Source: Acidimicrobiia bacterium
GTDB lineage: Bacteria; Actinomycetota; Acidimicrobiia; Spongiisociales; ZC4RG35
NCBI GenBank assembly: GCA_041747375.1
Contig: JBGTFH010000003.1
Span: forward strand, 8,324 to 72,323
Direction of reading: 5' to 3'
DNA: 64,000 bases
Shown: piece by piece, positions 1 through 64,000 of the stretch
Layout: every line of letters begins with the position of its first letter
Position numbering within the stretch: the stretch's first letter is position 1
The notes under the pieces: model-generated
What the model was told of the DNA's origin: nothing
Databases searched by the model: none
The model's input: only the letters and a program-made list of their open reading frames with translations
Position numbers and translations under genes: made by a program

Positions 1-363
1 TCGGGTGCTGACAGTTCCTCGTTGCACGCATTCAACCAGGAGCGGTTTCAGCGAGACGGAGTCGAGTACATCCGCTTTGAGATCCATCCCCGGAAGAGGA
101 GCAAGAAAGGGGCTCTCCAGTGTGAGAGCGAAGTGGTCATGGATCGCAAGGTCCGAAACCCAGGTGGGCGGAGCGAGTTGCGACCTGTGATATCGACACC
201 CGTTGTCCTCAACGGTGTCACGATCAGGGCGTTGATCAACCTCACTGAGCGAGATGAGATGAGTTTCCGTATGCTCATCGGGAGAAGAACCATGCGTGGA
301 CGATTCCTGGTGAATCCGGGACGAAGTTACCTCGGAGCCAAACCGGAGACGAAGAACCAGTAA
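1..363 (+). CDS. RimB-like retropepsin/'ATP-dependent zinc protease' family protein (COG4067/DUF785-like), 5'-truncated at window edge
   Basis: Frame is open from base 1 and stops at TAA 361-363, which overlaps the rimK ATG (taATG). The C-terminal motif '[11 protein letters not shown]' and its position directly upstream of rimK match the RimA/B/K arrangement. Confidence 0.45.
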
Positions 364-1262
364 TGAAAATTGCGATCCTGTCACGAAACAGCCACCTCTA
401 CTCGACCAGGAGACTGAAGGAAGCTGCACTCGAGCGAGGCCACGAGGTAGCGGTCGTCGACTACCTCCGTTGCTACATGGATATCACCGCACGGCGGCCA
501 AAGGTCTTGTTTCGGGGTGAGGAAGTTCGGCCTGACGCCGTGATTCCCCGGATCGGGGCGACGTACACGTTTTACGGCACCGCAGTCGTCCGCCAGTTCG
601 AAATGGCCGAGGTCTTTACCGCGGTGAGTTCGCAAGGTATCAGCCGATCTCGCGACAAACTCCGCTCCATGCAGCTGTTGTCCCGTGCCGGTGTGGGACT
701 GCCAACAACTTCCTTTGCGCATTCGACACATGACGTGGCCGGTGTTCTCGACGTGGTCGGCGGGGCCCCGGTCGTCGTCAAGCTTCTCGAGGGCACTCAG
801 GGCCTCGGGGTGGTTCTGGCCGAGACCAAGAAGGCGGCCGAGTCGGTCATCGGTGCCTTCCGACAACTCGACGCCAATATCCTCGTGCAACAGTTCATCA
901 AGGAAGCCGGGGGTGCCGACATCCGGGCATTCGTCGTCGATGGCAAAGTGGTGGCCGCGATGAAACGCCAGGGGGCACCGGGGGAATTCCGGTCCAACCT
1001 CCACCAGGGGGGCAGTGCCGAGGTGATCAAGCTCAACGCCAAGGAACGCGCCACTGCAATACGCGCTGCCAAAACCATGGAGCTCGACATCGCCGGTGTC
1101 GACATGATCCAGTCCGAGGAGGGCCCTATGGTCCTCGAGGTCAACTCGTCCCCGGGCCTGGAGGGAATCGAAACGGCCAGCCACAAAGATGTCGCCGGAG
1201 AGATCATTGAATTCATAGAGGGAAACGCCGAGTTGAGAGGCTCCCGGCGTTCAGATGGTTGA
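363..1262 (+). CDS. rimK: ribosomal protein S6--L-glutamate ligase RimK (ATP-grasp)
   Basis: 299 aa starting MKIAILSRN...; ATP-grasp motifs and an RimK-like N-terminus. Confidence 0.85.
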
Positions 1263-2223
1263 AGTCCGCAATGAACCGATCCAGATTGGCAACACTGTCG
1301 TCGCACCGGGCCGGAAAGTCAGGATCGAGCTCCCTTTTGCCACACTTTCCACAGGTTCCACCGCATCGCTGCCTGTCGCCGTCATCAACGGCAGGAGTAC
1401 CGGGCCCAATGTGTGGATTTCGGGGGCGATCCACGGCGACGAGGTGAACGGCGTGGAAATCGTGAGGCGGGTGATGAAGCAACTCGACGCCAGGAGTCTC
1501 AGGGGCGCGATGATTGCAGTGCCTATCGTCAACCCCCTCGGCTTTATCCACCAGTCGAGATATATGCCCGACCGACGCGACCTCAACAGGTCATTCCCCG
1601 GTTCGGCCCGAGGTTCATCCGCATCGCGTTTGGCGCATCTCTTCATGACAGAGATCGTGGACAAGTGCGCGGTCGGCATCGATTGCCATACCGCCACCGG
1701 ACACCGGACAAATGTCCCACACATCAGAACGGATACCGATGATCCGGAGACGCTGTCTCTGGCGCGGGCCTTTGGCGCACAATTCATCATTCATGCTCGA
1801 CTCCGTGACGGATCGTTGCGGGAGGCAGCAACGAGGCGAGGGATCAAGATGCTGCTGCTCGAGGCCGGAGAGGCCCACCGATTCAATGACGAAGCGATCA
1901 GCGTTGGTGTAAACGGCATTTTACGGGCGCTGCGTTCTCTGGGGATGATCGAGGGCCGTTTGCCTCGGGGCAAACCCACCCGGGTCATCCGAAAGACGCG
2001 TTGGGTCCGGGCCCGGCGGGGTGGGATCGTGAAGGTGTTCTCCAAGCTCTCCGAGCGCATCGAGGAGGGCGACATCGTCGCCGAGATATCCGATGCCTTC
2101 GGTTATAGGCCTACGTCCGTTCGGGCAACCGCAACCGGGTGGGCTATTGGACGCTCGCTCAATCCACAAGTCAACCCGGGTGACGCCCTGGTCAATATCG
2201 GGGTAGACCCCGAGAGCGAATAG
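1255..2223 (+). CDS. succinylglutamate desuccinylase/aspartoacylase (AstE/AspA) family zinc hydrolase
   Basis: 322 aa; His/Glu metal-ligand pattern (HGDEVNG ... H). It overlaps the rimK stop, and this family is a common rimK neighbour. Confidence 0.7.
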
Positions 2224-2225
2224 CC

Positions 2226-2489
2226 CTAGGACGCTTTTCTGATCTCTTCCATCCAACGACGTCGTATGCCGCGACGCTCCTTGGGGGTATGCCCACCCCA
2301 GATTCCTTCGGTCTGATTGGTTTCAATCGCCCAGGTGAGACACTCGGCGGCTACGGGACAGGTGGCACAAATGGCCTTGGCCCGGGAAACCCCGACCAGG
2401 TCGGTCGGGTCGGGAAAGAAGGAGACTTCGTTGGTCACGGCAACACAGGCGGCTGAATCCCGCCAGGGCTCGGCTACTAATTGGATCAT
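2226..2489 (-). CDS. WhiB-family (Wbl) Fe-S transcriptional regulator
   Basis: 87 aa; four Cys (C..C..C..C) plus the GIWGG turn and a basic C-terminus typical of WhiB-like proteins. Confidence 0.8.
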   Translation of the reverse strand: MIQLVAEPWRDSAACVAVTNEVSFFPDPTDLVGVSRAKAICATCPVAAECLTWAIETNQTEGIWGGHTPKERRGIRRRWMEEIRKAS

Positions 2490-2583
2490 TTCAACACCAA
2501 TCTTGAGGTGATACAGGTAAACGCAACGTCAATTCGTTTCGTTCCCGATTCTTGGATTGGATAAACCGCAAAATACTGCGGAT

Positions 2584-3780
2584 TTATCCCAACTCGGCCC
2601 TCGCCACCGATCGGCGGTGCACTTCATCGGGACCGTCGGCGATCTGGAGCCATCTTCCCATCGAATACAACTGGGCCAGGGGGAAGTCTTCGGTGAATCC
2701 CGCGGCGCCGAACAGCTGCATTGCCCGGTCGGCCACGTAGACGAGCAACTCGGGAGCGGCCACCTTGATCGCAGCAATCTCGGTGCGAGCAGCCTTGGTG
2801 CCCATCGAATCGATCATCCATGCGGTCTTGAGCACAAGGAGACGGGTCTGCTCAATCCGAATCCTCGCGTTGGCGATCCACTCGCGGATCACACCTTGCT
2901 CGGCAAGTGGCTTGCCAAATGTGACCCGTTCTTTGGACCGGCTCACCATGAGGTCGAGGCACCGTTCGGCGGCACCTATCGCCCTCATGCAATGGTGAAT
3001 TCGGCCCGGGCCCAAGCGAGCCTGGGCAATGGAGAAGCCGCCGCCATCTTCGCCGAGCAGGTTGGAGGCGGGCACCCTGACATCGGAGAACTCGATCTCG
3101 GGGTGACCGCCACGGTCCTGGTAACCAAACACCGTCGGTTCTCGGACGATGGATACGCCGGGAGTCTCCATCGGGACCAGGATCATCGACTGCCTTCGGT
3201 GAGGTTCGCCGTCGGGGTTGGTCACACCCATCACTATCGAAACCTTGCATCGGGGCGACGCTGCCCCTGAGGAGAACCATTTCCGACCGTTGATGACGTA
3301 TTCGTCATCCACCCGTCGCATCTCCGTCTGGATGTTGGTGGCGTCCGAACTCGCCACGGCGGGTTCGGTCATCGAGAAACACGAGCGTATCTCCCCGTCG
3401 AGGAGCGGAGCAAGCCACTGCTCTTTTTGTTCGGGCGTACCGAACATATGAAGGATCTCCATATTCCCAGTGTCCGGAGCCGCGCAGTTGATGGCTTCGG
3501 GTGCTATCGAGGGACTCCAGCCAGTGACCTCCGCGAGCGGGGCATATTCCAAGACAGAGAGTCCGGCCCCCGCCTCTTCGTCGGGAAGAAACAGATTCCA
3601 CAAGCCGAGAGAGCGCGCCGATGCCTTGAGATCATCCAGGATCGGAGGGTAGAAGTGGGGGTCCCCCGACTCTTCCATCTGGGACCGGTAAACCGCCTCA
3701 GCCGGAAAGACATCCGAATCCATGAATCCGCGTAGGACCCCCTGTAGCTCCACAACTCGATCGCTGTATGAGAAATCCAT
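2584..3780 (-). CDS. acyl-CoA dehydrogenase
   Basis: ACAD-like motifs. The likely start is the internal Met 'MDFSYSDRV' (ATG at 3780-3778); the 45-aa N-terminal extension in the ORF track is Arg-rich junk. Confidence 0.8.
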
Positions 3781-3790
3781 GGTCGAAACG

Positions 3791-4552
3791 CTAGCTGTCG
3801 GGTTCCGCCGTCGGGTCGTCAACCACGTCGACCCACTCGACCGGTGACTCTTCGGGTGCAGGGTCCAATGTCGGGGCATTGAAATCGAAAACCGGCATAC
3901 TCGCCGGCTGTTCAAGGCCCCGTCCCCGGGTGAGCTCCCCCCAAAGCAGCCACCCCGAAATCAGGGCCACGAAGATGAGTCGAAACCTGATGGCGACGAT
4001 GAGCGAAATGGCGGCCATGGCGAGAAAGGTGATATTGGCGATCTTCTCGCCGCTCCGGGGGGCGATCTTCTCCAACAGCGAGGTGAACAGGTGGCCGCCG
4101 TCGAGGGGACGGATTGGTAGCCAGTTGAGGAGTCCCCAGAAGACATTTACCAGAATCAGATTCTCCAATCCGAAGGACACCACGGGCGAATAGGGGCCGA
4201 ATTGAGTCGAAACCGCCCAGACCACTGCGCCAAAGAGCAGCCCCACGGCAGATCCGGCCGCGGCAATCAAAGCGCGCCGACCCGGCCCGATTTCGGTCTC
4301 CGGAATGGTCCATGACGTGAGGCCACCAATCCCGTTGAGTTCGATCGCAACGTCTGACCCGTAGTGCCGGGCCGTCAAGGCATGACCTAATTCGTGGATC
4401 AGTATCGAAACGAAGATGACCCCGACCCAGATCAGCACCAGGTCGAGACGATTCGACTGCAAGCCGAGAAGGGCTGCAATCAGCAGAAAGGATGGTCGGA
4501 CCTCGACCGGGATCCGAAACAGGCTGAATTTCACATCCTCATGATGGCGCAT
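3791..4552 (-). CDS. site-2 protease family (M50) zinc metalloprotease
   Basis: HELGHAL zinc motif plus multiple TM segments. The start is taken at 'MRHHEDV' (ATG 4552-4550) rather than the Arg-rich upstream extension. Confidence 0.7.
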
Positions 4553-4594
4553 CCGGGGAGATTCGCGAGTCCGTGTACCCGTTAATCTGGTCCG

Positions 4595-5944
4595 ATGCCA
4601 TATGACACCCTGAGAAACGCAGTCTCCGCCGACATGCCCCGCCTTCGCTCCGTGCTCGAGGACCTCGTCCGAATCCCTTCCATCAGCGCCCCAGGATTCG
4701 ACCGGGCGGATGTCAAACGAGCGGCCGAACACATTGTCGATCTTCTCGATGCCTCCGGCTACTCCGACGCCCGGCTATTGGAAGTCGATAGTGGTAATCC
4801 CGCCGTCTTTGCCGAGAAGCCGGCACCGGAAGGGGCACCGACGATTCTTCTCTATGCCCATTACGACGTGCAACCGCCCGGCCCTGCCCACGAATGGGAG
4901 ACCGGGCCTTTTGAGCCGTTCGAGAAAGACGGTCGCATCTACGGCCGTGGTGTGTCAGACGACAAGGCGGGGATAGTCATGCACCTCGGTGCTGTGGCCG
5001 CCCACGGCGACAAGCTGCCCGTGGGTGTCCAGGTCTTCTTCGAGGGCGAGGAAGAGGCAGGGTCGGAATCGCTCGAAGAAATCCTCAACAAGTACTCCGA
5101 TCTCCTCCATCCCGACGTGATCGTCATCGGGGACGGGGGAAACTGGGCGGTCGGTGTACCTGCTTTCCTCACCTCGCTCCGGGGTCTGGCGGCAGTAACG
5201 ATCGAAGTGCGAACGCTCAACTCTGCGGTGCACTCGGGTCAGATGGGCGGTGTGTTCCCCGATGCTCTGACAGCAATGGTCAGGCTCCTTGCCACCCTTC
5301 ACGACGACGAAGGCAATGTAGCCATCCCGGGCCTGGTGAGTGAAGAGGTCGAGGGGCTCGACGTTCCTGAAGCCCTGGCCCGACATCTGGCCGGAGTTGT
5401 CGACGGCGTGGAGGAAATCGGGACCGGGTCGATACCGTCCCGACTGTGGACCAGGCCAGCGGTGTCGATACTGGCCCTCGACGCTCCCGCTGTGAGCGAG
5501 GCCATCAACCAGTTGGTGCCCGTGGCCCGGGCCAAAGTGAGTATGAGGATTGCACCGGGGGAGAACTCTGTCGCCGCCCTGCAGAAACTAAAAGACCATC
5601 TGGTGGCAAATGCCCCCTGGGGGACGACGGTTGAATTCATTCACTCAGAAAGTGGAGAAGCCTCGACCCTCGACACCGACAACGAGACGGTGGCAGCGTG
5701 GAGCGAAGCCTTCAAAGAGGCATACGGGACCGACCCCGTTCATATGGGCGCTGGTGGTTCGATCCCATTCATTGCCACTTTTGCCGAGATGTTCCCGGAA
5801 GCCCCCATCCTGGTCATTGGATGTGGCGACCCGTTGTCAGCGATCCACGCACCCAATGAGAGCCAGGACATCGCCGATGTCGAAAAAGCGACCCTCGCCG
5901 AAGCAATCGCCTTCTCGATGCTGGCTGAAGTCTCCTCGAGCTGA
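4595..5944 (+). CDS. M20/M25/M40 family dipeptidase
   Basis: 449 aa; peptidase M20 metal-binding residues (HYDVQP, GVSDDK, EGEEE). Confidence 0.8.
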   Translation: MPYDTLRNAVSADMPRLRSVLEDLVRIPSISAPGFDRADVKRAAEHIVDLLDASGYSDARLLEVDSGNPAVFAEKPAPEGAPTILLYAHYDVQPPGPAHEWETGPFEPFEKDGRIYGRGVSDDKAGIVMHLGAVAAHGDKLPVGVQVFFEGEEEAGSESLEEILNKYSDLLHPDVIVIGDGGNWAVGVPAFLTSLRGLAAVTIEVRTLNSAVHSGQMGGVFPDALTAMVRLLATLHDDEGNVAIPGLVSEEVEGLDVPEALARHLAGVVDGVEEIGTGSIPSRLWTRPAVSILALDAPAVSEAINQLVPVARAKVSMRIAPGENSVAALQKLKDHLVANAPWGTTVEFIHSESGEASTLDTDNETVAAWSEAFKEAYGTDPVHMGAGGSIPFIATFAEMFPEAPILVIGCGDPLSAIHAPNESQDIADVEKATLAEAIAFSMLAEVSSS

Positions 5945-6180
5945 GGCAAGACCATTTTCTCCCCCGGATCGTCTCGGCTAAGCCGAGACGCATCGACAGG
6001 GGGGAGTGGGACCGTCCCCTTGAAGGGGACGGTCTCGAGGGGGGATTTGAAACCGTGCCGAAACCTTGGATACGGTTTCGCGACTACCTCAAGACCCCCT
6101 TCCCCCTGCGCCTCGGCTGCGCCGAGTCACGGGGACTTCCCCCAAAGGGGGAAGAAGCCTTTCTCCCCCTTGAAATCAGC
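5945..6180. repeat. cluster of at least four GC-rich hairpins between convergent genes, extending into the trmL 3' end
   Basis: Perfect palindromes are cgtctcggc-taa-gccgagacg; gaccgtcccctt-gaaggggacggtc; cgaaaccgt-N15-acggtttcg; ctcggc-tgc-gccgag; and cttccccc-aaa-gggggaag. The last one encodes the trmL C-terminus. Confidence 0.6.
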
Positions 6181-6621
6181 CTGCCGCCAGGCCTCGTATA
6201 CGACTATTGCGATCGAGTTGGACAGGTTGATCGATCTGACATCGGGCACCATCGGGATTCGGACCCGCTCGGTGACCCACGATTGATGCTGGATGTCGTC
6301 GGGCAGGCCCACCGACTCAGGCCCGAACAACATGGTGTCCCCGGGGGCGAATTCCACGTCTGTGTAGCGGCTTTCACCACTGACGGTAAGTGCGAAAACC
6401 CGTTGCGGTCGCGCCGATTCTCGCCAGGACTCAACGTCGGGATGGACGGTGACGGTTGCCTTGTCCCGGTAGTCCATACCGGCCCTTTTCAGCTTGGCAT
6501 CGTCCATATCAAAACCGAGTGGCTCGATGAGATGCAGCTGACAACCGGTCACCGCGGCCAAACGCATCGCATTGCCGGTGTTCGGAGGTATCTCGGGGTG
6601 ATAGATGACGATCGAAAACAT
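6127..6621 (-). CDS. trmL: tRNA (cytidine/uridine-2'-O-)-methyltransferase TrmL (SpoU family)
   Basis: 164 aa; the SpoU/TrmL knot fold shows up in the [17 protein letters not shown]...GPES motifs. Confidence 0.8.
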   Translation of the reverse strand: MFSIVIYHPEIPPNTGNAMRLAAVTGCQLHLIEPLGFDMDDAKLKRAGMDYRDKATVTVHPDVESWRESARPQRVFALTVSGESRYTDVEFAPGDTMLFGPESVGLPDDIQHQSWVTERVRIPMVPDVRSINLSNSIAIVVYEAWRQADFKGEKGFFPLWGKSP

Positions 6622-7289
6622 CAGCGCAGGTCGAAGAGTCGCATCTCGGTGTCCTCGATTTCCCGGAGTCCGTCGTAGTCGACCTCGATGGCGTGGATTC
6701 CCCGGGCTTCGGCGAGCACACGAGCCTGGGGTGCTATCTGCTGGGCCGCAAAAACACCCCGTACCGGTCTGAGACGGGAATCGAGATTGAGACGCTCCAG
6801 ATACCTGGCGAGTTGTTCGACACCATCGATGTCACCCCTTCGTTTTATCTCGACCGCCACGGTTTCGCCTTCCGGGGATGAGCAAAGCAAGTCGACCGGA
6901 CCGATATCGGTCGGATATTCTCGGCGGATCAAGCTGAGGCCGGCCTCCAACACCCACGGTTTGTCGGCGAGAAGAATCTGGAGGTGTTCCTCGACGCCGT
7001 CTTTGACCAACCCTGGATCATCGCCCAATTCGTGCGTGACATCCTCGAAGACCTCGGCGATCGAAATGATCAGCTCCTCACCCTTTTTGTTGGTGACTAC
7101 CCAGCGCTCGTCTTCGGTGACGAGGCTGTTCGGTGCCACCATCCAATTCAAGGGTTTCGACGCGTTGCCGTCGGAGTGGATCGCCAGGGTCCCGTCGGCC
7201 TTGACCATGATCAGGCGGATGGCCTCTGGGAGATGTGCCGTCAACCGCCCCGAGTAATCGACGGTGCACCGGGCGATGACGAGACGCAT
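6621..7289 (-). CDS. nucS: endonuclease NucS (EndoMS), mismatch-specific
   Basis: 222 aa starting [16 protein letters not shown], with a C-terminal RecB-like nuclease domain. This is a typical actinobacterial NucS. Confidence 0.85.
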
Positions 7290-7298
7290 CCGGTCAGA

Positions 7299-7718
7299 CT
7301 AACTCTCGTCCAGGTCTCCGGACTTCGTGGGACGGGAGAAGACGAACCAGATTGCATAGATCCAGACGAGGGCGAGGATCGTGCGGAGAATGCGGCCTTC
7401 GATGAGAAAAAACACCGAAGCACCGAGAGAAAGGGTGATGGCGACTGCAGCAGACCATTTCATCTTCACAGTCAGTCCATCCGAGTAGGCGGTGACCATC
7501 TTCCCGAAGTGCTTGTGGTTGACCAGCCAGTTGTGCAGGGTGTCTGAGGAACGGGCGAAGAAGAACGCCGCCAGAATGACAAAGTCAAAGGTCGGCACAC
7601 CAGGGAGGAAACTGATCGCGGCGAATCCGAGGCAAATCAAACCCAACACGAGATAGATCCCGCGTAGGGCGAGACTCCTCGGCTTTCGGGTCATTGCCGG
7701 CTCCAACGACGTTGCCAT
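7299..7718 (-). CDS. DUF454/YbaN-family inner membrane protein
   Basis: 139 aa with four TM segments and YbaN-like sequence. Confidence 0.6.
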   Translation of the reverse strand: MATSLEPAMTRKPRSLALRGIYLVLGLICLGFAAISFLPGVPTFDFVILAAFFFARSSDTLHNWLVNHKHFGKMVTAYSDGLTVKMKWSAAVAITLSLGASVFFLIEGRILRTILALVWIYAIWFVFSRPTKSGDLDES

Positions 7719-7817
7719 TGCTCAGAAAGTATCGGGCAGCTCATCCGACAGCCAGTCGGAAAACGCCACACCCCAATCCGACATTCGGTTCCTGGCGCAA
7801 GGTCTTAGTATTTCGTC

Positions 7818-8846
7818 GTGCCAATCGCGTCGCCAGACAAATACCAGCAGATGTTAGACGGCGCCCGCTCCGCCAAATTTGCCCTTCCGGCGATCAACGT
7901 AACGTCGTCGAGCACAATGCTCGCCGCGATGGAGGGCTTCGCCGAAGCCCAATCCGACGGAATCATCCAGATCTCATATGGTGGTGCCGAATTTGCATCA
8001 GGCCAGTCCAACAAGTCGATGGCGGTCGGCGCCGCTGCACTCGCCGAGTTCGGGCACACCGTGGCCGCACAGTACCCGGTCAATTTCGCACTTCACACCG
8101 ACCATTGCCCAGCCGACAGGGTCGACGGTTTCATACGTCCCCTCATCGAGATGAGCCGGGCAGGATTCGAGAATCGGGGCGCACCGATGTTTCAGAGCCA
8201 CATGCTCGATGCATCCGAGCTCCCGATGGAGGAAAACCTGACCCTCGCCTCTGAGCTCCTGGAGAAGTGCGCCGGGTTGAGCATCATCCTCGAGCTGGAG
8301 ATCGGCATCGTCGGCGGTGTCGAGGATGCCAGCGACAACACCGATATCGACCGGTCCAAGCTATACACCTCACCGGCAGACATGGTGCGCGTCTCCGAGG
8401 TGCTGGGGACCTTTGACCGTGGCCAGTATTTGCTAGCGGCGGTATTCGGCAACGTCCATGGTGTCTACAAGCCTGGTTCGGTGAGCCTCGACCCCAAGAT
8501 CCTTCGCGACGGTCAGGAAGCGGTGGCCGCAAAGTTTGGTGAATCGGCCCGCCATTACCTGGTGTTCCACGGCGGAAGCGGATCATCCCTCGAAGAGATC
8601 CATGAGACTCTCGAATACGGTGTGATCAAGATGAACGTCGACACCGACTGCCAGTACGCGTACACCCGTCCAATTGTCGACCACATGTACTCGAACTACG
8701 CCGGAGTGCTGAAAGTCGACGGTGAGGTCGGCGATAAGAAGACCTACGACCCCCGGTCGTATCTGAAGAAGGCCGAGACCGGGATGGCGAACCGGGTCGT
8801 AGAGGCATGTGTGAACCTCAAGTCGGATGGAAAGACCATCGGCTGA
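7818..8846 (+). CDS. fba: class II fructose-bisphosphate aldolase
   Basis: 342 aa with a GTG start; Fba class II motifs (MLDGARSAKFALPAINV...HTDHC...). Confidence 0.85.
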   Translation: MPIASPDKYQQMLDGARSAKFALPAINVTSSSTMLAAMEGFAEAQSDGIIQISYGGAEFASGQSNKSMAVGAAALAEFGHTVAAQYPVNFALHTDHCPADRVDGFIRPLIEMSRAGFENRGAPMFQSHMLDASELPMEENLTLASELLEKCAGLSIILELEIGIVGGVEDASDNTDIDRSKLYTSPADMVRVSEVLGTFDRGQYLLAAVFGNVHGVYKPGSVSLDPKILRDGQEAVAAKFGESARHYLVFHGGSGSSLEEIHETLEYGVIKMNVDTDCQYAYTRPIVDHMYSNYAGVLKVDGEVGDKKTYDPRSYLKKAETGMANRVVEACVNLKSDGKTIG

Positions 8847-10212
8847 GCTGATGGAGCCGAGCTACGAAACCTGGGCGACGTCCGATCGCTTCCTGCCGAA
8901 GACGTTTGCCCGGCCATTCATCAGATTCACCCGAGTCGAGGCCTCATCGGGAATCGTCCTCCTCGCTGCAGCAATTGTCGCCATGATCTGGGCCAATTCC
9001 GCCTTTTCGGAGACCTATTTCTCGATCCTGGAGACGCATCTCACCATCGAACTGGGAGGCTTCCACTTCGACGAGTCGGTGCTCCACCTCATCAACGACG
9101 GCCTGATGGCCATATTCTTTTTCGTGGTTGGGCTGGAGATCAAACGAGAACTCGTTCTCGGAGATCTGCGCGATCGAAAGGCCGCAGCCCTTCCGGTGAT
9201 GGCGGCACTCGGCGGGATGATCGTCCCCGCACTCATCTATTTCGCTCTCAATGCCGGCACCGATGCGGCTCACGGCTGGGGGATCCCGATGGCCACGGAT
9301 ATCGCGTTCGCCGTAGGTGTGGTTGCCTTATTGGGAAGCAGGGTCCCGCCGGGAGCCAAGTTGTTCCTGTTGGCCCTCGCCATCGCCGATGACATCGGCG
9401 CCATATCCGTCATTGCAGTCTTCTACACGAGCGAACTCCACATCGGCTACTTCGCCCTCGCCATTGCGGGTCTGGCGGCGGTGTGGGTGGCGCAACGGTC
9501 GCGGGTTCGGGCACTCATCTTCTACATTCCGCTGGCAATTTTGATCTGGTTCTTCACTCTGGAATCCGGTGTCCATGCCACTCTGGCGGGAGTCGCTCTG
9601 GGATTCCTCACCCCGGCACACCCGTATTTCAAGCCGCGTGAGTTTGATATCCGGGCAAGGGGAATCCTCGATCAGTTTCCACTCGAGGCAGAGTCTCCCG
9701 CCGCTCAGGAACGGGCCGAACACGAGGTTATCTCAATGATCGCCACAGCCCAGGAGTCGATCTCGCCGCTGAGCCGGATGGAGGAGAACCTGGTGAGCTG
9801 GAGCTCATACGTCATCGTTCCGCTTTTCGCTCTCGCCAACGCCGGTGTCGATTTCCGCGGCACGTCGATCAATGAAACAGCGACTTCGGCGATCGCGCTG
9901 GGGGTTGCACTGGGCTTGATCGTCGGCAAGATGGTCGGGATCTCGCTCTTTACGTTTATCGCCGTTCGCTCCGGAATGGGAAGACTCCCTCAGGGAACGG
10001 GGTGGAATCACATCATCGGGCTTTCGGCCGTTGCCGGTATCGGGTTCACCGTGTCGTTGTTCGTCGCCGGTCTCGCGTTCGTTGACCCCCACCAGATCGA
10101 ACTGGCAAAGGTGGGAATTTTCATCGGGTCCTTTATCTCCGGTGTGCTTGGAGCCTTGATCCTCTCCCGGGCGCGAAAGGCCGGCCCGACCGCCTCCACG
10201 ACAACTTCATGA
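8827..10212 (+). CDS. nhaA: Na+/H+ antiporter NhaA
   Basis: 461 aa; the N-terminus aligns to E. coli NhaA (...ASGGIILIIAAILAMIMANS). The start could instead be Met9 at 8851, which would avoid overlapping fba. Confidence 0.85.
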   Translation: MERPSAELMEPSYETWATSDRFLPKTFARPFIRFTRVEASSGIVLLAAAIVAMIWANSAFSETYFSILETHLTIELGGFHFDESVLHLINDGLMAIFFFVVGLEIKRELVLGDLRDRKAAALPVMAALGGMIVPALIYFALNAGTDAAHGWGIPMATDIAFAVGVVALLGSRVPPGAKLFLLALAIADDIGAISVIAVFYTSELHIGYFALAIAGLAAVWVAQRSRVRALIFYIPLAILIWFFTLESGVHATLAGVALGFLTPAHPYFKPREFDIRARGILDQFPLEAESPAAQERAEHEVISMIATAQESISPLSRMEENLVSWSSYVIVPLFALANAGVDFRGTSINETATSAIALGVALGLIVGKMVGISLFTFIAVRSGMGRLPQGTGWNHIIGLSAVAGIGFTVSLFVAGLAFVDPHQIELAKVGIFIGSFISGVLGALILSRARKAGPTASTTTS

Positions 10213-10430
10213 GGAACCCGCCAACGGAATACTCATGTATCGAATGCGAGGGTACCGCCCATCTCATCAGCTTTCTCCCTCTTGACGGAGAGGTGGAAGA
10301 TGGAACCCCGCTTGCCTATCGGTGTTCGGACTGCAACGACCGATTCGATGTCATCTGGGAACCCGGCGATGGTGACCCTCTAGATTCTAGCGAGGTAGCG
10401 GGGCACCGTCCCCATGAGTCACATTCTTGA
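10209..10430 (+). CDS. small zinc-ribbon protein (CxxC...CxxC), hypothetical
   Basis: 73 aa; its ATG overlaps the nhaA TGA (ATGA); it carries two CxxC pairs. Confidence 0.35.
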   Translation: MRNPPTEYSCIECEGTAHLISFLPLDGEVEDGTPLAYRCSDCNDRFDVIWEPGDGDPLDSSEVAGHRPHESHS

Positions 10431-10498
10431 TCGCCAAAGACCGATGAGTGCCCGCATGTATCCCAGCGTAGAACCCGAGAGAGGTTCACGGCGGGGGT

Positions 10499-10516
10499 GC
10501 GGGGGTCGTCCCCCGC
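10499..10516. terminator. GC hairpin between convergent genes (gcggggg-tcgt-cccccgc)
   Basis: Perfect 7-bp inverted repeat preceded by a duplicated gcgggggt. Confidence 0.4.
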
Positions 10517-10520
10517 ATAA

Positions 10521-11393
10521 TCAATCAGCCCAATTATCGACCCGGATCGATTCGGGATCGATACCGAGAGGCGCCAGGAAGGCATTGAACTTCTCGCGGG
10601 GAACGCCCTTCCACTCCAGGTCATCGAGTGTTTCGGTGATGGGAACGTCCAGTCGAAGCGTGGTCAACTCCCGATAGAGCAGGGCGTCGTCGAAGCGGTC
10701 TCGAAGTGTCTCCGCCAGTTTGTCGGCGCTCCTCACTTCGAGTCCCCAGTCGGCCGGCGATGGCGGGATGAGTTCGAGTCGTGAGTACTTTGCCAGTACG
10801 ACCGAACTCGACTTTGCGCCCCACCCGGGCAGACCGGGCACAGCATCGGCGGTGTCGCCCACCAGCGCGAGGTAGTCGGGAATCGACTCCGGGTGAATCC
10901 CGAATTTCTCGACCACCGCCGCTTCGTCGAGGATCTTCTGCTCCCGGCGGTTATAGGTGACGATCCTGTCGCCGATCACGGCCTGGCAGAGATCCTTATC
11001 GGGGGAGCAAATCACAACCTGGTCGACATCGTCCACCCATCTGACGGCGGCGGCGGCCAGCGCGTCATCGGCCTCGAACTCGACATTCCGCCAGACGACA
11101 ACACCGATGGCCTCGAGAGCGTCTTCGGCCATGGGAAACTGCGCAAGCAGGACCTCATCCATCCCGAGCGAAGACTTGTACCCCGGGAACATCTCGTTGC
11201 GAAACGACTCGATCACAGTGTCGAAACTCGCCGCCAGGTGGGTGACCCCCGGCTCACGGAGAAGGCCGAGTGTCGATTCGACTATTCCGATCGTCGCCCG
11301 GATGTCGCGGCCATCCGATGACACCAGGGTGTCTTTGCGCCCGAAGTGAGCCCGGAACAATTCGTAGGTAGCATCAAGGAGGTGAAGTTTCAC
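10521..11393 (-). CDS. 5'-3' exonuclease (FEN/PolA N-terminal domain family)
   Basis: 290 aa with a GTG start; N-terminus is MKLHLLDATYELFRAHF, and both PIN-like and H3TH regions are present. Confidence 0.8.
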   Translation of the reverse strand: MKLHLLDATYELFRAHFGRKDTLVSSDGRDIRATIGIVESTLGLLREPGVTHLAASFDTVIESFRNEMFPGYKSSLGMDEVLLAQFPMAEDALEAIGVVVWRNVEFEADDALAAAAVRWVDDVDQVVICSPDKDLCQAVIGDRIVTYNRREQKILDEAAVVEKFGIHPESIPDYLALVGDTADAVPGLPGWGAKSSSVVLAKYSRLELIPPSPADWGLEVRSADKLAETLRDRFDDALLYRELTTLRLDVPITETLDDLEWKGVPREKFNAFLAPLGIDPESIRVDNWAD

Positions 11394-11720
11394 GACACAG
11401 ATCCTACGACAGATTCACCGGATGATCCCTGGGGATCGGTCTCGACGAGTTTTAGCGAACTGGGCGAAAGTCTCAAATCGACTTACCGAAAGGTGGCCGA
11501 TGACAATGGCCCCGACGAAGACGAGATCAGATCGGCTTTCGCCACATTGGTCGGTGTATGGGACCAGGTGGCGGAGTCGGTGGCCGACGCGTTGCGCGAC
11601 CCGGAAACACGCCAGCATCTCAAACAGGCGGTGAGTTCCTTTGCAATCGCAGTGGGCTCCACTCTTTCTGATCTCGGCACCGAATTCTCCCAACCATCCG
11701 ACAGCTCCGAAGAGGAGTAG
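11346..11720 (+). CDS. acidic hypothetical protein
   Basis: 124 aa with non-random composition. Its GTG start overlaps the divergent exonuclease 5' end, so the start is uncertain. Confidence 0.3.
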   Translation: MSPEQFVGSIKEVKFHDTDPTTDSPDDPWGSVSTSFSELGESLKSTYRKVADDNGPDEDEIRSAFATLVGVWDQVAESVADALRDPETRQHLKQAVSSFAIAVGSTLSDLGTEFSQPSDSSEEE

Positions 11721-11730
11721 ATGATTGGGC

Positions 11731-12681
11731 TCAGACGCCGAGATCTATCAGCCCGTTCAGCAATGCGGCGCCCGTCGCCGCGTCATCGACGGTCATTGCG
11801 AACCGGCGACCGTTCCTGAAGGTTATTTCGAGGGCTTCACCCCTCCTCAACACGATCGCCGACGCTCCCGGAGATACCCTCCAACCCCATCCGCCCCATT
11901 CTTTGGGTTCGAGCTCGATCGAGCGGGCCGATGAGATCTCGTCTACTCCGATCATATGGACGGGAACCCCTCCGAGCCGGACCCGCAAGCCATCGTTGGT
12001 CACATTCGCTTCGACCTGACTCATCACGATGCCGAGCCCGACCACGCCGAGAAAGACCCAGAGCGGGATTGATGGAAACGCAAAGAGAAGGAAAATGCCA
12101 AGGCCGAGGAAGCTGAGGGCCATCCAACGGACCCTGACCCTCCCGACCCAGCTCACTCTTTCGCCCGGTCCGATCTCCGACGCCAGTCGGTCTTCGCCTT
12201 CGGCCATTGGGAGATCTCTGATGGGATACCACTCCCGCCCGAGAACAATTCCGGCCAACAACCCGAGCAGTGAGATAACAAAAAGACCGACTATCGCCCA
12301 GATCGACAACGGTGCCGCTCCGGTCCACTCGGCAACCCCCCAGTTGGCGATAACGGTCAGCAGAGTTATCGCGAGGCCAAGAGCACCGAGCATCCCGACG
12401 ATCGCGAATGCCTCCATCGCGGGCTCCGAACCAATCCGAAACTGCAAGCTGAGCAAGAGCCCGAGGGCAATGACCCCTGCGGCGACCACCAGGACCGCCC
12501 ACTTCGGGGCAGAACCGTCGGCGACGCCCGCACCATTCCAGTGAATCGCAACTTCTAACGGCAGGTGCGCCCAAGCGATGAATAGGACGCCGGCACACAG
12601 GGCGAGCCAGAGGCCGGACCACAGTAAGAGCCGGCGGGTCCCGACAGAGGTCGGACGACTGCCATTTTCGGAAAGGGCCAT
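11731..12681 (-). CDS. DUF1648/SdpI-like polytopic membrane protein
   Basis: 316 aa with multiple TM helices. Confidence 0.45.
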   Translation of the reverse strand: MALSENGSRPTSVGTRRLLLWSGLWLALCAGVLFIAWAHLPLEVAIHWNGAGVADGSAPKWAVLVVAAGVIALGLLLSLQFRIGSEPAMEAFAIVGMLGALGLAITLLTVIANWGVAEWTGAAPLSIWAIVGLFVISLLGLLAGIVLGREWYPIRDLPMAEGEDRLASEIGPGERVSWVGRVRVRWMALSFLGLGIFLLFAFPSIPLWVFLGVVGLGIVMSQVEANVTNDGLRVRLGGVPVHMIGVDEISSARSIELEPKEWGGWGWRVSPGASAIVLRRGEALEITFRNGRRFAMTVDDAATGAALLNGLIDLGV

Positions 12682-12724
12682 AATGTGAGCCGGACTCTAG
12701 ATCGACCAAGGGTGAAACAGGCTT

Positions 12725-13528
12725 ATGGCATATCCGCTCGTCGGACCGGAATCTCTCGCCGCTACGTTGCCGCGGCGGGGCCTGTACGACGTCAGATGGC
12801 GCCTCGGTGATCCAGATTTTGGACGGCGCGCCTATGGCGAAGCCCACATTCCGGGCGCGGTTTTCGTCGATTTGGATACCGACCTCAGCGGTCCTCCAGG
12901 ACGTGATGGGCGTCATCCCTTACCGGATTCCGGAGCGTTTCTCACAACACTGCGACGTCTCGGAATCAGCGAGGACACCGACGTGGTGGTCTACGACGAC
13001 GCCACCGGAATAGTCGCAGCTCGGATGTGGTGGATGCTCAGATCGATCGGACATCAACGAGTACAACTCCTGGATGGTGGTATTCAGGGGTGGATGGGCT
13101 CGGGTCTGCCGGTCGAAGCCGGCACTGTGGAACCCGAGCCCTCGATGTATCCGGGCCCTATTGCTTTCTCTGGCGTGGTCAAAATCGATGAGTTGGCGGG
13201 ACGGCAATTGGTCGACGTAAGAGCGCAAGAGCGTTATCGGGGTGAATACGAACCGGTCGACCCGCGTCCGGGCCATATCCCCGGGGCGGTGAACCTGCCG
13301 ACTACAGAGGCATTGGTTGGAGACAGATTCGCTGAAAGTGACCGCCTGACAGCGGTGTTTGGAGATCTCGATGACCCGGTCTTCTCTTGCGGATCGGGCG
13401 TCAATGCCTGCCATTCGGCGTTGGCGATGGTTGCTGCCGGGTACCCGATGCCGGACATATATGCCGGGTCATATTCGGAGTGGTCCCGCTCGGAACGCCC
13501 GGTCGCCACAGGTGCGGAGCCCGCTTGA
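12725..13528 (+). CDS. sseA: thiosulfate/3-mercaptopyruvate sulfurtransferase (tandem rhodanese)
   Basis: 267 aa with two rhodanese domains; active-site Cys lies in CGSGVNA. Confidence 0.8.
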   Translation: MAYPLVGPESLAATLPRRGLYDVRWRLGDPDFGRRAYGEAHIPGAVFVDLDTDLSGPPGRDGRHPLPDSGAFLTTLRRLGISEDTDVVVYDDATGIVAARMWWMLRSIGHQRVQLLDGGIQGWMGSGLPVEAGTVEPEPSMYPGPIAFSGVVKIDELAGRQLVDVRAQERYRGEYEPVDPRPGHIPGAVNLPTTEALVGDRFAESDRLTAVFGDLDDPVFSCGSGVNACHSALAMVAAGYPMPDIYAGSYSEWSRSERPVATGAEPA

Positions 13529-14481
13529 TCAACCAACGAACCGTCGATGCAATCGAGGCCTCCGATACCGATGAGTTGCTCCGGATCGTTGACGGATATT
13601 GCGCCGTCAAGGACTGGGACCTACTGCTATCGATCCGCCAGCGCTGCCAGGAGGCGCTTACCAGGGGCAAGCAACTCTGGGGCGTCGATGAGCACATACG
13701 CTACCGTCTGGCCCTCGAGGCACCGGCGGAATGGGCGGGACCGGTAGTGGCGGAGGGACGAGGGAGATTTACCCTCGGACCCCTTTCCGAGGTGGCAGCC
13801 AGCCGAAAGACTTGGGCAGAAATGGAGCCGTTCCTGGAGCACGGCCCGGAGCGGATGACCTTCGCGGCAGAGCGGATCATCCGTCGGGACAGGGTCGACG
13901 ACGTCGGGGAACTCCCCGATATACAGGAATGGGAACCGACCTATTGCGTCCCCATCTATAAGTCGGACCGGATCGAGACACCATCGCCGAAACTTCCCCC
14001 TGGGGAAACGGTGACTCTTCCCGGTGAGTTCAGCATCGCCGACGACCCGATCTCAGAACAGGCGCTCAACGATCTCGTCGAACCATGGGTCACCCAGTCC
14101 AACGGGAGGAGCCAGACCGTGACGGTCGACGGAACGCCACTCGAGGCGATCTCCGCACTCGGCCTCAGGGAAGCCCACATCGTCAGGCTCGACCCCTCCA
14201 GGGCCCTGGCGATCATGGGATGGACGGCATCCTCGGGTGGCGCCCACGGAGATCGACGGGGGGCGGCGGCCGGCAGATACCTCGCCTGGTGGGTGGTGGC
14301 ATCGTTGTCTGACATGGACTGGCCCGCACCGGCCGATGACATCGGAGCCGCGGTGAACGGGTTCGAGTGGCTGTGGTTCGACGACAACAGTCCCGATTCG
14401 GGATGGGCCCTCCGGCTCGCCGTAGGTGATCCCGATAGCGGTCTCGCCTGGGCGATATCGGCGAGCGACCTCGCCGACTAG
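13525..14481 (+). CDS. conserved hypothetical protein
   Basis: TTG start overlaps the sseA TGA (tTGA). The ORF-track N-terminal extension (13387..) overlaps sseA and was dropped. Confidence 0.45.
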   Translation: MINQRTVDAIEASDTDELLRIVDGYCAVKDWDLLLSIRQRCQEALTRGKQLWGVDEHIRYRLALEAPAEWAGPVVAEGRGRFTLGPLSEVAASRKTWAEMEPFLEHGPERMTFAAERIIRRDRVDDVGELPDIQEWEPTYCVPIYKSDRIETPSPKLPPGETVTLPGEFSIADDPISEQALNDLVEPWVTQSNGRSQTVTVDGTPLEAISALGLREAHIVRLDPSRALAIMGWTASSGGAHGDRRGAAAGRYLAWWVVASLSDMDWPAPADDIGAAVNGFEWLWFDDNSPDSGWALRLAVGDPDSGLAWAISASDLAD

Positions 14482-14496
14482 CCGGTTTCTGCACCC

Positions 14497-16071
14497 CTAT
14501 GCGGCCGAGACATTCACGCTGATCATGTGATAGCCGGTAGCCCCATTGGGCGCCGGAGGGGCCAATTCATCGGTCTGGGTGTCGCCATTACCATCGGTGG
14601 CCCGGACCGAGAGGAGCTGGCGCCCCGGCTCCGGGGTCCACGGAACCTGCCATTGCACCCAGGTGTCTTCGGAAAGTGGTTCGGAAAGTTCAGCCATGAC
14701 CCATTCGGCGTCCTGGCCCAACTGGACTTCGACCATGGAGATACCGCGATGCGGGGCCCACGCGACCCCGGCAACGATGCGTTCCCCGGAATCGATGTTG
14801 GCTCCGCGTGTCGGGGTGTCGATACGGCTCTGGGTCTTGATAGGCGCTTCCTTGGACCAGCCCCGCGGCACCCAGTAGGCGTCGAATTCATCCCACCCGG
14901 TCAACTCGATCTCCGCCAACCACTTGGTTGCGGAGACATATCCGTAGAGCCCGGGTACCACCAAACGCGCAGGGAAACCATGTTCAAAGGGGAGGGGCTC
15001 TCCATTCATTCCGATGGCGACTAGCGCATCACGGCCGTCCATCGCCACCTCGACAGGAAAACCCACTGTGAACCCGTCGGATTCGACCGATCGACCCACC
15101 AACTGTTCAGCATCGTCCCTGACGCCAGCCCGGTTCAGAATGTCGATGAGCGGGACACCCAACCACTTCGCATTGCCGATCAGGTCTCCCCCGACCCGGT
15201 TGGAAACACAGGACAGGGTGACGTACCGCTCCACCATGTCCATATCCAGCAACTCGTCGAAGTCGATCTGGTAAGGATTGTCGACCCGCCCCCCGACTTT
15301 GAGACGCCATTCCGTTAGATCGATCCGGGGCAACGTAAAGGCAGTGTCGATTCGATAGAAGTCCTGATTCGAGACGACCACGGGGGTGAGTTCTGGAATC
15401 CCGAACTCGGCGGCGGCAGGCACCGGGGCCACCGGGTCGATGGCCGCCGGGAGCACGACCTCGGCCCGTCCCGCAGCGACCACCTTTCCCCGCTCGATCA
15501 GACTCCTCCCGAAGGCAGCCGACAGAGCGGCAAGACCCAAGACCGCTCCGGCTCCGGCGAGAAAGGCCCTCCTCGAACCCGAGGTCTCCCCCGGGGCCGC
15601 CGGTTCGGAGAGCGAGTAGAGCCACTGAAGCGAAGCCAGCCCGGCGAGGGCGGCGATACCAGACGGGATCAAGGCCAGACCTAACGATACTCCCGTGCTG
15701 CGCACCCCGGCGAGAGCACCGAGCACCGCAAAACCGATGAACACTGTGATCGCTACCCAGAACCGCTTCCGGGCCACGACACCGACCACAAAACCGAGTA
15801 TGAGCGTGACGACAACAATGCTGATCGCCAATACGAGCTTGTCGTTGGTCCCGAAGGTCTCGATGGCGAAATCCTTCAACGGTTTCGGGACCACGTCGAT
15901 GACCCAGTTACCCAGACTCTCCACGATCGATGGCAACGTCGCAACCGCTCCCGCTACGAATTCGGAGACGCCGAGTGCCAATGCTGCCGAGAGAAGACCG
16001 GATATCCCATCCCGGAGCCAATGAGTCGGAACCGGGACCACGACCGGTTCGGAGGTAATTGCGGTTGTCAC
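14497..16071 (-). CDS. sulfite-oxidase-family molybdopterin oxidoreductase with N-terminal membrane domain
   Basis: 524 aa; SUOX-fold catalytic domain (conserved Cys in TLSCVSNRVGG) plus a MOSC/dimerisation-like C-terminus. Confidence 0.7.
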   Translation of the reverse strand: MTTAITSEPVVVPVPTHWLRDGISGLLSAALALGVSEFVAGAVATLPSIVESLGNWVIDVVPKPLKDFAIETFGTNDKLVLAISIVVVTLILGFVVGVVARKRFWVAITVFIGFAVLGALAGVRSTGVSLGLALIPSGIAALAGLASLQWLYSLSEPAAPGETSGSRRAFLAGAGAVLGLAALSAAFGRSLIERGKVVAAGRAEVVLPAAIDPVAPVPAAAEFGIPELTPVVVSNQDFYRIDTAFTLPRIDLTEWRLKVGGRVDNPYQIDFDELLDMDMVERYVTLSCVSNRVGGDLIGNAKWLGVPLIDILNRAGVRDDAEQLVGRSVESDGFTVGFPVEVAMDGRDALVAIGMNGEPLPFEHGFPARLVVPGLYGYVSATKWLAEIELTGWDEFDAYWVPRGWSKEAPIKTQSRIDTPTRGANIDSGERIVAGVAWAPHRGISMVEVQLGQDAEWVMAELSEPLSEDTWVQWQVPWTPEPGRQLLSVRATDGNGDTQTDELAPPAPNGATGYHMISVNVSAA

Positions 16072-16125
16072 CCCGGCAACGCTAGGTACCTGCGTGCTAA
16101 ATGCAGCTAAACCGATACAGACAGG

Positions 16126-16722
16126 TCAAACCGGAACCGCAAAGTCGCTGCGCGCCGCTCTCACCATGGGTGAGACGAAACAGTCCGGTACATGGTCGTT
16201 GACGAGGCCCATTGCCTGCATGAATGCATAAGCAGTGGTCGGGCCAACAAACCTGAACCCTCGCCTCTTCAAATCTCGGGACATCGCCAGCGACTCCGGC
16301 GAGGTCGAGCGAGTCGGATCCGACCTCCCGGGCTCATAAGCCCAAACGTAAGCTGCGAAGGAACCGCATTCGGCAATCATCGCCGCCAACTGGTTGGCAT
16401 TGTTGATGGTCGCCTCGATCTTGCCGCGATGCCGGACAATGGTCGGGTCTGCAAGCAGCCTCTCGACATCCTCGCTACCCATCGAAGCAACCCGGGTGAA
16501 GTCGAAGTCATAGAAGACCCTCCGAAAGTCCTCACGCTTGCGAAGAATGGTCAACCAGGACAGTCCACTTTGAAAACCCTCGAGACAGATCTTCTCGAAG
16601 AGCAAGAAGTCATCGCTAACGGGAAAACCCCATTCGGTGTCGTGATAAACCAGGTAGTCCGGGGTCGAGACACCCCAACTGCAACGTGGCTTACCGTCGT
16701 CACCCGTCACAAGATCTGGCAT
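16126..16722 (-). CDS. tag: DNA-3-methyladenine glycosylase I
   Basis: 198 aa; aligns to E. coli Tag (C..W......Y.YHD.EWG.P) with its zinc Cys ligands. Confidence 0.85.
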   Translation of the reverse strand: MPDLVTGDDGKPRCSWGVSTPDYLVYHDTEWGFPVSDDFLLFEKICLEGFQSGLSWLTILRKREDFRRVFYDFDFTRVASMGSEDVERLLADPTIVRHRGKIEATINNANQLAAMIAECGSFAAYVWAYEPGRSDPTRSTSPESLAMSRDLKRRGFRFVGPTTAYAFMQAMGLVNDHVPDCFVSPMVRAARSDFAVPV

Positions 16723-16787
16723 CTCCGGAGATTACCGCTCCCGTCCACAACTCAGCACGGCACGACGCACCACTCTAAAGTCCGGTC

Positions 16788-17927
16788 ATGATCGAGCGCC
16801 CAGAATTCACAATCGGGATCGAAGAGGAATATCTCGTGGTAGATCGCGAGACTCGCGACTTGATCAAGCGGCCGCCAGATTCAATGTGGAAGGCACTCGA
16901 AAACGTTCTCGGATCTCAGGTGACCCACGAATTCTTGAAAGCCCAGATCGAGGTGGGGACCAGAGTCTGTTCCACAGTCGCAGAGGCACGGGCAGATCTG
17001 GCCAGGATGCGGACCGGCCTCAATGCGGTGGTTACCGAATATGGGGCAGCCATCATCGCATCCTCGACCCACCCCTTCGCCAACTGGTCGGAACAGGAAA
17101 CAACTGAGGATCCGCGGTACATGCGCCTCGCTTCGGATTACCAGCAGGTTGCCCGGCAACTGGTCATCTGCGGAATGCATGTCCACGTGGGAATCGAAGA
17201 CCCCCACCTCCGGATCGACCTCATGAACCAGGTCAAATACATGCTCCCTCACATGCTCGCCCTGAGCACCTCATCGCCGTTCTGGGCTGGTGAGCCCACC
17301 GGCCTCCTCGCCTATCGACTCGTGATCTTTCAGAACCTCCCGAGGACCGGTGTTCCCGAGGAGTTCGCCTCGTGGGGGGAGTATGAGAGGACCGTTTCGA
17401 TTCTGGTCGACGCCGGGCTCATCGAGGACGGGACCAAGCTCTGGTGGGACATCCGACCGTCGAGCCGATACCCGACGCTCGAAATGCGGGTATCCGACGT
17501 CTGTACACGGCTCGACGATGCGATGACAGTTGCCGCTCTCTACCAGACCCTCCTCGCCTATCTCTACCGTCTCCGGCGGGAAAACCAACGCTGGCGCACC
17601 TACTCCCCGATGATGATCGAAGAGAATCTGTGGCGTGCTCAGCGTTACGGAGTGGATGGATCGATGGTCGACTTCGGGAAGGGTCAATTGATCGAGTACT
17701 CCGAACTGGTCGAGGAGTTCATCGAGCTCCTGGCACATGACGCAGTCGAGTTCGGGGTGCGCGACGAGCTACGTCATGCCCGAACCATCGTCCAGGAAGG
17801 GACCAGCGCCCACCGTCAGCTGGAGACGTACAACACCGCTCTCAACAATGGCGCCGAGCAGAAGGACGCTCTGAATGCTGTGGTCGATGCATTGATCATT
17901 GACACGATGTACGGGATCGACGTTTAG
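16788..17927 (+). CDS. ybdK: carboxylate-amine ligase YbdK (GCS2 family)
   Basis: 379 aa starting EFTIGIEEEYLVVD, a GCS2 signature. Confidence 0.8.
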   Translation: MIERPEFTIGIEEEYLVVDRETRDLIKRPPDSMWKALENVLGSQVTHEFLKAQIEVGTRVCSTVAEARADLARMRTGLNAVVTEYGAAIIASSTHPFANWSEQETTEDPRYMRLASDYQQVARQLVICGMHVHVGIEDPHLRIDLMNQVKYMLPHMLALSTSSPFWAGEPTGLLAYRLVIFQNLPRTGVPEEFASWGEYERTVSILVDAGLIEDGTKLWWDIRPSSRYPTLEMRVSDVCTRLDDAMTVAALYQTLLAYLYRLRRENQRWRTYSPMMIEENLWRAQRYGVDGSMVDFGKGQLIEYSELVEEFIELLAHDAVEFGVRDELRHARTIVQEGTSAHRQLETYNTALNNGAEQKDALNAVVDALIIDTMYGIDV

Positions 17928-17929
17928 GG

Positions 17930-18739
17930 TTGGGCAGCAGCCAACCAGGAGATCCGTTGTCACACAAAGTCAAAATAGCAGTCCAACTCCAACCCCAACA
18001 CGCCGACTTCGCCGATATCCGCCGCGCGGTAATCAGGGCCGAGGAGATGGGCGTGGACGCCATCTTCAACTGGGATCACTTCTACCCGTTGTCGGGCGAC
18101 CCTGACGGGAAGCACTTCGAGTGCTGGACGATGCTCGGGTCGTGGGCGGAGATAACAGAGCGAGCCCAGATCGGTGCCCTGGTGGTCTGCAATTCCTACC
18201 GGAATCCTGAGCTTCTCGCCGACATGGCGCGCACGGTGGACCACGCTTCCGACGGCCGTCTCATCCTCGGGATCGGTGCGGGTTGGTTTGAGAAGGACTA
18301 CGACGAATACGGCTACGAATTCGGGACCGCCGGGTATCGACTCGCCGACTTGAAACAGGCCCTCCCCAGGATCAAGGACCGATTGAGGAAGTTGAATCCA
18401 GCGCCGACTCGGGAGATCCCGATCATGATCGGTGGCGGTGGCGAGAAGAAGACCCTCCGCTACACAGCCGAGTTTGCCGATATGTGGCACGGTTTTGGCG
18501 ATGCCGGGAGGATTCGCCACAAGAACGGGGTCCTCGATGAATGGTGCAGGAAGCTGGAGCGAGATCCCTCCGAGATCGAGCGATCGTGTGGGGCCAACCC
18601 GAAACGGGTCGAGTCAGCCGACGACCTCTACCGGGCTGGCGCAACTTTTTTCACCCTCGGATTCGACGGCACCACCAACTACGACATGGCCATGGTCGCG
18701 GATTGGATCGCCTGGCGCGACGAAAAAAATGCGAGCTAG
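17930..18739 (+). CDS. LLM-class (luciferase-like) F420/flavin-dependent oxidoreductase
   Basis: 269 aa with a TIM-barrel LLM signature (ILGIGAGW...). The start may instead be the internal GTG at VKIAVQL. Confidence 0.65.
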   Translation: MGSSQPGDPLSHKVKIAVQLQPQHADFADIRRAVIRAEEMGVDAIFNWDHFYPLSGDPDGKHFECWTMLGSWAEITERAQIGALVVCNSYRNPELLADMARTVDHASDGRLILGIGAGWFEKDYDEYGYEFGTAGYRLADLKQALPRIKDRLRKLNPAPTREIPIMIGGGGEKKTLRYTAEFADMWHGFGDAGRIRHKNGVLDEWCRKLERDPSEIERSCGANPKRVESADDLYRAGATFFTLGFDGTTNYDMAMVADWIAWRDEKNAS

Positions 18740-19608
18740 GTGACAGCGCCAGCCAGGATGCGGTCGGCTTCGGGGGTGACCAGGTCCTTTTTACGGCCCA
18801 TCCACCACACCAGACCCAAACCAACCACCCCGGCGATGAAACCGATCACCTGGTTCCAGGTGAAAGATCCCACGACAGCGTCTCCGTTGTCGATCCGGAG
18901 GGCGTCGAGTAGGAACCGTTGGAAGCCGTACCAGGAGACCCAGATGAAGAACATCTGCCCGTAATGAACCGGGAGTCGGGTGTAGATCAAGTAGAGAACC
19001 CCCAGGAGGACGATTGCCCCCAACATGTCATACGCAGCGACGTGGTGGTAGATGCCGCAGAAACCGTCGGGCCCGGCCTCGGCGGCGACACATTCGAGAT
19101 TGTCATGCTGGGGTGCCACGTCGTAACCGGGCTTGATCCCATAACCCCACGCCACCGTGGTCGCGGTGCCGAGATGCTCAACAATCGCCAGGTCGCCGAT
19201 ACGACCGACGATTGTCCCCACTGCCAGGCCGAAAGTTGCGACGTCGAGGGTGGGCCATACCGCCAGACCGACCATCCGCATTCGGATGGCCCCGGCGATG
19301 ATTCCACCGGCGAATCCCCCCATGATCGAAAAGTTGCCGGAGATCGGGTTCAAGGCTTCGGCGAGAGTCGCCCCGTCCATGAGTTGTGCCGGAGCGGTGA
19401 AGTACCTGGCACCGAGGAGGGCGCCGATCAGGCCCCACGTGAGCGCTGATTGATACTTTTCTGTGTCAAAGCCTCTCCGGCCGAGCATCCTGGTGGTGAG
19501 CCACGCCCCGGCGATGAACCCGAGGGCAGCGAACACGCCATGCAGGGAGAGTCGCAACGGGCCCACCTCAAAAATGGGAATCGGCGGGTAGGTGATGACT
19601 GCGAGCAC
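18736..19608 (-). CDS. lgt: prolipoprotein diacylglyceryl transferase
   Basis: 290 aa with Lgt signature regions (...GARYFTAPAQ..., GRIGD..). Confidence 0.8.
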   Translation of the reverse strand: MLAVITYPPIPIFEVGPLRLSLHGVFAALGFIAGAWLTTRMLGRRGFDTEKYQSALTWGLIGALLGARYFTAPAQLMDGATLAEALNPISGNFSIMGGFAGGIIAGAIRMRMVGLAVWPTLDVATFGLAVGTIVGRIGDLAIVEHLGTATTVAWGYGIKPGYDVAPQHDNLECVAAEAGPDGFCGIYHHVAAYDMLGAIVLLGVLYLIYTRLPVHYGQMFFIWVSWYGFQRFLLDALRIDNGDAVVGSFTWNQVIGFIAGVVGLGLVWWMGRKKDLVTPEADRILAGAVT

Positions 19609-19660
19609 GGGAAGACCCTAACGACAATCAGCAGGTTCAACATAGCTAAAGTCGACTCCC

Positions 19661-20824
19661 GTGAGTGATCTATTGACCGCAGTAGCCGAGGCCCTGGGGA
19701 CCCCGGCCGACCTGATCAGTCGTTCTGCCGCCGCCCGCGCCGCAGCCAACGGAACCTCCACCGAAGATGTTCTCTCCGCATGGTCGGGCGGTGCCCCAAT
19801 GCCCGCCGCCCAAGCCCCTCCTCCCCAGGCGGACCCGCCGCCCGCGGAGGCCGCAGCACCGGAAGTCACCACCGAACTGCCCGCGCCACCGCCCATCCCA
19901 CTCGAGGTAGCGCAGCCCGCGGCGACAGTTGTAGCGGTTGTCGAAGAATCGAAGCCGCTTGAGCCCGTCGACCTATCTCATCGACTGAGGACGGCGGGCA
20001 GGGTAGGGGTTTGGACCGGAGCAGTCCTCGGGCTCTTCGCCTTTGTCGCGGCCACCTCCTGGTGGTCGCAGAACGCCACTGTGGCCGGCGAAGAGGTGTT
20101 GCGGCCGGTACTGGTGGCAAACAGTCAGTCCGTGATGATCGGCATAGCCCTGGCCAGTCTGGTCTTCGGGGCCATGGTCGCGTCGCTCGCCAGGGCCGCC
20201 GCCGGTTGGACAGACCCGGGGATGGCGTTGTCATCATCGAAGTCTTCTACTGCTTGGATCGGGGCAGCCATCGGTCTGGCCCTTGGATTCGGCGCCGGCG
20301 CGTTGCTCGCCAATGGATTCGGCGTCCCCGTCGAAGGTTCGGAGGAATTGGTGCAGTTGCCCGTACTGGTAACGCTTGCAGTCATGTTGGTCGGCGGGGC
20401 CTTCCTGGGCTGGGCCACGACCATTGCGACCCAGGTTTTTGGAATACCGGTTGCCGTGGACACCGCTGACACGGACGAGGTTGGCGTCGTCAGGGCGCGG
20501 CTCGCCAACGCAATCGGAATACCGTTAGCCGGGGTGGTTTTGCTGCTCGCCCTGGTCCTTCCTTTTGCTTGGACGTTGATTCGCTCCAACCATCTAAGTT
20601 CCGGCGGAGCAGCCATCATCGCAATCGTCGCCTCATCCGGGGTACTCGTCTTCGCCTCGCTGGCCGGTTCCAGACCAAACATGAAAATCAGCAGAGGTGA
20701 GTTCCTGGTGGCACTGGCCGGGATCGGGATCGTCTTGATCCTGGTGTTCGCCGTCCTCAACAACGTCGGTGGTGAACACACCGAGGAAGACACTGAGGCT
20801 GTCATCCACCAGCTGGTCGTTTAG
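19661..20824 (+). CDS. membrane protein with Pro/Ala-rich linker, hypothetical
   Basis: 387 aa with multiple TM helices and a PPPQADPPPAEAAAPE low-complexity segment. Confidence 0.4.
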   Translation: MSDLLTAVAEALGTPADLISRSAAARAAANGTSTEDVLSAWSGGAPMPAAQAPPPQADPPPAEAAAPEVTTELPAPPPIPLEVAQPAATVVAVVEESKPLEPVDLSHRLRTAGRVGVWTGAVLGLFAFVAATSWWSQNATVAGEEVLRPVLVANSQSVMIGIALASLVFGAMVASLARAAAGWTDPGMALSSSKSSTAWIGAAIGLALGFGAGALLANGFGVPVEGSEELVQLPVLVTLAVMLVGGAFLGWATTIATQVFGIPVAVDTADTDEVGVVRARLANAIGIPLAGVVLLLALVLPFAWTLIRSNHLSSGGAAIIAIVASSGVLVFASLAGSRPNMKISRGEFLVALAGIGIVLILVFAVLNNVGGEHTEEDTEAVIHQLVV

Positions 20825-21780
20825 AGATCGGCCCGGTTGAGGGCCATCGACACATCCCCATCGACCAGCACTCTGGCGACGTATTCCGCCACCTCGACCG
20901 CAACATGATTTTGCGCCTCGTGGGTGGATGCACCGAGATGCGGTGTCAAAGTGAGGTTGGGCGCACTCAGCAGAGGACTGGATGGTGACAGCGGTTCTTC
21001 GTCGTAGACATCCAGCCCGGCCCCTGCGAGCTGCCCGGAGGCAAGTGCCCCGGCGAGATCAGACTCGTTGACCACACCTCCACGGGATGCGTTTACCAAA
21101 AATGTCCCTGGTTTCATACGCGAGATTGCATCCGCATCGATCATCCCCCTTGTCTCTTCGGTGAGCGGCACGTGACACGAAATGATGTCGGCTGTCTCGA
21201 TCACCTCGTTGAGATCGGTGAGACGGGATCCAATCTGCGAAGCTCGCTCCGGAGCCAGATATGGGTCGTAGATGACCACGTCCATACCAAAGGCCTGGCA
21301 ACGTATTGCGACTTCGGCCCCGATTCGACCTGCCCCGATCAATCCGAGACGACGTCCGCGAAGTTCGGATCCTTTGAAGATGGCCCGATCCCAGCGGCCG
21401 GCCCTGATCGATGCATCAGCCGCGGCGACTTGTCTCACCGTTGCGAGGATCAGAGCCATTGTCATCTCGGCGGCGGCGATGGTGTTACCTGCCGGAGCGT
21501 TGACTACGGCCACACCACGCTCGGTTGCTGCCGCAATATCGATGTTGTCGACACCCACACCGGCCCGTCCCACCACCCGGAGATTTGGCCCCACGTCGAG
21601 CATCACGGCATCGACCGTCGTCGCGCTCCGCACGATGAGGGCGTTGGCGTCATTCAGGGCTTGTGAGAAAGCTTCGGAGGTGGAGTCGTGTTGGTAGGCA
21701 ACGGAAAATCGGTCATCCAGGTTCAATACCGTGAGACCGGATTCCGCCACCTTGTCGGTGACCAGGACGAAGAATGTCAA
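20821..21780 (-). CDS. serA: D-3-phosphoglycerate dehydrogenase (short-form 2-hydroxyacid dehydrogenase)
   Basis: 319 aa with NAD-binding GLIGAGRIG and the catalytic R/E/H triad. Confidence 0.75.
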   Translation of the reverse strand: MTFFVLVTDKVAESGLTVLNLDDRFSVAYQHDSTSEAFSQALNDANALIVRSATTVDAVMLDVGPNLRVVGRAGVGVDNIDIAAATERGVAVVNAPAGNTIAAAEMTMALILATVRQVAAADASIRAGRWDRAIFKGSELRGRRLGLIGAGRIGAEVAIRCQAFGMDVVIYDPYLAPERASQIGSRLTDLNEVIETADIISCHVPLTEETRGMIDADAISRMKPGTFLVNASRGGVVNESDLAGALASGQLAGAGLDVYDEEPLSPSSPLLSAPNLTLTPHLGASTHEAQNHVAVEVAEYVARVLVDGDVSMALNRADL

Positions 21781-22874
21781 CGAAGCGCACCGCCGACCAC
21801 TTCGAGCAGTCCGTCGAGTTCATCGACGGTGTGATCGCCCATGTGGCCAATGCGAATCGTCGACTCGGAAAGCTTCCCGTAGCCACCCCCGATCACCCAC
21901 CCGGCATCCTGCACCCGATCAACGAGGGCGGGAGCGCCGGCGCCATCAGGCATCGACACACACGTGACTGTCGGGGAACGGTGGCCTTCCCCGGCGAAGA
22001 CTCCGACCCCGATTCCGTCGCTCTTCATGCTTTCGACCCACTCAAAAGTCCGCGCCTGCATGTCGAGGTGGCGTTGCCACCGGGCCTTCATACCTTCGGA
22101 AGACATCCGATGAAGTTGCACCTGGAGGGAATAGAGCAATGACACGGCCGGAGTCGCCGGGGATTGGTGCTGTTGCGCCTGGTCGACCAGATCGACCAGA
22201 TCGAAATACCAACCCTTGTTAGGGGCGGCCTTGGAACGGTCGAGCAGGGCATCGGAGGCGACGCCGAATGCCAGGCCGGGAGGAAGTGCAATTGCCTTCT
22301 GTGAGCCGGTGAGGATGAAGTCGATGCCCCATTCGTCGGTACGGGTCTCCACGCCGCCAATACCGGTGACTGAATCGACTAGCAACAGGGTTTGAGGGAA
22401 CCTGGCCACCACGGCGGCAATCGATTCTAGATCTTGGAGTGCTCCGGTTGACGTCTCCGATTGCGAGAGGGTGATGGCGTCGTAGGCCCCGGCAGAGAGA
22501 CGGGAGTCCAATTCGTCGGGGGAATGAACCGACCCCCAGGCGACCTCCCACCGGTCGACATTGTGACCGCATGCGGCAGCGATTTTGGCGAACCTGCCCG
22601 AGAATGCCCCATTGACGAGGCTCAAAACATCTCCGGCTATGACCCCGTTTCGGATAGCCCCCTCCATCAGGCCGCTTGCGGACGAGGTGGACACGACGAC
22701 AGTGCGCTCGGTCTGGAACAGGTCGCTCAGACCGGGTTCGATGTCTTGCATCAATTCGACGATCGCCGGGCCACGATGCCCGATCATGGGTTTGGTCTGG
22801 GCGGCGAGGACGTCGGGGTGGACTTCCGTGGGGCCGGGCAAGAAGAAGCGCCCGAACGGCTGTGAGGTCGTCAT
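21777..22874 (-). CDS. class V aminotransferase (phosphoserine/serine-glyoxylate aminotransferase-like)
   Basis: 365 aa with a PLP lysine region (TGSQKAIALPPG); it sits adjacent to serA. Confidence 0.65.
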   Translation of the reverse strand: MTTSQPFGRFFLPGPTEVHPDVLAAQTKPMIGHRGPAIVELMQDIEPGLSDLFQTERTVVVSTSSASGLMEGAIRNGVIAGDVLSLVNGAFSGRFAKIAAACGHNVDRWEVAWGSVHSPDELDSRLSAGAYDAITLSQSETSTGALQDLESIAAVVARFPQTLLLVDSVTGIGGVETRTDEWGIDFILTGSQKAIALPPGLAFGVASDALLDRSKAAPNKGWYFDLVDLVDQAQQHQSPATPAVSLLYSLQVQLHRMSSEGMKARWQRHLDMQARTFEWVESMKSDGIGVGVFAGEGHRSPTVTCVSMPDGAGAPALVDRVQDAGWVIGGGYGKLSESTIRIGHMGDHTVDELDGLLEVVGGALR

Positions 22875-22889
22875 TGTGGTCTTTCTTCC

Positions 22890-23195
22890 TCAACCATCAG
22901 TCAAGGAGATAGCGTATTTGGTTTTGTCTCGAAGTTCCCAGTCAACCACAAGGAGCTCGCCCGTTCGCTGATGTTCCCGGAGGTGGGCCAATGGGAATTC
23001 GTACTCCTGTCCTTCGATCGGGACAAATGTTATCTCGGTACCCGCCGCCAACACGGTGAAGGACTCGATTTCGACCAGCGTTCCATCGACAGCGGTCACG
23101 ACGCCAATGGTCGTCCCCTCAGATTGTGTGCAGGCGACCAACAGGAGCACCATGCCGACGACCCCGAGTCGGGCCGACACAGACGACACCGTCAT
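22890..23195 (-). CDS. small lipoprotein, hypothetical (terminal gene of oxidase cluster)
   Basis: 101 aa with a lipobox (LLVAC); its ATG overlaps the ctaF stop (ATGA). Confidence 0.45.
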   Translation of the reverse strand: MTVSSVSARLGVVGMVLLLVACTQSEGTTIGVVTAVDGTLVEIESFTVLAAGTEITFVPIEGQEYEFPLAHLREHQRTGELLVVDWELRDKTKYAISLTDG

Positions 23196-23503
23196 ACGGC
23201 CTGGACGAAGATGACTCCCAACGCGGTCAACACAATGGTGTAGAGACTGAGCGCCAGGACGAAACCTGCCGTAAAAAACCGGTTGAGCATCGGCGTCTCG
23301 TAGCGAAGGTGCATATACCAGCCCACCACGATGATGAACTTGGCCACCGCCAGGGCAATGAGGATCGCGGCATTGGCAAACCCCAGACCCAGTTCCCTAT
23401 CGATGTAATACATGGCCACTTCGATTGCGGTGAGCCCGGCAAGCACGACGGCGATCTTCCAGTACATCGCCGGGGCCGGATGGGCGGCGTGCTCGTCACT
23501 CAT
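23192..23503 (-). CDS. ctaF: cytochrome c oxidase subunit IV (actinobacterial/caa3 CtaF-like)
   Basis: Three TM helices in about 103 aa. Start taken at 'MSDEHAAHP', overlapping the ctaE stop. Confidence 0.6.
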   Translation of the reverse strand: MSDEHAAHPAPAMYWKIAVVLAGLTAIEVAMYYIDRELGLGFANAAILIALAVAKFIIVVGWYMHLRYETPMLNRFFTAGFVLALSLYTIVLTALGVIFVQAV

Positions 23504-24144
23504 GCTGGTGGTACCGAAAGTAGGTAGACGACGGTGAAGATCACGATCCAGATTATGTCGACAAAGTGCCAATAGAGCCCGACCAATTCGAGGTTGAGTC
23601 CGTGCTTATCACTCAAGCCGTCCTGTCGACGCGAGATTCCCCACAAGGAGAGGAGCATCAACACACCGATGGCGACATGGGCCCCATGAAAACCGGTGAG
23701 CAAATAAAAAGCAGATGCCGCCGGGTTGGTGGAGAGCGTCATGTCGTACTCGATTATGAACTCGGTGAATTCGAACACCTGGCCGCCGATGAAGATCGCT
23801 CCCAGGGCGGCGGTGGCGAAGAGCCACGTCCGGGCCCCGTATTGGTCGTGGCGGCTCAATGCGTTGTGCGCCAGGACCATCGTCAATGAGCTCATCAGAA
23901 GGACGAAGGAGCTGACCGATGTGAAAGGGATGTCGTAGATCTCAGCCGGATAAGTGCCGGGGAAGCCTCCACGGTTGGCATAGAGGAGATAGTTGGAGAT
24001 GAGGGCCCCAAAAAAGAGAAACTCCGAACTGAGGAAGATCCACATTCCGAGCTTGCGGTTGTCGATACCGGTCGACTCATGTTCGTCGTGATGACCCAGT
24101 TCACCGTCCAACGGGCCGACGTCGTGGGCGAGGTCACTCATCAT
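23500..24144 (-). CDS. ctaE: cytochrome c oxidase subunit III
   Basis: 214 aa with CtaE/CoxIII-like TM pattern (FHGAHV, LYWHFVD). Confidence 0.85.
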   Translation of the reverse strand: MMSDLAHDVGPLDGELGHHDEHESTGIDNRKLGMWIFLSSEFLFFGALISNYLLYANRGGFPGTYPAEIYDIPFTSVSSFVLLMSSLTMVLAHNALSRHDQYGARTWLFATAALGAIFIGGQVFEFTEFIIEYDMTLSTNPAASAFYLLTGFHGAHVAIGVLMLLSLWGISRRQDGLSDKHGLNLELVGLYWHFVDIIWIVIFTVVYLLSVPPA

Positions 24145-26197
24145 CTACCTCGTTGCCCGGCTCCTCGACCATTACCTGAGGCTCCTCATAGGCTTCCTCG
24201 TGCGGTTCCTTCATGGCTTCTTCCAGAGGTTCGATTCCCCATCCAATCAATGCGGACAGTGAGATCAGCGCGCCAACGACCATGGCGATCTTGCCGACCA
24301 TGGATTGGTGATAGATCACGCCGTAAAAAATGATCGGTAGCCCGGCGGCCATGACAATCGGGAAATATGACGGCGCGGGTAGATGAATCGGGACCGGCGG
24401 GTTGAGCCCGACGTCTTCGTAATAAGCGATCAGCGTGTCGGCCTCGGGTCTCCTGACGGCCCGGCCCTCGTCATCGTGGCCATACTTCTGATGCCAGAAG
24501 TCGTCCAACTGATTCACCACCGGTGCGACAGCGAAGTTGTACTCAGGAGTCGGATTGGGGATCGTCCACTCCAGGGTCCGTGCGTCCCAGGGATCGAGGC
24601 CCGACGGCTGCCCCCGCTTCTTCGAAGCCCACCAGTTGTACATGAAAACTGCAATCGAGAGGGCGATGATGAAGGCGCCGATGGTGACCACGAGATTCCA
24701 CGGTTCGAGACCGGTTTCAGGTGCGTACTTCCAAGTCCTCCGGACCATCCCTTGCAAGCCGAGCCAATGCATCGGGGCAAATGTGAGATTGAACCCGATG
24801 AACATCAGCCAGAAGTGGAGCTTGCCCAGCTTCTCGCTCATGAGACGACCACGAAGCTTGGGGTACCAATAGTAGAGGCCGCCAAAAATCCCGAAAATGG
24901 CGCCACCGAAGAGGACATAGTGGAAGTGGGCCACAATGTAGTAGGTATCGGTCTGTTGCCAGTCGGACGGGACGACTGCATGGGTCACACCGGATAGCCC
25001 ACCGATGGTGAACATCGCCACGAAACCAATTGCGAAGAGCATCGGCGTCGCCAGACGTATCTTGCCCATCCACATCGTACCCAGCCAGTTGAATATCTTG
25101 ATACCAGTCGGGATGGCGATAGTCATGGTCGCCAATCCGAAAGCTGCCTGGGCGACAGGGGTGATTCCGGAGGCAAACATGTGGTGCGCCCAAACGCCGA
25201 AACCGAGGAAAGCGATGGCGGCGCCCGCAAAGACAACCGCCGAGTATCCGAACAGTGGCTTCCGCGAGAACACCGGGATGATCTCCGAGACCATGCCCAT
25301 GGCAGGGAGAATCAGGATGTAGACCTCGGGGTGGCCGAAGAGCCAGAAAAGGTGTTGCCAGAGAATGGGGTCCCCACCCCCGGCCGCGTCGAAGAACAGT
25401 GACCCGAATTGACGGTCGAAGGTGACCATAAAAAGGGCCACGGCGATGATGGGAAGGGAGAACAACAACAAGAAGGCGGTCACGGTTGACATCCAGGCGA
25501 AGACGGGCATGCGAAGAAGACGCATCCCCTTCGCCCGCATGTTGAAAACGGTGACGATGAAGTTGACCGAGGAGATCAGGGATGCGAGGCCGAGGATCTG
25601 AAGTCCCAACGCCCAGAAATCGAGTGCGGTGCCTGTCGAATAGATCGGCCCGGCGTTGGGTTGATAGCCGAACCATCCTCCGTCGGGAGCGTCGGCGAGG
25701 AAATTGAAACCGCCGGGGCCTCCGCCCACCGGAAGGTTTCCATCTATTCCGCCGATTCCGTCGACACCGATCGGCGCCAGCGCGGATCCGAAGATGAAAG
25801 TGGAATAGAGAAAGATTCCCCCGAACAGGAAGATCCACCACGAGAGTGCATTGAGTCTGGGGAAGGCCACGTCGCGGGCACCGATGAGCAAGGGGAGCAT
25901 GTAGTTCATGAACGCTGCTGATACCGGCATCACGAAAAGGAAAATCATGGTCGTTCCGTGCATCGTGAACAGAGCGTTGTACGCCCCGGCAGTCAGGAAT
26001 TCCGAGTTGGCCTGAGCAAGGTGGATCCGGAGCAGTAGTGCCTCCACGCCGCCGACGATGAAGAAGAAGAACGCGGCATATCCATACATGATCCCGATCT
26101 TCTTGTGGTCGACTGTTGTGATCCACGACCAGAACCCGGTGTAAGACTTCGGTCTCCTGAAGACAGTTGAGGCGGGTCGCTCGGCGGTGGCGGTCAC
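24134..26197 (-). CDS. ctaD: cytochrome c oxidase subunit I with about 100-aa two-TM C-terminal extension
   Basis: HCO signature (WFFGHPEVY, heme/CuB His ligands). The GTG start (VTATAERP) overlaps the ctaC TGA (GTGA). The ATG at 26302 would instead overlap ctaC by 108 nt. Confidence 0.85.
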   Translation of the reverse strand: MTATAERPASTVFRRPKSYTGFWSWITTVDHKKIGIMYGYAAFFFFIVGGVEALLLRIHLAQANSEFLTAGAYNALFTMHGTTMIFLFVMPVSAAFMNYMLPLLIGARDVAFPRLNALSWWIFLFGGIFLYSTFIFGSALAPIGVDGIGGIDGNLPVGGGPGGFNFLADAPDGGWFGYQPNAGPIYSTGTALDFWALGLQILGLASLISSVNFIVTVFNMRAKGMRLLRMPVFAWMSTVTAFLLLFSLPIIAVALFMVTFDRQFGSLFFDAAGGGDPILWQHLFWLFGHPEVYILILPAMGMVSEIIPVFSRKPLFGYSAVVFAGAAIAFLGFGVWAHHMFASGITPVAQAAFGLATMTIAIPTGIKIFNWLGTMWMGKIRLATPMLFAIGFVAMFTIGGLSGVTHAVVPSDWQQTDTYYIVAHFHYVLFGGAIFGIFGGLYYWYPKLRGRLMSEKLGKLHFWLMFIGFNLTFAPMHWLGLQGMVRRTWKYAPETGLEPWNLVVTIGAFIIALSIAVFMYNWWASKKRGQPSGLDPWDARTLEWTIPNPTPEYNFAVAPVVNQLDDFWHQKYGHDDEGRAVRRPEADTLIAYYEDVGLNPPVPIHLPAPSYFPIVMAAGLPIIFYGVIYHQSMVGKIAMVVGALISLSALIGWGIEPLEEAMKEPHEEAYEEPQVMVEEPGNEVDDE

Positions 26198-27312
26198 TTG
26201 TTGCTCCCCAGCCAGGCGATCAACGAGTCGATCTCTTGTTCTGTCAGGGCCAGGTTGGGCATATAACTGCCCGGCTTGATCTCCGGCGGGGCGGCCAACC
26301 ACCGTTTCAGGGCCTCATCGTAGGTCTCACCCTCCTCGGGGAGGACGGCGCCGGCGAAGACATTCCGCGACGCAAAATGGGTCAAATTGGGGCCTTCGAA
26401 ATTGCCGGCGGCCACGATATTGGAATCTGCTTCATTCTCGTGGACGACCGTATGACATTGTGTACAGCCCTTGGACAGGAAGATCTCCCACCCGTCCCCC
26501 TCCGGGGTGCCCTCGGCAGGGAGCGCAGCCGGCTGGAGCTGGCCCTCTACCCAAGCTTCGTAGTCGGCCTCGCTGACGGCCTGCACCCTGGCGCGCATCA
26601 GGGAATGGGAGAGCCCGCAGAACTCGGCGCAGTGCCCCCAGAATTCCCCCGGCTCGTCGGCTTGAAGCCGAAGCAGAGTGGTCTGGCCCGGGATCAAATA
26701 CCGCTTCCCATTTAGTGCGGGAATCCAGAAGTTGTGGATCACGTCGTCTGATGTCATCTGGGCGCACACCTCACGCCCGGCCGGGATCACCATGACATTG
26801 GCGGTCTGGATCCCCTCCTCCGGATAGCGGAACTCGAACCACCACTGATGACCGATGACCTCGACCTCCATAGCATCGGACCCGCACTCTGTCAGTTCGA
26901 ATATCGCAGAAACGGTCGGCACCGAAATCACAGCCAGGATGATCGCCGGGATCACGGTCCATATGACTTCCAGCTTCGGGCTCCCATGGATCTGCTTGGC
27001 TTCCTTTTCACCACCCTTGTCACGAAACAGGAACACGATCAACAGGATTGCACCCTGGACAAGGACAAATACCACTACTGCGATCCAGAACACCGGCCAG
27101 AACAAGCCATTGATTTGCTCGGCGAAAGGACCCTTCGGATCAAACGTCGTCAGCGGTTGGTCGACCTCTTCGAAAAGTGAACAAGATGCCAGAAATAGCG
27201 ACATCCCGCCCAGTAGCAGAAGGCGTGTCCATCGTTTCGGGGTTGGAACCATTGCGCCGGCATCATAAGGTGTCTTTCCCGGGCCAACCAACTTCATCCG
27301 CAAGCGATTCAC
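26194..27312 (-). CDS. ctaC: cytochrome c oxidase subunit II fused to C-terminal cytochrome c domain (caa3-type)
   Basis: CuA ligands (H...CAEFCG..H..M) plus C-terminal CTQCH heme c motif. The N-terminus has a lipobox-like LASC. Confidence 0.85.
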   Translation of the reverse strand: MNRLRMKLVGPGKTPYDAGAMVPTPKRWTRLLLLGGMSLFLASCSLFEEVDQPLTTFDPKGPFAEQINGLFWPVFWIAVVVFVLVQGAILLIVFLFRDKGGEKEAKQIHGSPKLEVIWTVIPAIILAVISVPTVSAIFELTECGSDAMEVEVIGHQWWFEFRYPEEGIQTANVMVIPAGREVCAQMTSDDVIHNFWIPALNGKRYLIPGQTTLLRLQADEPGEFWGHCAEFCGLSHSLMRARVQAVSEADYEAWVEGQLQPAALPAEGTPEGDGWEIFLSKGCTQCHTVVHENEADSNIVAAGNFEGPNLTHFASRNVFAGAVLPEEGETYDEALKRWLAAPPEIKPGSYMPNLALTEQEIDSLIAWLGSNK

Positions 27313-28145
27313 CCTGCCATCACATCCTCGAGGGCATTAGCCAAATCGTTATCGGAAACAGCCCCCTCGAAGAGGGAAGAGACGATGCCCGTCTCATCAA
27401 CGACATACATCCACGGTTCGCTGGGAAGCCCCCAATCTTCAACTGCGTCCACCACGACGAGGTCGGTGGCTGACTCCACCTGGAGATCCTGGTACACCTC
27501 GACATGGATGAAGTCGACGCCCGGATAATCGGGACGGAGCCGCTTCACCTGGTCGAGCATCGGGCCGCAAGCCTGACTGGCACAAAACGCAGGTGTGGCG
27601 AAAACGATCATCGTCGGTCTGCCATTGGAGACGGCCTCGTCGACCGACAACTCGTAGAGGGCCGGGTCGGGATCGGGATCTGAGGAGATCGTCGCCAGAT
27701 CGGGAAATTCTCCGACCGTCCGTGTTGGTGTCGCCGGGGCCGATTCGCCGCGGAAAATGTTGACGGGGTCGTCCACCGCAGTGAACCCACTGGGACCGCT
27801 CTCGTTGAACCCTTCGGCCTCGACCGTGATCTGGTAAACGCCGGCTTCCGGAATGTCGACCGTCGTGCTGTAAATCCCGCGCTCGTCGGGCACGGTCCAT
27901 ACAAACTCGAGATCGTACGTACCAACCGGCGTCCCATTCTCGTCCCGGAGCAAGAGCGTGGCTTCCCGGTCTTCGGTTGCGAGGAACTCATTGGTGGCGA
28001 CGTCGACGAGTGCGACCAGAAGTCGCTGTTCGCCGGTGCCGATCGACAATGGACTCGAAGCCACCACCGCCAACGGCGTCGTCGTCGAGCTACAGGCGGA
28101 TGCCACAGCGCAGAGCAACCCGAATGCCAGGAACCGGACCTTCAT
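27309..28145 (-). CDS. lipoprotein with C-terminal thioredoxin-like domain (C-x4-C), possible oxidase assembly/copper factor
   Basis: Start 'MKVRFLAFGLLCAVASACSS' (lipobox) overlaps the ctaB TGA (TGATG). The C-terminal motif is FATPAFCASQACGP. Confidence 0.5.
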   Translation of the reverse strand: MKVRFLAFGLLCAVASACSSTTTPLAVVASSPLSIGTGEQRLLVALVDVATNEFLATEDREATLLLRDENGTPVGTYDLEFVWTVPDERGIYSTTVDIPEAGVYQITVEAEGFNESGPSGFTAVDDPVNIFRGESAPATPTRTVGEFPDLATISSDPDPDPALYELSVDEAVSNGRPTMIVFATPAFCASQACGPMLDQVKRLRPDYPGVDFIHVEVYQDLQVESATDLVVVDAVEDWGLPSEPWMYVVDETGIVSSLFEGAVSDNDLANALEDVMAG

Positions 28146-29053
28146 CACCTGACCAGCACGTCGAGCATCACCGCAGCGAACAGAGCTGAAAGGTAAACGG
28201 TCGATGTGGTGAAGAGGCGCATCGCCTTGTCCGGGTCTTTGTAAACCGCCCAGGTGTCGTACAGAAACCAACCGCCGAGGCCGAGTGCCGCAACCAGGTA
28301 GATCCATCGCATGCCGGACGTGGGAACCAGGATCAACGACACACCCACCATCAGTGCGGCGTAGAGCAACATCCGTCTCGCCGTCGCCTCGACACCGGCA
28401 ACAACCGGAAGCATCGGCACCCCGGCACGCTCGTAATCAGATCGATACCGCACGGCCAGTGCCCAGAAATGGGGAGGCGTCCAGTAAAAGACCACAAAGA
28501 AGAGGATCCATGCCGGGAGTGCAAGTGTCCCGGTCACGGCAGCCCAACCGACGAGAACAGGTGCTGCCCCGGCGGCACCACCGATGACGATGTTCTGTGG
28601 TGTGCGGCGCTTCAACCCGATCGTGTAGACGAAAACGTAGAACAAGAGGGCCGCAGTGCTGATCAGGGCTGCCAGGAGGTTCGACGTGGACCAGAGGACG
28701 AAAAACCCGGCAGAACCAAGAACGATTCCGAAGATGAGAGCCCTGTCCGGCTCCACCTCCTGGCGGGCCAGAGGCCGCGATCTGGTCCGTCGCATGATCT
28801 CGTCGATATCACGGTCGTAGACACAATTGAGGACGTTTGCCCCGGCTGCCGACAGCGTTCCCCCCAACAATGTCGCAACCACCAACCACCAGCCCGGCCA
28901 TCTACCCGCAGCGAGGACCATTGCCGGAACCGTTGTGATCAGGAGGAGCTCGATGATTCGCGGTTTGGTCAGCGCGACATAGGCGCCAATGCGGGACCGG
29001 GCAGGCAGGTCGACTTTGACCGAAGGAATGGTCTCAGCAGTCACGGCGACCAC
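28145..29053 (-). CDS. ctaB: protoheme IX farnesyltransferase (heme O synthase)
   Basis: 302 aa UbiA-family protein with the CyoE/CtaB motif (NCVYDRDIDEIM..RT..RPL). Confidence 0.85.
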   Translation of the reverse strand: MVAVTAETIPSVKVDLPARSRIGAYVALTKPRIIELLLITTVPAMVLAAGRWPGWWLVVATLLGGTLSAAGANVLNCVYDRDIDEIMRRTRSRPLARQEVEPDRALIFGIVLGSAGFFVLWSTSNLLAALISTAALLFYVFVYTIGLKRRTPQNIVIGGAAGAAPVLVGWAAVTGTLALPAWILFFVVFYWTPPHFWALAVRYRSDYERAGVPMLPVVAGVEATARRMLLYAALMVGVSLILVPTSGMRWIYLVAALGLGGWFLYDTWAVYKDPDKAMRLFTTSTVYLSALFAAVMLDVLVR

Positions 29054-29078
29054 GGTACCCGTATCCAGGAATCAGGCA

Positions 29079-29222
29079 CTATTCGTCGTCCTTGCCGACC
29101 TCAGCAGATGCTCTCGCACGCGCGCGCTTCTCAGCCCACCGGATTGCCCACAGCGCCAGTAGAGCAGGCACGACAAACATCCCGACCTCATCGATACCGC
29201 CGTAGTGGGCCAACGTTCTCAT
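29079..29222 (-). CDS. 47-aa single-TM peptide (MRTLAHYGGIDEVGMFVVPALLALWAIRWAEKRARARASAEVGKDDE), hypothetical
   Basis: Its ATG overlaps the stop of the upstream 12-TM gene (ATGA), and it ends 25 nt before ctaB. It has a hydrophobic core plus a basic tail. The longer Arg-rich ORF-track version was rejected. Confidence 0.3.
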   Translation of the reverse strand: MRTLAHYGGIDEVGMFVVPALLALWAIRWAEKRARARASAEVGKDDE

Positions 29223-30577
29223 CCGGCGAGAATCACTAATCCGAGCGACGTCAGGGCCACCATGAGCACAAGCATTGCATATTGGGACCTGACCGCGTCC
29301 GGCCCGAAGTCGACCAGAGCGCGATCGTGGGCCAGGACGACCCCGAGCACGTGGCCGACCACGATCACGGCCAATTGGAAGTACCAGATCGGTTCGGTCG
29401 CCGTGATGAAGAAATCTACCGGCCGATCGGCAGTCCCGAAGAGGTCCCAACCAAGAGCGAACGGATCCGAGATCGAGGAGAACAGCTGTTGGCCTTCGAA
29501 AATGATCAGGGTGAAGTAGTGAGCGACGGCATAGGCGAGGGCGATGGGAACCAGGGTATGGGCAAATCGTCGTGCCACCCTGCCCGCATCTGTTCCTTCG
29601 GATAGTCGCGCCGCTAGCCAGGAGGCCGACCAGTAGGCGGCAGACACCACCGCGATGCACCCGAGTAGCAGGACGGTCTGGCCCAGAGGGCTTTGAATCA
29701 GGCTTTGCGTTGCTGCACGGAACCAGACCGTTCCACTGGCCCCGTCATAGGTGACGGTGCCAATCGCCGCCAATACGAAGAACGTGAGTCCGGGCCACGG
29801 GGCCAGGACGGGCAGGGCGCGGAGCCATCCGCGCCACACCAGATACCCATCGCCATCCCGCCCGAGAGGTGAAATGGCCGAAATGATGCGGTTGTAGCCC
29901 GTGAACAAGTCGGCAACAACCAACCCGGTCTCCCGGCCGAGCAGCGCCATCGAACCGAACAAGTAGCCCGAATATATGATCGCCGCCCAACCCAATGCCA
30001 CCGGACTGCCCGAATCGGGGCTGATCAACTCAAACCATGCGAAAGCGACGAGAGCCACGCTTGCCGGCCAAATCCCGAATCGGTCGAGCAGGGCATTCTT
30101 CTCGGTTTCACCGATCCGGAGCGCCGATCCGATGGAACCCCAGGGGTTGATCGCCCGGTACAAGTTTCCAATAAATGCGGCGAGGAACGGGATGACGAGC
30201 CACATCACCACCCATACCAGGACCGGGGCAATCGTGGGCCGTCCACGAACCTGTTCTATTCCCAGCAGACTCGGGACGACCTGGCCCACCACCAACAGCA
30301 AGCCCACGACTCCGGCAGCCCCCAGCGAGACACCGAGCCAGCGAGGTATGACAACCAACCGCCGTTCGCTTATCGGGCGATTGAGCCTGGGTTCGGGCCA
30401 GAGAAGCGCAAGGGCCACGAAAGACAGAACGAGGACACCCGCGGCCGCGACCACGAAATAGGAGAGAGGCACCGGGAGGTCAAGGCGGCCCCCGATACCG
30501 TGGGCGAGAGCAATTCCCGGTGACAGAAATACCAGGCCTCCCGCAACCACAATTGCTGCCGGGAGGCGTCTTATCAA
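29219..30577 (-). CDS. polytopic (about 12 TM) membrane protein with Sec signal peptide; mature N-terminus begins with His (AHG); function unknown
   Basis: 452 aa. Signal peptide is MIRRLPAAIVVAGGLVFLSPGIALA|HG. Conserved His pairs sit in TM segments; its stop overlaps the small peptide's start. Confidence 0.55.
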   Translation of the reverse strand: MIRRLPAAIVVAGGLVFLSPGIALAHGIGGRLDLPVPLSYFVVAAAGVLVLSFVALALLWPEPRLNRPISERRLVVIPRWLGVSLGAAGVVGLLLVVGQVVPSLLGIEQVRGRPTIAPVLVWVVMWLVIPFLAAFIGNLYRAINPWGSIGSALRIGETEKNALLDRFGIWPASVALVAFAWFELISPDSGSPVALGWAAIIYSGYLFGSMALLGRETGLVVADLFTGYNRIISAISPLGRDGDGYLVWRGWLRALPVLAPWPGLTFFVLAAIGTVTYDGASGTVWFRAATQSLIQSPLGQTVLLLGCIAVVSAAYWSASWLAARLSEGTDAGRVARRFAHTLVPIALAYAVAHYFTLIIFEGQQLFSSISDPFALGWDLFGTADRPVDFFITATEPIWYFQLAVIVVGHVLGVVLAHDRALVDFGPDAVRSQYAMLVLMVALTSLGLVILAG

Positions 30578-31023
30578 GGGGTTACCTCGACCTCAAACAC
30601 GAGAGTGTGTGTGTCTTCGAGTTCAGCTTCGAAAATGCCCGGAATCCCGGCCAAAAACTCCACATCGGTGGTCTCGCCCGCGACCAGGTCTATGAAAATG
30701 TTGTAACCGTGTACGTGGAGTTCGCCAGGGACCGAAGATTGGATTCGAATCGACACCTCGTCGCCGAGGGCGAAGGAAAAGAGATCATGCCCTTCGATCG
30801 AAATGGCCGGGTCGTCGGCTGTTCCGCCGGAAATCACGATGTCGGGTTCCTGGGCGGTGGAAGTTGTCGTATCCGGGGCCCTGGTCGTCGTGGTCGGCTG
30901 TGTGGTTGTCGTCGACGTGACAGGACTGCCAGCCGTTGTCGCCACCGTGGTGGGCTCCGACACTTCAATTCCACAGGAGACGAGAACCAGGGCGAGCACA
31001 CTCAGAATGACGGGGATTTTCAC
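30574..31023 (-). CDS. lipoprotein with Thr-rich linker and about 90-aa beta-sandwich (cupredoxin/YtkA-like?) domain
   Basis: GTG start gives VKIPVILSVLALVLVSCG (lipobox). A T/P-rich linker leads to a His-containing domain (EGHDL, HVHGY, EDTHTL). Its stop overlaps the next gene's start (ATGA). Confidence 0.45.
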   Translation of the reverse strand: MKIPVILSVLALVLVSCGIEVSEPTTVATTAGSPVTSTTTTQPTTTTRAPDTTTSTAQEPDIVISGGTADDPAISIEGHDLFSFALGDEVSIRIQSSVPGELHVHGYNIFIDLVAGETTDVEFLAGIPGIFEAELEDTHTLVFEVEVTP

Positions 31024-31089
31024 CGCGCAACGATATCCGCCCCGCCGGCGATAACGGAAAGTGCTGGTAGTGCTGGGTAGTCTCGGCGA

Positions 31090-33597
31090 ATGCGTTGGCT
31101 GAAACGTCTTTTGATTCTTCTGCTCGTTTTGGTCGTCGGTCTCGGAGTATTTGGCTTCCTCACAGTTCGTGCTTCGTTCCCCCAGCTCAATGGGGAAGTC
31201 GAAGTCACCGGACTGGGTACCGAAGTGCAGGTGATTAGAGATGAATATGGGATTCCCCACATCTATGCCAGTACTGTCTCCGACCTGTTCAGGGCCCAGG
31301 GTTATGTCGAAGCCCAGGATCGCTTCTTCCAAATGGACTTCTGGCGTCACATCGGGTCGGCGCGGCTGTCGGAGATGTTTGGTGATTCCCAGGTTGAAAC
31401 TGACAAGTTCCTTCGCGCTTTCGACTTCGCCGGCACCGCCGAAGTCGAACTCGAGATGATGTCAGAGCAGGCTCGCAACATCCTGGAGTGGTACTCCGCC
31501 GGGATCAACGCCTATCTCGTGGACCACCAGGGGGCGAGCCTCAGCCTCGAGTACGCAATCCTGCCCCTATCAGCTCCGGGATACGAGCCCGAGCCGTGGA
31601 GCCCGATCGATACGCTCACCTGGGCGAAGGTGATGTCATGGGACCTGAGCGGCAATTTCTCAGACGAGGTATCCCGGACCGTCCTGGCCGAAACGCTCAC
31701 GGTCGAGCAAGTCGAGCAGCTCTTTCCTCCCTATCCCGACAATCACCCGGTCATCGTTCCCGACGAACTCCGAGCCGGTTTGTGGTCGCCGCCGGTCGTC
31801 GAAGTTCCGGACGCCGCGATGATCGCCCTGCATTCGGCCGACACCGGGCGCCGGGCCGTGAATTCGCTAACCGGCGGTGGCTTCGAAGGAATCGGATCCA
31901 ACAACTGGGTGATTTCCGGAGCTCGTACCGCGAGCGGAATGCCGATTCTTGCCAACGACCCCCACCTGCCAAATCAAATGCCATCCATCTGGTACGAGAT
32001 CGGGCTTCACTGCACCCCGATCGGCCCCGATTGCCCCTTTGACGTTGTCGGCTTTACCTTTGCGGGAACTCCCGGAGTCGTGATCGGGCACAACTCCACG
32101 ATCGCCTGGGGCGTCACCACAGAGGCCGCCGACACACAGGACCTTTTCATCGAGAAGCTCAACCCGCAAGACCCCGGCCAGTACGAGGTCGACGGTGCGT
32201 GGGTTGACATGCAGGTGCGATCGGAGACGATCGAAATCGCAGGAGGAGACCCGGAGACCTACGACATCTATACCACCCGACACGGGCCGATAATCTCCGG
32301 TTTGCACGGCGGCGCAGATGAAATTACCGAACCGGCCACCGAATATTCGGAGGGGTACGGTGTCGCCCTGGCCTGGACATCGCTCGGGCCCTCGACCCTG
32401 GTGGAGTCGATCATCGCGATCAACCTCGCCTCAAACTGGGAGGAATTCCGCACCGCTGCGTCGATGTGGGACGTCGCCGCCCAAAACCTGGTCTATGCCG
32501 ATAGCAGCGGGAACATCGGATATCAGTCGACAGGGGAGATACCGGTGCGTCCCAACTCGGACGGACTCCGGCCGGTGCCGGGATGGGAAACTGCCAATGA
32601 TTGGGTTGGCACAGTGCCTTTTGACCAGATGCCTTTCATCTTCAATCCCGAACGGGGCTACATAGCCACAGCCAACCAGCCGGTCCTGGCTGCGGGCAGT
32701 TTGCCCTTCATCGGGCGAGACGGCGCCTACGGCTACCGGGCGGTACGCATCGAGGAGCTAATCAATGAATCCCAGGGCCACGATGTCGCATCGGTGCAAC
32801 GAATGCAGATGGACAACCGCGATGGGGGAGCCGCCAATATCGTCCCCTCATTGATTACGGCACCCACCGAAAAGCCCGAGGTCCTGGAGATCCAGGACAT
32901 GCTCGAAGCATGGTCTCCCGGTAAGAGTGGTCTCCAGGTGGGAACAGACTCCCCGGGAGCGGCGGCGTATCAGGCGACCTGGCGTCACCTGCTCGATCTG
33001 ATATTCAGCGACGACCTACCTGAGAACGAGCACCCCGTCGGTGGGAGTCGATGGTTCCAGGTCGTCTCGAACCTGGTCAACACACCTGAGGACCCGTTTT
33101 GGGACAACCGGGACACCCCCGAAGTCGAGTCGGCCAACGAAATCATGGAGGCGGCGATGGCATCAGCCCACTTCGAGATGACCGGGCTGCTTGGTTCCAA
33201 TAGTGAGAAATGGCGTTGGGGCGACCTGCACCTCGCCTCGTTTGAGAATCAGACTCTGGGCCAATCGGGGATCGCCCCGGTGGAATGGCTGTTCAACCGG
33301 TCGGCCCCGAATCGGGTGGCGGGCAGCGATTCGATCATCAACTCTGTGGGATGGAACGCAACGATCGGGTATGAAGTCGACTGGGTCCCCTCGATGCGGA
33401 TGGTGATCGACCTTGGCGACCTGGCCGGCTCGACATCGATCCATACCACCGGTCAGTCGGGCCATGCCTTCCACGGAAACTACGCGGACATGATCGACAT
33501 GTGGACCGATGGCGAGCAACACCCGATGTTGTGGGAGAGCGACCAGGTCACCGAAGCGGCAGCCAACATCTTGATCCTCAAGCCACTATCTGGCTAG
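31090..33597 (+). CDS. penicillin acylase family Ntn-hydrolase (S45 peptidase; possible AHL/beta-lactam acylase)
   Basis: 835 aa with a signal/TM N-terminus and the nucleophile motif GSNNWVISG. Confidence 0.8.
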   Translation: MRWLKRLLILLLVLVVGLGVFGFLTVRASFPQLNGEVEVTGLGTEVQVIRDEYGIPHIYASTVSDLFRAQGYVEAQDRFFQMDFWRHIGSARLSEMFGDSQVETDKFLRAFDFAGTAEVELEMMSEQARNILEWYSAGINAYLVDHQGASLSLEYAILPLSAPGYEPEPWSPIDTLTWAKVMSWDLSGNFSDEVSRTVLAETLTVEQVEQLFPPYPDNHPVIVPDELRAGLWSPPVVEVPDAAMIALHSADTGRRAVNSLTGGGFEGIGSNNWVISGARTASGMPILANDPHLPNQMPSIWYEIGLHCTPIGPDCPFDVVGFTFAGTPGVVIGHNSTIAWGVTTEAADTQDLFIEKLNPQDPGQYEVDGAWVDMQVRSETIEIAGGDPETYDIYTTRHGPIISGLHGGADEITEPATEYSEGYGVALAWTSLGPSTLVESIIAINLASNWEEFRTAASMWDVAAQNLVYADSSGNIGYQSTGEIPVRPNSDGLRPVPGWETANDWVGTVPFDQMPFIFNPERGYIATANQPVLAAGSLPFIGRDGAYGYRAVRIEELINESQGHDVASVQRMQMDNRDGGAANIVPSLITAPTEKPEVLEIQDMLEAWSPGKSGLQVGTDSPGAAAYQATWRHLLDLIFSDDLPENEHPVGGSRWFQVVSNLVNTPEDPFWDNRDTPEVESANEIMEAAMASAHFEMTGLLGSNSEKWRWGDLHLASFENQTLGQSGIAPVEWLFNRSAPNRVAGSDSIINSVGWNATIGYEVDWVPSMRMVIDLGDLAGSTSIHTTGQSGHAFHGNYADMIDMWTDGEQHPMLWESDQVTEAAANILILKPLSG

Positions 33598-34488
33598 AAA
33601 ATCGTCGATCTCCCCCGCCAATCGGACCGGATGGGTCCAGGGGACCTCGTGTCGGGCACCGGCGACCTCGACGACGGTGACATTTCGCAACGAAGATGCG
33701 AGCTCGTATTGCCACGAGACCGGCACCAGCTGATCCTCGGTTGGAATCACAACCAAAGTGTCGGTGTCCAAACGACCGAGCCACTCACGTGAGTCGAAAC
33801 GGAGCATGGCCAACGAGGCCTGAGCGCCGGCGTCTACGTCGCGACGATGAGTTTCCTCCCAGAACCAGCGGCCATGTTCGGGGGCGACGGCCCCGGTCGC
33901 GAGCAGATAGCCCGCCCGCACGTCCGGTGTTCCGAATCCGAATATGCGCTCGAACCCGCGCACCAGGACACTTCCGAGCGCACGCAAAGTGCGGAGGGGT
34001 TGCGGGTGATAAGTGAAGGTGGCGACGAGCACCATTTTCTTGACCCGGCCGGGATAGTGATGGGCCAGTTCCTGGGCAACGGCGCCGCCCAGTGAATACC
34101 CGACCACGTCGCACGTATCCACGCCGAGCTGGTCGAGCACACCGGCGATGTCGTCGGCTTGGTCGCTGATTTCGTATGGCCCCCGGGACAGCACTGAGAG
34201 TCCATGTCCACGGTGGTCGAGCAAGATCACACGTCGATGTGCCGCCAGAAGCGGGGCAACCTCGTACCACTCCGCCAGCGAGGAACCGCCTAGACCGTGA
34301 ATAACCAGCAACGGATCACCGGTCTCGGGGCCGGCCTCCCTGACCAGGAATTCGCTGTCACCGACGAATACGGTCCTACCCGGCTGTCTCCAGGGATGAA
34401 CCTGGGGTTGCTTGAACTTCGGGATCAAGACAGGGAGGAGGGCCCGGACCGCCAAGGCCGCCACGAGCAACTTCGTCAGGAATCTCAC
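33586..34488 (-). CDS. alpha/beta hydrolase
   Basis: 300 aa with the GYSLGG nucleophile elbow and an HGLGGS oxyanion region. Confidence 0.75.
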   Translation of the reverse strand: MRFLTKLLVAALAVRALLPVLIPKFKQPQVHPWRQPGRTVFVGDSEFLVREAGPETGDPLLVIHGLGGSSLAEWYEVAPLLAAHRRVILLDHRGHGLSVLSRGPYEISDQADDIAGVLDQLGVDTCDVVGYSLGGAVAQELAHHYPGRVKKMVLVATFTYHPQPLRTLRALGSVLVRGFERIFGFGTPDVRAGYLLATGAVAPEHGRWFWEETHRRDVDAGAQASLAMLRFDSREWLGRLDTDTLVVIPTEDQLVPVSWQYELASSLRNVTVVEVAGARHEVPWTHPVRLAGEIDDFLAR

Positions 34489-34919
34489 GACTCGAGACTC
34501 CCGGTTGCAAATACATACTCCTCGACCGGATTCCCGTCGATCAGATGCTCCTGGATGATCCGGTCCAGCTTCTCGATGGTCAGATGCGCGTACCAGGTGC
34601 CCTCGGGATAGACCACGGCGATCGGCCCCTGTTCACAGATCCTCAAGCAATCGACCTTGTTTCGCAACACCGACCCGTCGCCCGCCGGGACCGGTGTGGC
34701 CTCGACACCTGGCTTGCCATACCAGATGGGCGGAGCGGAGGTGAGGTCGAGTTCCTTCAGACGCCTCTTGAGATGGGACCAGAGTTCGCTCGTTTCTTCG
34801 CGCGGGGCACATTTCGGAGTGGTCTGGTCAGCACAAAGGAATATGTGTCTCCCAACGCGTGGTATCGACAGAGCATCAGCAATCGATTCGAGACGTTGTC
34901 GTGGATCCATCGGAGTCAT
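34485..34919 (-). CDS. thioredoxin-like [2Fe-2S] ferredoxin domain protein
   Basis: 144 aa; Cys pattern IFLCADQTTPKC...VDCLRICEQGPIAVVYPEGTWY. Its stop overlaps the hydrolase start. Confidence 0.6.
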   Translation of the reverse strand: MTPMDPRQRLESIADALSIPRVGRHIFLCADQTTPKCAPREETSELWSHLKRRLKELDLTSAPPIWYGKPGVEATPVPAGDGSVLRNKVDCLRICEQGPIAVVYPEGTWYAHLTIEKLDRIIQEHLIDGNPVEEYVFATGSLES

Positions 34920-34960
34920 TTTGGCAAATGCGGGGCCGCTACCGTCAACCCGGGACCCGA

Positions 34961-35980
34961 TTACGAAACTACCTCGATGCCGCCGCCTTCATTGAACCCA
35001 CCGATCGTCACGGCGCCGGGAACCGCCGCCCGATAGTCCTCGACGTCCGATGGGTCGAGGGCGACGAGGAGTCCTCCCGAGGTCTGGGCGTCGACGAGGA
35101 TACGGATGTCGACATCTCTCGAGTCCACGAAGTCGCCGACCGATTCCAGGTTCCGCTTCGAACCACCCGCCCAGGCGCCCTGCTCGAGCAGTTCGCCAAC
35201 CCCTTCGAGAACCGGCACCTCGCCGAAGCGGACGGTCGCTCCGACCCCGGATGCCTCACATACCTCACGGAGATGCCCGAGGAGGCCGAAACCGGTGACG
35301 TCAGTTGCGGCATGGGCGTTGCCGGGAATCAGAGCAGCGCCGGAAACGGAGTTCAGGGCCGCCATCTGTTCGATTGCCGTCGCCGCCAGGTCGGGTGGAC
35401 AGAAGCCCCGCTTGATCGCGGTGGTGACGATCCCGATGCCCAGTGGCTTGGTCAATAACAGGAGGTCGCCGGGACGGGCTCCGGAGATGGCGACCGCCTT
35501 ACCCGCGTCAACCAGTCCGGTGACCGCATAGCCGAACATCGGCTCAGGAGCATCGACGGAGTGGCCCCCGACCACCGTACAACCTGCCTGTGCCATCACA
35601 TCGAGACCACCACGGAGCACGTCGCCGGCGACCTGAAAGGGCAATTCGTCACGGGGCCAGGCGAGAAACGTAAGTGCTGTCAACGGATTTCCACCCATGG
35701 CGTAGACGTCGCTGAGGGCGTTGGCGGCGGCGATCCGACCGAAGTCATAGGGTTCATCGACTACGGGCGTGAAGATGTCGACCGTCTGCACCAGGGCGCG
35801 ACCATCCCCCAGCGCATAGACGCCGGAATCGTCGGCGACCGACAACCCGATCAACAGATCAGGATGTTCGGTTGCGGGATGGCCATGGACTGGACGCAAG
35901 ACCTGCGCCAACTCGGCAACGCCGAGTTTGCAGGCTCAGCCAGCGCCGTGGCTGTACCGGGTTAGACGGGTAGCGGACAT
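34961..35980 (-). CDS. selD: selenide, water dikinase (selenophosphate synthetase) containing in-frame UGA (selenocysteine) at codon 15
   Basis: ORF-track fragment 34961..35911 is truncated by TGA at 35936-35938 (minus). Reading through from ATG 35980-35978 gives MSATRLTRYSHGAG-U-ACKLGVAELAQVLRPV..., matching the E. coli SelD N-terminus (LTQYSHGAGCGCKI). The full length of 339 aa fits SelD. Confidence 0.8.
35910..35928 (-). promoter_or_regulatory. candidate SECIS-like hairpin (AACUCGGC-GUU-GCCGAGUU) starting 8 nt 3' of the selD UGA
   Basis: Perfect 8-bp stem with a GUU loop at a bacterial-SECIS-like distance from the UGA, seen directly in the sequence. Confidence 0.45.
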
Positions 35981-36030
35981 GACGTGAAACTTAACTAAGA
36001 ACGATCGGTTGGTTACCCTTTCCACTTCCC

Positions 36031-36507
36031 ATGACCGAAGAAACCACCTTCCTCACCCCTGCCGCGTTCAAAAAAATGCGGAAGGAATTGGAGCTGCTCA
36101 AGACAGACGGTCGTCACGAGATCGAGGACCGGATCGCCGAAGCACGCTCACACGGCGACCTCCGCGAGAACGCCGATTACGACGCAGCCAAAAACGAGCA
36201 GGGACTCATGGAAGCGCGAATCCGAAAGATCGAGCACTTGCTCCGAACCGCTGAGGTGCGCGAAGTCGAAGACTCAGGCCTCGTCGAAATCGGGTCGGTG
36301 GTGACTGTCGTCGACGATGACGGTGAAGAGATGGAGTTCTTTGTCGCACCTCAAGAAAACAAAATACCGGGGGTTCTTCTCGCCTCACCGGATAGCCCGC
36401 TCGGGGGTGCGATGATCGGGGCGGCAATAGGCGACACCGTCGAATACGACGCCCCGGCAGGAAAACTCACCGTCACCATCAAGTCAGTGCGACCATACGA
36501 GGCCTAA
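36031..36507 (+). CDS. greA: transcription elongation factor GreA
   Basis: 158 aa with an N-terminal coiled coil bearing acidic tip residues, plus an FKBP-like C-terminal domain. Confidence 0.85.
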   Translation: MTEETTFLTPAAFKKMRKELELLKTDGRHEIEDRIAEARSHGDLRENADYDAAKNEQGLMEARIRKIEHLLRTAEVREVEDSGLVEIGSVVTVVDDDGEEMEFFVAPQENKIPGVLLASPDSPLGGAMIGAAIGDTVEYDAPAGKLTVTIKSVRPYEA

Positions 36508-36546
36508 CCCCCGTTAGCCTGTCGGTCGTCGACCGGAGGCAGTCAA

Positions 36547-37950
36547 TTGAGGTTCCGACTCAGAAAACCGCGTGATCTCGCCCATGCGCTGGTGGCCGCC
36601 GCCCGAAGGGACCGCGATGAGGTCGCCGACTATCTGGAGCTCCGATCCGAAGAATGGGAGGCGCTGGTCGACGCCTCGCCGGAAGATGCGGCCGACGTCC
36701 TCGAAGAGCTACGCGAGATAGACGCAGCCGGGCTCATTTCCACCCTCGAGCCTCGCGAGGCGGCTCAGGTGCTCGAGGAGATCTCCCCCGAGTTGGCCGC
36801 GGAGATGGTCGAGCATGTCTCGTTGGAGAACCTCACAGCTGCAATCAGTGAAATGCCGGACGATGCCGCAACCGACCTTCTCGCCGAACTGGACGAAGAC
36901 GTGCTCGGAGATGTCCTCAACCTCGTCGACGACGACACAGAAGCCACCTATCGGCGGCTTCTCCTCTACCCGTCCGACTCAGCTGGTGGATTGATGACAA
37001 CTGACATTGCATCACTGCCACTCGGATTGACCACCGGCGAGGCCATCGAACGGATCAGACAGCTCAACGAGCAGTTCGAGAGCCTGTCCTACATATACGT
37101 CGTCGACGAGAATTCACGACTACATGGTGTCGTCCCCTTCCGCCACCTCGTGTTCAAACGCCCGGGAGCAACTCTGGCCGATGTGATGATCCCAAACCCG
37201 ATCGCGGTCGATCCTCTCACCGACCGGGAGGAAATCGCGGAGATCTGTCAGCGTTACCACCTCCTTGGTGTGCCGGTCGTCGACGGTTCTGGTGTCCTGC
37301 TCGGGATGGTGGCCAACGACGCCGTGCTGGAGGCTATTCAGGACGAGGCCACCGAGGACTTCGCTGCTGCCTTCGGTGCCGGAGTCGAAGAGACGGTGTA
37401 TTCAGATGTGGCGTCATCGTTCCGGGCCCGGGCACCGTGGCTGTTGCTCAATCTCGCTCTGGCATTGGCACTGGCGTTTGTCATCGAGCAACTCACCGGG
37501 GTGATCAGCCGTGAACCGGTACTCGCAGCGCTGATGCCGCTTATCGCCCTGCTCGGAGGAAACGCCGGAAACCAGAGTCTTGCCGTGATGATTCGCTCAA
37601 TGGCCTCGGACGAGGTTCCGGGCTCGCAGGTACCCGGAATCCTCGCCCGGCAGACCAGTGTCGGGGCCCTCAACGGCCTGGTCATTGCCGTGCTAGGTGG
37701 CTTGGTGAGCTACCTGCTGCTCGTCTCCGGCATTTTTGGTGCGGAGTCACAACCCGCCCAGGTGGCGGTGACTGTCGCTCTTGCCGCAATGATCAACCTC
37801 ACCATCGGGACGCTAGCCGGGGCTGGGATCCCTGTGCTGTTGAGACGCTTCGGTCAGGATCCGGCCCTGGCAGCATCGATCTTCCTCACGCTGGTAACCG
37901 ACATGGTCGGATTCGGCGGCTTCCTGATGATCGCTTCTTTGCTGCTCTGA
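36547..37950 (+). CDS. mgtE: magnesium transporter MgtE
   Basis: 467 aa with N-terminal, CBS-pair and five-TM MgtE domains. Confidence 0.8.
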   Translation: MRFRLRKPRDLAHALVAAARRDRDEVADYLELRSEEWEALVDASPEDAADVLEELREIDAAGLISTLEPREAAQVLEEISPELAAEMVEHVSLENLTAAISEMPDDAATDLLAELDEDVLGDVLNLVDDDTEATYRRLLLYPSDSAGGLMTTDIASLPLGLTTGEAIERIRQLNEQFESLSYIYVVDENSRLHGVVPFRHLVFKRPGATLADVMIPNPIAVDPLTDREEIAEICQRYHLLGVPVVDGSGVLLGMVANDAVLEAIQDEATEDFAAAFGAGVEETVYSDVASSFRARAPWLLLNLALALALAFVIEQLTGVISREPVLAALMPLIALLGGNAGNQSLAVMIRSMASDEVPGSQVPGILARQTSVGALNGLVIAVLGGLVSYLLLVSGIFGAESQPAQVAVTVALAAMINLTIGTLAGAGIPVLLRRFGQDPALAASIFLTLVTDMVGFGGFLMIASLLL

Positions 37951-37962
37951 CCGACGTGCGGT

Positions 37963-38481
37963 TCAGCTTCCGATGACGATTTCGCCCATTTCTTCATAGG
38001 GACCGCGGAAGATGATCCGATTTCGCTCGACGAGCGTCACCAGGTGGTGCTCGCTGATCAAGACCAGGTCGGCTGCTGTCTGGTCGGCCTCGTCGAGGCG
38101 AAAGGCATCCAGGGCCGCGGCGTCGTCGAACACTTCCATGCTCGAAATGTCTTCGTCGTTCTCGACGAGATTCCCGACAAAGTTCTCGAGGTCGACATCG
38201 GTGTAGTCGCCGGGGGGAATGACGACATAGAGAATCTCACCATCGTCCGTGCTTTCTCTGAGGACGACCTCATGGCTGGAGACCGCCTGTCCGGCGAGGG
38301 TTGTGGTCGTGCCCTCGGTGCCGTTTCCGTCGTCTGTCGACTCCACGTCCGGCGACGTGGTCTGGGTTACAATGGAAGAGGTCGTCGTTAGTTCGACGTC
38401 CGTCCCGGAGTCACAAGCGGACAGGGTGAGCCCGATGAGGCCGGCAAGAGCTATGAATCTGAGCATCCGGTTACGTTTCAT
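37963..38481 (-). CDS. lipoprotein, hypothetical
   Basis: 172 aa with lipobox LTLSAC and a Thr/Ser-rich linker. Confidence 0.45.
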   Translation of the reverse strand: MKRNRMLRFIALAGLIGLTLSACDSGTDVELTTTSSIVTQTTSPDVESTDDGNGTEGTTTTLAGQAVSSHEVVLRESTDDGEILYVVIPPGDYTDVDLENFVGNLVENDEDISSMEVFDDAAALDAFRLDEADQTAADLVLISEHHLVTLVERNRIIFRGPYEEMGEIVIGS

Positions 38482-38548
38482 ACAGTCTCAACGTACTACA
38501 TACGCGATCTAGTTCCTCGTCGCCTCCAAACGTGTAGCCTATATCACG

Positions 38549-39949
38549 ATGGTGGGAAAGATCGGCGGAGCCTTGTTGGCAGCTGCCCTCATGGGTAGCT
38601 TGTTTGTTGTGTCGCCCCAACCGCCGGCAGCGGCCCAGGCGGCGGAGGCGGCGTCGACGAGTGGATGCGGCCCGGTAACCCTCGATCAGCTCTTCCCGGG
38701 AATCGACCGCGATGGCAACCCGATCGCCACGACCACGACCACAACCACGCCGACCCCGGCCTCTACCACGACCACGATTCCTTCTTCGACGTCGACCAAC
38801 CCGGGACAGACCACAACCACCGCTTCCCAGACCACGACCACCTCTCCCCAGACCACGACGACTCCGCCCGAGACGACAACCACAACCGGAAAGCCACCGG
38901 CACCCTGCCGGACATGGGTCTACGAAATGGTATTTCCCATCGCCACCGACGCCCGGGTGATCTCAGACTTCGGCGACGACCGTGACGGCGGATCCCGGAG
39001 GCACAAGGGAACTGACCTCGTCGCCGACAGGATGGCCCCCGTGGTCGCTGTCTCCGACGGTGTCGTCTCATCGGTGCACAACACGCCGGCGGAGGATTGC
39101 TGCTATTTGACCATCCGACACGATGACGGTTGGTCCAGCCTGTACGTGCACCTGAATAACGACGATTACCCGGGCGACAATGGGCTGGGCATTGGCGTGG
39201 CGCCCGGCCTCGACGTCGGGACGAGAGTTCTGGCGGGCCAGGTGATCGGATGGGTTGGCGACTCCGGCAATGCCGAAGGCACTATTCCACACCTTCATTT
39301 CGAGCTGAGGGCTCCCCAGGGCTATTCGGTAGACCCCGTCCCCAGTATTCGGGCTGCCAAATCAGATGCGGAGCTCTCGACGCAGAGAGGTGTCTACCGG
39401 GATGACGACGGGATGGGCGTGGAAGTGACAGCCACCCGCCTCGCCGCAGTCGGCGGATACTGGCCTTGCGCCGACGACCAACTCTCTCTGTGCCCTAACC
39501 GGCTTGCCCAACCTGCGGAAACCGCAGAGCTCATCGGCAGGCTAATGGGCTTGTCTCCTGTGCACGCCGACACTGTCCAACAGACCCTCGCCTTCCAAGA
39601 ACGCATCCCACAGGGCACGCTGGAGCAGGTCACCGGTTGCGAGCTTGTCCGCGACTGCGTCCAGAACGGGATCACAGCGGCCGATGTAGCGAGAATGATC
39701 AGTTGGGTCTACGACGCCCAACGTGTTCTTGCCAACGATCCCGAGACCGACCTGGTTTCCGAACTGGCGCTTCCCTCGGCGGCTGCAGCCGAGTCAGGCC
39801 TCAGATTCCGCGGCGTCATAGAAATCTGTCATCCCCAACTGGACGCCGATCGTTTGGTAACCCGAGCCGACGTCGTCAATCTGGTCACGTGGTGGATCCA
39901 GCACGAGAATCCGGTGGTTTGTAACCAGAGTGGCGGCCCCGAGAGCTAG
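38549..39949 (+). CDS. secreted M23-family metallopeptidase with Thr-rich linker
   Basis: Signal peptide, a poly-Thr linker, and LytM motifs HKGTD...HLHFE. Confidence 0.75.
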   Translation: MVGKIGGALLAAALMGSLFVVSPQPPAAAQAAEAASTSGCGPVTLDQLFPGIDRDGNPIATTTTTTTPTPASTTTTIPSSTSTNPGQTTTTASQTTTTSPQTTTTPPETTTTTGKPPAPCRTWVYEMVFPIATDARVISDFGDDRDGGSRRHKGTDLVADRMAPVVAVSDGVVSSVHNTPAEDCCYLTIRHDDGWSSLYVHLNNDDYPGDNGLGIGVAPGLDVGTRVLAGQVIGWVGDSGNAEGTIPHLHFELRAPQGYSVDPVPSIRAAKSDAELSTQRGVYRDDDGMGVEVTATRLAAVGGYWPCADDQLSLCPNRLAQPAETAELIGRLMGLSPVHADTVQQTLAFQERIPQGTLEQVTGCELVRDCVQNGITAADVARMISWVYDAQRVLANDPETDLVSELALPSAAAAESGLRFRGVIEICHPQLDADRLVTRADVVNLVTWWIQHENPVVCNQSGGPES

Positions 39950-41592
39950 GGGCGGTAGTGGTTGGTGATCGGTAGACGCCGATCTTTACCAAAAGCCTTC
40001 GTCGTTATCTTGACACCGGGCGCTGACTGGCGTCGTTTGTACTCACTTCGATCGACCATGGCGGCAACCTGCAGAACGATGTTGGAGTCGAAGCCGTCGG
40101 CGATGATCTCGTGGACCCCCATGTCCATCTCGATGTATCGACGGAGGATCGCGTCGAGAAGTTCATAAGGGGGCAGCGAGTCAGAATCCTTCTGATCGGG
40201 CCTCAACTCAGCCGATGGTGGCTTGCTGATACTGCGGGCCGGAATCACGGGGCCTTGCTCGTTTCGCCAATGGGCCAACTCATAAACCGTTGTCTTGAAG
40301 ACGTCTTTGAGGACTGAGTACCCGCCGACCATATCACCGTAAAGCGTGGCATAACCCACGGCCATCTCCGATTTGTTCCCTGTTGCGAGAACCATCGGAC
40401 CGAACTTATTGGAAAGTGCCATCCAGATAGCACCCCGGGTTCGGGCTTGCAGATTCTCTTCCGCTACCCCGAATTCGGTCTGGCCGAACCATGGGGCCAA
40501 GGTGTCGGTAAACGCGGCGAAGACCCCATCGATCGGAATCGAGTCGAATTTGATCCTTAGATTCTCCGCCAGGGCGACGGCATCCTCGACCGAGTGTCCG
40601 CTGGAGAACGGGGATGGCATCGAAAGTCCCCAAACATTTTCGGGTCCTAGGGAATCAGCGGCGATCGTCGCGGTCAGGGCCGAGTCGATGCCCCCGGACA
40701 AGCCGAGAAGCACGTCGGTAAATCCGTTCTTCCTCACGTAGTCTCGCAGACCTGTGGTGAGGGCCTGATAGATCTCCTCGGTCTCCCCGAGAAGCGGAGT
40801 CGGCTCCGGAGCTTCGGCCCGCGGTTCGCCCTGGAGTGGGCAATCGACCACGAAGAAGTGTTCTTCGAATTGGGGGGAGCGATGGATTATCTGCCCGTCG
40901 GCAGCAGCCACCACCGAGGCCCCGTCAAAAACCAACTCATCCTGGCCCCCGACGAGATTGAGATATACCACCGGCAACCCTGTCGCCCGAGCCCGGGACT
41001 TGAGCATGTCTTCCCTATCGGCGGCCTTTCCAGAGTGAAAAGGAGAAGCATTGATGTTGAGCAGGATCTGGGCCCCGTTTAGCGCCTGCAGACTCGGGGG
41101 CCCGTCGGCGACCCATATGTCCTCACAGATCGATATCCCGGAAGGAACTCCGCCAATCTCCCAAATCCGGTCGCCATCCTGGCCCACGGAGAAATAGCGA
41201 TCCTCGTCGAAAACTCCGTAATTGGGCAGGAGCACCTTGTGGTAGACACCCTTGATCCTGCCGTCTCCGAGCAATGCAGCGGCATTGGCCACGCGACGCT
41301 CGACCGAATCGGCCGCTCCCGCCGAAGGTCCCGGGGCATGATCGACGAATCCCACCACGACATCGGTTGTCGTCGTTTCGCGGGCAATGCGGCGAAGAGA
41401 CTCGATACCGGCATTGACGAAGTCGGATCTGAGTACCAAATCCTCCGGCGGGTAGCCGTTAATCGCCAATTCGGGTAGGAGCAGGACATCCGCACCTGCG
41501 TCCAGCGCCCTGGAGTGGCTTTCGAGAATCCTGGCCTCGTTGTCCGGGATATCCCCGACGACGAGATTGAGTTGGGCACCGGCAATGCGCAT
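39946..41592 (-). CDS. nadE: glutamine-dependent NAD+ synthetase
   Basis: N-terminal nitrilase domain (start MRIAGAQLN) followed by a NAD synthetase domain with the SGGIDS P-loop. Confidence 0.85.
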   Translation of the reverse strand: MRIAGAQLNLVVGDIPDNEARILESHSRALDAGADVLLLPELAINGYPPEDLVLRSDFVNAGIESLRRIARETTTTDVVVGFVDHAPGPSAGAADSVERRVANAAALLGDGRIKGVYHKVLLPNYGVFDEDRYFSVGQDGDRIWEIGGVPSGISICEDIWVADGPPSLQALNGAQILLNINASPFHSGKAADREDMLKSRARATGLPVVYLNLVGGQDELVFDGASVVAAADGQIIHRSPQFEEHFFVVDCPLQGEPRAEAPEPTPLLGETEEIYQALTTGLRDYVRKNGFTDVLLGLSGGIDSALTATIAADSLGPENVWGLSMPSPFSSGHSVEDAVALAENLRIKFDSIPIDGVFAAFTDTLAPWFGQTEFGVAEENLQARTRGAIWMALSNKFGPMVLATGNKSEMAVGYATLYGDMVGGYSVLKDVFKTTVYELAHWRNEQGPVIPARSISKPPSAELRPDQKDSDSLPPYELLDAILRRYIEMDMGVHEIIADGFDSNIVLQVAAMVDRSEYKRRQSAPGVKITTKAFGKDRRLPITNHYRP

Positions 41593-41626
41593 GGGCATAG
41601 CCGCACGATATCCAAACACTTAGCCT

Positions 41627-44368
41627 GTGGGGGTGAGCACGGGCAATGAGAACGTCGAATACACCGAAAGGGGATCGACCGCTGATGTCCGGGAACGCCT
41701 TATGAACATGGTCCCCGGTGATGCCACCGGGGCCTGGTCCAGGCTCGACCCCATAATCGAAGGGATCGGCACCGCAGCAATCAGCGACGAGCAACTGCGC
41801 CGGCTGGCCGCTATCGGCTCAACAAGTCGTGCGCTGGCCGCGGTCGCGGCCGCCCACCCCCAGATAGTGACAGAGCGAATCGACACCGGGTGGTCGGTTC
41901 CCCTGCAAAATTCAGCAGCCCTGATCGAATTCGCTTCGGGGGAAATCGATGGATCGACCTCGCTGGCAACGGCAACCGCCGGATACTCGCGATTCATCGA
42001 CGGCCTGGTGGAGCGCACACTCAACGCGGCGCGTCCCGAGGTCACAGAACGCCATCAGTCTGTCACGGATCTGCCGTTCACAATCATCGCCATGGGGAAA
42101 TGGGGTGCCGAGGAGCTCAACTACGCCTCCGACATCGATCTGATGTTTGTTCATGGAGACAGTGCGACAGATCCTGAGGGAAGCCGGGCCGGAGCTATCG
42201 CCCTGGCCAGCCGGGTGATCTCACGGCTGTCAGCGTCGTCATTCGAAGGTACGGGCCTCGTAGTCGATGCCGACCTCCGACCCGAGGGCAGCATGGGCCC
42301 ACTGTCCCGACGTCTCGACGCCTTCGCCACCTACTACGAGCGCTGGGCCGAGCCGTGGGAGCTGCAGGCATTGATCAAGTCGAGACCCGCCGCCGGCGAC
42401 CTCGATCTCGGGGCGCAGTTTTCTGAGCTGGCAGCCGACGTCGTCTGGGAGACCGGAATTGATTCGGACGCTCTCCGGGGACTACGCCGACTCAAGGCTG
42501 AGGCAGAATCACAGGCAAACGCATCCGATCTCAAGCGGGCACCAGGTGGCATCAGGGACGTCGAGTTCACGGTTCAGCTGTTACAGCTCGTCCACGGCCG
42601 GCACGACCAAAGACTCCGGCTGAGGGGCACACTCGAAGCGTTGGCAGCACTCGAAGATGGTCGCTATCTCAGTGCTGAAGAAGCCGAGGAGCTCAGAAAC
42701 GCCTATCTCCTCCTCCGAAGGCTGGAGCATCTGATCCAGGTCTGGGACCTGCGACAGACCCATCGCTTACCGTCGGATCCCGAAACAATGCGGCGTCTGG
42801 CCATTGGCATGGGTCTAGGGGCCGACGCCGAGGCGCTGTCGGTGTTGGTATCGGCGACGCGGAGTGCCACCAGAACCCTGCACGAGCGCATCTATTTCAG
42901 ACCTGTTCTGGAATCACTCGTCCGCTCACCAAGTGCGCGACTGGGCCCGGAGAAGGCATACCAGCGGCTCAGCGCCCTCGGGTTCGCCAATACCCGCGCC
43001 GCCACCGACGCCCTGGAGGCGATGACACGGGGCCTCAGCCGCAAGTCGGGTGCCATGCAACAAATGATGCCTTTGATGCTCGATTGGCTGTCGCTGTCAC
43101 CAGATCCCGATCTCGGTCTGTCACAACTCCGTGTCCTCCTTGCCAACACGACGGACCATTCTTCGCTGGTATCCCGGCTTCTCAACAACCCGGCCACTGG
43201 AGAGAGACTTGCCCTCCTGCTCGGAACGGGCCGCCTGTTCGGCGACCTGATCGACAGGATTCCCGAGTTCGTGCCCCGGCTCGCCGACGACGAGGCGATC
43301 GACGATGTACGGAATAGGGCAGCGGCAATCGATCGCCTTCAGGGCCTCCTCGCCTCCCGGCCGCATCGAGACGATCAGATCGGAACTATTCGCCGGTTCT
43401 CCCGCAGGATGCGTCTGCGGATCGCGGCACGCGACGTAATCCGAAACCACGACACCTTCAAGACCATGAGCTCCCTCGCCGAGGGGGCCGACACCGCCAT
43501 CGTCGGAAGCCTCGACGTGGCGACCGCTGGTCTGGAACACGATATGGCAGTAGTCGCAATGGGCCGCTGGGGAGGTGGCGAGCTTTCCTATGGGTCTGAC
43601 CTCGATCTGATGTATGTGTTCGATCGGATGGACCGCGATGCCGCATTGTCGGTACCCGCCGTGATGCATGAGATCCTGTCGGCGCCCGGGCGTCACGGTG
43701 ACGGCTACATCCTCGACACCGGGCTCCGGCCGGAGGGTAAGAACGGGCCGAATGCGAGATCGCTCGAAAGTACTGCGAGGTACTACGAGGAGTGGGCCGA
43801 GCCCTGGGAATACCTTGCTCTCATTAGAGCGCGTCCGGTCGCCGGTGCACCGGAGACCATGGAGCGGTTTCAGACGATGACTGAATCCGTTCTCTGGCAA
43901 CGGCCCTTCGGATCCGATCAGCTGGCCTCGATCCGGAAGATTAAGGCGAGGGTTGAAAGCGAACGGGTCGGACCTGATGAAGACGCAGATTTCCACTTGA
44001 AGCTGGGACCGGGATCACTGAGCGATATCGAGTTTCTCACCCAGTTGATGCAACTCAAATATGGCCGCGAATTCCCCGCCGCTCGTGTCCCGGGAACCCT
44101 GGCTGCCCTCACTTCGCTACTCGAAGCCGGGCTGCTGACCCCTGCAGACCATCTCGCACTCGTCGACTCCTTTGAGTTCTGTAATCGGGTGCGGCTCCGG
44201 CTCCACCTACAACGGGGACGTCTGGTCGACTTCCTGCCCACCGATCCCGAGGAGTTGTCGCAACTCTCTGCCTCCCTCGGCTACGACCGGAGCATCGAGG
44301 TCCGGGAGACTTACCAACGGGTCACCAGACGGGCCCGGAGAGTCTTCATGTCCCGGTTTTTTGAGTAG
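41627..44368 (+). CDS. glnE: bifunctional glutamine synthetase adenylyltransferase/adenylyl-removing enzyme
   Basis: 913 aa with two GlnE nucleotidyltransferase repeats (…GKWGAEELNYASDIDLMFV…, …GRWGGGELSYGSDLDLMYV…). Confidence 0.85.
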   Translation: MGVSTGNENVEYTERGSTADVRERLMNMVPGDATGAWSRLDPIIEGIGTAAISDEQLRRLAAIGSTSRALAAVAAAHPQIVTERIDTGWSVPLQNSAALIEFASGEIDGSTSLATATAGYSRFIDGLVERTLNAARPEVTERHQSVTDLPFTIIAMGKWGAEELNYASDIDLMFVHGDSATDPEGSRAGAIALASRVISRLSASSFEGTGLVVDADLRPEGSMGPLSRRLDAFATYYERWAEPWELQALIKSRPAAGDLDLGAQFSELAADVVWETGIDSDALRGLRRLKAEAESQANASDLKRAPGGIRDVEFTVQLLQLVHGRHDQRLRLRGTLEALAALEDGRYLSAEEAEELRNAYLLLRRLEHLIQVWDLRQTHRLPSDPETMRRLAIGMGLGADAEALSVLVSATRSATRTLHERIYFRPVLESLVRSPSARLGPEKAYQRLSALGFANTRAATDALEAMTRGLSRKSGAMQQMMPLMLDWLSLSPDPDLGLSQLRVLLANTTDHSSLVSRLLNNPATGERLALLLGTGRLFGDLIDRIPEFVPRLADDEAIDDVRNRAAAIDRLQGLLASRPHRDDQIGTIRRFSRRMRLRIAARDVIRNHDTFKTMSSLAEGADTAIVGSLDVATAGLEHDMAVVAMGRWGGGELSYGSDLDLMYVFDRMDRDAALSVPAVMHEILSAPGRHGDGYILDTGLRPEGKNGPNARSLESTARYYEEWAEPWEYLALIRARPVAGAPETMERFQTMTESVLWQRPFGSDQLASIRKIKARVESERVGPDEDADFHLKLGPGSLSDIEFLTQLMQLKYGREFPAARVPGTLAALTSLLEAGLLTPADHLALVDSFEFCNRVRLRLHLQRGRLVDFLPTDPEELSQLSASLGYDRSIEVRETYQRVTRRARRVFMSRFFE

Positions 44369-44403
44369 TAGCGACATACCGGGTTCGATTAGGCTCGCAA
44401 CCG

Positions 44404-45558
44404 ATGGATTCACCCAAGCCGCTTTCCGAACTCGTCGAGTTGGTCCTTCCCTCGGCACTCGAACTGCGCCGTGCGCTCCATCGCCATCCTGAGCCCTCGC
44501 ACGGGGAGCACGTCACCAGTCAACTGATCGCCGACGCCCTTTCCGCTAATGGAATATCACCACACTTACGCTCCCCGCGCACCGGGCTCTGGGTTGACAT
44601 CGGAGGGGAGCCGAAGGTGGGGTTCCGGGCCGACATCGACGCCCTTCCAATCGACGAGCCGGTGGACAATGTTCCCGTCTCCATCAACCATGGATGGATG
44701 CACGCATGCGGCCACGATTTCCACAGTGCCGTGGCCTTTGGCATTGCCAGGGTTTTGGACCAACTGCCACTGTCGGCAGGTGTCCGGGTTCTATTTCAAC
44801 CCGCCGAGGAGGCATTCCCCGGCGGCGCCATCGAGTTGGTGGGTGAAGGATTGGTAGATGGGCTCAGCTCGATCCTTGCTTTCCACGTCGATCCGACGCT
44901 TCAAACCGGCAAGGTCGGCGCCCGAATCGGGCCGATCACTGCCAGTGCCGACCGATTCACGATCTCCCTATACGGTCCGGGTGGTCACACCGCCCGGCCG
45001 CACCAAACGGTGGACCTGATACCCGCCGCTGCGAGGATTATCGTTGACCTCCCCGCCACCCTCCGGGCAGCGATTGATTCCCAACGGCCGTTGATCGTCT
45101 CGTTCGGGGCGATTCACGGCGGAACCACCGAGAATGTGATCCCGACGCGTGTGGAGTTGAAAGGTACGGCGCGTACGGTCGACCCTGAAGTCTGGGCGCA
45201 ACTCCCCGCTCTTGTCGACAAGACACTTTCCAATCTCACCGCGCTCAGTGGGGCCAGTTACGACCTCGAGTATCAGCAGGCGATTCCTCCCGTGATCAAC
45301 GATGAATTGGTTGTTTCCACGGCGATTGCCGGCATCGAGAGGATGATGGGGAAGGGCACGGTGACAGACACCCCGACCAGCATGGGTGGGGAGGACTTCG
45401 CCAACTACCTCGAGGTCATTCCGGGGGCCCTGCTCAGGCTGGGCGCCGCCAAGGGGCGGGGCGATCTCCATTCTTCGGCATTCCAGGCCGACGAAAGCTG
45501 CGTAGCCCACGGAATCTCCTGCGGCGTGTCTGCGCTACTCGCTCTCCTTGACGGGTAA
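44404..45558 (+). CDS. M20D-family amidohydrolase (N-acyl-amino acid amidohydrolase/hippurate hydrolase-like)
   Basis: 384 aa with metal ligands (HACGHD ... E ... H). Confidence 0.75.
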   Translation: MDSPKPLSELVELVLPSALELRRALHRHPEPSHGEHVTSQLIADALSANGISPHLRSPRTGLWVDIGGEPKVGFRADIDALPIDEPVDNVPVSINHGWMHACGHDFHSAVAFGIARVLDQLPLSAGVRVLFQPAEEAFPGGAIELVGEGLVDGLSSILAFHVDPTLQTGKVGARIGPITASADRFTISLYGPGGHTARPHQTVDLIPAAARIIVDLPATLRAAIDSQRPLIVSFGAIHGGTTENVIPTRVELKGTARTVDPEVWAQLPALVDKTLSNLTALSGASYDLEYQQAIPPVINDELVVSTAIAGIERMMGKGTVTDTPTSMGGEDFANYLEVIPGALLRLGAAKGRGDLHSSAFQADESCVAHGISCGVSALLALLDG

Positions 45559-45565
45559 AGGGACG

Positions 45566-45589
45566 ACAGTTAACCTTCTGGTTAACTGT
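45566..45589. promoter_or_regulatory. perfect 10-4-10 palindrome (ACAGTTAACC-TTCT-GGTTAACTGT) abutting GTG start of ArsR-family gene
   Basis: It ends 2 nt before the start codon, which suggests an autoregulatory operator on a leaderless transcript. Confidence 0.55.
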
Positions 45590-45590
45590 T

Positions 45591-45938
45591 GTGAAACCCC
45601 CAGCCATTACCGATGATCTCGACGCCACTTTCAATGCGCTGGCCAACGAACACCGAAGACAAATGATCCACGCACTGGCCCTGCACCCATGGTCGATCGG
45701 AGACCTGGCCGAACAAAGGGATCTTTCACTTCCGGCGATTCACAAGCACGTCAAGGTCCTCGAAGGAGCTGGCCTTATCAGACGGAGGAAACACGGTCGC
45801 ACCAATTTCCTGGCCTTGCGCCGGGGTGCCCTCGCCGGGTTGCAAGGGTGGGCTGGGGAGTTCCATACCTACTGGGGCAACGACGAAGAGTCTCTCGACA
45901 ATTATGTCGAATTTCTGGGACGCCAAACAAGCGAATGA
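45591..45938 (+). CDS. ArsR/SmtB-family transcriptional regulator
   Basis: 115 aa with a winged HTH (HRRQMIHAL...SIGDLAEQRDLSLPAIHKHVKVLEGAGLI). Confidence 0.75.
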   Translation: MKPPAITDDLDATFNALANEHRRQMIHALALHPWSIGDLAEQRDLSLPAIHKHVKVLEGAGLIRRRKHGRTNFLALRRGALAGLQGWAGEFHTYWGNDEESLDNYVEFLGRQTSE

Positions 45939-45952
45939 GATAGGAGCGATCA

Positions 45953-46237
45953 ATGAAGAAATTTGTGTTCATGTACGAAGGCATGTGGGAATACACAGAC
46001 GAGGCAAAAGCAGAGTGGGCAGCCTGGTTCGCATCAGTGGGTGAGAGCATGATCGACGGGGGGAATCCACTCGGCGCTGGGGTCAGGATCACCCGGGAGG
46101 GTCAGGAAGAACTGGTCGGACCGCCGGTTACCGGGTATTCCATCTTCTCGGCCGAGGACCTCGATGCGGCACTAAACCTGCTCGACGACTGTCCGATCAT
46201 CGACGGAGTGCGGGTCTACGAAGCGATGAGCATGTGA
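45953..46237 (+). CDS. small hypothetical protein (YciI/Dabb-like?)
   Basis: 94 aa, probably co-transcribed with the ArsR regulator. Confidence 0.35.
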   Translation: MKKFVFMYEGMWEYTDEAKAEWAAWFASVGESMIDGGNPLGAGVRITREGQEELVGPPVTGYSIFSAEDLDAALNLLDDCPIIDGVRVYEAMSM

Positions 46238-46253
46238 CCAGCACCAGATGGGT

Positions 46254-46288
46254 AAAAAACAACAGGCCCCGAGGGGCCTGTTGTTTTA
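46254..46288. terminator. bidirectional rho-independent terminator (AAAAAACAACAGGCCCC-GA-GGGGCCTGTTGTTTT)
   Basis: Perfect 12-bp GC-rich stem flanked by an A-run and a T-run, between convergent genes. Confidence 0.8.
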
Positions 46289-46303
46289 TGAGGAGGAGTG
46301 AGT

Positions 46304-46825
46304 TCAGGAAGTCTTGGCTTTGGAGGCCGCAGCTCCTGAAGCCGGGGCCTTCGAGGCCGAAGCCTTCGAGGCCGAAGCCTTCGCTGTGCTCGTCTTCGCT
46401 GCCGTGGTTTTGGCAGTAGAAGCCTTCGAGGCCGAAGCCTTTGTGGCCGAAGCCTTCGAGGCCGAAGCCTTCGAGGCCGAAGCCTTCTTGGCGGCGGGCT
46501 TGGCCGACTCGGTCGCCGGGCGGAAGGATGCACGCCACGTGGCGAGCATGTCCTCCAACTGGGTGCGCAGTTTGCCCACCTGCTCCTGGACCTGGTCGAG
46601 ATCTACCTTGGCGGTGATCTCCTCGACCGTCTTGTTGTCCGATACCCGGGCAACGACCTTTTCACCTTCGCTGGCCCAGGTCTCGAAAGCCTTGCCTGCG
46701 ACCTTTGTGTAGTCGGCGGTCTCTTCATTGATCTTGACTTTGAGGTCACCGACTTTGCCGGTGACTTTGCGGGCGGCAATGACGGGGGCGCCTACTGCCG
46801 CATACAGGACGTTCTTAGCCTGCAT
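46304..46825 (-). CDS. HbhA-like (heparin-binding hemagglutinin family) protein with Lys/Ala/Ser-rich C-terminal repeats
   Basis: 173 aa with an N-terminal coiled coil and a C-terminal ASKAS/KASAS array encoded by tandem 15-nt repeats (46310-46500). Confidence 0.65.
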   Translation of the reverse strand: MQAKNVLYAAVGAPVIAARKVTGKVGDLKVKINEETADYTKVAGKAFETWASEGEKVVARVSDNKTVEEITAKVDLDQVQEQVGKLRTQLEDMLATWRASFRPATESAKPAAKKASASKASASKASATKASASKASTAKTTAAKTSTAKASASKASASKAPASGAAASKAKTS

Positions 46826-46828
46826 GAT

Positions 46829-47209
46829 TTACTCCTTTATGGGGATTTCTTCAGTTGTCATTCCCCGCGCCCGGATCAAATTCCGGTAGAGGTCCAACAA
46901 CACTTTCTTTTCTTCGGAACTCAGAACCGCATCGGCGTCGATTGCCTCGGACACCGAGGGCGATTCAAAGTCGTCATCGATCAACCCTGCTTTGGAATAC
47001 ATCGAGTTGGCCGAAATCTCTAGTGCTCGCGAAAGCCGCTTCAGGATCTCTGCAGATGGCTTCCGAATTCCCCTCTCGATTTGACTCAAGTATGGGTTGG
47101 AAATACCTGCCGATTCCGCCAATCGTCGTAGAGAAAGATTCGCCCTTTCCCTTTGCTGACGGATGAAATCGCCGAGATCTCCTTGCTTGCTTTCGTTCAC
47201 ACAGTGCAT
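46829..47209 (-). CDS. XRE-family HTH transcriptional regulator
   Basis: HTH_3 motif (LSLRRLAESAGISNPYLSQIERG). The XRE-hbhA order resembles mycobacterial Rv0474-Rv0475. Confidence 0.75.
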   Translation of the reverse strand: MHCVNESKQGDLGDFIRQQRERANLSLRRLAESAGISNPYLSQIERGIRKPSAEILKRLSRALEISANSMYSKAGLIDDDFESPSVSEAIDADAVLSSEEKKVLLDLYRNLIRARGMTTEEIPIKE

Positions 47210-47272
47210 GATACCGTACAGTGCTAACTAAAGCAAGCAGAGTGCGGCATTCCTTTTGGGCGGGCGCATGCC

Positions 47273-47674
47273 CTAGCCAATACTGGGTTCGACGCTCTTT
47301 GCAGCCTCGATCCAACCCGAGAGCATCGACTCGGTGGGGAGTCTCCGTACGACTTTGTTGGAACCATTCATGCTGATCACCTTGGCGAGAAGAGCAGTCG
47401 CATTGCGGCGCCTCAGATCGCGGACAGTCTCCACTCCCGCAGCTACCAGCAGTTCAGCGTACTCGCCGCCGATGCCCTTCACCCGGAGCAGGTCGGCATG
47501 ATGGACCCATGCCTGCAGGTCCCTCGGAGCGATTCCGGTCCTGGAAGAGAGCTCGGTCCGGGCACGCCTGGTCGACGCACTTTCGATGAGGCCGCCACTG
47601 GTCTTTATGCCAGCCTTGCGAAGCTTGGTGGCATCTCTCACCGAGACCCCGGCCACTTCGTCAATTCTCGCCAT
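47273..47674 (-). CDS. DUF4332 (helix-hairpin-helix) domain protein
   Basis: 133 aa with HhH motifs (LRVKGIGGEYAELLVAAGVETVRDL). Confidence 0.55.
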   Translation of the reverse strand: MARIDEVAGVSVRDATKLRKAGIKTSGGLIESASTRRARTELSSRTGIAPRDLQAWVHHADLLRVKGIGGEYAELLVAAGVETVRDLRRRNATALLAKVISMNGSNKVVRRLPTESMLSGWIEAAKSVEPSIG

Positions 47675-47735
47675 CGGCGGACACTCCCTGTTTCAACAGT
47701 CTCTTCCGAAGATTAAACATCGTCATGACCCACAT

Positions 47736-48335
47736 CTACAGCGCCAGATTCCGCGGCCGTAGCTCGGCGACATCATCCTCGGTATCGACGTCACGCGGTG
47801 CCAGGTCGGGGAACCACACTTCGTTCACCCATTCCGGGTGGGCCTGCCACAGCCTGCTGGCACCCTCATCACCTTCGAGGGACATCAGCCGGGGCCACAG
47901 CGATCGGTCCACAGCCACCGGGTTACCCCTGTGGTACCGGTATTTCGGGACGCTTACGGGCTGGTCCGATCGCTGGTGGGAGACCAAGAGCTCCTCGACC
48001 ATATCCGCCGTCACGTTGGGTTGGTCACCCAGGACTATCAGGGCGACGTCACAACGAGATGACTGGAGAAGGGCGTCGAGGCCAACGCGAATCGAGGAGG
48101 CGATCCCTTCCTCCCACTCCGGATTCTCGATCACCCCGGCATCGCCAAAGTCAACGGAACCGAGAATCTCATCGATCATGGCGCCGAGGACCACCCAGGT
48201 CTCCTCGACGGGGAATGAAGAGGTCTGGGTCACGATGTGACCGAGCAGGTTGGTGTCGCCCCACTCCTCGAGCTGCTTGGGACGCCCGAGACGACTGGAG
48301 GCCCCGGCGGCCAGGATTAGTGCAGCAACTGACAT
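47736..48335 (-). CDS. MobA-like NTP-transferase family protein (MocA/nucleotidyltransferase)
   Basis: LILAAGASSRLGRPKQL nucleotidyltransferase motif. Confidence 0.65.
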   Translation of the reverse strand: MSVAALILAAGASSRLGRPKQLEEWGDTNLLGHIVTQTSSFPVEETWVVLGAMIDEILGSVDFGDAGVIENPEWEEGIASSIRVGLDALLQSSRCDVALIVLGDQPNVTADMVEELLVSHQRSDQPVSVPKYRYHRGNPVAVDRSLWPRLMSLEGDEGASRLWQAHPEWVNEVWFPDLAPRDVDTEDDVAELRPRNLAL

Positions 48336-48390
48336 GTTGGGAAAACTAGCGGCCTCCGGGACTTTCGGTTACTTCGACTGACGGGCCCGG

Positions 48391-49503
48391 TCACGACTCC
48401 GGCAACTCGAATCGAGTGATCGCTCCGATGCCGTCACGATCCAGGGCAGAGCCAATCGAAATCTGATGTACCCGTCCACCCGATGCGACGGTCGCATCCA
48501 TTATCCCCGAAATCAGGTCCCGAACTTCGTGCATATCATTCGAACAGACACCGCAAACCGTTCCAGCACGGTCAATCTGCCCGCATTGAGGGCATAGGAC
48601 ACCTGGCCGGGTGAACTCGCCGGCAACCACCAAATCGGAAATCGCCTGAGCGTTGACAGCCCTCAGCGTCGGGCCAAGGCCTAACAAACCGCGGGTGCCG
48701 CGGGCGGCCAGACCCAAAAGGTCATCGACGAGGGCACCTTCTCGTTTCCTCTGGTAGGCCGCTCGTTGCAGGGCCAATTCCTCCTTGAGCCGGGCCGGGG
48801 AGATGTCGGAAGGCGACGCCGGGAACGACTCAAACGGGAGTTCGGACAGATACGGATGCAACTCGGAGCGGATACCTTCGATCGCCTCGTTGACACCTCC
48901 GATCAGAAGCAGATCGAAGGGGGATTCGACGTGGCGCTCCAGAAGTGCGTCACCTGCCTCTCGCCACAATCGTGATGCAACATCTTGAGCTCGCGCCCGG
49001 ACACCGTGTTCGTCATATCCGGCGAATCCACCGAAGTTGGGTTTGCCGATCTCAGCAGCGATAGGGGGCTCGATTTCTTCAACATCGCCGTCAAATCCAA
49101 TGAAGATCCTCGCCTGAGACTTGTCGGCCACCAGCAGCGCAGTGCGGATGGGCCTGGGAACCGCCCGGAGCGGCCTCAGATATGGGCGGGCCCCTACCAC
49201 TGCCACCGGAGAAGTTGGTTGCGCCAGGGCCTTCAACTCCCATATCCCGTCGAGAGACGAGGCAAAGAGGGCGTAGGCCGGGACTGCTTCGGACTCAAAA
49301 CGATCGGCCATCTCACGAAGACGCGCCACGTCCGCGTCGACACTCTTTTGCAGCGATCTCGACTTGGAGGAAACCTCCTGTTTCGCCACCCTCCCCAGAT
49401 CGGTGATCAGAGCGGGGAATCCACCGGGTGACGGCCGGTCGAGATAGATCGAGATCAAGGAACCCTGGGGGCTCTTCAAGTTGGCGATGGGATCGACTAT
49501 CAC
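48391..49503 (-). CDS. eRF1/Pelota-like three-domain protein lacking GGQ, with C-terminal CxxC...CxxC zinc ribbon (baeRF-type)
   Basis: Central-domain start 'TALLVADKSQARIFIG', a loop 'GKPNFGGFAGY' where GGQ would sit, and a C-terminus 'GGRVHQIS..DGIGAITRFEL' like eRF1/Pelota '...GGIAAILRY'. The zinc ribbon is CPQCG...CGVC. Confidence 0.45.
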   Translation of the reverse strand: MIVDPIANLKSPQGSLISIYLDRPSPGGFPALITDLGRVAKQEVSSKSRSLQKSVDADVARLREMADRFESEAVPAYALFASSLDGIWELKALAQPTSPVAVVGARPYLRPLRAVPRPIRTALLVADKSQARIFIGFDGDVEEIEPPIAAEIGKPNFGGFAGYDEHGVRARAQDVASRLWREAGDALLERHVESPFDLLLIGGVNEAIEGIRSELHPYLSELPFESFPASPSDISPARLKEELALQRAAYQRKREGALVDDLLGLAARGTRGLLGLGPTLRAVNAQAISDLVVAGEFTRPGVLCPQCGQIDRAGTVCGVCSNDMHEVRDLISGIMDATVASGGRVHQISIGSALDRDGIGAITRFELPES

Positions 49504-49583
49504 AACACGTTCCGCTGGTTGAGACTGTAGATCGGGCCGACCTTCATGGATTTGAAACTACACAAAAGCGACGGGGAATGTCG

Positions 49584-50069
49584 TCAGCGGAGCAATCGGC
49601 TGAGAACCGAGCTCAGATCCTCGACCACATAGCTGAAGAACCACAGGGCCACGTCCTCGTCTTCATCGAGCTTTTCCATATCTTCGGCAACCTCGATTCC
49701 GTGGCGAGCGGCGAAGACCAGGCGTCCCTGGTTCACCACGCGGAGAAATGAGCGCGCCTCTTCCAAGGTGAGCAGGGACTCGGATTCGGCCACAACACGA
49801 TCGAACACGGCGCGGTCGTCGTTTTTTGCCTGCTCCAACTGATCTCCCATCAATCGCCACCACTCACCGGAAGCGGCGTCGTCGCCGAGGTAAACGGGGG
49901 GATGGAGCCGCACGTATCCTGGATCCGCTTTGTCGGCCTCGAGGGTATCGAGCCCCGAAACGACCCTGGCGAGCAGCGCCCTCTCGCCCGGCAACAAAGC
50001 GATACTGATCTTGCGATCACGGGTGCTAGAAAACCTGGTTTCCACTATTGCTGCTCGATAGTTGCCCAC
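49584..50069 (-). CDS. DUF2017 domain protein (ClpS-linked)
   Basis: 161 aa immediately downstream of and overlapping clpS, the conserved actinobacterial pairing. Confidence 0.6.
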
Positions 50070-50332
50070 AGCCCGAAAGAGTGGAGCTGATAGCAGTCGA
50101 CCTCCATCTTTTCCCGCGGACCGTCGTTGACTGCTGCGCGCCCCTCGTTGTGGACCTGCATCGTCAGCTTGGTTGCCTTTCGTTTCGAATATCCGAAGAT
50201 CTCCCGGAAGACGTAGATGACGTAGTTGATCGTGTTGACCGGGTCATCCCAGACGATCACCTGCCACGGACGCTGATCCTCGACCGCACTTTCGGTTCCG
50301 TGCTCGATAACGGGAGTCGGCAGTGTCATCAT
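50045..50332 (-). CDS. clpS: ATP-dependent Clp protease adaptor ClpS
   Basis: 95 aa with the ClpS core ([20 protein letters not shown]...[16 protein letters not shown]). Confidence 0.85.
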
Positions 50333-50341
50333 CTCAGTGGT

Positions 50342-50899
50342 CTAGCTGTCGACGAGGGCGGAAGCTCCGAACACTGTTCCCTCACACCTGAGTACCGCTT
50401 CGGGAAGATCGGCGTCGTTGTATGGGATCTCCGCACCCGGATAGGGCGATCCGATGCCGATGAACCCGGGTATGGGGTCGGGAAAGTCCTCGACGCCCCG
50501 GGCTCGCAGACACCTGGAAAACGCCTCCAATTGGCCGACCACGTCGTCGCGGTAGGAGCTGTCGTAACCGAGGTCGAGGGCGCCCTCGGATAAGAAACTG
50601 GCACATTGGGATAGGGCTTCGGTGGTCGCCGGATCGGAATAGTCGAGATGTTCACTCATCACCTCGAGACGGGGCCGGCCGTCGGCGTCGAAAGGAATCT
50701 CCACGATTTCTATCCCGTTTTCTCCCATGCACGCGACAAAGTCGGCGGTCGCTGCAACTCCGTCTACAGGTGGCGTGGTGGTGGTCGTGGTGGTCACAAT
50801 TGATGTCGCGACCGACGGTTCGGCGTTGTTGCATCCGGCGACGACCACAGCCACCACGACGAGTGCGAACAGCACTCGGTGTCTAACCATCGCTGTCAC
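50342..50899 (-). CDS. lipoprotein, hypothetical (Cys-containing secreted domain)
   Basis: 185 aa with lipobox VVAGC and a poly-Thr linker. Confidence 0.45.
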   Translation of the reverse strand: MTAMVRHRVLFALVVVAVVVAGCNNAEPSVATSIVTTTTTTTPPVDGVAATADFVACMGENGIEIVEIPFDADGRPRLEVMSEHLDYSDPATTEALSQCASFLSEGALDLGYDSSYRDDVVGQLEAFSRCLRARGVEDFPDPIPGFIGIGSPYPGAEIPYNDADLPEAVLRCEGTVFGASALVDS

Positions 50900-53081
50900 C
50901 GCGCGGGATCAGCCCATCCGCGAGAATCATGGCGATGTCTCGAACCGGGACGTCACTTCGATTGAGTTCCTTGACCCCGTCATCGAGCATTACGAAGCAG
51001 AAGGGACATGCAATAGCAATCTCGTCGGCCCCCGTTGCCAGGGCTTCTTCGGCTCTCTCGATGTTGACCTTTTTGCCGGTCTGCTCCTCCATCCAGAATC
51101 GGGCACCACCGGCTCCACAACAGAGTGCCCTAGTTCCGTGTCGGGGCATTTCAACCACGTCGATTCCCCCTGCAGCAGCGAGGACCTCTCTAGGGGCGAC
51201 GTAGATGTCGTTGTGGCGGCCTAGATAGCAGGGATCGTGATACGCGATCTTTTTCCGCTCGCCATCCGCTTTCAGCGGTTCGGGAAGTCGTCCTTGCGCC
51301 ATCAACTCGACCAGAAGCTGGCTGTGATGCACAACCTCGTAGTCGCCGCCGAATTGCGGATACTCGTTGGCGATCGTATTGAAACAATGAGCGCATTGGG
51401 TGATCACCTTCTTCACACCGATGTTGTCGAAGGTCTCTATGTTCTGAATCGCCAGTTGTTGAAAGACGAATTCATTCCCCGAGCGACGGGCCGGGTCGCC
51501 ATTGCAGAGCTCACGCCTCGCCAGGATCGCGAAATCGATTTCCGCGGTATGGAGCAGCCTCGCCAGTGCGACCGAGACCGCGGTGTTCCGATCGTCAAAC
51601 GACCCTGCGCAGCCCACAAACCACAAATACTCGGCAGACTCCTTGCCGTTCTCACCGAACACGGGGACTTCGAAGTCGAGTTCGGATGTCCAATCGCCCC
51701 GCGCCTGTTGGCTGAGTCCCCAGGGGTTGGATTGGTTCTCCATCGCCACGAATGCCTTACCGAGCTCGGCCGGGAAGTCGGACTCCATCAACGTGAGATG
51801 ACGCCGCATATCGAGAATGCGGTCGACGATTTCGATATCGACCGGGCAGATCTCATCGCAAGCCCGACAGGTGGTGCAGGCAAACACCTCCTCGGCGGTG
51901 ATCCGATCAAACAGGCCTGCATCCGCCGCCAACACCGCCAGAGACCCGACGGGTGGAGCGACACCGCTGTTGGCCGCGGCGACCTCCCCGCTCTTGAGGA
52001 CCATTTCCCGGGGGTCGAGCGGCTTCCCGGTGATATTTGCCGGGCACACCGAGGTGCACCGGCCACAAATCGTGCACGCGTCTGTATCAAAAATCTGCTT
52101 CCAGGTGAGGTCGCTGGCAAGCGCGGCGCCGATGCTCTCGATGTCCTCGGCCTCGAGGAGGTTTGGCATCGGCCGCATCGCTCCTTTGGGTCGATCGTGC
52201 GCGCTCAGGAACAGGTTCACCGGCGAAGTGAACATGTGCCGGAGCTTGGTCACCGGCAGGACAACCAGGAACAACAGGAACGATGCGACATGGGTGATCC
52301 ACATGGCGAGGTGAATCTCGCTGGCCGCCGACTCCGGCAGCAAGGCCGACAACGGGTATCCGACGAAGGACCAGACTTCGAAGGCCGGGCGGCCGACGAG
52401 CGAGATGCGCGCCGCCTCCGTCAACAGGCCGGTGATGCCGATCATGGCCAGGGTTATCAGGATCAATATGTCTTCTGGCTTGGTCTTCGAGCGTGTCCGC
52501 CAGGGTCGGACCCCGTAACGGAGTACCACGGCGAATCCGATACCACCCAGGTACACGAGAGACGCCAGATCCAGCACAGCCGAGTAGCCCTGATAGAACC
52601 ATCCATGGAGGAACTTGAGATTCCCGGGAAGAATGTGATCGATCTCGAGCGTCACCGTGCCCAGGAACAGGACTACGAACCCGTAATAGATCATCGCATG
52701 CATGACCCCGGATCGTGGATCCCTCATCAGAGTCTTCATCCGCAAGCCCTGGCTCAAACGGCGGATCCGCTGGCGCCACTGTCCCCATCGGGGATCGGAG
52801 CCCCCCTGAAGCCAGGAAGCGGATCGAACCGCCAGGAGATGGACCATCAGCCAGATGAATCCAGCCACCGTGAAGTAGAAGAGAACGACCACGAACGCGG
52901 GTACGTTTCCAAATACCTCACGTCCGATCTCGAAGTCGGGCTCCTCCGGGATAGTGCCTAGAACGCCCAAAGCAATTGTTCCGACCGCGAATACGATCCC
53001 CAGAGTCTCGATGATCGCCGGAACCAGACTGCGACGGGTGGTCGCGTCCCGGGTCTCCTGTTTCACGGCGGTATCGGTCAT
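50883..53081 (-). CDS. membrane-anchored Fe-S oxidoreductase (NarI-like cytochrome b domain + 4Fe-4S ferredoxin + CCG domains; Rv0338c/HdrD/GlpC-like)
   Basis: 732 aa with an N-terminal five-TM domain, two CxxCxxCxxxCP motifs and two CCG cysteine-rich domains. Confidence 0.75.
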   Translation of the reverse strand: MTDTAVKQETRDATTRRSLVPAIIETLGIVFAVGTIALGVLGTIPEEPDFEIGREVFGNVPAFVVVLFYFTVAGFIWLMVHLLAVRSASWLQGGSDPRWGQWRQRIRRLSQGLRMKTLMRDPRSGVMHAMIYYGFVVLFLGTVTLEIDHILPGNLKFLHGWFYQGYSAVLDLASLVYLGGIGFAVVLRYGVRPWRTRSKTKPEDILILITLAMIGITGLLTEAARISLVGRPAFEVWSFVGYPLSALLPESAASEIHLAMWITHVASFLLFLVVLPVTKLRHMFTSPVNLFLSAHDRPKGAMRPMPNLLEAEDIESIGAALASDLTWKQIFDTDACTICGRCTSVCPANITGKPLDPREMVLKSGEVAAANSGVAPPVGSLAVLAADAGLFDRITAEEVFACTTCRACDEICPVDIEIVDRILDMRRHLTLMESDFPAELGKAFVAMENQSNPWGLSQQARGDWTSELDFEVPVFGENGKESAEYLWFVGCAGSFDDRNTAVSVALARLLHTAEIDFAILARRELCNGDPARRSGNEFVFQQLAIQNIETFDNIGVKKVITQCAHCFNTIANEYPQFGGDYEVVHHSQLLVELMAQGRLPEPLKADGERKKIAYHDPCYLGRHNDIYVAPREVLAAAGGIDVVEMPRHGTRALCCGAGGARFWMEEQTGKKVNIERAEEALATGADEIAIACPFCFVMLDDGVKELNRSDVPVRDIAMILADGLIPRGDSDG

Positions 53082-53282
53082 CGCGACGGAGTGTATTACG
53101 CGTAACGCCTATTACCCGACGACGTCACGCCCGTCTCCATCCTCAACACCGGCCAGCCAAAATTCGACCTTTATCAGTCAGTTCGAGATGCATTCGATAA
53201 TTATCGAATTTATCTTGACATGGGAATAAATATAGAATACAGTGGCGTTCGATAAGTTTCGAATGGAACATGAGATTTCAAA
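53082..53282. promoter_or_regulatory. AT-rich promoter region: consensus-like TTGACA-17-TACAGT flanked by TTCGATAATTATCGAA and TTCGATAAGTTTCGAA palindromes, plus TTACGCGTAA
   Basis: Roughly 45% GC against a roughly 67% background. One palindrome lies just upstream of -35 and the other overlaps +1 and the leader of the ArsR-like gene. Confidence 0.55.
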
Positions 53283-54431
53283 ATGGTTGAATTAGTAAAA
53301 CCCCAACAAAAGATCCGGGAGCTCACGAATTCGGCGCGCCGCATACCGATCGAGATCGATGGGGCCAGCACCTATGAAGTGGTCCTCACCATTTGGAGTG
53401 CCTTTTCCAGCAAGCACGACGGGGAGAACCTCGATGTCGGGGCAGACTGGATCGCAGACATCGTTTCCTCCACCCCCGACGACCTCGACGCCGAACTCCG
53501 ACTCCTCGGTGGGCCGCATTGCAGCATCTGGCTGAGTGTGCTCGGCCTTATCGCCATCGCCCCCCACCCCCACGACCCCGAAAGTGTCCTGTCATGGATG
53601 AAGCAGCTGAATCCGGACCGACTCCGGCGTTGGATCCTCGGATACATCGGCCAGCAGGCCGCCGACTACAACCTTTCGGACGCTCCGTCGGCCTCTCTGG
53701 TCGAGGAAGCCGCCTCGGGTGACTCCGGCGCCCTGCTCACCGTGCTCGGTAACGGCAAGGAACCCGCCGAGCGCGACGAGTTCGTCGAGTTATTCACCAT
53801 GGAGCCGGACGAGTACAGAGACCGCCTCGTTGATGCACTGTCCCGATTCAACGACGAAGTGTTTTCCCGACACCACGAAGAATTCGGATCAGCGATTTCC
53901 CGGGCAGCCACAGCTCGCCGGGCGATGGCGACCCGTGACAGTGCCAAGGATGTGATCGAGCAGGTGACCAACGGATTGGACTACGAGATCCCATTCGGGG
54001 TAACCCGGGTAGTGCTGATCCCCTCAGTCGTCCTCCGGCCCCTCTCTCTTATCGACAGGCATCGAGAGATGCTCTTGGTCTTCTATGCGCTCGCTGATGA
54101 CTTCTTGATCAACAATCCGGAAGCGCCACCGGCCTGGATGGTGAAGTTCTACAAGGCCATGAGTGACGAGAAGCGGCTACGAATCCTCCGCCGTTTGTCC
54201 GAGGGAGACACCTCGCTCGACGAACTGACCACGATGCTCGATATCTCGAAGTCGACAGTCCATCACCACATAACGATTTTGAGGGCTGCCGGTCTGATTC
54301 GAATTCAGATCAGGCCCAACGAGGAAGGCAAAGAAGCGAAGTGTTACGGACTTCGGCCGCAAGCCTTCGAGGATGCCTCCGCATTCTTGGAGAGCTACAT
54401 GCGGCCCGTCCCCGAAACCGCACTCGCCTGA
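53283..54431 (+). CDS. ArsR-type HTH regulator with about 300-aa uncharacterised N-terminal domain
   Basis: C-terminus LRILRRLSEGDTSLDELTTMLDISKSTVHHHITILRAAGLI is an ArsR winged helix. The N-terminal domain has no recognisable motifs, and the 5' end is AT-rich. Confidence 0.6.
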   Translation: MVELVKPQQKIRELTNSARRIPIEIDGASTYEVVLTIWSAFSSKHDGENLDVGADWIADIVSSTPDDLDAELRLLGGPHCSIWLSVLGLIAIAPHPHDPESVLSWMKQLNPDRLRRWILGYIGQQAADYNLSDAPSASLVEEAASGDSGALLTVLGNGKEPAERDEFVELFTMEPDEYRDRLVDALSRFNDEVFSRHHEEFGSAISRAATARRAMATRDSAKDVIEQVTNGLDYEIPFGVTRVVLIPSVVLRPLSLIDRHREMLLVFYALADDFLINNPEAPPAWMVKFYKAMSDEKRLRILRRLSEGDTSLDELTTMLDISKSTVHHHITILRAAGLIRIQIRPNEEGKEAKCYGLRPQAFEDASAFLESYMRPVPETALA

Positions 54432-54457
54432 ACTGGAGAAAGAAAGTGAACCCTTTT

Positions 54458-54661
54458 ATGTACAACGAAGAAACCAACTACCGGATGGAATTACTCCAGA
54501 CGTCGGCCAATCACAGACGTATGGCAAACGCCGCAAAGGCGCACGCCATGCACCGGGGCCACTCCTTGCGAGGGGCACTCGGAAACGGACTCATCGCCCT
54601 CGGATCGAAGCTAACCGTACCTCCCACGGGCGAAAGCTTCGATTACGACAAGGCTGCATGA
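54458..54661 (+). CDS. small hypothetical protein (67 aa, His/Ala-rich)
   Basis: ATG sits behind a purine-rich stretch (ggagaaagaaag). A perfect 13-bp hairpin (54678..54707) follows it. Confidence 0.25.
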   Translation: MYNEETNYRMELLQTSANHRRMANAAKAHAMHRGHSLRGALGNGLIALGSKLTVPPTGESFDYDKAA

Positions 54662-54677
54662 GTTTCGTCCTACAGGT

Positions 54678-54707
54678 GGATTTGGACCACTCAGGTGGTC
54701 CAAATCC
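54678..54707. terminator. perfect hairpin GGATTTGGACCAC-TCAG-GTGGTCCAAATCC
   Basis: 13-bp arms with a 4-nt loop, directly 3' of the small ORF. Confidence 0.5.
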
Positions 54708-54720
54708 CCACTCAAGCGGG

Positions 54721-54928
54721 TCTTGTTCCTTCCCCTCTGGGGAAGGTGGATCCGCCGCTTGCGGCGGAGACGGATGGGGACCCCAAAGCACCCACACAAG
54801 CTCTATGCGCGACATTCTCACACCCCCTCCGCCCATTCCTATTCGGAATGGCCACCTCCCCCGTTCGGCTCCGCCTCCGGGGACGGAATCGGAACGCGGC
54901 TCCGCCTCCGGGGAAGGAATAGGAACTA
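54721..54928 (+). repeat. MITE/REP-like structured repeat, copy A (about 208 bp)
   Basis: Begins tcttgTTCCTTCCCC and ends GGGGAAGGAAtaggaac (terminal inverted repeat). Internal hairpins are ccttcccc-tct-ggggaagg, tccgccgc-tt-gcggcgga and ccattcc-tattc-ggaatgg. A 25-nt internal tandem duplication reads gcggctccgcctccgggga(a/c)ggaat(a/c)ggaac. Confidence 0.7.
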
Positions 54929-54936
54929 ATCCCGGG

Positions 54937-55145
54937 TCTTATTCCTTCCCCTCTGGGGAAGGTGGCTCCGCCGCTTGCGGCGGAGACGGATCGGGACCCT
55001 AAAGCACCCACGCAAGCTCTACGCGCGATCTTCTCCGTCCCCCTCCGTCTCGATCCAAGGCGATCGAGCCACCTCCCCCGTTCGGCTCCGCCTCCGGGGA
55101 AGGATCAAGAACGCGGCTCCGCCTCCTGAGAAGGAATAGGAACTA
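54937..55145 (+). repeat. MITE/REP-like structured repeat, copy B (tandem with A, about 90% identical)
   Basis: Same architecture as copy A. Its 3' end supplies the last roughly 13 codons of the DUF559 gene. Confidence 0.7.
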
Positions 55146-55494
55146 GTTCATCTTCAAGCCGGCCCACCGTGTATGAAATAGTGTCCCGCACCATCTGGTT
55201 CGCGCTGAAGACCTCCCAAGACCAAAAGCGAAGAATCGTCCAACCTGCATCACGAAGGCGTTGATCTCTAATTCGGTCGTATTCGGAATCGCGGTGTTGA
55301 GATCCATCCGACTCAACAATCAGCATTATCGAGACACATGCAAAGTCCACGATGTAGCCGAGGACTACGTATTGGCGTCGGAACTTCACGCCGTAGCGAT
55401 GTCCCTTCAATTCCCACCACAGCCTCCTCTCGGCAAAGTTGAGCTTTCGTCGGTTGTCTCGTGCGTTGTCCGACAGTTCATCTATCCGTCTCAT
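55105..55494 (-). CDS. DUF559 (Vsr-like PD-(D/E)xK) endonuclease-domain protein
   Basis: ...LWWELKGHRYGVKFRRQYVVLGYIVDFACVSIMLIVESDGSQH...DAGWTILRFWSWEV matches the DUF559 consensus. Start taken at MRRIDE. Confidence 0.7.
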   Translation of the reverse strand: MRRIDELSDNARDNRRKLNFAERRLWWELKGHRYGVKFRRQYVVLGYIVDFACVSIMLIVESDGSQHRDSEYDRIRDQRLRDAGWTILRFWSWEVFSANQMVRDTISYTVGRLEDELVPIPSQEAEPRS

Positions 55495-55538
55495 GCTCGA
55501 GTGTCGCCGTTCAGCCAGAACATTGAAACCCCCTCGTC

Positions 55539-55612
55539 GGTTCCTGTTCCTTCCCCTTGGGGAAGGTGGCTCCGCCGCATCCCGGGTCCCGGGACGGATC
55601 AAGAACGGGCTA
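55539..55612 (+). repeat. partial third copy of the same repeat (about 75 bp)
   Basis: Reads ggttcctgttccttcccc-ttggggaaggtgg-ctccgccgc...ggacggatcaagaacgggct. It overlaps the 3' end of the proline dehydrogenase gene. Confidence 0.55.
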
Positions 55613-56521
55613 ACCGCCGAAAAGAGCTCTGGCGAAGAACCACATATTGGCCGGACGCTCGGCCATTCGCCGGGTTAGATAGGGGTACCACTGCGAGCCA
55701 AAAGGCAGATAGATCCGTACCGGGAAACCTTCGCTGACGAGTGACTCCTGCAGATCGGACCTGACTCCGTACAGCATCTGAAACTCGAAATAGCTGATTC
55801 TCTGCGGCGATAGCGATCGCGCTGCTTCGATGAGACGGGGGTCGTGGGTAGCGACCGCCGGTTTCGTTCCCTCGGCGGCCATCAACACCTTCAGGTATTC
55901 CTGATATGCCCCATCCACCGCCGCTTTCACACCGAGTGCCACCTCGCTCGATTCAACGTATGCCCCCTTGCACAATCGGATGTGTCCTCCCAGCGGAATC
56001 AGTCTCTCCAGGTCGTCGCGGGTTCGCTTCATATACGCCTGAATGGCTATCCCGAGATGCCCGATCGACTCTTGGACCTCGGCATAGATATCAACTGTCT
56101 GGCCGGTGAATCGAGAATCCTCCATGTCAATGGTCACGGTTGTGCCCGCCGCGGCCGCCCGACTGGCCAATTGCTCCACCGCGTGACGGGCCAGGCGTTC
56201 ATCGATGCTCAAACCCAACTGGGTCAGTTTCACGGAGATATTGGCGTCGAGGCCATCGACGTCGATGCGCTCCAGACAATCCATATATTCATGCAAGGCC
56301 GTCTCGGCGGAGACCTTGTCGTGGACTTCCTCACCCAGTAGGTCAAGGGAGAGGAGGAATCCCCGCTTGTTCAAATCCCGGCCGACGTCCACGGCCTCGT
56401 CAAGGGTGTCACCGGCCACGAACTTCTTGGCCAGTGCGAGTCCCGGTTTGGTTTCGGTGATCAGTGACTTCACAGGACGGGCCGCCGTCGCACCTACTAC
56501 AGCCCTGGTAAAGATGGTCAA
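55610..56521 (-). CDS. proline dehydrogenase (monofunctional PRODH)
   Basis: 303 aa with a PutA-type TIM-barrel PRODH signature (...RIYLPFG..WYPYLTRR..E...). Confidence 0.75.
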   Translation of the reverse strand: MTIFTRAVVGATAARPVKSLITETKPGLALAKKFVAGDTLDEAVDVGRDLNKRGFLLSLDLLGEEVHDKVSAETALHEYMDCLERIDVDGLDANISVKLTQLGLSIDERLARHAVEQLASRAAAAGTTVTIDMEDSRFTGQTVDIYAEVQESIGHLGIAIQAYMKRTRDDLERLIPLGGHIRLCKGAYVESSEVALGVKAAVDGAYQEYLKVLMAAEGTKPAVATHDPRLIEAARSLSPQRISYFEFQMLYGVRSDLQESLVSEGFPVRIYLPFGSQWYPYLTRRMAERPANMWFFARALFGG

Positions 56522-57330
56522 GTACCGCCGCCGAGTTCTCGCGCTCTGACTGCGGCCGCCTGGACTGCGTCCTCGACGAGCGCCCTGAACCCGCGTTCCT
56601 CGAGTACGTGCACTGCAGCAGCGGTGGTCCCGCCGGGTGAGGTGACCTGCGCACGCAGTTCTGAGGGAGTCAAATCGGTAGCGGTGAGGAGGCGGCCGGC
56701 ACCCTGGACAGTCTGATTGACAAACGTCTCCGCAATGTCCCTGGGCAGCCCTTCGCGAACGGCGGCATCCGTCAGCGCCTCGGCGAGGAGAAAGATGTAT
56801 GCCGGGCCCGTACCGGAAACTGCGGTCACCGCATCCAGGAGCGATTCGTCCATTGCTTTCACGGTCCCTACAGCACCGAGAACGGTCATGGCCCTTTCCA
56901 AATCCTCTTCTCCGGCGCGCGAACCCGGAGCGACCCCGGTGACCCCTTCCCCGACCAGGGCGGGCGTGTTGGGCATGGCGCGAATTATCGGGTTCCGGTC
57001 CAACCAGCCTTCATAAGAGGCAGTGGTGACGCCTGCGGCGAGCGAGAGCACCACCTGCTCGGGACTGAGGGCGTGGCCGATCTCGGCGACCAGGAGTTCG
57101 ACATCATGGGGTTTGACAGCAACGACAACCACTTCGCGGCCCCGTATCGCCTCTTTGGGATCGAGCGTCGTCATGCAACCGGTTTGACTTGTCAGAATGT
57201 CGACCCGATCCAGGCGGCGGACGCAAAGGGAAACCTCTGCGGGCTCCCAGCCGGCGCGGATCAACCCTGAAGCGAGGGCGCCACCCATCGCTCCGACACC
57301 GAGCACCGCAACCGAGGGACGATCAGACAT
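56518..57330 (-). CDS. proC: pyrroline-5-carboxylate reductase
   Basis: 270 aa with NADP-binding VLGVGAMGGAL and a P5CR dimerisation domain. Confidence 0.8.
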   Translation of the reverse strand: MSDRPSVAVLGVGAMGGALASGLIRAGWEPAEVSLCVRRLDRVDILTSQTGCMTTLDPKEAIRGREVVVVAVKPHDVELLVAEIGHALSPEQVVLSLAAGVTTASYEGWLDRNPIIRAMPNTPALVGEGVTGVAPGSRAGEEDLERAMTVLGAVGTVKAMDESLLDAVTAVSGTGPAYIFLLAEALTDAAVREGLPRDIAETFVNQTVQGAGRLLTATDLTPSELRAQVTSPGGTTAAAVHVLEERGFRALVEDAVQAAAVRARELGGGT

Positions 57331-57357
57331 GATCAGCGAGTATATGGTCGATGACGT

Positions 57358-57993
57358 CTACTTCAGCCTGGAACGGATCAATTCGACGACGGTGGCGACG
57401 GCTGCCGGATTGGCACCTTCGGGGATTATCAAATCGGCATACCGCTTCGATGGCTCGACAAACTCGAGGTGCATCGGCCGAACGGTCGAAAAGTACTGGT
57501 CGACGACGCTATCCAGGCTCCTCCCCCGTTCTTCGATATCTCGTTGGATCCGGCGGGCCAGACGGACATCCGGATCGGTGTCGACAAAGATCTTCAAGTC
57601 GAGCTCGCTCCTCAACTCGGGTTCGGCCAGCACCAGGATCCCCTCTACGAGTACCACGGGAGCCGGTTCGATTCTCACTGTTTGTTCGGAGCGGGCGTGG
57701 TTGGCAAAGTCGTAAACCGGCCGCTCCACCGCCACCCCGGAACGCAGCAACCCGAGATGTTCAATCAGCAGTTCGGTTTCGAGCGAAGACGGGTGGTCGT
57801 AATTCACCCGGGCCCGTTCTGCGAAGGAGAGCTGAGGCATATTGCGGTAGTAAGAATCGTGCTGGAGGTGCGAAACGGCGCCGGCAAGGCGGCCAATGAC
57901 GTTTTCAGCGACCGTGGACTTTCCTGACCCCGAACCGCCGGCGAGTCCGATGAACAAAGGGCGGTCAGGGACCCAGGGACTTCGCAGGGGCAT
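57358..57993 (-). CDS. udk: uridine kinase
   Basis: P-loop GLAGGSGSGKST with a Udk/PRK fold. Confidence 0.75.
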   Translation of the reverse strand: MPLRSPWVPDRPLFIGLAGGSGSGKSTVAENVIGRLAGAVSHLQHDSYYRNMPQLSFAERARVNYDHPSSLETELLIEHLGLLRSGVAVERPVYDFANHARSEQTVRIEPAPVVLVEGILVLAEPELRSELDLKIFVDTDPDVRLARRIQRDIEERGRSLDSVVDQYFSTVRPMHLEFVEPSKRYADLIIPEGANPAAVATVVELIRSRLK

Positions 57994-58008
57994 CGATAGA
58001 CGATACCG

Positions 58009-58818
58009 CTATTCGCTGACCTTGCTCCTCAGACGGCGAATGTCGTCATAAACGCCACCGGTCAGCGTTGTTGAGGCATCTGCGGACACTCCGCGTAGGT
58101 GCCCGGCATCGATCGGATGGGGAGAAGTGTCTGGTATCTCGATCTCGACCGCCACATCATCCCCATCGCGCTTCTCAGTGGGGGCTACTCCGCCCGCCAG
58201 CTGTTCGAGCCAACCTGACTCGTCGACCGACAGTTGGGTGTCGGGTGCTTCGTCGTCATCGCTAGGAGGAGGGGCAAGAAGACCCAGACTGTGAAGCGAG
58301 AAAATCATTCGAACGGCCGAGCCACGGCCGAATCGTTCTTCGAGGTCATCGATCGTGACCGGGGGGATCAGTCGGACGAGGTAGTGCCAGCTGCTGGGGT
58401 CCAGAGTGATCTTGGCGCCAATACTGTTAACGAGCCGGATGTCTCCCTCCATGACCCCCGCACCCGAGATCTCGGTCTCCAGGGCCCGCAACTCGGCGAC
58501 GCTGGCCGCGATCGTCTCGGCCTCATGCCCACCGGTTTCTGGCCCGTTGGCTGCCCCCATGGAGAAGGAGCCGGTGTCCTGGCTGCCGAGCACGAAGACG
58601 ATATCGGCGATCGTATCGGAGTCATCGCCGGCGTAGATTCCGCGAGGGCTGTGGAGTTCGGCACCTGTCAGCAGTCCGTCCCGAAAATGGATCCGACCTT
58701 TCCGGACACCAGAAATGTCGAGAGAGCCGGTCTTCTTCGTGACCTGCACAATTTGAATGAGATCATCAACGGACCAGTCTCCCAACTGCCCCGAAAGGTT
58801 CATGCCTTTTTCCATCAC
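58009..58818 (-). CDS. DUF4388 domain protein
   Basis: N-terminus LSGQLGDWSVDDLIQIVQVTKKTGSLDIS matches the DUF4388 signature. Confidence 0.5.
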   Translation of the reverse strand: MMEKGMNLSGQLGDWSVDDLIQIVQVTKKTGSLDISGVRKGRIHFRDGLLTGAELHSPRGIYAGDDSDTIADIVFVLGSQDTGSFSMGAANGPETGGHEAETIAASVAELRALETEISGAGVMEGDIRLVNSIGAKITLDPSSWHYLVRLIPPVTIDDLEERFGRGSAVRMIFSLHSLGLLAPPPSDDDEAPDTQLSVDESGWLEQLAGGVAPTEKRDGDDVAVEIEIPDTSPHPIDAGHLRGVSADASTTLTGGVYDDIRRLRSKVSE

Positions 58819-58907
58819 TCCTCGTTGATATTCCCGCGAGCCTCAAGTATCGGCACCACGACCGTTCGAGTTGAGAAAAAAATAGGTCTGAGTACCCAGA
58901 CGAGCTG

Positions 58908-59466
58908 TCAATTCTTTTTCGCCTGTTTCATGAGGCGCTTCTTCTCACGGAGCTCGAGAACATCCTCGAATTCGGAGACATCGGCGATGCTTGGCCAATC
59001 AGCCGCTGCTTCCTCCCACCCGTCCGGTTGGATCCCAAGGCGCTTACCGAGCAACCCAACGAAAATCCTCGACTTTCCGTCCCCAAAGCCCGGCAAAGCT
59101 TTGAGGCGGCGAAGAAGCTCCTTGCCGCTGTCGGCGGTCATCCAGAGGTTTGCGGCTTCGCCGTCATACTCGTCGACTATCACCTGACACAGATCGCGGG
59201 CCCGCTTCGCCATTGCCGACGGGTAACGGTGGATGGCGGGCGGACCCTTGAAAATTTCCTCCAGGTCGGCGAGGTCCTTGTTCGCAATCCGGGACGCATC
59301 GAGCTCCTCGCCGAGACGGTCCTTCAGCAACTGCGGACCGTAGAACGCCCGCTCCATCGGGAATTGCTGGTCCAACAGCATCCCGATCAGGAGGGCGAGA
59401 TCGTCGGATGCGAGGAGGTGGTTGGCTTCATCGGATTCGGTGAAATTGAGGCGGTCGGGTCGATTC
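58908..59466 (-). CDS. HhH-GPD-type base-excision DNA repair family protein
   Basis: Start taken at MNRPDRLNF (ATG 59466-59464); the upstream extension in the ORF track is low-complexity. Confidence 0.45.
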
Positions 59467-59774
59467 ATAACCCGAACGGTAGCGTTTGAGCCGAAGGCCG
59501 AAGATAGAGGCCGAAGCAAAAAAGCCGAAGGCCGAAGATGGAGGCCGAGCGCCGAAAAGTGAAAAGACCGCCTAGGCGAGGATGCGAACCAGGACGTAGA
59601 GAACAAGCATCGCGATAGGGACGTAAGCTATCGATTCGAATGAAATTTCCCGCTTGAACCTCGTGCCATCCAACATATGAGCCCCCCAAAAGCTTCTGCT
59701 CTCAAACTAGCTCCCGGACCGATGCCCATCCATGAGGCGATCGACCCGTATCCATTGGATCAATCAAGGGTCAG

Positions 59775-60983
59775 ATGACAGATATCTACATCGTCGACGG
59801 ATGCCGGACTCCGATGGGAAAACTGGGCGGCCAGCTGGCACATGTCCGTCCCGACGATCTGGCAGTCCACGCTGTCAGCCGACTCCTCGCCCGCAACCCC
59901 AACGCACCCGCCCATCACATCGAGGACATCCAGTGGGGCGCGGCCAATCAGGCAGGTGAGGACAACCGCAATGTCGCCCGAATGGTCGCCTTGCTTGCCG
60001 GCATGCCCATCGAAACCTCGGGCGCAACCGTGAATAGGCTGTGCGGGTCGGGGATGCAGGCGATCATCTCATCCGCCCACGCATTGATGGCCGGATGGGG
60101 AGACCTCGCCATCGCCGGGGGATCCGAATCGATGAGCCGTTCTCCCTATGTTCAGATGAAGGCGGACCGCCCGTTTGCCACCGGAGCCCCTGAGACGGTC
60201 GACACGGTTCTCGGTTGGCGGCTCACCAACGACCGCATGAAGGAGATGTACCCCCCGATCACCCTGGGCATGACGGCCGAAAGAGTTGCCGACCGGTTCA
60301 ATGTCAGCCGGGAAGACCAGGATGCTTTTGCCCTGGAAAGTCATCGCCGCGCAGTCCGCGCCCAGGAGACAGGGGCCTTCAAAGACGAAATCGAACCGTT
60401 GGATGCCCCCACCGATGCTCGCGGCCGCCAACACACCACTATCGAATCCGACGAGGGGCCACGCCCCGATTCCAGCATGGAGTCTCTATCTCGCTTGGCC
60501 CCGGTGTTCCAGGAAGGAGGGACGGTGACGGCGGGGAACTCTTCTCCCATGAACGATGGTGCGGCAGCGCTTCTCCTCGCCACCGAAGCCGGGTTGGAGA
60601 GACACTCCCTGGAGCCAATGGCACGGATCGTGAGTTCCGCCGCAGCAGGCGTGCATCCAGACATAATGGGAATCGGGCCGGTTCCCGCCAGTCGTAAGGC
60701 CCTCCAACGTGCCGGTATTGGCATCAGCGACGTCGGTTTGGTCGAGTTGAACGAGGCGTTCGCCTCGCAGACGCTCGCATCGATGCGCGAGTTGGGGCTC
60801 AACCACGACATGGTCAATGTCAACGGCGGGGCGATCGCCATCGGACATCCATTGGGGGCCTCCGGAGCCCGTATCGTCGTGACCCTGGTGCACGAAATGC
60901 GGCGAAGCAACACTCGTTACGGCCTGGCGACAATGTGCATCGGGGTTGGCCAGGGTATAGGCCTGGTCGTCGAGCGTGTCTGA
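59775..60983 (+). CDS. acetyl-CoA C-acyltransferase (thiolase)
   Basis: 402 aa with the active-site Cys (VNRLCGSGMQA) and a C-terminal GHPLGASGAR...CIGVGQG motif. Confidence 0.85.
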   Translation: MTDIYIVDGCRTPMGKLGGQLAHVRPDDLAVHAVSRLLARNPNAPAHHIEDIQWGAANQAGEDNRNVARMVALLAGMPIETSGATVNRLCGSGMQAIISSAHALMAGWGDLAIAGGSESMSRSPYVQMKADRPFATGAPETVDTVLGWRLTNDRMKEMYPPITLGMTAERVADRFNVSREDQDAFALESHRRAVRAQETGAFKDEIEPLDAPTDARGRQHTTIESDEGPRPDSSMESLSRLAPVFQEGGTVTAGNSSPMNDGAAALLLATEAGLERHSLEPMARIVSSAAAGVHPDIMGIGPVPASRKALQRAGIGISDVGLVELNEAFASQTLASMRELGLNHDMVNVNGGAIAIGHPLGASGARIVVTLVHEMRRSNTRYGLATMCIGVGQGIGLVVERV

Positions 60984-62157
60984 TGGCCCCCTCCATGGAG
61001 TCACGGTTGCCGAGTTTGGCAACCTGATAGCGGCGCCGTACGCCGGAATGCTCCTCGCGGACCTCGGGGCCAGGGTGATCAAGGTCGAACCGCCCCAGGG
61101 AGACCTCGGACGGAGGTTCGGTCCCTTCCAGAATGGCGAGTCGGCATTCTTCATGGCCGTGAATCGGGGCAAGGAGTCGCTGGCCCTCGACACCAAAGAC
61201 TGGGTCTCCAAACGGGTGCTGGACAATCTGGTCAAGAAATCCGACGTCGTCCTGCACAATCTCCGGCGCGGTGCGATGGAGAGGCTCTCGCTCGGTGAAC
61301 CGCGCTGTCGGGAGCTGAACCCCTCCCTGATCTATACAGAGATCTCTGCCTTCGGGTCAACCGGCCCCTACGCCGACCGACCTGGCATCGACATCGTGTT
61401 TCAGGGTGAGTCAGGCATGATCTCGATCTCAGGCGACCCGAAAGACGGGCCGAGAAAGACCGCGACAACGATCGGTGACTACGTCGCAGGGACCAATGCA
61501 GCCCTGGCCACATGTGCCGCGCTCGTCGAATCTCCAACCGGGGGGCGCCGGATCGACATCTCTTTACGTGATGGGCTAATGGCGACGCAATCGGGATGGA
61601 ATGCGATCGCGTTCTCCACCGGGGAACAGCCCGAACGCACCGGGACGAGAAGTCCTTTCCTCGCACCGAACCAGGTGTTTGAAGCCTCGGACCAACCGTT
61701 CACCCTGGCGATCGTGTCCGATCGGCACTTTGAGTCGTTGTGCGGCGCTCTCGGCCTCGAAGACGTTGCAGCCAGGTACCCGACAAACGAGGATCGGATG
61801 CGGGAACAAAAGGGACTGATCCGCACCCTGTCCAGGTTGTTCGCCACCAAACCAGCGGGCCATTGGATCGATCTCATCGATTCGGCGGGAATACCGGTGG
61901 GGCCAGTGCTGACAATCGCCGAGGCCTTCGACGATCCCCAGGCGCGGCACAACGAGATGCTCGTCGAGTTTGACCATCCCGTCGCCGGAGTGGTTCGGGC
62001 AACCGGCAGTCCAATACGAGTCGACAACTCTCCGGCGAGGAGCAGGACGACACCACCCCTTCTCGGGGCGCACACGAGGAACCTGCTGATCGAACTGGGT
62101 GTCGATACCGATACCGTCACGAAAATGATCGCCGAAGGCAAAGCAGTCGAACCGTGA
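60976..62157 (+). CDS. family III CoA-transferase (CaiB/BaiF; e.g. alpha-methylacyl-CoA racemase-like)
   Basis: 393 aa with CaiB/BaiF motifs (GVTVAEFGNLIAAPYAGMLLADLGA..., catalytic Asp region). Confidence 0.8.
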   Translation: MSDGPLHGVTVAEFGNLIAAPYAGMLLADLGARVIKVEPPQGDLGRRFGPFQNGESAFFMAVNRGKESLALDTKDWVSKRVLDNLVKKSDVVLHNLRRGAMERLSLGEPRCRELNPSLIYTEISAFGSTGPYADRPGIDIVFQGESGMISISGDPKDGPRKTATTIGDYVAGTNAALATCAALVESPTGGRRIDISLRDGLMATQSGWNAIAFSTGEQPERTGTRSPFLAPNQVFEASDQPFTLAIVSDRHFESLCGALGLEDVAARYPTNEDRMREQKGLIRTLSRLFATKPAGHWIDLIDSAGIPVGPVLTIAEAFDDPQARHNEMLVEFDHPVAGVVRATGSPIRVDNSPARSRTTPPLLGAHTRNLLIELGVDTDTVTKMIAEGKAVEP

Positions 62158-62585
62158 TCCCACCACCTCGAATCCCTGCTGCGGTGGAGGTCACCCCGAG
62201 CGACGATCTCGCCGGATTCCTCTTCTGGATGGACGAAATCGGGCCTGGATGGCAAGACGTGAAATCCGAGTTGACCGAGGCATTTACCGGGGCGAGAGAG
62301 TCCGCCAAATCCGAGACGTCGATGGTTTTCATAGTCAAGAACGACGACCTCCTGGGGAGAAACGGGCCAACAAGGGCTATGGCCGCCGCCGGTTTGGTCT
62401 CAGCGGCAAGGACCGCGGCACTCGAAGGTGTTTCCAAAGGATGGACCGCCAACGTGGTTGCATACGACGTCATCGTTTCCCCGGCAGAGGTGCTCGGCCG
62501 GGCAAAGTTCGTCCTACAAAACGGAATCACCACCGGCGAGATAATCCACCTGGGCCCGGGCCACATCGGAAAGGCCCTGATTTGA
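62154..62585 (+). CDS. hypothetical protein with weak SDR C-terminal-like motif (possible non-catalytic partner)
   Basis: 143 aa with a GTG start overlapping the upstream TGA (GTGA). It lacks a Rossmann glycine motif. Confidence 0.35.
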   Translation: MIPPPRIPAAVEVTPSDDLAGFLFWMDEIGPGWQDVKSELTEAFTGARESAKSETSMVFIVKNDDLLGRNGPTRAMAAAGLVSAARTAALEGVSKGWTANVVAYDVIVSPAEVLGRAKFVLQNGITTGEIIHLGPGHIGKALI

Positions 62586-63280
62586 AGGGGACGATCGTTG
62601 TCACCGGGGCCGCCAGGGGGATCGGGAGGGTCATCGCCGAGAAGCTGGCCGAGAGCGGTCCTTTCACAGTCGTCGGCGTAGACCTATCCCCGGAGCTGGG
62701 CCTTTCTGAAGCGATCGTGCCGGTACAGGTCGACCTCACATCCGAATCTGGCCCGCAGCAGGTTCGCGAGACAGTCGAGGGACTTGGCCTGCCGCTCCTC
62801 GGATTGGTCAACAACGCCGGCATCACCCGCGACGCCCGCCTCGTCAACCTGACCGACACCGACTTCTCCGCCGTCCTCGAAGTGAATCTCGGAGCTGCGT
62901 TCAAGTTGACCACGGAACTCGCCCCACTCATGAAGGAGGGTGCCGCGGTCGTGAACATCGCGTCGCGGGCCTATCTGGGCAACTTCGGACAGTTCAACTA
63001 TTCGATGTCAAAGGGCGGGCTGGTGGGGATGACGAGAGCCCTCGCCATATCGCTGGCCCCCACAGTGAGGGTGAACGCTGTCGCCCCCGGTTTGATCGCG
63101 ACCGAGATGTCGAAGGCGATTCCGGAAAACATCAGAGAGAAGATGGTGTCGGCCATTCCCCTCGAGCGCATGGGCACCCCCGAGGAGATCGCCAACACCG
63201 TCTGGTTCCTGATATCGCCGCTCTCCTCCTACGTAACAGGAGAAGTCCTCGTGGTAGGGGGCGGCCGGAGTCTTACTTGA
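62582..63280 (+). CDS. short-chain dehydrogenase/reductase (FabG-like)
   Basis: TTG start overlaps the upstream TGA. Motifs are TGAARGIGR, NNAG and YSMSK. The ORF-track N-terminal extension is Arg-rich junk. Confidence 0.7.
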   Translation: MKGTIVVTGAARGIGRVIAEKLAESGPFTVVGVDLSPELGLSEAIVPVQVDLTSESGPQQVRETVEGLGLPLLGLVNNAGITRDARLVNLTDTDFSAVLEVNLGAAFKLTTELAPLMKEGAAVVNIASRAYLGNFGQFNYSMSKGGLVGMTRALAISLAPTVRVNAVAPGLIATEMSKAIPENIREKMVSAIPLERMGTPEEIANTVWFLISPLSSYVTGEVLVVGGGRSLT

Positions 63281-63295
63281 GTCGACGCAGCCTCC

Positions 63296-63358
63296 CATTT
63301 TTGGTTGATCGTGCATACGGTCCCGTTTTCCGGGACTCCATGCACGATCAACCCATTT
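63296..63358. terminator. compound hairpin between convergent genes (ttggttgatcgtgcat...atgcacgatcaaccca, with inner gtcccg-tttt-cgggac)
   Basis: 14-bp outer inverted repeat with a nested GC hairpin and flanking T-runs. Confidence 0.6.
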
Positions 63359-63397
63359 GGCCCGTTGGATCGCGCACCGAAACGAGGTCAGAGGCCC

Positions 63398-63844
63398 CTA
63401 GTAGTACGCCCTTGTGACCGTCTCGGCGACCATCGCCGGCTTGTCGCCACCCTCGACTTCGATGGTCACCAGCCGGTTGATTTGAAGACCACCGCTGACC
63501 TCGGTGACCGACACCAGGGTGACCCGGGCCCGTATTCGAGATCCGACCGGTACCGGGGCCGGGAAACGCACCTTTTCCAATCCATAGTTGATCCCCATCT
63601 TCGGCGATCCGAGGTCGAGTTCGATCTGGGAAGCCAGCGGAACAACCAATGCCAGGGTGAGAAAGCCGTGGGCGATCGTCCCACCGAACGGACCGGCTTT
63701 CGCCCTGTCCGCGTCAACGTGAATCCACTGGTGGTCGTCGGTTGCCTCGGCAAACTGATTGACCCGGTCCTGGTCGATCGTCATCCACTCGGTGACTCCG
63801 ATTTCCTGTCCGACCAGTTCCACGAGATTCTGGGGTATTTCCAT
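63398..63844 (-). CDS. MaoC-family (R)-specific enoyl-CoA hydratase (hotdog fold)
   Basis: 148 aa with hotdog hydratase motifs (DDHQWIHVD...GGTIAHG). Confidence 0.8.
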   Translation of the reverse strand: MEIPQNLVELVGQEIGVTEWMTIDQDRVNQFAEATDDHQWIHVDADRAKAGPFGGTIAHGFLTLALVVPLASQIELDLGSPKMGINYGLEKVRFPAPVPVGSRIRARVTLVSVTEVSGGLQINRLVTIEVEGGDKPAMVAETVTRAYY

Positions 63845-63898
63845 AATGCAATTGTGCCATTTCCACTCAGGCGGTGAATCAATAGTATGTTTGGGGCC

Positions 63899-64000
63899 AT
63901 GGCCAAAGAGACGAAGCTGATGGTCTGGATCGACCAGGACCTCTGCACAGGTGACGGAATCTGCGAGGAGATCACCCCCGACGTGTTCGTGGGGCGTGAC
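63899..64000 (+). CDS. ferredoxin (3Fe-4S/4Fe-4S single-cluster type), 3'-truncated at window edge
   Basis: MAKETKLMVWIDQDLCTGDGICEEITPDVF matches actinobacterial Fdx N-termini; it runs off the window. Confidence 0.55.
   Translation, partial: MAKETKLMVWIDQDLCTGDGICEEITPDVFVGRD

What the first reader, a model, noticed from the sequence alone, without database searches (positions are those of the whole stretch)
35900..35990. selD is a selenoprotein: in-frame UGA at the catalytic Cys position plus a SECIS-like hairpin
The ORF track starts selD at a TTG (35911) only because an in-frame TGA sits at 35936-35938 on the minus strand. Translating from ATG 35980 gives MSATRLTRYSHGAG-U-ACKLGVAELAQVLRPVHGHP..., which aligns residue for residue with the glycine-rich N-terminal loop of selenophosphate synthetase (E. 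coli ...LTQYSHGAGCGCKI...). The UGA replaces the catalytic Cys, the known Sec position in selenoprotein-type SelD. An 8-bp stem/3-nt loop (AACUCGGC-GUU-GCCGAGUU) begins 8 nt downstream of the UGA. A Sec-containing SelD would mean the organism carries the full Sec-decoding machinery (selA, selB, tRNA-Sec) and further selenoproteins, which is uncommon among Actinobacteria.
Basis: partly seen in the sequence, partly recalled or inferred. Interest (0 to 1): 0.7.

Follow-up and report, generated by a model that had tools for sequence, protein, structure and literature searches.

The report
Selenocysteine-type selD with SECIS hairpins
The selenophosphate synthetase gene of this uncultured Acidimicrobiia bacterium almost certainly reads an in-frame UGA as selenocysteine with the help of RNA hairpins just downstream. 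This is a real but well-known arrangement that gene callers routinely truncate.

Summary
On the minus strand, ATG 35980 opens a 339-codon selD. Its codon 15 is TGA (35938-35936) and aligns with the catalytic Cys17 of E. coli SelD.

Four independent close relatives, one on a closed 2.6-Mb contig, keep the same ATG and the same TGA. The ten codons before the TGA differ only by synonymous changes, so that stretch is translated.

It is followed by a second hairpin (35909-35893). Across 119 UGA-type selD genes from many phyla both hairpins are 82% paired and covary. In 77 Cys-type genes the same columns pair at chance level.

TGA is an ordinary stop elsewhere in the window, so this is local recoding.

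Sec-containing SelD with a bacterial SECIS has been known since the 1990s. A truncated genome scan found at least 120 species-level genomes with this exact motif, about 43 of them Actinomycetota. A 2026 preprint reports it in Actinomarina, another Acidimicrobiia order.

I could not check selA, selB or tRNA-Sec in the same genome. They are absent from the window and the other contigs were out of reach.

Verdict: genuine selenoprotein gene, new member of a known kind, low novelty.

The parts
34961..35980 (-). Full selD coding sequence (339 codons plus TAA stop), read through the UGA at codon 15
   Evidence: TIGR00476 selD at 372.5 bits and NF002098 at 355 bits. AIRS and AIRS_C domains. E. coli SelD 3U0O at E 4e-85.
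35978..35980 (-). ATG start codon, at the same position in all close relatives
   Evidence: ATG is conserved in window, L002, L208, L003, L209 and L001. Only codons 2-4 vary at the amino-acid level.
35936..35938 (-). In-frame UGA, the predicted selenocysteine codon (residue 15, equivalent to E. coli Cys17)
   Evidence: It aligns with 84 Cys and 3 UGA in relatives. TGA is conserved in L001, L002, L208 and L209.
35910..35928 (-). Hairpin 1 (AACUCGGC-GUU-GCCGAGUU): 8-bp stem, 3-nt loop, 7-nt spacer after the UGA. Candidate SelB-binding bSECIS stem-loop.
   Evidence: -10.8 kcal/mol, z -4.5; alignment columns 11-18/22-29 are 79.7% paired in 118 distinct UGA-type genes, and 5 of 8 pairs show compensatory changes; 62% paired in Cys-type genes.
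35893..35909 (-). Hairpin 2 (GGCGCAG-GUC-UUGCGUC): 7 pairs including 2 G-U, with a loop that starts with GU
   Evidence: -6.7 kcal/mol, z -3.3; columns 30-36/40-46 are 83.9% paired in UGA-type genes, and 5 of 7 pairs show compensatory changes; 43% paired in Cys-type genes.
35899..35937 (-). Alternative fold: a lower stem (35937-35930 with 35906-35899) encloses hairpin 1 and puts the GA of the UGA at the base of one long hairpin. It is mutually exclusive with hairpin 2.
   Evidence: This is the minimum-energy fold of the window sequence (-22.5 kcal/mol). Across UGA-type genes it is 78.8% paired, but only 1 of 8 pairs shows compensatory change.
35988..35997 (-). Conserved TTAGTTAAGTT motif with a -10-like TAAGTT 7 nt before the ATG and no Shine-Dalgarno. 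It suggests a leaderless selD mRNA (inference).
   Evidence: TAAGTT, TAACTT or TATCTT sits at the same distance from the start codon in window, L002, L208, L003, L209, L001, L008, L005 and L006. The consensus promoter scan found nothing.
34485..34919 (-). Conserved downstream partner gene: a 144-aa four-Cys thioredoxin-like [2Fe-2S] ferredoxin-like protein, probably co-transcribed with selD
   Evidence: NCBIfam NF041612 at E 5e-13, below its cut-off. tblastn found it next to selD in 31 loci, of both Sec and Cys type. Stop and start overlap in L005 and L006.

Best explanation
This is a selenocysteine-type selenophosphate synthetase gene (selD; selenide, water dikinase).

Translation starts at ATG 35980, probably on a leaderless mRNA. 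At codon 15 the UGA is not read as stop. Instead the structured mRNA directly downstream acts as a bacterial SECIS. That structure is hairpin 1 at 35928-35910 plus hairpin 2 at 35909-35893, or alternatively one long bipartite hairpin. It would recruit SelB-GTP-Sec-tRNA(Sec), so that selenocysteine is inserted into the glycine-rich N-terminal loop (SHGAG-U-ACK). There it takes the place of the catalytic Cys17 of E. coli SelD, next to the essential Lys.

The enzyme then makes selenophosphate, which is itself needed to make Sec-tRNA(Sec). The gene therefore depends on its own product.

Shown here: the gene identity, the position of the UGA, translation of the upstream peptide, conservation of the UGA in the clade, and a Sec-specific covarying RNA structure.

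Inferred: SelB binding, which hairpin is the binding site, actual Sec insertion, and the presence of selA, selB and selC elsewhere in the genome.
For: (1) Identity and position. TIGR00476 at 372.5 bits covers the N-terminus. The UGA aligns with E. coli Cys17 and with the Cys of the Aquifex SelD crystal constructs.

(2) Comparative test. Of 87 aligned relatives, 84 have Cys and 3 have UGA at this codon.

(3) Clade conservation. Four independent close relatives keep ATG and TGA: L002 (NCBI GCA_037969415.1), L208 (JGI), L209 (Logan) and L001 (closed 2.61-Mb contig), with called products 68-84% identical. Codons 5-14 upstream differ only synonymously; window versus L001 shows 6 synonymous changes and 3 non-synonymous, the latter all in codons 2-4.

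(4) RNA structure.
- Alignment A1 of 119 UGA-type genes: 81.6% paired, covariation 0.221 against a shuffle value of 0.125, reached by 0 of 500 shuffles; slid controls are at most 0.099.
- Alignment A2 of 77 Cys-type genes: 53.2% paired, equal to the shuffle expectation.
- Minimum free energy of +1..+50: -20.6 against -15.7 kcal/mol, p = 1.6e-13. The upstream control shows no such difference.
- Syntenic Cys relatives L005 and L006 have z = +1.1.

(5) Covariance model. A model built without the window or its close kin hits 35882-35938(-) at 52.7 bits, E 1.5e-18, with all 15 pairs standard. The sequence-only model gives 42.7 bits.

(6) Genetic code. TGA terminates 20 of 40 long ORFs here, including mgtE and the gene just downstream of selD, so there is no genome-wide reassignment.

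(7) Literature. 19% of prokaryotic SelD are Sec forms, always at this site and with a bSECIS (PMC4561486). SelD and FdhA are the most widespread bacterial selenoproteins (PMC1794560). Actinomarina genomes (Acidimicrobiia) carry selA, selB, selC and selD, and about half have Sec-SelD (bioRxiv 10.64898/2026.04.03.716425).
Against: - No selA, selB or tRNA-Sec lies in the 64-kb window. None lies within 10 kb of selD in syntenic relatives.
- The rest of this genome could not be read.
- No second selenoprotein gene was found in the region that has comparative coverage.
- Rfam has no matching family.
- The hairpin arms are partly fixed by the codons for K-L-G...E-L and A-Q-V-L-R, so part of the pairing comes from protein conservation. 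The Sec and Cys sets are also not phylogenetically matched.
- No protein-level evidence exists.
Confidence: 0.9

Rival explanations
1. The TGA is a nonsense mutation or an assembly or sequencing error, and selD here is a pseudogene.
For: TGA differs from Cys TGT/TGC by one base. The closest full-length homologue, P0001 (L003/L004, 88% identical), has TGT. The sequence comes from a metagenome-assembled genome.
Against: The same TGA occurs in four independent assemblies from different sources and in at least 120 species-level genomes. Codons on both sides remain under purifying selection; for example, window versus L001 over the 100 downstream codons shows 42 synonymous and 23 non-synonymous changes. 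A Sec-specific covarying hairpin follows the TGA.
Confidence: 0.02
2. Translation starts downstream of the TGA (TTG 35911, TTG 35854 or similar), as gene callers assume. The upstream match would then be an untranslated remnant.
For: This is what automatic annotation produced for the gene and its relatives: P0002 at 297 aa and P0003-P0006 at 311-312 aa.
Against: The 14 upstream codons keep their amino acids through synonymous changes, and the ATG is fixed. The truncated product would lack the glycine-rich loop carrying Cys/Sec17 and Lys20. From established knowledge of E. coli SelD, both residues are required for catalysis. Full-length Cys homologues all start at the equivalent ATG.
Confidence: 0.02
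3. The UGA is read through, but not as selenocysteine. Possibilities are near-cognate Trp or Cys insertion, or Cys carried by tRNA-Sec. The hairpins would act only as a read-through stimulator.
For: The Sec machinery was not seen in this genome. Stem-loops next to UGA are known to promote Sec-independent read-through in some SPS genes (HRE/SRE, PMC4561486).
Against: TGA is a normal stop in the window. The structure and motif are shared with UGA-type SelD from lineages with documented Sec machinery, such as Actinomarina (L155; bioRxiv 10.64898/2026.04.03.716425). Only Sec or Cys at this site supports SelD activity (PMC4561486).
Confidence: 0.04

Closest known systems
Sec-containing bacterial SelD (for example Haemophilus influenzae, Aquifex aeolicus, Rubrobacter xylanophilus; the SelD selenoprotein family of Zhang et al. 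2006, PMC1794560, and Mariotti et al. 2015, PMC4561486)
   Same: Same enzyme family. The UGA is at the same single site in the N-terminal glycine-rich loop, Cys-form homologues are common, and the bSECIS lies inside the coding sequence just after the UGA. Sec-to-Cys conversion with a remnant hairpin is seen in a sister lineage (L003), as described in PMC1794560.
   Different: Nothing essential differs. The host is an uncultured, roughly 60% GC Acidimicrobiia lineage, and selD is not linked to selA, selB or selC. Instead it sits in a conserved greA / selD / ferredoxin-like / hydrolase neighbourhood.
Sec-form SelD of Actinomarina (Acidimicrobiia, Actinomarinales), bioRxiv 10.64898/2026.04.03.716425
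   Same: Same class, the same Sec/Cys polymorphism of selD among close relatives, and selD unlinked to selA and selC. An Actinomarina single-cell genome (L155) carries the same HGAG-U-ACK motif.
   Different: The order and genome type differ: about 1.1 Mb and low GC against about 60% GC here, with a 2.6-Mb relative. SelD is only 51% identical. The Sec machinery is documented there and not here.
E. coli fdhF SECIS (the archetypal bacterial SECIS bound by SelB)
   Same: It is a stem-loop in the coding region immediately 3' of the UGA. In the minimum-energy fold the UGA sits at the base of a roughly 40-nt hairpin. The apical loop carries G-U: GUU in hairpin 1, 16-18 nt after the UGA, and GUC in hairpin 2.
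   Different: There is no bulged U in the upper stem. The loop is 3 nt and lies a few nt closer to the UGA. A second covarying hairpin follows. No binding data exist. The comparison with fdhF rests on my own knowledge of that element, not on a tool result.

Membership tests
SelD / selenophosphate synthetase (TIGR00476; AIRS superfamily) | Full-length match to the curated equivalog model above its cut-off | tested here: met
   TIGR00476 at 372.5 bits (cut-off 125) and NF002098 at 355.1 bits (cut-off 299). AIRS plus AIRS_C domains.
SelD / selenophosphate synthetase (TIGR00476; AIRS superfamily) | N-terminal glycine-rich loop with catalytic Cys/Sec and Lys (E. coli Cys17, Lys20) | tested here: met
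   SHGAG-[UGA]-ACK aligns with E. coli SHGAGCGCK. The UGA is at Cys17 and Lys18 is at Lys20.
SelD / selenophosphate synthetase (TIGR00476; AIRS superfamily) | Selenide-dependent ATP cleavage to selenophosphate | not testable with these tools
   This needs an enzyme assay.
Bacterial selenoprotein gene (Sec-decoding trait) | In-frame UGA aligned with Cys in homologues, with conservation on both sides | tested here: met
   84 Cys and 3 UGA at the aligned position; only synonymous substitutions in codons 5-14 upstream, and purifying selection downstream.
Bacterial selenoprotein gene (Sec-decoding trait) | Stem-loop (bSECIS) in the coding sequence directly 3' of the UGA, maintained by selection | tested here: met
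   81.6% paired with covariation in UGA-type genes against 53.2% (chance level) in Cys-type genes; minimum free energy differs at p about 1e-13; covariance model hit at 52.7 bits.
Bacterial selenoprotein gene (Sec-decoding trait) | selA, selB and tRNA-Sec (selC) in the same genome | not testable with these tools
   They are absent from the window. The other contigs of this genome could not be fetched. All three are reported for another Acidimicrobiia order (bioRxiv 10.64898/2026.04.03.716425).
Bacterial selenoprotein gene (Sec-decoding trait) | Selenium detected in the protein at the UGA position | not testable with these tools
   This needs mass spectrometry or 75Se labelling.
E. coli fdhF-type SECIS | Apical loop with G-U about 20 nt after the UGA, on a hairpin that starts within about 11 nt of the UGA | tested here: inconclusive
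   Hairpin 1 starts 7 nt after the UGA, and its loop GUU lies 16-18 nt after it. Hairpin 2 has loop GUC 34-36 nt after the UGA. Which one binds SelB cannot be decided.
E. coli fdhF-type SECIS | Bulged U in the upper stem | tested here: not met
   Both stems are uninterrupted. This feature is specific to enterobacterial SelB and, from my own knowledge, is not a general bSECIS requirement.
Rfam SECIS families | Match to a curated covariance model | tested here: not met
   no hit even at E up to 10. According to bioRxiv 10.64898/2026.04.03.716425, the Rfam SECIS models it tried are mainly eukaryotic and bacterial SECIS elements are poorly represented in Rfam.

The most novel reading that the evidence does not exclude
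Two readings go beyond the textbook picture.

First, the SelD SECIS may be a conserved two-hairpin element rather than a single stem-loop. Both hairpins covary across more than ten phyla, and the second is enforced even at the amino-acid level as the A-Q-V-L-R motif. The second hairpin could have its own role, for example switching between tandem and long-hairpin folds to tune Sec insertion into the enzyme that makes the selenium donor.

Second, the strictly conserved selD / thioredoxin-like [2Fe-2S] ferredoxin-like gene pair in this Acidimicrobiia lineage could mark an undescribed step in selenium handling.
Probability: 0.12. Interest if true: 0.4.

Novelty: new member of a known kind. Interest (0 to 1): 0.15.

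Why it matters
The main value is for annotation. This gene and its relatives are stored in public protein collections as N-terminally truncated ORFs (297-317 aa) that lack the catalytic loop. Selenium-utilisation surveys that rely on those calls will therefore misjudge these lineages.

It also predicts that this Acidimicrobiia MAG encodes selA, selB and selC, and probably further selenoproteins. The truncated genome scan suggests that Sec-type SelD is widespread in uncultured Actinomycetota, Gemmatimonadota, Chloroflexota and Dormibacterota.

It does not change any concept. Sec-SelD with a bSECIS is textbook selenium biology.

Tried and rejected
- **Rfam, gathering threshold and E up to 10.** Nothing matched. 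No bacterial SECIS family seems to be represented.

- **Fetching the rest of the genome.** I tried exact look-ups of three proteins encoded in the window. None is on record, so the remaining roughly 24 kb of the 88-kb contig and the other contigs stayed out of reach.

- **Looking for selA, selB or selC next to selD.** I checked relatives on long contigs and all 209 fetched loci. The tools were ARAGORN, the GH[VI]DHGK[ST] motif and the SelA DK-x-x-GGPQ motif. Only L086 has the cluster. It is a distant, high-GC, Cys-type locus and too remote to serve as a probe for this lineage.

- **Metagenome scan with the protein.** It returned almost only Cys-type genes, because the tool back-translated HGAGCACK.

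- **Codon-score search for other UGA-interrupted genes.** It gave only noise. The best candidate (46248-46712, plus strand) is the antisense of an Ala/Lys-rich protein gene.

- **Read-through BLAST against all loci.** Only the selD UGA was singled out.

- **Genome-wide UGA reassignment.** Rejected, because TGA ends 20 of 40 long ORFs.

- **A further protein-database search with the L086 SelA or SelB.** I decided against it. The 120 rows shown would all be close relatives of that distant organism.

Full report
**Observation.**
- ATG 35980-35978 opens a frame that reads MSATRLTRYSHGAG, then TGA at 35938-35936, then ACKLGVAELAQVLRPVHGHP... through to TAA at 34963-34961.
- The mechanical ORF list starts at TTG 35911. 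The public protein collection holds an even shorter call (P0002, 297 aa, 100% identical, from TTG 35854).
- With the UGA read through, the product matches the curated selD models from its N-terminus: TIGR00476 at 372.5 bits against a cut-off of 125, with residues 5-312 on profile positions 1-310. It has the AIRS and AIRS_C domains.
- Against solved structures the best match is E. coli SelD 3U0O (E 4e-85). 'RLTrYSHGAGCaCK' lies on 'RLTqYSHGAGCgCK', so the UGA is at E. coli Cys17 and Lys18 is at Lys20.

**Is the UGA decoded?** Three lines of evidence say yes.
- Homologues. Most Acidimicrobiia homologues are 340-aa proteins with YSHGAGCACKL. The closest relatives of the window are all called as truncated ORFs. 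Fetching their DNA shows why. L001 (closed 2.61-Mb contig), L002 (NCBI GCA_037969415.1), L208 (JGI) and L209 (Logan) all keep the ATG at the same place and TGA at the same codon.
- Selection upstream. Codons 5-14 upstream of the TGA encode the same R-L-T-R-Y-S-H-G-A-G in all of them but differ at synonymous sites (CGT/CGG/CGA/CGC, CTA/CTC/TTG/CTG, ACC/ACG/ACT, GGC/GGG/GGA, GCT/GCC/GCG). Window versus L001 gives 6 synonymous and 3 non-synonymous changes, the latter all in the variable codons 2-4. An untranslated remnant would not evolve like this.
- Alignment and code. In a read-through BLAST of the window against all fetched loci, this was the only UGA that aligned consistently with Cys or UGA: 84 Cys and 3 UGA. 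TGA is otherwise an ordinary stop here. It ends 20 of 40 long ORFs, including mgtE and the gene just downstream of selD. The recoding is therefore local.

**The RNA element.** It folds at -10.8 kcal/mol, z -4.5, and no shuffle in 200 does as well. A second hairpin follows directly: GGCGCAG-GUC-UUGCGUC at 35909-35893, -6.7 kcal/mol, z -3.3.

To judge selection I scanned the genome collection for CAYGGNGCNGGNTGAGCNTGYAAR. The metagenome scan had supplied mainly Cys-type genes. Both sets align without gaps.

| Measure | 119 UGA-type genes (118 distinct rows counted) | 77 Cys-type genes |
|---|---|---|
| Two-hairpin structure paired | 81.6% | 53.2%, equal to shuffle expectation |
| Covariation score | 0.221 against shuffle 0.125 +/- 0.008; 0 of 500 shuffles reach it; slid controls at most 0.099 | 0.102 against shuffle 0.093; 77 of 500 shuffles reach it |
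| Mean minimum free energy, +1..+50 | -20.6 kcal/mol | -15.7 kcal/mol; p = 1.6e-13 |

- Compensatory changes occur in 5 of 8 pairs of hairpin 1 and 5 of 7 pairs of hairpin 2.
- The UGA-type set has the lower GC content, and the region upstream of the codon shows no such difference.
- The syntenic Cys-type relatives L005 and L006 have no excess structure (z +1.1).
- A covariance model built without the window, L001 or L002 finds 35882-35938(-) at 52.7 bits (E 1.5e-18) with all 15 pairs standard. A sequence-only model gives 42.7 bits. Nothing else in the window scores.

**Caveats on the structure.**
- The arms are partly fixed by the codons for K-L-G...E-L and A-Q-V-L-R.
- The two sets are not phylogenetically matched.
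- In the window itself the minimum-energy fold is one long hairpin, with the GA of the UGA at its base (-22.5 kcal/mol). That lower stem shows little covariation.
- I cannot say which fold forms, or which stem-loop binds SelB.

**Context and evolution.**
- The neighbourhood greA (divergent, 50-nt spacer) / selD / 144-aa four-Cys ferredoxin-like gene / alpha-beta hydrolase / penicillin amidase is conserved in Sec-type and Cys-type relatives alike.
- A rough neighbour-joining tree places the window in a mostly UGA-type clade (L002, L209, L001). The Cys-type L003 is its sister.
- L003 has TGT and keeps both hairpins (-21.7 kcal/mol, z -2.7). This fits a recent Sec-to-Cys switch with a remnant SECIS, a pattern described for SelD in PMC1794560.

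**What could not be shown.**
- No tRNA gene, no SelB-type GTPase motif, no SelA motif and no SelA, SelB or FdhA domain among the long ORFs is present in the window.
- None lies within 10 kb of selD in the syntenic relatives.
- Only the distant locus L086 has selD next to selA, selB and tRNA-Sec.
- Exact look-ups of the window's own proteins found no record, so the rest of the genome stayed out of reach.
- Given the conservation of the UGA across relatives whose called SelD products are only 68% identical to the window's, I consider absence very unlikely.

**Comparison with what is known.**
- Sec-containing SelD is one of the two most widespread bacterial selenoprotein families (PMC1794560).
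- 19% of prokaryotic SelD genes carry Sec, always at this site, and they have a bSECIS (PMC4561486).
- A 2026 preprint reports selA, selB, selC and selD in all 84 complete Actinomarina genomes (Acidimicrobiia), with a Sec form of selD in about half (bioRxiv 10.64898/2026.04.03.716425).
- My truncated scan already lists about 28 Acidimicrobiia and about 15 other Actinomycetota genomes with the same motif. It also lists Gemmatimonadota, Chloroflexota, Dormibacterota, delta-proteobacteria and others.
- 'Uncommon among Actinobacteria' therefore does not hold for uncultured lineages.

**Verdict.** This is a new member of a known kind, and its main value is to correct a systematic annotation error. 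Confidence that this is a Sec-decoded selD is 0.9. Interest is 0.15.

Noticed in passing
window 34485-34919 (-); also L001 10960-11418, L003 3645-4121, L005 11008-11433, L006 11023-11448, L209 1494-1919: A 141-158-aa protein with four conserved Cys (FLCADQTxPKC ... VDCLRICEQGP) follows selD directly, sometimes with overlapping stop and start. It looks like a thioredoxin-like [2Fe-2S] ferredoxin. tblastn found it next to selD in 31 loci, of both Sec and Cys type, essentially every locus whose SelD is at least about 55% identical to the window's. It has no Pfam hit and only a sub-threshold NCBIfam ferredoxin hit. A link to selenium handling is possible but untested.
   Followed up: partly
window 35981-35997 (-), and the same position in L002, L208, L003, L209, L001, L008, L005, L006: A conserved TAAGTT, TAACTT or TATCTT hexamer sits 7-8 nt upstream of the selD start codon with no Shine-Dalgarno sequence. 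The whole greA-selD divergent spacer is only 50 nt. This suggests a leaderless selD mRNA.
   Followed up: partly
L003 2667-2723 and L004 (P0001, 88% identical to the window SelD): This Cys-type (TGT) sister of the window gene still carries both SECIS hairpins. It looks like a very recent Sec-to-Cys conversion.
   Followed up: yes
L086 5890-10162: This high-GC metagenome contig has a compact selD (Cys type) / selA / selB / tRNA-Sec cluster next to formate-dehydrogenase-like Fe-S genes. It is the only one of 209 loci where selD is linked to the Sec machinery.
   Followed up: partly
public protein clusters P0002-P0006, P0012, P0013, P0023, P0027, P0030, P0032, P0040, P0048, P0093, P0104, P0112: Sec-type SelD genes are stored as N-terminally truncated products (293-319 aa) that lack the catalytic loop. 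This is a systematic annotation artefact.
   Followed up: partly
window 46304-46825 (-): This ORF of 173 aa has a C-terminal Ala/Lys/Ser-rich repeat (KASASKASASKASATKASASK...). Its antisense strand gave a false selenoprotein candidate in my codon-score screen.
   Followed up: no
window 50883-53081 (-): This 732-aa protein has two CCG cysteine-rich domains and a 4Fe-4S dicluster domain, so it is GlpC/HdrD-like. That family has selenoprotein members in delta-proteobacteria (PMC1794560), but here the ORF is uninterrupted.
   Followed up: no
window 29219-30577 (-) and 19661-20824 (+): These long ORFs (452 and 387 aa) have no Pfam match. The first has syntenic counterparts of 445-453 aa, also without Pfam hits, in L001, L005 and L006, upstream of the UbiA / COX2 / COX1 genes.
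   Followed up: no

Follow-up and report, generated by a model that had tools for sequence, protein, structure and literature searches.

A widespread family of structured bacterial repeats and its regular companion, a gene for a Vsr-like DUF559 nuclease

The window, a 64,000-nucleotide stretch of a contig from an Acidimicrobiia bacterium, contains three copies of a repeat around an intact DUF559 gene, namely two tandem elements of about 214 bp, A (54717-54930, plus strand) and B (54933-55147, plus strand), and one short element, C (55544-55606, plus strand). Element A (direct-repeat families D1 and D3) comprises an inverted doublet of a module, M, and a duplicated 31-nt 3' end, and element B is a second inverted doublet in tandem with A. 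The two lie head to tail with a period of 216 nt, and their alignment (A1) contains two long ungapped blocks of 90-91% identity, the blastn identity being 86% over 213 nt. Their terminal inverted repeats are TTCCTTCCCC and GGGGAAGGAA (inverted pairs I8 and I14), and a 26-nt unit is duplicated internally at a spacing of 31 nt. The initial annotation of this DNA had described tandem copies of about 90% identity with inverted termini and three perfect hairpins, all of which are present in the sequence, as well as the internal duplication, whose unit it had given as 25 nt. The 24-nt core occurs twice in the window against 0.00 occurrences expected from shuffles, and both strands of the repeats fold better than shuffled sequences (z = -3.2 to -4.0; -3.3 and -4.0 for element A). 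Since the copies in the window are 86-96% alike, they are not recent.

In the window, the module is about 57 nt long and consists of an invariant hairpin, P1 (CCTTCCCC/GGGGAAGG), a second hairpin, P2, of variable sequence and preserved pairing, and the tail GACGGATGGGG. Module matches were scored with a covariance model of the module, R1, and both R1 and the alignments fitted to it are biased towards their own source structure. The 5' module of A, M(+) (54723-54782, plus strand; 59.9 bits, E = 7.5e-18), has the order P1 CCTTCCCC-TCT-GGGGAAGG, TGG, P2 TCCGCCG-CTTG-CGGCGGA and the tail GACGGATGGGG, while its 3' module, M(-) (54820-54891, minus strand; 35.5 bits, E = 1.2e-9), has a 17-nt loop in P1, the P2 hairpin CCATTCC-GAATA-GGAATGG and the tail GCGGAGGGGG. 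The corresponding modules of B are M(+) at 54939-54998 on the plus strand (57.4 bits, E = 5.4e-17) and M(-) at 55036-55108 on the minus strand (35.8 bits, E = 9e-10). The P2 hairpin of the latter, CTCGATC-GCCTTG-GATCGAG, is unlike the equivalent P2 of A in sequence and retains the pairing. Element C (direct-repeat families D2, D4 and D5) is a solo module (32.6 bits, E = 1.1e-8) lying upstream of DUF559 at about 50 nt from the start of the gene, with P1 at its gene-proximal end. A degenerate third copy had been proposed here; a copy is indeed found, at 55538-55607, and a single module accounts for it at least as well.

The gene enclosed by these elements (55105-55494, minus strand) encodes a protein of 129 aa with an ATG start, a DUF559 (Vsr-like PD-(D/E)XK) nuclease of Pfam family PF04480. 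This family, which includes E. coli YcjD, comprises widespread small nucleases whose role is, to our knowledge, largely uncharacterised. The protein matches the Pfam profile over positions 3-105 of 109 with 99.9 bits (cut-off 20.6; E = 9.4e-29). Against the NCBIfam model for YcjD (PRK09767) it scores 86.5 bits (E = 1.4e-24), compared with an equivalog cut-off of 218, and is thus a homologue and not an equivalog. All 18 invariant columns of an alignment of nine proteins (A4) are present in it, and the residues D50, E61, D63 and H67 of the Vsr-like active site are invariant across the nine. The A4 profile matches PDB entry 3HRL at 1e-35, while matches of the DUF559 profile to the homing endonuclease I-Bth0305I (3R3P, E = 0.0076) and to Vsr (E = 0.022) are both weak. 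Gene calling on Logan contigs gives this gene as well. A DUF559-domain protein of Caulobacter, VsrA, triggers the SOS response in vivo and has a functional connection with a cytosine methyltransferase (PMC12907096). A role in anti-phage defence was considered and set aside, the matches being just weak ones to C-terminal domains of large defence proteins, as was a plasmid vehicle, DUF559 homologues occurring in 33 of 72,556 plasmid records, several of them chromosome-sized.

The suggestion that the repeats have remodelled gene ends holds on one side of the locus. The last 13 codons of DUF559 and its stop codon (55105-55146) are encoded by element B, as first described. The proline dehydrogenase gene on the other side ends with a stop codon at 55610-55612, and element C, which had been thought to overlap its 3' end, merely abuts it, ending 3 nt short of that codon. 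The AT-rich block noted at the start of the surrounding stretch lies at 53.0-53.45 kb (GC content of 47-48% versus 60%) and corresponds to the intergenic region that separates two divergent genes; the proposal of an acquired islet would be an argument from composition only, that is, from this AT-rich promoter region and a DUF559 gene of about 52% GC.

No further full copy was found in the window by blastn. A possible degenerate module in an intergenic region (6093-6159, minus strand; 16.3 bits, E = 0.0032 window-wide, which is weak evidence) has P1 arms CTTCCCCC/GGGGGAAG, a 29-nt insert and the tail GGGGAAGGGGG, and lies beside a bare P1-type hairpin (6012-6032). Another match of R1 (36013-36090) partly coincides with the beginning of an ORF with an apparently GreA-like product and is considered spurious. 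Searches of the window revealed no tRNA or tmRNA, and no terminator-like or promoter-like sites within its repeats. Two independent short-read contigs from Logan (L001 and L002) terminate at the identical base within element B, and the relatives of the organism that were found are either identical at the repeat locus or broken at the repeat.

The exact 21-nt core of P1 was found at at least 119 loci, against a chance expectation estimated at about one match. Among the matches listed, the hosts include Acidimicrobiia and other Actinomycetota, Bifidobacterium, Alpha- and Gammaproteobacteria, Clostridia and Bacteroidaceae, single metagenome-assembled genomes carry 5-11 such loci, and the hairpin is followed by NCGGAWGRGG in 109 of 134 instances. 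Because the loci with the exact core are spread over many phyla, several per genome, the repeats represent a dispersed family and not a local duplication. The repeats of the window therefore belong to a structured-repeat family that is very widespread and present in many bacterial phyla. Restriction to this locus had been named as the outcome that would speak against a mobile family; at the level of the family, dispersed copies were found. R1 yields 364 matches at E <= 0.001 in these loci, including some opposite-strand matches to the same P1 palindrome. In viral contigs the exact core has a single match, which does not indicate a phage vehicle.

Across the family, the 5' arm of P1 consists entirely of pyrimidines and the 3' arm of purines, P2 is optional and free in sequence, and the tail is G-rich, reading GGATGRGG or GGGTGAGGGG. 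With a TCGA loop, P1 is a perfect 22-bp palindrome. Some modules stand alone (as C does), and others form inverted pairs with facing tails (elements A and B) or tandem arrays; they also flank DUF559 genes on either side. Both hairpins are conserved in structure. The P2 positions are paired in 92.7% of cells, and 125 cells with changes on both sides were counted versus 44 in shuffles, a number reached in none of 500 shuffles; when the P2 partner is slid, the paired fraction drops to 46-60%. In the flanks of DUF559 genes, the pairing of P1 amounts to 99.7%, and seven of its eight pairs show compensatory changes, nearly all of them between C-G and U-A.

The association with DUF559 was examined in both directions. 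Among the ORFs of the at least 119 listed repeat loci, the DUF559 cluster (seven loci) is the sole real-looking gene family that recurs across distant phyla. Two ORF clusters that ranked above or level with it were rejected, on inspection of their sequences alone, as spurious GC-rich ORFs and translated repeat. The exact motif lies within 500 bp of the gene in six of the seven DUF559 loci, and R1 matches flank the genes. The reverse test used 80 DUF559 loci from unrelated metagenomes, which were chosen without reference to the repeat, with an alignment of four proteins as the query. In these loci, 97 of the 126 R1 matches lie within about 110 nt of the ends of the DUF559 gene, which corresponds to 4.16 matches per kb at the gene ends versus 0.134 per kb elsewhere, a difference of about 31-fold. 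A count of perfect pyrimidine-first hairpins, which is independent of the model, gives 4.98 per kb near DUF559 versus 0.247 per kb far from it (about 20-fold), and perfect purine-first hairpins number zero near the gene and one far from it. All 18 inspected DUF559 loci negative for R1 have a similar hairpin adjoining the gene, imperfect or long-looped in two of them (L141 and L186). DUF559 is thus the regular companion of the repeat family, in a tight and oriented association that extends across phyla. The initial annotation had treated the gene as a bystander and looked to a cognate transposase elsewhere; the evidence makes DUF559, rather than a distant transposase, probably the partner of the repeats.

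The usual layout is M(+), start codon, DUF559 gene, stop codon and M(-), in units of 405-521 bp, and the sequences outside these units differ between most loci. The tail of the module often abuts the start codon and resembles a ribosome-binding site, and many of the modules that flank DUF559 have no P2. Two layouts can be distinguished, in which the gene lies either inside a doublet or between doublets; the second is found in the window, in Salinarimonas (L079), in Synechocystis and in Deinococcus. This lack of a uniform geometry counts against a reading of the system as REP/RAYT-like. Similar hairpins are present on both sides of the DUF559 genes of Sinorhizobium, Synechocystis and Deinococcus, and the Neisseria gene is preceded by a degenerate copy and followed by another, which begins about 180 nt downstream. 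Around 37 M-DUF559-M units there is no excess of target-site duplications, the longest shared k-mer averaging 3.68 versus 3.45 +/- 0.17 in shuffled pairs, nor any excess of inverted flanks over shuffled pairs. Of the mobile family originally suspected, the dispersed REP/MITE-like character (at least 119 loci) is borne out, and target-site duplications were not found. Integron cassettes, type III toxin-antitoxin repeats and CRISPR were rejected as models, since the modules flank the gene in inverted and not direct orientation and no integrase is present, and the match to CRISPR-DR8 is weak and off-register. A connection between these repeats and DUF559 was not reported in any paper that we found in the literature open without subscription.

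In E. coli, a BoxC repeat is located about 170 nt downstream of the DUF559 gene ycjD, and its identity was confirmed by a match to published BoxC sequences (PMC2267715, supplement). BoxC is described as a repeat of about 50-56 bp present in 22-32 copies in E. coli and in other enterobacteria (table of PMC2267715). A 56-nt query taken from the ycjD-adjacent BoxC has matches in all 5,426 complete E. coli genomes, at a median of 18 places each, while ycjD occurs, as a single copy, in 3,378 of the 5,426, so that BoxC is kept without ycjD in 38% of them. By analogy, a universal multi-copy BoxC combined with a single-copy ycjD is the pattern of REP repeats and their RAYT genes. No clean empty site was found at the ycjD locus, where strains lacking ycjD carry an RND efflux operon. 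The persistence of BoxC without ycjD, the lack of target-site duplications, the lack of a clean empty site and the fact that the copies in the window are not recent are observations that count against a REP/RAYT-like reading.

On balance, the repeats and DUF559 probably form a REP/RAYT-like system with a Vsr-like nuclease as the associated protein; the analogy would extend to cleavage and mobilisation. The DUF559 gene with its flanking modules would represent the parent or partner unit, and the nuclease may recognise or cut the module, which could serve as its substrate in the form of a long palindromic duplex or of an extruded hairpin. A, B and other doublets without a gene would then be non-autonomous copies, made or maintained through the activity of the nuclease together with host replication and repair, and the copies would have spread by this route. 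A PD-(D/E)XK nuclease alone is incapable of strand transfer and spread would therefore need host functions. A broader proposal, which we put forward tentatively, is that DUF559 proteins including YcjD are the dedicated nucleases of an ancient, RAYT-independent REPIN-like system that is present in most phyla and unites BoxC, at least some CGTC-tagged REPs and perhaps whalefall-1.

Alternatively, DUF559 could be a selfish gene resembling those of homing endonucleases, which inserts into or between pre-existing repeats that spread otherwise or serve the host. The commonest layout places the gene exactly at the position of the spacer in a gene-less doublet, the fold is common to that of the intron homing endonuclease I-Bth0305I, the 22-bp P1 palindrome is a plausible site for a dimeric nuclease, and the presence of ycjD varies among E. 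coli strains that all have BoxC. However, genomes usually have one or two DUF559 genes and many doublets, so the doublets are not being filled, and in the second layout the gene lies between doublets. Moreover, classic homing disrupts its target, whereas both palindromes are intact here. This alternative appears unlikely.

A role of the modules as RNA, that is, as untranslated-region structures or small RNAs that stabilise, terminate or regulate, with DUF559 being regulated or acting as an RNA-binding or RNA-cutting protein similar to RAP/FASTK, is to be doubted to the same degree. It would accommodate the compensatory changes in both hairpins, the resemblance to whalefall-1 (25.1 bits), which extends over the entire model and takes in the CUUG loop, the ribosome-binding-site-like tails abutting start codons and the intergenic position of most copies; RNA-acting Vsr-like folds are known (title of PMC11879112). 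On the other hand, no U run follows the hairpins and the repeats contain no terminator-like site, neither the window nor 38 loci give an Rfam match that attains the cut-off, and doublets without a gene are found in either orientation and also as tandem arrays. The elements are also nearly symmetric on both strands, P1 being identical on both, which suits recognition as DNA better.

It is considerably less probable that DUF559 is an ordinary very-short-patch mismatch-repair nuclease located where REP-like repeats accumulate, with no functional link to them. The tie of Caulobacter VsrA to a cytosine methyltransferase (PMC12907096) and the weak sequence similarity to Vsr would fit such a function, but not the 20-31-fold higher density of repeats at the gene ends in fixed orientation and abutting start and stop codons across many phyla and unrelated contexts, a pattern found for no other gene family among the at least 119 listed repeat loci. 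Finally, a purely local duplication without any family, to which the lack of a second full copy in the 64-kb window could point, is almost certainly wrong given the exact core at at least 119 loci elsewhere, the 364 R1 matches and the weak second site in the window.

Publications have dealt with BoxC from the 1990s at the latest and with CGTC-tagged REPs from 2013, and we know of no partner protein for either. The association of the repeats with DUF559 merges two puzzles, orphan repeats and an orphan nuclease, into one question that can be put to E. coli, namely whether YcjD acts on BoxC, and it explains both the intact DUF559 gene among the repeats of the window and the repeat-derived C-terminus of its product. 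If YcjD binds or cuts BoxC, there would be a second route, based on a nuclease class unlike RAYT, by which bacteria acquire and keep families of structured intergenic repeats; if the RAYT-independent reading is true, the orphan repeats would gain a partner and a large orphan protein family a function.

Among known nucleases, I-Bth0305I and Vsr illustrate that the Vsr-like PD-(D/E)XK fold spans an enzyme of selfish elements and a nicking repair enzyme, although the DUF559 gene here lies in no intron and has no methyltransferase linked to it. DDE-type MITEs differ in having target-site duplications outside their terminal inverted repeats, no excess of direct repeats being seen outside the 37 M-DUF559-M units. 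The nearest Rfam family is whalefall-1 (RF01762), with scores of 25.1 bits, for the 5' module of A, and 21.7 bits that remain below the cut-off of 37. Like the module, it has two hairpins in the same order, with a 3' arm rich in purines, and a tail resembling GGGUGAGGAC, and copies A and B cover its full model (positions 1-56) with a CUUG tetraloop on the second hairpin. Neither the window nor 18 repeat loci contain any match at the Rfam gathering threshold, and at E <= 0.01 a search of 20 DUF559 loci returned no whalefall-1, just a spurious microRNA match. Whalefall-1 was described from whale-fall metagenomes only, as a free-standing non-coding RNA that its authors considered certain to be RNA (Weinberg et al. 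2010, PMC2864571).

The CGTC-tagged REPs of Di Nocera et al. 2013 (PMC3733652) are characterised by a CGTC tag, a CCA tail and a loop of 4-5 nt. The complement of P2 likewise reads as CGTC, a stem-loop and CCA; in A and B this is CCGTC-TCCGCCG-CAAG-CGGCGGA-(T/G)-CCA, with both the tag and the tail, and GACG follows P2 in 84 of 109 instances (about 77%) among the matches listed. Head-to-head dimers predominate in CGTC REPs, and the GACG/CGTC ends face each other in A, B and most other doublets. The fit is partial, the CGTC REPs being defined by 8-9-bp stems that open with two A/T pairs and by loops of 4-5 nt, whereas the P2 stems have 5-10 bp, often a T-A pair at the first position alone, and loops of 3-5 nt; moreover, the definition of the CGTC family includes neither the P1 hairpin nor the G-rich tail.

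BoxC shares the plan of the module, a pyrimidine-first hairpin, CCCCTCGCCCC/GGGGAGAGGG, followed by the G-rich tail TTAGGGTGAGGGG, and is dispersed and intergenic, as are most copies of the module; many DUF559 flanks from metagenomes are nearly identical to BoxC. Unlike the modules of the window, it has neither the P2 hairpin nor the tail GACGGATG, and the elements of the window are 214-bp inverted doublets with a duplicated end. R1 gives the ycjD-adjacent BoxC 10.2 bits, and the modules of the window share just its architecture, showing no direct blastn match to BoxC and departing in sequence from its consensus (CCCCTCGCCCC...GGGGAGAGGGTTAGGGTGAGGGG).

The comparison with REP/REPIN sequences and their RAYT proteins (TnpA-REP, HUH Y1) reveals clear differences, in that the associated protein here is a Vsr-like PD-(D/E)XK nuclease of about 105-130 aa and not an HUH tyrosine transposase, no Y1/RAYT transposase cluster was seen on inspection of the ORF clusters of the at least 119 listed repeat loci, and the GTAG tag is absent from the repeats. 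In both systems, nevertheless, short palindromic modules form inverted doublets that fold into long hairpins, gene-less copies are numerous in each genome, target-site duplications are absent, and one or a few genes for an associated nuclease, as in the window, in Salinarimonas (L079) and in E. coli, are flanked by repeats of the family that is dispersed through genomes.

Two long repeat elements, A (54717-54930) and B (54933-55147), are arranged head to tail with a period of 216 nt, and a short third copy, C (55538-55607), is located beyond the DUF559 gene, where the initial annotation had placed it. The two tandem copies, proposed to be about 90% identical, were confirmed: identity is 90-91% across two long ungapped blocks and 86% across 213 nt (blastn). 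Both elements begin with TTCCTTCCCC and finish with GGGGAAGGAA, in agreement with the bounding termini described earlier, and the three hairpins named there were found in both. One internal hairpin reads CCATTCC/GGAATGG in A and CTCGATC/GATCGAG in B with pairing intact, and this change of sequence with retained pairing hinted that structure had been conserved and that the two are more than a plain duplication. The internal duplication, reported as 25 nt, is a 26-nt unit recurring at 31-nt spacing. The window contains 2 instances of the 24-nt core, for which the expectation is 0.00, and the repeat region folds better than shuffled sequence on both strands (z -3.2 to -4.0). Copy C had been thought to overlap the 3' end of the proline dehydrogenase gene, but it stops 3 nt short of that gene's stop codon and so abuts the gene without overlap. 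Two independent Logan short-read contigs terminate inside B at one and the same base, which is consistent with a repeat, although the tandem pair alone could be a sufficient cause. With 86-96% likeness between them, the window copies are old.

The DUF559 gene (55105-55494, minus strand, 129 aa; Pfam E 9.4e-29) lies between B and C, and exactly 13 of its terminal codons are located in B, matching the approximately 13 claimed. The AT-rich block noted at the beginning of the 53.1-55.6 kb stretch corresponds to a divergent intergenic region at 53.0-53.45 kb. Together with the GC content of the DUF559 gene (~52% vs 60% for the window), this composition is the sole evidence bearing on the proposal that the stretch may be an acquired islet. 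Immediately upstream of the repeats, a 382-aa protein is encoded (53283-54431), in which the sole domain is a C-terminal ArsR-type HTH (residues 293-341). A 106-aa ORF (54341-54661) overlapping the end of that gene has no Pfam match. It is followed after 17 nt by a perfect 13-bp hairpin, GGATTTGGACCAC-TCAG-GTGGTCCAAATCC (54678-54707), directly ahead of A. This hairpin, with no T-run behind it and overlapped by a weak CRISPR-DR8 match (23 bits), does not belong to the module family.

A scan of one genome per species with the exact query TTCCTTCCCC, 2-4 nt, GGGGAAGGTGG revealed at least 119 loci, while by our own estimate about 1 match to the 21 specified bases is expected by chance. The hosts listed comprise Acidimicrobiia, other Actinomycetota, Bifidobacterium, Salinarimonas, Hyphomicrobiales, Methylobacterium, a gammaproteobacterial MAG, Clostridia, Bacteroidaceae and others, and among the matches listed some single MAGs carry 5-11 loci each. 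The supposed mobile family is a dispersed one, present with its exact core at these loci elsewhere. No target-site duplications were found around units made up of a DUF559 gene and its flanking repeats. The aligned matches reveal a module, M, of ~57 nt, consisting of a hairpin P1 (CCTTCCCC, loop, GGGGAAGG), a linker TGG, a second hairpin P2, the sequence of which varies from copy to copy, and a tail fitting NCGGAWGRGG in 109 of the 134 instances among the matches listed. P2 shows strong covariation: 92.7% of alignment cells are paired, falling to 46-60% when the partner is slid, and double-change cells number 125, whereas shuffles give 44 and none of 500 attains the observed count. The full element is an inverted doublet, M(+), spacer and M(-), in which the two tails base-pair. 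R1, a covariance model built for the module, places M(+) and M(-) of A at 54723-54782 (59.9 bits) and 54820-54891 (35.5 bits), those of B at 54939-54998 (57.4 bits) and 55036-55108 (35.8 bits), and a solo module without M(-) in C at 55544-55606 (32.6 bits).

Three Actinomycetota MAGs (L074, L085 and L105) carry modules or doublets in tandem, 2-3 or more at a time (periods of 92, 121 and ~110 nt), so the tandem arrangement of the window is common in the family. A degenerate module (6093-6159, minus strand; a weak 16.3 bits with R1) occurs in an intergenic, hairpin-rich stretch, 6010-6160, which also contains a P1-type hairpin, CCGTCCCC-TTGAA-GGGGACGG (6012-6032), followed by a G-run (6012-6045 in all); an ancient doublet of the family may have stood in this stretch. 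In P1 the pyrimidine arm always comes first and the purine arm second, whichever strand is read.

All ORFs of the at least 119 loci were clustered, and among the matches listed only one cluster that recurred in distant phyla resembled a true gene family, namely DUF559 (7 loci). On sequence alone, the two clusters that equalled or exceeded it in rank were judged to be spurious GC-rich ORFs and repeat translations. In 6 of the 7 loci, no more than 500 bp separate the DUF559 gene from the exact motif, and R1 matches directly flank the genes, with M(+), DUF559 and M(-) at 1794-1848, 1895-2230 and 2286-2338 in L051, at 2696-2747, 2777-3070 and 3095-3141 in L020, and at 4408-4460, 4493-4837 and 4809-4860 in L094. 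In Salinarimonas (L079), two DUF559 genes alternate with doublets.

Conversely, 80 loci from unrelated metagenomes were chosen by DUF559 protein only and then searched with R1. Matches fell within ~110 nt of the DUF559 gene ends in 97 of 126 cases, with a density of 4.16/kb there vs 0.134/kb elsewhere (~31-fold). A model-free count of pyrimidine-first perfect hairpins gave 4.98/kb near DUF559 vs 0.247/kb far from it (~20-fold). Such hairpins outnumber purine-first ones by 155 to 1 in DUF559 loci, the single exception being far from the gene and none near it; pairing by itself does not account for this polarity. All 18 R1-negative loci inspected have a like hairpin adjoining the gene, imperfect or long-looped in L141 and L186. 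Most commonly, M(+) ends 0-70 nt short of the start codon and M(-) begins at the stop codon or just past it; these M-DUF559-M units measure 405-521 bp, and the outer sequences are unlike between most loci. Alternatively, doublets stand on either side of the gene and turn their P1 hairpins towards it, as in the window, Salinarimonas, Synechocystis and Deinococcus. P2 is optional in the metagenomic flanks, while P1 variants (CCTTCCCCCC, CCTCTCCCC, CCTTCTCCC and others) are 99.7% paired in an alignment that is biased to the structure because it was fitted to the model. Compensatory changes occur at 7 of 8 P1 pairs; almost all of them exchange C-G for U-A or the reverse, and the pyrimidine-then-purine polarity is thereby retained. 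The association of the repeats with DUF559 genes, and its geometry, are established.

In many DUF559 proteins the C-terminus is encoded by the adjoining module, the stop codon commonly being within a hairpin; examples are PIPSQEAEPRS (window 55105-55145), TFPKGKEQD (L020), RSPSP (E. coli YcjD, L204 2408-2420) and the gene ends of L079. In a BoxC-like subfamily (L124-L203; L204 2204-2245), the P1 purine arm and tail form a canonical G-quadruplex motif, e.g. GGGGAGAGGGTTAGGGTGAGGGG. Such motifs reach 3.85/kb beside DUF559 genes vs 0.19/kb elsewhere, nearly all module-oriented, which suggests a possible hairpin/G-quadruplex switch in this subfamily; the window's own copies have G2 runs only and lack the canonical motif.

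In cultured organisms, hairpins were found on both sides of the DUF559 genes of Sinorhizobium, Synechocystis and Deinococcus, and the Neisseria gene has a degenerate copy upstream and a second copy beginning ~180 nt downstream. The DUF559 gene ycjD of E. coli K-12, on which NCBIfam PRK09767 is based, is followed after ~170 nt by CCCCTCGCCCCTCTGGGGAGAGGGTTAGGGTGAGGGG, listed in a supplement as a BoxC repeat (PMC2267715), and many metagenomic DUF559 flanks are near-identical to BoxC. A 56-nt query from this BoxC copy has matches in every one of the 5,426 complete E. coli genomes (median of 18 places per genome), while the single-copy ycjD is present in 3,378 and absent from 38%. Between ycjD and the BoxC copy (L204 2262-2370), a decayed duplicate of the ycjD 3' end (ATGGAGACGGTGCTGGAGAATATTCGGCAAGGTCTGAACCG...) followed by GGGTTAGGGG resembles what is left of another DUF559 unit, a possible intermediate between gene-bearing and gene-less elements. 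In E. coli SCU-115 (L205), the sole ycjD-less strain examined, the place of ycjD between sapF and fabI is taken by an RND efflux operon with a TetR regulator, and homology breaks off ~40 nt from the BoxC copy.

Among solved structures, the DUF559 profile matched 3HRL (1e-35), I-Bth0305I (0.0076) and Vsr (0.022), and the acidic and histidine residues do not vary among the aligned proteins. A Caulobacter DUF559-domain protein causes an SOS response in cells without a cytosine methyltransferase (PMC12907096), an indication that one protein of this family damages DNA in vivo. We infer that DUF559 may recognise or cut the module, and that gene-less doublets could be made or kept through this activity together with host replication and repair. 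When its loop is TCGA, P1 reads as a perfect 22-bp palindrome; this suits a dimeric nuclease, and the sequence could also extrude as a hairpin. To our knowledge, a PD-(D/E)XK nuclease alone is incapable of strand transfer, which is a weakness of this model, and the retention of BoxC in E. coli strains without ycjD and the age of the window copies also argue against it. One rival is that the DUF559 gene homed into repeats already in place, and I-Bth0305I, matched by the profile, is an intron homing endonuclease; another is that the modules act at the RNA level. That the repeats lie beside a repair gene by coincidence is unlikely because of the 20-31-fold enrichment and fixed orientation.

Structured intergenic repeats with this plan are already known, namely BoxC and the CGTC-tagged REPs. 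On the complementary strand, P2 and its neighbours take the form of the latter (CGTC, stem-loop, CCA), which are chiefly head-to-head dimers reported without a dedicated transposase (PMC3733652). In the openly accessible literature, we found no report of BoxC or CGTC REPs sharing a module with a cross-phyla family, or of DUF559 genes regularly bracketed by such repeats, for which an earlier description is possible. The nearest Rfam family, whalefall-1, matched over its full model, including the CUUG loop, with a best score of 25.1 bits vs a cut-off of 37, and gave no match at E <= 0.01 on 20 DUF559 loci; we treat it as a resemblance and claim no membership. The pattern is that of REP/RAYT (REPIN) systems: one or two repeat-flanked nuclease genes, numerous inverted doublets that contain no gene, arrays in tandem, and a lack of target-site duplications. 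This four-part pattern leads us to favour the model in which DUF559 would act on the module. The difference lies in the enzyme class, and the repeats and DUF559 gene of the window are best regarded as a putative REPIN-like system with a Vsr-like nuclease.
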